Shown here one piece after another: positions 1 to 9,607 of a stretch of 9,607 nucleotides of DNA. Position numbers and translations under genes: made by a program. Numbering within the stretch: position 1 is the first letter of the stretch; each line of letters opens with the position of its first letter. The stretch is from Candidatus Helarchaeota ASGARD archaeon Hel_GB_B (GTDB taxonomy: Archaea; Asgardarchaeota; Lokiarchaeia; Helarchaeales; HEL-GB-B): contig SUPR01000117.1 in assembly GCA_005191425.1 (NCBI GenBank), forward strand, positions 1 to 9,607, read 5' to 3'. The notes beneath the pieces were generated by a model that was not told the origin of the DNA, made no database searches, and worked only from the letters and a program-made list of their open reading frames with translations.

Positions 1-102
1 TGAAGAATAAATTTTCAACAATGCTTCCGTAAGATTTCGAATATAAGTACAATTTCCGGAACCTTCAGTTTCTGCAGCGTGAAAATCAATACCTATTTTC
101 AT
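1..102 (-). CDS. Glycosyltransferase family 4 (GT-B, group 1), N-terminal 34 codons; gene continues beyond the left edge
   Basis: My translation of the reverse complement from ATG at 102-100 gives MKIGIDFHAAETEGSGNCTYIRNLTEALLKIYSS, open to base 1. This matches the typical GT4 start (MKIxID...GxGxY..xL..xL). AAAAGG lies 5 nt upstream (+ strand cctttt, 108-113). Not in the supplied ORF track; only 34 aa are visible. Confidence 0.78.
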   Translation of the reverse strand, partial: MKIGIDFHAAETEGSGNCTYIRNLTEALLKIYSS

Positions 103-522
103 TATAGCCTTTTATAGAATGTAAAAAAAATTATATTTTAAGTGGATAATATTTAAAATAATATAACATACTCTTATATAAAAAATATTGCAATGTTTCC
201 TATGCAAACCCAAGTGGATAAATAACTTGATTAATAATATTTATTGAACTATTATAACATTTAATATTTAAACCTAACCTAACAAAATAATGGTTATTAT
301 TGGGCTTATGACTTTTAATGACAATTAGTTATGTAAATTATTGTAGTGATAAAGATAAATAATAAAGATTTATCGTTTTAAAAATGATAACACTACTGTT
401 CATAAATTTCATTAAAATTATTTATGTCATGAAAATATGATGTTTTATATAAAAAAATTACTAATTTTGAGCATGTAAATCGTTCTATTTAAGTTATTTT
501 TTTAGAAAAGCATAAAAATATA
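103..522. promoter_or_regulatory. Divergent intergenic region expected to hold promoters for the GT4 gene (-) and the seven-gene cluster (+)
   Basis: 420 bp, extremely AT-rich, lying between two divergent start codons, so promoters are expected here. One candidate sigma70-like + strand element is TTGATT(227-232)-N17-TATTAT(250-255). Such matches are weak evidence in DNA this AT-rich. Confidence 0.5.
140..221. repeat. Direct repeat AAGTGGATAA (140-149 and 212-221), 72 bp apart
   Basis: Two exact 10-nt copies, each with three G in a G-poor region. The reverse complement contains TTATCCACT, one mismatch from the DnaA box TTATCCACA. The repeat is certain; its function is not. Confidence 0.4.
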
Positions 523-2073
523 ATGTTTAATATTAAAATATTTATCCAAAATAATCGTCATAAGTTACTGTTAATTATAATATTGATATTGGGTGCGTTT
601 TTACGTTTATATGATTTAGGTGCTGAAAGTCTATGGTATGATGAAGTCGCTAGTATTGACCAGGCCTTAGAAGACTTTCCTACTCTTTTTTCAGGGTTTC
701 ATATCTCACCATTATATTTTTTATTTTTAAAATATTGGATAATGTTTTTTGGAGTATCTGAATTTGCATTGCGCTTACCTTCAGCCATATTTGGTATATT
801 GTCTATAATATCCCTATATGTCATTGGATCTCAACTTTTCAACAAAAAGGTTGCTATTATAAGCAGTTTTATTTTGGCTATTTCACCTTTCCATATATTC
901 TATTCCCAGGAAACAAGGAATTATAATCTGTTTGTATTTTTAACATTGTTGTCAATGGTATATTTCGTGAGAATTATAAAAGAGAAATGCCCATCTGTTA
1001 GATTATTTATTTTGTATGTGATTACAAATATTTTCCTTTTATATTCTATGTTATTTGGACTCTTTGTTATTGTTATTCAAAACATATTTTATTTTTCACT
1101 TAATATCAAAAAGAAAAATAAATGGATTATTACACAGATATTTATTTTGCTCGTTTATTTAATTTGGTTTATACCATTTGTTATTTTCTTATTTAATGAA
1201 AAAGCTTATGTGTCTCAATGCATTGATTGGATTCCATTACCAAGTTTGTTTTCGATCGTTAAACTATTTGAGAGTTTTAGCTATAAAGGACATTGTTTCG
1301 GCGGCTGGGATTTTTTTGTTAACACTAAGGACATTGGGTTTTCATGGCTTCTTTTATACATATATGGCATTTTTTTTATTATTGGCATTGTTTTTTCGAA
1401 AAAAAACGAAATTAAATATGTCGTTTTAAGTTTATTGTGGCTTTTTATACCCATTACAGTAGTTTATTTGTTTTCTTACCTTTGTTTTCCTTTGTTTGTT
1501 ATAAGATATTTTATTTTTGCCTCACCAGCATATTACATTCTTATCGCAAAGGGGATAGAAAGAATTAATATCAGTTTATATCAAATAGCAGCAATTATTT
1601 TGATCTCTTTGTTGATATTTCCGTCAATTTATTTTTATTATACAAAAAATATGAAAATAGATTGGAAAAAAGCTATTCCATATATTGACCAGAATATGAG
1701 AGAAAATGATTTAATACTTATAACAATACCGGATAAAGTTTTGATGTTTAACTACTACGGGAAAGATGGAGCGAAATATCAGAATAAAAAGAATATAAAG
1801 ATAGATGTTAGGCGTAAACTAGGAATAGATATGCTTAGAGGAGGATATGTATGGAATTATAGAAATCATGAATTATGGGGAGCATATAACGCAAAACAAA
1901 TTAAGGAAATAATAAGTAAAAAGGGAAATAAAATTGACGGTAATTTATGGTTAATACTAGTTACCCGTTGGACACAGAATGCGAAAGAGATAACAAATTG
2001 TATAGAATCATTTTTAGAAAGAAAAAGTGAAAAGAAATATGAAGGACTAAATATTTATTATTACATCAAATAG
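523..2073 (+). CDS. GT-C fold polyprenol-phosphate-sugar-dependent glycosyltransferase (PMT_2/GT39/ArnT-like), multi-pass membrane protein
   Basis: 516 aa. Shows LRLYDLGAESLWYDE (diacidic D40-E41 after TM1), PLYFLFLKYW..FGVSEFALRLPSAIFG, SPFHIFYSQETRNY and RYFIFASPAY. About 11-13 hydrophobic segments by eye, then a soluble C-terminal domain starting DWKKAIPYIDQNMRENDLIL. Acceptor unknown. Confidence 0.85.
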   Translation: MFNIKIFIQNNRHKLLLIIILILGAFLRLYDLGAESLWYDEVASIDQALEDFPTLFSGFHISPLYFLFLKYWIMFFGVSEFALRLPSAIFGILSIISLYVIGSQLFNKKVAIISSFILAISPFHIFYSQETRNYNLFVFLTLLSMVYFVRIIKEKCPSVRLFILYVITNIFLLYSMLFGLFVIVIQNIFYFSLNIKKKNKWIITQIFILLVYLIWFIPFVIFLFNEKAYVSQCIDWIPLPSLFSIVKLFESFSYKGHCFGGWDFFVNTKDIGFSWLLLYIYGIFFIIGIVFSKKNEIKYVVLSLLWLFIPITVVYLFSYLCFPLFVIRYFIFASPAYYILIAKGIERINISLYQIAAIILISLLIFPSIYFYYTKNMKIDWKKAIPYIDQNMRENDLILITIPDKVLMFNYYGKDGAKYQNKKNIKIDVRRKLGIDMLRGGYVWNYRNHELWGAYNAKQIKEIISKKGNKIDGNLWLILVTRWTQNAKEITNCIESFLERKSEKKYEGLNIYYYIK

Positions 2074-2138
2074 TTCATAAATTTAAATAGATTAGTATAT
2101 TTGTATAGAGTAATATAAAATATAAAAAGATTAATTTT

Positions 2139-3890
2139 ATGAAAAAATTTAGTATATATCCAATTGTTATAATTTTGTTGGCGAGTATAATTTATATCGC
2201 TCCAATGTTTAGGGACATTACTTATTGGGGTGAGATGGATTGGGATCAGTTTACATTCTGGCATGCTGTTCCAAGAGAGATTATTTTACAATATCATCAA
2301 TTTCCGCTTTGGAATCCTTATACTAACGGTGGTAATGTATTATTAGCGCATACGCATTCCCCATTTTTATCACCTTTTTTTATTTTTGTTCTTATTTTCG
2401 GGCCAATAGTTGGACTAAAACTTGAGATATTTGTTCATTTGTTTATCGGCATGCTTGGCATGTACCAGCTTGCAAAATATTTAAAAATTGGTAAATATTC
2501 ATCTTATCTGCCTCCTATAGTTTATATGTTAAGTTCAATTTTTATATTACACGTTGCTGAGGGACATGTTGAATGGATTACAATGGCTTTTATCCCTTGG
2601 ATATTTCTGTTTTTTTTGAAAAGTTCTGACAATTTTAAATATATCTTTTATTGCATAATATTAATCTCAATTACGATATTTTCAGGTAGTATTGATATTG
2701 TGAGTATACTGCTTATATTATTACCGATTTACGTATTATCAGTAGCAATAAAACAAAACAATATAACGATGGTAAAAAAAGTTATTATAATTTTAGTTGG
2801 TACATTTTTAATATGTTCTATTAAGTTAATACCAATGTTAGAATTCGTGAAAGAAAACCCTCGTTTTGTAAAATATGATGAATCAACAGTAATGTTTTCA
2901 TTGTCAAGCATACTTTTATCAAGGGAACAAGATATGTTTTATCAAAGTACAAAATGGAATATACCTGAGCAAGGAGTTAAAAGTAATGCCATTGAATGTG
3001 AATATGGTTGGCATGAATATGGGGCGTATATAGGATTTGTACCATTAATTTTGGCAATTATAGGCTCTTTGTTTTATTTTAAAAAACATTGGCCATTATT
3101 TGTGACAGGTTTAGTAACTTTATGGATTAGTCTAGGAAGCGGGGCATTTTTTAACTTATGGAGTATTTTCCATAGGTTACCTTTCTATAACATGTTGCAT
3201 GTGCCTTCGCGATATATAGTCGGTTTTGTGTTTTGTTCAGCTATATTTTCAGGATTAGGTTTAACAAAGCTGGAATATGCAAGTAATAAAAAATATTATA
3301 AGTTTTTTATAATTTGCGTAATCTGTTATATATTTTGTGATTTATTTTTAGTTAATTATCCGTTATTAAAAAATACATTTACTATCAAACCTCCGGAAGT
3401 CGAGAGAGCTTTTGAATTTAGGCAAAGGCATAGGGATTTTTGCCTGTTTCCTGGGATAATTAGAAGTTCAATGTATCCTGCATTATTAAACAACAGTGGA
3501 GTAATTAATAATTATGAGGTTATAAGTGTAGAAAGGGGGGATGTTAAAACAGTATCTGATGTAGATTACAAGGGTGAGGTTTATTTTTTAAACAGCAATA
3601 ACAGGATCGAATCGTTTGACTTTAGTCCTAATATATTAAAGATAAAGGTGAATGTAAAGGAAAATGACAGATTGGTTATCAATCAGAATTACTATCGAGG
3701 TTGGAAAGGAAAAATAGGAAGTAAAAAATTAAATATTAGTCCTTTCTCGGGATTAATTTCTACAAATTTGAGCAAGGGAGAATACTTGGTAGAATTGTTT
3801 TATATGCCAAACAGTTTTATTATAGGAGCTATTTTATCCGGCATTAGTATTATTTTTGGTTTATTTTGTTATGTGCGGTGTATAAAATAA
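2139..3890 (+). CDS. YfhO-like GT-C membrane glycosyltransferase
   Basis: 583 aa multi-pass membrane protein with DWDQ after TM1, FPLWNPYTNGG..LLAH, GHVEWITMAFIPW, WHEYGAYIG and RYIVGF. A soluble domain ending LVINQNYYRGWKG...LFYMP..F..G precedes a final TM helix, as in the YfhO C-terminus. Family assignment by motif recall only. Confidence 0.75.
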   Translation: MKKFSIYPIVIILLASIIYIAPMFRDITYWGEMDWDQFTFWHAVPREIILQYHQFPLWNPYTNGGNVLLAHTHSPFLSPFFIFVLIFGPIVGLKLEIFVHLFIGMLGMYQLAKYLKIGKYSSYLPPIVYMLSSIFILHVAEGHVEWITMAFIPWIFLFFLKSSDNFKYIFYCIILISITIFSGSIDIVSILLILLPIYVLSVAIKQNNITMVKKVIIILVGTFLICSIKLIPMLEFVKENPRFVKYDESTVMFSLSSILLSREQDMFYQSTKWNIPEQGVKSNAIECEYGWHEYGAYIGFVPLILAIIGSLFYFKKHWPLFVTGLVTLWISLGSGAFFNLWSIFHRLPFYNMLHVPSRYIVGFVFCSAIFSGLGLTKLEYASNKKYYKFFIICVICYIFCDLFLVNYPLLKNTFTIKPPEVERAFEFRQRHRDFCLFPGIIRSSMYPALLNNSGVINNYEVISVERGDVKTVSDVDYKGEVYFLNSNNRIESFDFSPNILKIKVNVKENDRLVINQNYYRGWKGKIGSKKLNISPFSGLISTNLSKGEYLVELFYMPNSFIIGAILSGISIIFGLFCYVRCIK

Positions 3891-3978
3891 AAATGTAAAA
3901 GAGCAATTATAGTTTATATTTATATTAATAATTTTTTTTATTCAATATGAATCAAATAAAATGTTATGAAAGTACATT

Positions 3979-5430
3979 ATGCTTAGTGCTGTATATTCTT
4001 ATCAGATCAAAAAAGTATTATTTATAAGATTATCTTCAAATATTTTTCATAAAAATCCCCATTTGCGTAATATCAGACCACCTTTCGAGTTAGCCTATTC
4101 TATGTGTGTGTTAGAAAAAGAAGGTTTTAATACAAAATTGATAGATTGCTGGATTCATAATTTGTCAATTGAAGAGCTTGTTGAAAATATAAATGAATAT
4201 GAACCTAACATGATTGTTGTTTCATGCACGACTGATTGTTGTAATTTATGTACTGAATTTATGCGAGAGGTCAAAAGAAACAGAGAAGTTATAGTGGTTA
4301 CCGTCGGACAACATGCTTCATCCGAACCAGAAACATTTTTATATAAAGATTCGCCTATCGATCTTTGTATTGTTGGAGAAAATGATGCAGTTCTTTTAAA
4401 CCTGGTTGAACGACTTAATTCTGGAAGAGGATTAAGCGGGATGAAAGGGGTTTTAAGTATTGATGGTGGTAATAGTGATGTAAACATTGTAGAAGATTTA
4501 GAATCACTACCTATTATAAATCATAAATATTTTACGCAGGATAATGGATATATTTCATATTATCCCGTTCGTCTTAGCGAAAAAGTAAAATGGGGACATA
4601 TTCTTACAAGCAGAGGCTGTCCATATGAGTGCATTTTTTGTTCACCTGTAATGCGTGATAGTTACGGGAAAAAAGTACGTTTACGAAGTGTAAATAGTGT
4701 TATAGCCGAAATAAAAGATTTAATAAGCGATGGTGTAAACATAATTACTTTTTGTGATGATAATTTTACTACAGTAAGATCTCATGTTGAGAGTATTTGC
4801 AAAGAGATTATAAAACAGGATCTTGATATAAAATGGATAGCACATACTAGGGCAGACAATCTGGATATAAATTTGATGAAATTAATGAAAAAGGCGGGTT
4901 GTTTACTTTTGAGAATTGGTGTAGAGTCTGCTTCTGAAAGAATAATAAAAATTCTCAAAAAAACAGAATATCCAGAAGATTGGTTCAGAAATATAAAGGA
5001 AATATTTGAACAGGCTAATGCAATTAATTTACCTACAAATGCGCTTTTTATTATCGGGAGTCCGTCGGAAACGAAAGAAGATTTAAACAAATCTATAAGA
5101 ATGATACGTCAACTAAAGACTGATATTGTAATGGTACATTATTTTACCCCATATCCTGGTTCTGAATATTACCAAAAAAATAAAAATAAAATAAGGTTAG
5201 AGGACAAAGAAGGAATGTATCATTATGTTATGAGTATGAATTTTAGTTCGATTGATCCAAAAGAGTTGAAAAAAATGTTGCGTAAACTTTATTGTCAATA
5301 TTATCTTAGGTTTTCTTTCTTGATTAAACATTTTCGGAATTATTTAGGGTTCTATATGTTTAATCCTCATATTTTTAAAATGATTTTAATAATGTTTTTT
5401 AGAATGTTGAGTCCTAGGAAAGTGTTTTGA
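3979..5430 (+). CDS. Cobalamin (B12)-binding radical SAM enzyme (class B methyltransferase / BchE-HpnJ-like superfamily), paralog 1
   Basis: 483 aa. N-terminal B12-binding Rossmann motifs: PPFELAY..VLEKEGF..KLID, VGQHAS.EPE and DLCIVGE. Radical SAM motif TSRGCPYECIFC (C214/C218/C221, nt 4618-4641), followed by FCDDNF, RAD, IGVESAS, FIIGSPSET and FTPYPGS. Confidence 0.92.
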   Translation: MLSAVYSYQIKKVLFIRLSSNIFHKNPHLRNIRPPFELAYSMCVLEKEGFNTKLIDCWIHNLSIEELVENINEYEPNMIVVSCTTDCCNLCTEFMREVKRNREVIVVTVGQHASSEPETFLYKDSPIDLCIVGENDAVLLNLVERLNSGRGLSGMKGVLSIDGGNSDVNIVEDLESLPIINHKYFTQDNGYISYYPVRLSEKVKWGHILTSRGCPYECIFCSPVMRDSYGKKVRLRSVNSVIAEIKDLISDGVNIITFCDDNFTTVRSHVESICKEIIKQDLDIKWIAHTRADNLDINLMKLMKKAGCLLLRIGVESASERIIKILKKTEYPEDWFRNIKEIFEQANAINLPTNALFIIGSPSETKEDLNKSIRMIRQLKTDIVMVHYFTPYPGSEYYQKNKNKIRLEDKEGMYHYVMSMNFSSIDPKELKKMLRKLYCQYYLRFSFLIKHFRNYLGFYMFNPHIFKMILIMFFRMLSPRKVF

Positions 5431-5433
5431 TGT

Positions 5434-6672
5434 ATGAAATTTAAATTAATTCCAAGACAAAAATCCAATTGTACAATACGTGACATATTAGATATTTTAA
5501 GTTTATTTTTAAAAGGTAAACTTAGGAGGGGCTCATATATAAAAGAATTTGAGGAATTAATTTCAAAATTTCACTCGCAAAGATATGCTTTGGCAACAGG
5601 GTCTTGCAGGTTAGCTTTTTATTTAATATTAAAAGCATTAAATATATATAAAAATGATGAAGTAATAATCCCAGCTTATAATATGTCTGCTTTCCCTAAG
5701 GTGTTGAAACTAAATGGTATTAAGCCAAAATTTGTTGATATAGATGAATGGACGTTGAATATAGATGTTAATAAAATTGAAAAGAATATAAATGAAAGAA
5801 CAAGAGCAATCGTTGCTGTTCATTTATTTGGAAATCCTTGTGATATGGATGGTATTATGAATATAGCCAGAAAATATAGTTTGCCTGTTATAGAGGACTG
5901 TGCAAATTCGATAGGAGGTAAATATAAAGGAAAACTTCTAGGAACTTTTGGTGATGCAGTTTGTTTCAGTTTCGGACATTCAAAAGATATTTCAACATTA
6001 GGTGGAGGGATGGTTTTAACAAATGATGAAAAATTATATATGAAGATCAAGGAATTATATGATGATGAATTTGTATTGCCGGATATGTTTGAAATTACAA
6101 AAATAATTATAAAAAATATTATTTTAAAACTTGCAACTGCTAGGATTATATTTTGTTTATTTGTCTATCCATTTATCATGTTTGCTAATTTTGTGAATAG
6201 TAATATATTAAATAATATATTCGAAGAAAAGGATGAATTAAGTAAAATGGTTAAAAAACGATATGCTAATTTCCAGGCCAGAATAGGTATAAATCATTTT
6301 GAGGCCATGAATAGACTACAGAATAAACGAATAGCTAATGCGCAAACTTATAATAAATTATTAGTAGATATTAAAGGGATTAGGATTCCTAAGAGTGTTG
6401 AAGGAGCTGAGCATGTATACTGGCAATATCCAATTTGGGTTCGGGATAGAGAAAAAATAATAAAGAAGCTTCTAAAAAAGGGGATTGATACAAAAAAAAT
6501 ATATACGTATGATTGCAATAACTACATAATATTCAAAAAATTTAGCAGCCATTGTCCAATATCTGAACAGACATCAGAAAAAATATTATGTTTGCCCGTT
6601 TATCATTATTTAAAAGAGAAGGACATAGTGTTTATTAGTGAATTGTTAAAATATTACTATTGTTATAAATGA
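5434..6672 (+). CDS. DegT/DnrJ/EryC1/StrS family PLP-dependent (sugar) aminotransferase with an atypical hydrophobic insert
   Basis: 412 aa with DEVIIPAY, PKFVDID..TLNID, RAIVAVHLFGNPCDM, VIEDCA (PLP-binding Asp), FSFGHSK (Schiff-base Lys184, nt 5983-5985), GGGMVLTND, R..NA..Y..LL, HVYWQY and CPISE..SE.ILCLP. Starts 3 nt after the upstream stop. Confidence 0.92.
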   Translation: MKFKLIPRQKSNCTIRDILDILSLFLKGKLRRGSYIKEFEELISKFHSQRYALATGSCRLAFYLILKALNIYKNDEVIIPAYNMSAFPKVLKLNGIKPKFVDIDEWTLNIDVNKIEKNINERTRAIVAVHLFGNPCDMDGIMNIARKYSLPVIEDCANSIGGKYKGKLLGTFGDAVCFSFGHSKDISTLGGGMVLTNDEKLYMKIKELYDDEFVLPDMFEITKIIIKNIILKLATARIIFCLFVYPFIMFANFVNSNILNNIFEEKDELSKMVKKRYANFQARIGINHFEAMNRLQNKRIANAQTYNKLLVDIKGIRIPKSVEGAEHVYWQYPIWVRDREKIIKKLLKKGIDTKKIYTYDCNNYIIFKKFSSHCPISEQTSEKILCLPVYHYLKEKDIVFISELLKYYYCYK

Positions 6673-7964
6673 AAATATTGCTGATCAAACCATATTGGTC
6701 CTATCCATACAGCAGAGGAGAATATACTTACAATCGAATATGGCCTCCATTATGCTTGGCTAATTGTGCTGCTATATTAGAAAAAGAAGGTTTTGATGTT
6801 AAGATTTTGGATGCTCATGCTGAACGAATACAACCTGAGAAAATAGCTCGTTATATTTGTGGTTACGACAAGATATTTATTACTTCATCTTCCCTGGATA
6901 GATGGCAGTGCCCTAACATTGATATAAAAACTTTTTTAGAAACAGTTAAATATTGCAAAGAGAAAAATGATGAAGTCTTTATATCAGGTTACCATGGAAC
7001 GGTTGAACCAGAGCGAATATTAGGATTAACTGGGGCAAAAGCAGTAATAATAGGTGAACCTGAGTGCACGATTTTAGATATTTGCCGTAACAATAATTTA
7101 TCGAAAATACAGGGTGTATTTTTTAAAGATGACGGGCAAATAGTGTCAAATCCAAAAAGAGAGCCGTTAGATTTTAAAAAAATACCTATACCGGCATACC
7201 ATTTGTTAGATTTTAAAAAGTATTTTTATGAAATACTTGGTGGCAGATTTTCGCTGTTTGAAATAAGCAGAGGTTGCCATTATAAATGTACATTTTGTAA
7301 TAAAATTATGTATGGAGGAGGAGTTCGGTCAAAGTCATCTAAGCAAATAATAGAAGAAGTAACTATAGCCATAGAAAAATATAAGATAAAGACAGGATTT
7401 TTTATGGATTTGGATTTTTTATCAAATAGGATCATTGTAGAAGAATTATGTGATTATCTTATTAAGAAAAAATATAGATTTAAGTGGTCTTGCCAAACGA
7501 GGCCTGATTTTTTAGATATGGAAATTTTAAGAAAACTGAAAAATGCTGGATGCGAAATATTACATATGGGTATAGAAAGTGGAAGCCAGAATTCATTAAA
7601 AGAATTTAATAAAAATATGAATATTAAGACTATATTTAACGCATTTAGAATGTGTAATGTTGTAGGAATTAAAATATTGTCTTTTTTTCTATTTGGTTTA
7701 TCTGATGAAACAAATCAGGATAGAGAGGATACATTAAATTTAGTAAAGAAGTTAAACCCTGATTTTGTCTCATTTCATAAGGTTTATCCTTATAAAGGTT
7801 CTGTTATTTCGCAAGATAATATTTCGAAAAATTCGGCTGCGGATAGATTTATCCGTAAGGCATTTATTAAATTTTATTTGAGATTTTCTTATGTATCAAA
7901 ATTAAATCCATATATCATTTTATGTGGACCAAGACTGTTATGGGGGCGTATTAAAACGTTGTAA
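6669..7964 (+). CDS. Cobalamin (B12)-binding radical SAM enzyme, paralog 2
   Basis: 431 aa with WPPLCLA..AAILEKEGFDVKILDA, SGYHGTVEPE, IIGEPE and PIPAYHLLD. Radical SAM motif SRGCHYKCTFC (C203/C207/C210, nt 7275-7298), followed by TRPD, GIESGSQ and FGLSDET. The start overlaps the aminotransferase stop (ATGA, 6669-6672). Confidence 0.92.
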   Translation: MKILLIKPYWSYPYSRGEYTYNRIWPPLCLANCAAILEKEGFDVKILDAHAERIQPEKIARYICGYDKIFITSSSLDRWQCPNIDIKTFLETVKYCKEKNDEVFISGYHGTVEPERILGLTGAKAVIIGEPECTILDICRNNNLSKIQGVFFKDDGQIVSNPKREPLDFKKIPIPAYHLLDFKKYFYEILGGRFSLFEISRGCHYKCTFCNKIMYGGGVRSKSSKQIIEEVTIAIEKYKIKTGFFMDLDFLSNRIIVEELCDYLIKKKYRFKWSCQTRPDFLDMEILRKLKNAGCEILHMGIESGSQNSLKEFNKNMNIKTIFNAFRMCNVVGIKILSFFLFGLSDETNQDREDTLNLVKKLNPDFVSFHKVYPYKGSVISQDNISKNSAADRFIRKAFIKFYLRFSYVSKLNPYIILCGPRLLWGRIKTL

Positions 7965-7967
7965 TAT

Positions 7968-8666
7968 ATGAATAATGAATATTCAATTTCTTTGATTTTG
8001 CCTATGCATAATGAAGGAAAAAATATTGAAAAAATATTTAATGAATCCGTTGAATATTTAAGTCAAAATAGAAAAATAAAAGCTTTTGAGGTAGTCATTG
8101 TTGATGATGGCAGCACTGATAATAGTGCTGAAACAATAAATAAATTAGGCATTAAAAATCCTTTTCTGAAAGTAGTAAGGCATCCTAAAAATATGGGATT
8201 TGGAAAAGCAATTATGTCAGGATATCGAAATTCTAAGTACAACCTTAACTGCTTTATGGATGCGGACGGGCAGTTTAAAATTGATTCGATTGAAGAAATG
8301 CTTGAGTATATTGAAGATAATGATATTGTAATGGGATATCGCTTAAGAAGAAAAGATTCTTTATATAGGATTATGTTGGGTAAGTTTTATGCATTTATTG
8401 CAATGATCTTATTTGGATTGAAATATAAGGATATTAATTGTGGATTTAAGCTATTTAGAAAGGATGTATTATGTAAATATTATCACTGTAATGCCGGTAT
8501 TTTTTATACTGAAATTTTATTAAATGCTCAAAAGAAAAAACTCCGGATAAAAGAAATCCCGGTAAGTCACTACCCTAGATTAAATGGCAATCAAACCGGC
8601 GGTAGTCTAAAAATAGTGTTACACTCGATTAAAGATATCGTTAAATTATTGTTTCGTAAGAATTAA
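7968..8666 (+). CDS. GT2 polyprenol-phosphate glycosyltransferase (DPM1/ArnC/GtrB-like)
   Basis: 232 aa with LPMHNE, VDDGSTDN, HPKNMGFGKA, MDADGQF (DxD), DIVMGYR, DINCGFKLF, EIL and EIPVSHYPR. This motif series is typical of dolichol/undecaprenol-phosphate sugar synthases. No C-terminal TM pair. Confidence 0.9.
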   Translation: MNNEYSISLILPMHNEGKNIEKIFNESVEYLSQNRKIKAFEVVIVDDGSTDNSAETINKLGIKNPFLKVVRHPKNMGFGKAIMSGYRNSKYNLNCFMDADGQFKIDSIEEMLEYIEDNDIVMGYRLRRKDSLYRIMLGKFYAFIAMILFGLKYKDINCGFKLFRKDVLCKYYHCNAGIFYTEILLNAQKKKLRIKEIPVSHYPRLNGNQTGGSLKIVLHSIKDIVKLLFRKN

Positions 8667-8693
8667 GTTAAATAAAACTTTTAAATCATTACC

Positions 8694-8699
8694 TAAGGA
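8694..8699 (+). promoter_or_regulatory. Shine-Dalgarno-like site for the 8708 gene
   Basis: TAAGGA lies 8 nt upstream of ATG 8708. Confidence 0.35.
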
Positions 8700-8707
8700 T
8701 ATAAATT

Positions 8708-9607
8708 ATGATTTCGATTAATGATTTATATAGAAAACTTAAACGTCAATATATCAATTTGTATCTTGTTAATGCTGCTCCGTTGCTTTATTACCTTATG
8801 CATATACCTTTTTTCAGCTTTTATTATTTTTTTGGAAAAGGGAAAGCTAGTTTTCCATTAAACATTACTTTAGATTTGACTTATGAATGTAATTTAAGAT
8901 GTAAGTATTGTTTTCTACATTTTCTAGGTCCTACTAATGCTATTCAGGATGAACCATGCCTAACATTCAAAGAAATAGAACGATTTGTGACTTCATTGAA
9001 AGGAAGGCATACATCATTTCTTCTTACAGGTGGGGAGGCAACATTACGTAAGGATTTAATAGAAATTGTAAAATTAATAAAAACCAATAAATTTAGATGT
9101 GGTTTATTTACAAACGCTGTTACTCTTTTACCCTCAATTTCAGATGATTTAATAAAGTATGGACTAGACTATTTATTTTTCTCACTAGACGGCCCTCGGG
9201 ATATTCATGACCAATTAAGAGGCGTGGGCACTTTTGATATAATATGCAATAATATTTGGCATATCTCAAAAAGAATAAAGCACCATAGACCAAGAATTAT
9301 AATGAATACCTTAATACTTGAAGAGAATTATACCAGGTTAAAAGAAATCATTGATGTTGCACATGATTTAAATATAGATGGCGTGGCATTTAATTTTATG
9401 AATTATTTAACTAAAAGAGAGTTTGATATACATAAAAAATATTTTAGTGAAAAATTTATTTCAGATATATTTAGAAGTTTTGTATGTGTGAATGATTTTA
9501 ATAATAAAGGGTTTAAAAAAATGCCATCTATTTTAAAAACATTAATATATTATTCTAAAATGAAAAAAGTACCCATATTTTTTAAGCCATCTTTAAACGA
9601 TAATGAA
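8708..9607 (+). CDS. Radical SAM enzyme without a B12 domain (MoaA/PqqE/BtrN-like, possibly SPASM/twitch); 3'-truncated by the window edge
   Basis: My translation: 300 open codons, MISINDLYRKLKRQYINLYLVNAAPLLYYLMHIPFFSFYYFFGKGKASFPLNITLDLTYECNLRCKYCF...LTGGEATLRKDL...FTNA...FSLDGPRDIHDQLRGVGTF...NTLI...KPSLNDNE. CxxxCxxC is C61/C65/C68 (nt 8888-8911). GGE and SLDG...HD..RG motifs are present. Not in the supplied ORF track. Confidence 0.9.
   Translation, partial: MISINDLYRKLKRQYINLYLVNAAPLLYYLMHIPFFSFYYFFGKGKASFPLNITLDLTYECNLRCKYCFLHFLGPTNAIQDEPCLTFKEIERFVTSLKGRHTSFLLTGGEATLRKDLIEIVKLIKTNKFRCGLFTNAVTLLPSISDDLIKYGLDYLFFSLDGPRDIHDQLRGVGTFDIICNNIWHISKRIKHHRPRIIMNTLILEENYTRLKEIIDVAHDLNIDGVAFNFMNYLTKREFDIHKKYFSEKFISDIFRSFVCVNDFNNKGFKKMPSILKTLIYYSKMKKVPIFFKPSLNDNE

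Follow-up and report, generated by a model that had tools for sequence, protein, structure and literature searches.

A recurring gene module combining lipid-carrier glycosyltransferases, an insertion-bearing DegT aminotransferase and three radical SAM enzymes, with a probable role in building an unusual amino sugar

Which product could require three glycosyltransferases, one sugar aminotransferase and three radical SAM enzymes to be encoded side by side? This question is raised by a 9,607-nt stretch of DNA (the window), which is the whole 9.6-kb contig C22 of an Asgard MAG. We analyzed its genes, their occurrence in other genomes and their likeness to known systems.

Gene layout and protein families

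The window contains seven ORFs, all on the + strand and separated by gaps of 65, 88, 3, -4, 3 and 41 nt, so that genes 3 to 6 are tightly coupled (3, -4 and 3 nt). The ORF listing gave exactly the coordinates and gaps of the seven co-oriented genes described in the original prediction. Its family calls (two GT-C proteins, a GT2, a DegT enzyme, two B12-type and one other radical SAM enzyme) agree with Pfam, which assigned, in gene order 1 to 7, PMT_2; GT-C_AftD; B12-binding and Radical_SAM; DegT_DnrJ_EryC1; B12-binding and Radical_SAM; Glycos_transf_2; and Radical_SAM. The window spans the contig from edge to edge, so gene 7 is truncated, and the cluster, cut on either side, may continue beyond. 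Upstream of gene 1 lies an AT-rich divergent intergenic region of 420 bp (103..522), presumably the promoter region; sigma-70-like and terminator-like sites were not commoner than in shuffles. None of the seven genes is preceded by an SD-like motif. The 5' end is occupied by a divergent partial gene (1..102, - strand), which is cut by the contig edge and had no match among 20 relatives. It is a neighbour and at most a candidate for module membership. By eye, its 34-aa N-terminus resembles GT4-type glycosyltransferases.

Three genes encode glycosyltransferases. Gene 1 (523..2073, 516 aa) is a GT-C of the PMT_2/ArnT type (Pfam PMT_2, E=4e-12) with ~10 TM segments, a Y-D-E motif after TM1 and a soluble C-terminal domain, as judged from TM profile and sequence. 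Homologues with 30-33% identity are found in the syntenic loci L016, L100 and L101. Gene 2 (2139..3890, 583 aa) is a second, YfhO/AftD/PTPS_related-like GT-C (Pfam GT-C_AftD, 32.9 bits; cut-off 26), with a conserved D34-W35-D36 in the first loop (alignment A4) and a C-terminal beta-sandwich that leads into a final TM helix. As modelled by AlphaFold (pLDDT 94), it has a GT-C fold: the top 28 Foldseek matches against the PDB were all GT-C proteins (PglB, STT3, AftD, ALG12, ArnT, AglB, AftA, Pmt4, DPY19). Its family numbers 764 representatives at E<=1e-30, and orthologues with 41% identity occur in L109 and L111. Gene 6 (7968..8666, 232 aa, no TM segment; Pfam Glycos_transf_2, E=4e-29) is a short polyprenyl-phosphate-type GT2, as had been predicted: its best NCBIfam matches (ArnC, PgfS, PpgS, Dol-P hexose transferase, AglJ) all belong to the polyprenyl-phosphate sugar synthases, each scoring under its cut-off. 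Homologues with 37-41% identity adjoin the module in L100 and in genome G401.

The radical SAM proteins fall into two types. Gene 3 (3979..5430, 483 aa), the signature gene of the module, here called rSAM-A, combines an N-terminal B12-binding-type Rossmann domain with a CPYECIFC cluster motif, and its orthologues are 40-52% identical. Gene 5 (6669..7964, 431 aa), which shares 4 nt with gene 4 and stops 3 nt ahead of the GT2 gene, has the same domain type and a CHYKCTFC motif; in L100 an orthologue (51% identical) lies immediately upstream of rSAM-A. From the Pfam domain, both proteins may bind cobalamin, but AprD4, the solved structure closest to both, is a diol dehydratase that does not. The top curated family for both is HpnJ (165 and 150 bits versus a cut-off of 577.6), followed for gene 3 by BchE with 161 bits, likewise far under its cut-off; wide margins below curated family cut-offs were found throughout the cluster. 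Gene 7 (8708..9607) is a SPASM-type radical SAM gene with an open 3' end at the contig edge, encoding 300 of ~379 aa with a CNLRCKYC motif and a hydrophobic N-terminal segment. Its full-length orthologues (46-63% identical, 376-387 aa) contain both Radical_SAM and SPASM domains.

Gene 4 (5434..6672, 412 aa) encodes a DegT-family PLP aminotransferase (Pfam, E=5.5e-78; model pLDDT 94.3) whose fold matches perosamine synthase, ArnB, WbpE, WecE and QdtB. Alignment A2, the model and the hydropathy profile identified a hydrophobic helical-hairpin insertion at aa 218-263 (6085..6222), with modelled helices at residues 218-234, 237-253 and 258-263, a hydropathy maximum at residues 224-254 and a conserved aromatic-Pro in the second helix. 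It is present in 17 orthogroup members but absent from canonical DegTs (A2), and no solved DegT among the top 50 structure matches contains it. All of these solved homologues are 357-438 aa long, and all except the 438-aa KabA gave a higher target-normalised than query-normalised TM-score. A hydrophobic hairpin peculiar to this DegT subtype suggests a membrane site of action. We propose that it serves as a membrane-association element, and that the enzyme may work at the membrane, possibly on a carrier-linked sugar. Instead of anchoring the enzyme, it might also form a lid or a protein-protein contact.

The gene families recur together in other genomes

If these genes serve one pathway, they should be found together elsewhere. 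In nine of the 11 loci examined, an insertion-type DegT gene adjoins either rSAM-A or an A-like copy with 33% identity to it (the window, L015/G401, L016, the P0014 contig, L099, L100, L109, L110 and L111); in L017 and L101, rSAM-A is present without a DegT within the stretch seen. These rSAM-A/DegT pairs are neighboured by GT2, GT-C and SPASM/twitch radical SAM genes. On contig C57 of G401, all seven families are united in a single co-directional array of 25 kb, where the orthologue of gene 7 adjoins a GT2 gene as in the window. Among 57 loci of more distant B12-type radical SAM relatives, 14 contained a short GT2, seven a PMT_2 and nine a DegT gene, compared to 2/94, 0/94 and 2/94, respectively, in 20-kb windows of the host MAG. 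The recurrence of the families around orthologues in independent loci is more than chance. The synteny search thereby bore out the expectation of a discrete module in distant taxa.

Several of these genes are also found fused. G401 encodes a 752-aa fusion of a B12-type radical SAM protein and a GT2, in the order of genes 5 and 6, and a GT2 plus radical SAM protein of 710 aa was also found. The insertion-type DegT is fused to a GT2 (P0143) and to a gene-2-type GT-C (P0271, with a short GT2 after it), and P0279 joins a gene-2-type GT-C to PMT_2. Since the genes recur together, and sometimes fused, in many uncultured anaerobes, they probably form one pathway for an unusual amino sugar. As had been surmised, a pathway with this gene set appears not to be characterised: 2026 reviews on B12-radical SAM and lipid-modifying radical SAM enzymes as well as full-text searches yielded no characterised member.

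A proposed pathway and its alternatives

Our best explanation, to which we assign a probability of about 0.6, is a module for lipid-carrier ('three-component'-type) envelope glycosylation, in which tailoring of the donor sugar would fall to a DegT enzyme associated with the membrane and to three radical SAM enzymes, in place of the usual NAD-dependent nucleotide-sugar enzymes. Its probable product is an unusual amino sugar, assembled on a lipid carrier in the membrane and then attached to the cell surface. We infer substrates, step order and every chemical activity as follows. At the cytoplasmic face, the short GT2 would charge polyprenyl (or dolichyl) phosphate with a hexose or N-acetylhexosamine taken from a nucleotide sugar. 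A radical SAM enzyme would then convert a sugar hydroxyl to a ketone; candidates are the SPASM enzyme, in the role of a BtrN-type dehydrogenase, and rSAM-A, in that of an AprD4-type dehydratase. No SDR/GFO-type (NAD-dependent) sugar oxidoreductase was listed in seven DegT-bearing clusters, and the keto sugar is therefore probably made by a radical SAM enzyme. DegT, membrane-held through its hairpin, would turn the ketone into an amine, and the remaining B12-type radical SAM enzyme(s) may C-methylate or rearrange the sugar. The loaded carrier would cross the membrane via a flippase encoded outside the window, and both GT-C enzymes would pass the sugar to envelope acceptors. The original interpretation was borne out in part: the discrete recurring module stood, and the GT2/GT-C prenyl-carrier scheme fits the family assignments, whereas cobalamin dependence and C-methylation or ring contraction are candidate properties. 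The idea of radical SAM chemistry in the place of ArnA/ArnD likewise fits the absent oxidoreductase and the fusions of radical SAM and DegT proteins to GT2 and GT-C.

Precedents are BtrN/BtrS, GenD2-GenS2-GenD1 (GenD2-GenS2-GenN-GenD1 with GenN), AprD4/AprD3 and DesI/DesII, where, as proposed for the cluster, a radical SAM redox enzyme or dehydratase is paired with a DegT-family aminotransferase. In aminoglycoside tailoring, C-methylation by a B12-type radical SAM enzyme takes place on the same sugar as the radical SAM/DegT steps. Unlike the cluster, these soluble pathways of secondary metabolism have neither a polyprenyl-P GT2 nor GT-C enzymes, and their sequence kinship to it is at the superfamily level only. 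BtrN, DesII and BlsE are detectable relatives of a small radical SAM family in the relatives' clusters (A3), which is 22-27% identical to gene 7; they were not listed in gene 7's own PDB search. To our knowledge, the mechanism of HpnJ is itself unproven. Precedent for chemistry on a lipid-bound sugar is provided by HpnI/HpnK/HpnJ, where a GT2, a deacetylase and a B12-type radical SAM enzyme act in turn on a lipid-anchored sugar (PMC13459092). The cluster would share with this system and with the calditol synthase Cds the carrier-level sugar chemistry and has HpnJ as top curated family for both B12-type proteins, but these score far below the HpnJ cut-off, and the cluster lacks hopanoid genes and contains GT-C exporters and DegT.

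In three-component extracytoplasmic glycosylation (GtrA/GtrB/GtrC; CsbB/GtcA/YfhO; PpgS/Rv3632/Rv3779), a cytoplasmic GT2 makes a polyprenyl-P-monosaccharide that is used outside the membrane by a GT-C (PMC11127046). Gene 6 is PpgS-sized (232 aa) and gene 2 YfhO-like, but the cluster has two GT-Cs, an aminotransferase and radical SAM enzymes, which known systems lack. The 9.6-kb window contains no flippase, including the small GtrA type; PF03706 was not found in the host MAG (93.7% complete), and in relatives an LPG_synthase_TM protein adjoins the GT2. With the Arn (PmrHFIJKLM) system for L-Ara4N, the cluster shares a DegT-fold aminotransferase, a polyprenyl-phosphate-type GT2 and a PMT_2-type GT-C in one operon, and its relatives also carry an ArnD-type Polysacc_deac_1 deacetylase. 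It differs by lacking an ArnA-type dehydrogenase/decarboxylase/formyltransferase and ArnE/F, by missing the equivalog cut-offs (ArnB, 146 versus 631 bits; ArnC, 71 versus 529 bits) and by its three radical SAM enzymes, second GT-C and hydrophobic DegT insertion.

The Arn system also suggests another order of events: oxidation, amination and methylation might take place on a soluble nucleotide sugar, and the GT2 would then load the finished amino sugar, as ArnB precedes ArnC. We consider this less likely. The DegT has a canonical core that retains the catalytic Lys184 (A2), all solved DegT homologues use a nucleotide sugar or inosose, and the radical SAM proteins all lack a predicted full TM segment, all of which would suit soluble substrates. 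Against this order stand a conserved hydrophobic hairpin specific to the gene-4 subtype and the fusions of insertion-type DegT to a polytopic GT-C and to GT2s and of a B12-type radical SAM protein to a GT2. Hairpin and fusions are more easily explained by action at the membrane, although soluble substrates are still compatible with them. It is far less probable that the radical SAM enzymes merely neighbour glycosylation genes and act on isoprenoid lipid tails or a peptide/protein acceptor. B12-type radical SAM enzymes are prominent archaeal lipid modifiers, with GDGT-modifying examples, and the SPASM/twitch enzymes find their best structural relatives in the peptide maturases SkfB, CteB and PqqE. 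However, rSAM-A consistently adjoins, and is translationally coupled with, a sugar aminotransferase, a B12-type radical SAM protein is naturally fused to a GT2, and orthologous clusters occur in bacteria without archaeal lipids. No precursor-peptide-like ORF is among the called ORFs of the clusters.

Asgard or bacterial origin of the contig

The short contig is a mild compositional outlier in the MAG and its closest relatives are bacterial, so that its host is uncertain. We give about even odds that it comes from an anaerobic bacterium of low GC content and was mis-binned, in which case the same function would serve a bacterial envelope. At E<=1e-75, rSAM-A was not found in 399 other Asgard genomes, the same genus included; the insertion-type DegT was likewise not found in these, and gene 2 gave a single weak match among 40 relatives. 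Of the three closest genome-assigned clusters, all are in genomes without TBP and one is from Omnitrophota. Among 47 contigs of 7-13 kb, this one ranks 4th in deviation of tetranucleotide use, the MAG has an estimated contamination of 4.9%, and another of its short contigs carries a sigma-70 gene. Against this stand a contig GC content of 28.1%, equal to the MAG mean, and the fact that compositional outliers are common among glycan islands. Gene transfer and mis-binning are both compatible with these data. Gene 1 homologues (32-46% identical) are present in two Asgard relatives, and within the same order a bona fide Asgard genome carries, on a 1.4-Mb contig, a paralogous cluster of GT2, PMT_2 and four B12-type radical SAM genes. 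The same DegT protein is also encoded on a 30.6-kb contig of this or a very near genome.

Seven co-directional genes and their recurrence

The window spans the entire 9,607-bp contig C22, binned in a MAG of 3.54 Mb and 28% GC, which encodes a TATA-binding protein (TBP), confirming the archaeal status of the MAG. An ORF listing returned the seven plus-strand genes of the original prediction with the same gaps of 65, 88, 3, -4, 3, and 41 nt, and the products were assigned with Pfam and NCBIfam. Genes 1 (523-2073) and 2 (2139-3890) encode a PMT_2 GT-C protein and a GT-C_AftD-like membrane protein, genes 3 (3979-5430; rSAM-A) and 5 (6669-7964; rSAM-B) proteins with a B12-binding and a radical SAM domain, gene 4 (5434-6672) a DegT aminotransferase, gene 6 (7968-8666) a GT2 of 232 aa, and gene 7 (8708-9607) a further radical SAM protein that ends with the contig at residue 300. 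A divergent gene start of 34 codons (1-102, minus strand) is GT4 glycosyltransferase-like in appearance; this 34-aa ORF found no anchor among 20 relatives. Scans of the window for sigma-70 promoters and terminators gave no more than shuffle level, an SD-like motif was found upstream of none of the seven genes, and no overlaps of the contig ends with other contigs of the MAG were detected. A protein identical to the DegT encoded at 5434-6672 has also been recorded from another contig, 30,594 bp in length.

A neighbourhood comparison confirmed that this gene set recurs, and the interpretation given in the original prediction is partly supported: the genes form a conserved module of their own, which appears to be uncharacterised so far. 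Metagenomes and Omnitrophota, Elusimicrobia, and Wallbacteria MAGs supplied the closest rSAM-A homologues, at 40-52% identity. The DegT orthologue directly adjoins rSAM-A, or an A-like copy with 33% identity, in 9 of 11 loci, the window counted. The module is surrounded by short GT2s, PMT_2, YfhO, or DUF2079 GT-Cs, small SPASM/twitch radical SAM proteins, and more B12-type radical SAM proteins. Related loci often also contain an ArnD-type deacetylase, AsnB-type amidotransferases, and carbamoyl-, acetyl-, or methyltransferases, and a flippase-like LPG_synthase_TM protein is frequent as well. Locus L100 has the order B-A-DegT, with an rSAM-B 51% and a GT2 41% identical to those of the window, L109 and L111 carry gene-2 orthologues of 41% identity, and contig C57 of genome G401 unites all seven families within a single co-directional array of 25 kb, in which the GT2 adjoins the gene-7 orthologue as in the window. 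Near more distant B12-rSAM relatives, short GT2, PMT_2, and DegT genes were present in 14, 7, and 9 of 57 loci (at least 12 kb each, from species-representative genomes), compared to 2, 0, and 2 of 94 background windows of 20 kb from the host MAG. Therefore, this radical SAM clade is associated with glycosylation genes well above background, though not universally.

Two loci, L017 and L101, lack a DegT next to rSAM-A; there, an Amino_oxidase/NAD_binding_8 flavoprotein (L017 8684-9994; L101 7234-8577) is encoded upstream of rSAM-A, either immediately or at a distance of one gene. Between their radical SAM genes, L015, L016, L017, L100, L101, and L109 repeatedly encode large proteins of 467-697 aa, which in L017 alternate with B12-type radical SAM genes. 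Ten of these large proteins matched no Pfam family above its curated cut-off, except for one marginal C-terminal TPR_19 (25.4 against 25 bits); they may be further unrecognised membrane transferases.

Glycosyltransferases and comparison with known systems

With a PMT_2 domain and a YDE motif after TM1, the gene-1 product is a GT-C whose first outer loop bears an acidic motif. Gene 2 scores above the GT-C_AftD cut-off and carries a conserved D-W-D motif. Its full-length family comprised 764 proteins at E<=1e-30 in a search of 1.84 billion representatives, and the alignment showed a nearly invariant first-loop motif G..D-W-D. The AlphaFold model of gene 2 (pLDDT 94, pTM 0.94) matched only GT-C enzymes: its best 28 PDB matches were PglB, STT3, AftD, ALG12, ArnT, AglB, AftA, Pmt4, and DPY19 structures, at modest TM-scores of 0.4-0.5. 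Its language-model look-alikes are bacterial YfhO / PTPS_related / PMT_2 clusters. Judged by its predicted structure, gene 2 is a GT-C. The top NCBIfam matches of gene 6 are all polyprenyl-phosphate sugar synthases (ArnC, PgfS, PpgS, Dol-P hexose transferase, AglJ), each under its cut-off.

The logic of the module is akin to that of Arn and of the three-component Gtr/YfhO systems, but it is a member of neither. Gene 4 shares the DegT fold and the PLP lysine with ArnB, but scores only 146.1 bits against the equivalog cut-off of 631 (NF008658). ArnA (UDP-GlcA oxidative decarboxylase/formyltransferase), ArnD, and ArnE/F are matched by none of the seven window products of this cluster, which is cut by the contig ends. 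The small GtrA/GtcA flippase of three-component systems, or an equivalent, is likewise not encoded in the window. PF03706, which adjoins the GT2 in L109 and L111, was not found in the host MAG (93.7% complete). In the literature searched, we found nothing relevant on a characterised system of this kind.

Radical SAM enzymes, the DegT subtype, and natural fusions

Both B12-type proteins carry the class B radical SAM signature, which combines a CxxxCxxC cluster motif (CPYECIFC in rSAM-A of 483 aa, CHYKCTFC in rSAM-B of 431 aa) with an N-terminal B12-binding domain (PF02310; 53.2 and 43.6 bits against a cut-off of 32.1). The PF02310 match is weak, faint, or absent in several orthologues. The best curated families of both proteins are HpnJ and BchE, at scores far under the cut-offs (for HpnJ, TIGR03471, 164.8 and 150.4 bits against an equivalog value of 577.6), and no hopanoid genes were present in any related locus read. 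Their nearest solved relative is AprD4, a sugar diol dehydratase whose product is a keto sugar. Assignments to HpnJ, BchE, AprD4, or any methylase family were dropped, since every curated cut-off was missed. A 2026 review describes AprD4 as lacking cobalamin binding and assigns none of the B12-radical SAM enzymes a glycan or polysaccharide function (PMC12931638). A second review of the same year, on lipid-modifying radical SAM enzymes, does not mention a polyprenyl- or dolichol-linked substrate and names only HpnJ and Cds for lipid-anchored sugars (PMC13459092). The cobalamin use and C-methylation put forward in the original prediction are therefore no more than possible activities of these enzymes. 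Elsewhere in the host MAG, which contains eight matches to rSAM-A at E<=1e-30, three more B12-type radical SAM genes (L115; G000:C126:1-9000) neighbour a GH3-family adenylating enzyme and a ferredoxin-nitroreductase fusion, with no adjoining glycosylation genes.

Full-length orthologues of gene 7 (376-387 aa, 46-63% identical) all contain the SPASM domain PF13186; the window copy stops ahead of the C-terminal auxiliary Fe-S cysteine motif and reached no curated family cut-off. Its missing C-terminus was not found on other contigs of the MAG, and a metagenome scan with gene 7 returned two distant loci only and no downstream remainder. The SPASM/twitch proteins align almost full-length with SkfB, CteB, PqqE, and anSME, whereas their alignment with the sugar-acting BlsE, DesII, and BtrN is weaker. 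One gene-7 orthologue (P0398, 51% identical) comes from a 3.36-Mb contig that appears to represent a closed genome.

Gene 4 is a fold type I PLP enzyme with a Schiff-base lysine (Pfam DegT, E=5.5e-78). Foldseek matched it to an A. veneficus sugar transaminase and to perosamine synthase (E=5e-35). We aligned the DegT orthogroup with canonical DegTs: the catalytic Lys184 is invariant, and 17 orthogroup members (30-57% full-length identity) have in common some 50 extra residues, inserted between the PLP and C-terminal domains, that canonical DegTs lack. In the model of gene 4 (pLDDT 94.3), this insertion (residues 218-263) forms helices at 218-234, 237-253, and 258-263, the second of which is strongly hydrophobic with a conserved aromatic-Pro pair. 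Of the best 50 solved homologues, all except KabA (438 aa) are canonical sugar aminotransferases of lesser length (357-402 aa), and none of these 50 has a counterpart of the insertion. We interpret the insertion as a putative membrane-association element. In G401, two overlapping ORFs of 194 and 239-248 aa (L015 2963-4238) together make up the DegT orthologue, due to either a frameshift, a sequencing error, or gene decay.

A transaminase requires a keto sugar. An SDR/GFO-type sugar oxidoreductase was found in none of the seven DegT-bearing clusters (window, L016, L099, L100, L109/L111, L110, and G401 C57), within the DNA seen. Therefore, the radical SAM enzymes are candidates for the formation of this ketone.

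Several natural fusions tie the parts of the module together. A 752-aa ORF on G401 contig C57 (L128 7055-9313) joins B12-binding, Radical_SAM, and Glycos_transf_2 domains in the order of window genes 5 and 6, and a GT2+radical SAM protein of 710 aa adjoins an rSAM-A orthologue. The insertion-type DegT is joined to a GT2 in P0143 and forms the C-terminus of a gene-2-type GT-C in P0271 (1024 aa; L122 1369-4443), which lies on a metagenome contig of 64% GC with a short GT2 gene 14 nt downstream. Gene-2-type GT-Cs are also fused to a PMT_2 GT-C (P0279) and to HEAT repeats (P0248). Since the gene-2 model shows an outer beta-sandwich domain followed by a terminal TM helix, the GT-C+DegT fusion would put the PLP domain on the cytoplasmic face.

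Proposed sugar tailoring and the origin of the contig

Lipid-carrier glycosylation with tailoring by radical SAM and DegT enzymes is the most likely mechanism of the module, and this tailoring possibly occurs at the carrier level. In the variant that we tentatively propose, with a probability of about 0.3, the sugar would first be loaded on polyprenyl or dolichyl phosphate and only then be tailored to an amino sugar. The DegT aminotransferase would be held at the membrane by a re-entrant hairpin and partnered by the radical SAM enzymes, some of them fused to a GT2; together, they would oxidise, aminate, and methylate or rearrange the carrier-linked sugar with neither NAD nor oxygen. The same proposal includes a wide distribution among uncultured anaerobes and, in the present case, perhaps a transfer from bacteria to the Asgard lineage. 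If true, it would describe an anaerobic logic of sugar tailoring on the carrier. The known envelope amino sugars are built on nucleotide sugars by NAD-dependent enzymes, and functions have been assigned to radical SAM sugar chemistry only for antibiotic pathways and for HpnJ and Cds, both of which concern lipid head groups. If radical SAM enzymes and a membrane-adapted aminotransferase are joined to GT2 and GT-C enzymes in a conserved module, many B12-type radical SAM enzymes that so far lack an assignment would gain a function, and uncultured anaerobes (Omnitrophota and others) would be expected to carry unusual sugars on their surface. Because the fusions reveal which proteins are partners, the system is testable.

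Contig C22 could be native to the Asgard genome, transferred into it, or mis-binned, and we regard mis-binning and gene transfer as about equally probable. Several results speak against a native Asgard origin: no rSAM-A orthologue at E<=1e-75 was found in 399 other Asgard genomes, the same genus included, and no insertion-type DegT in the Asgard genomes searched either; gene 2 had one weak match only among 40 relatives; and the three closest genome-assigned clusters belong to genomes without TBP. By contrast, gene 1 has homologues in Asgard relatives that are 32-46% identical, in favour of a native origin or a transfer into the genome. The GC content of C22 equals the MAG mean, which points the same way, but in tetranucleotide use C22 deviates mildly from the MAG, ranking 4th among 47 contigs of comparable length, and low-GC bacterial homologous loci are as near to the MAG mean as C22, so tetranucleotide, GC, and SD-motif measures do not separate the alternatives. 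A sigma-70 region-2 gene (185-aa frame; G000:C91:1564-1773) on a 3.5-kb contig of the MAG reflects either bacterial contamination or a transferred gene. If C22 is truly archaeal, envelope-glycan chemistry would have crossed between domains into an Asgard lineage. Also in favour of a native origin or a transfer, a paralogous cluster is located on a 1.4-Mb contig of an Asgard genome of the same order (L114; G005:C5:601000-620900); it lacks DegT and encodes a 227-aa GT2, a 698-aa PMT_2 GT-C, a class I methyltransferase, and four B12-type radical SAM proteins. Therefore, radical-SAM-rich GT2/GT-C clusters exist in securely archaeal DNA, too.
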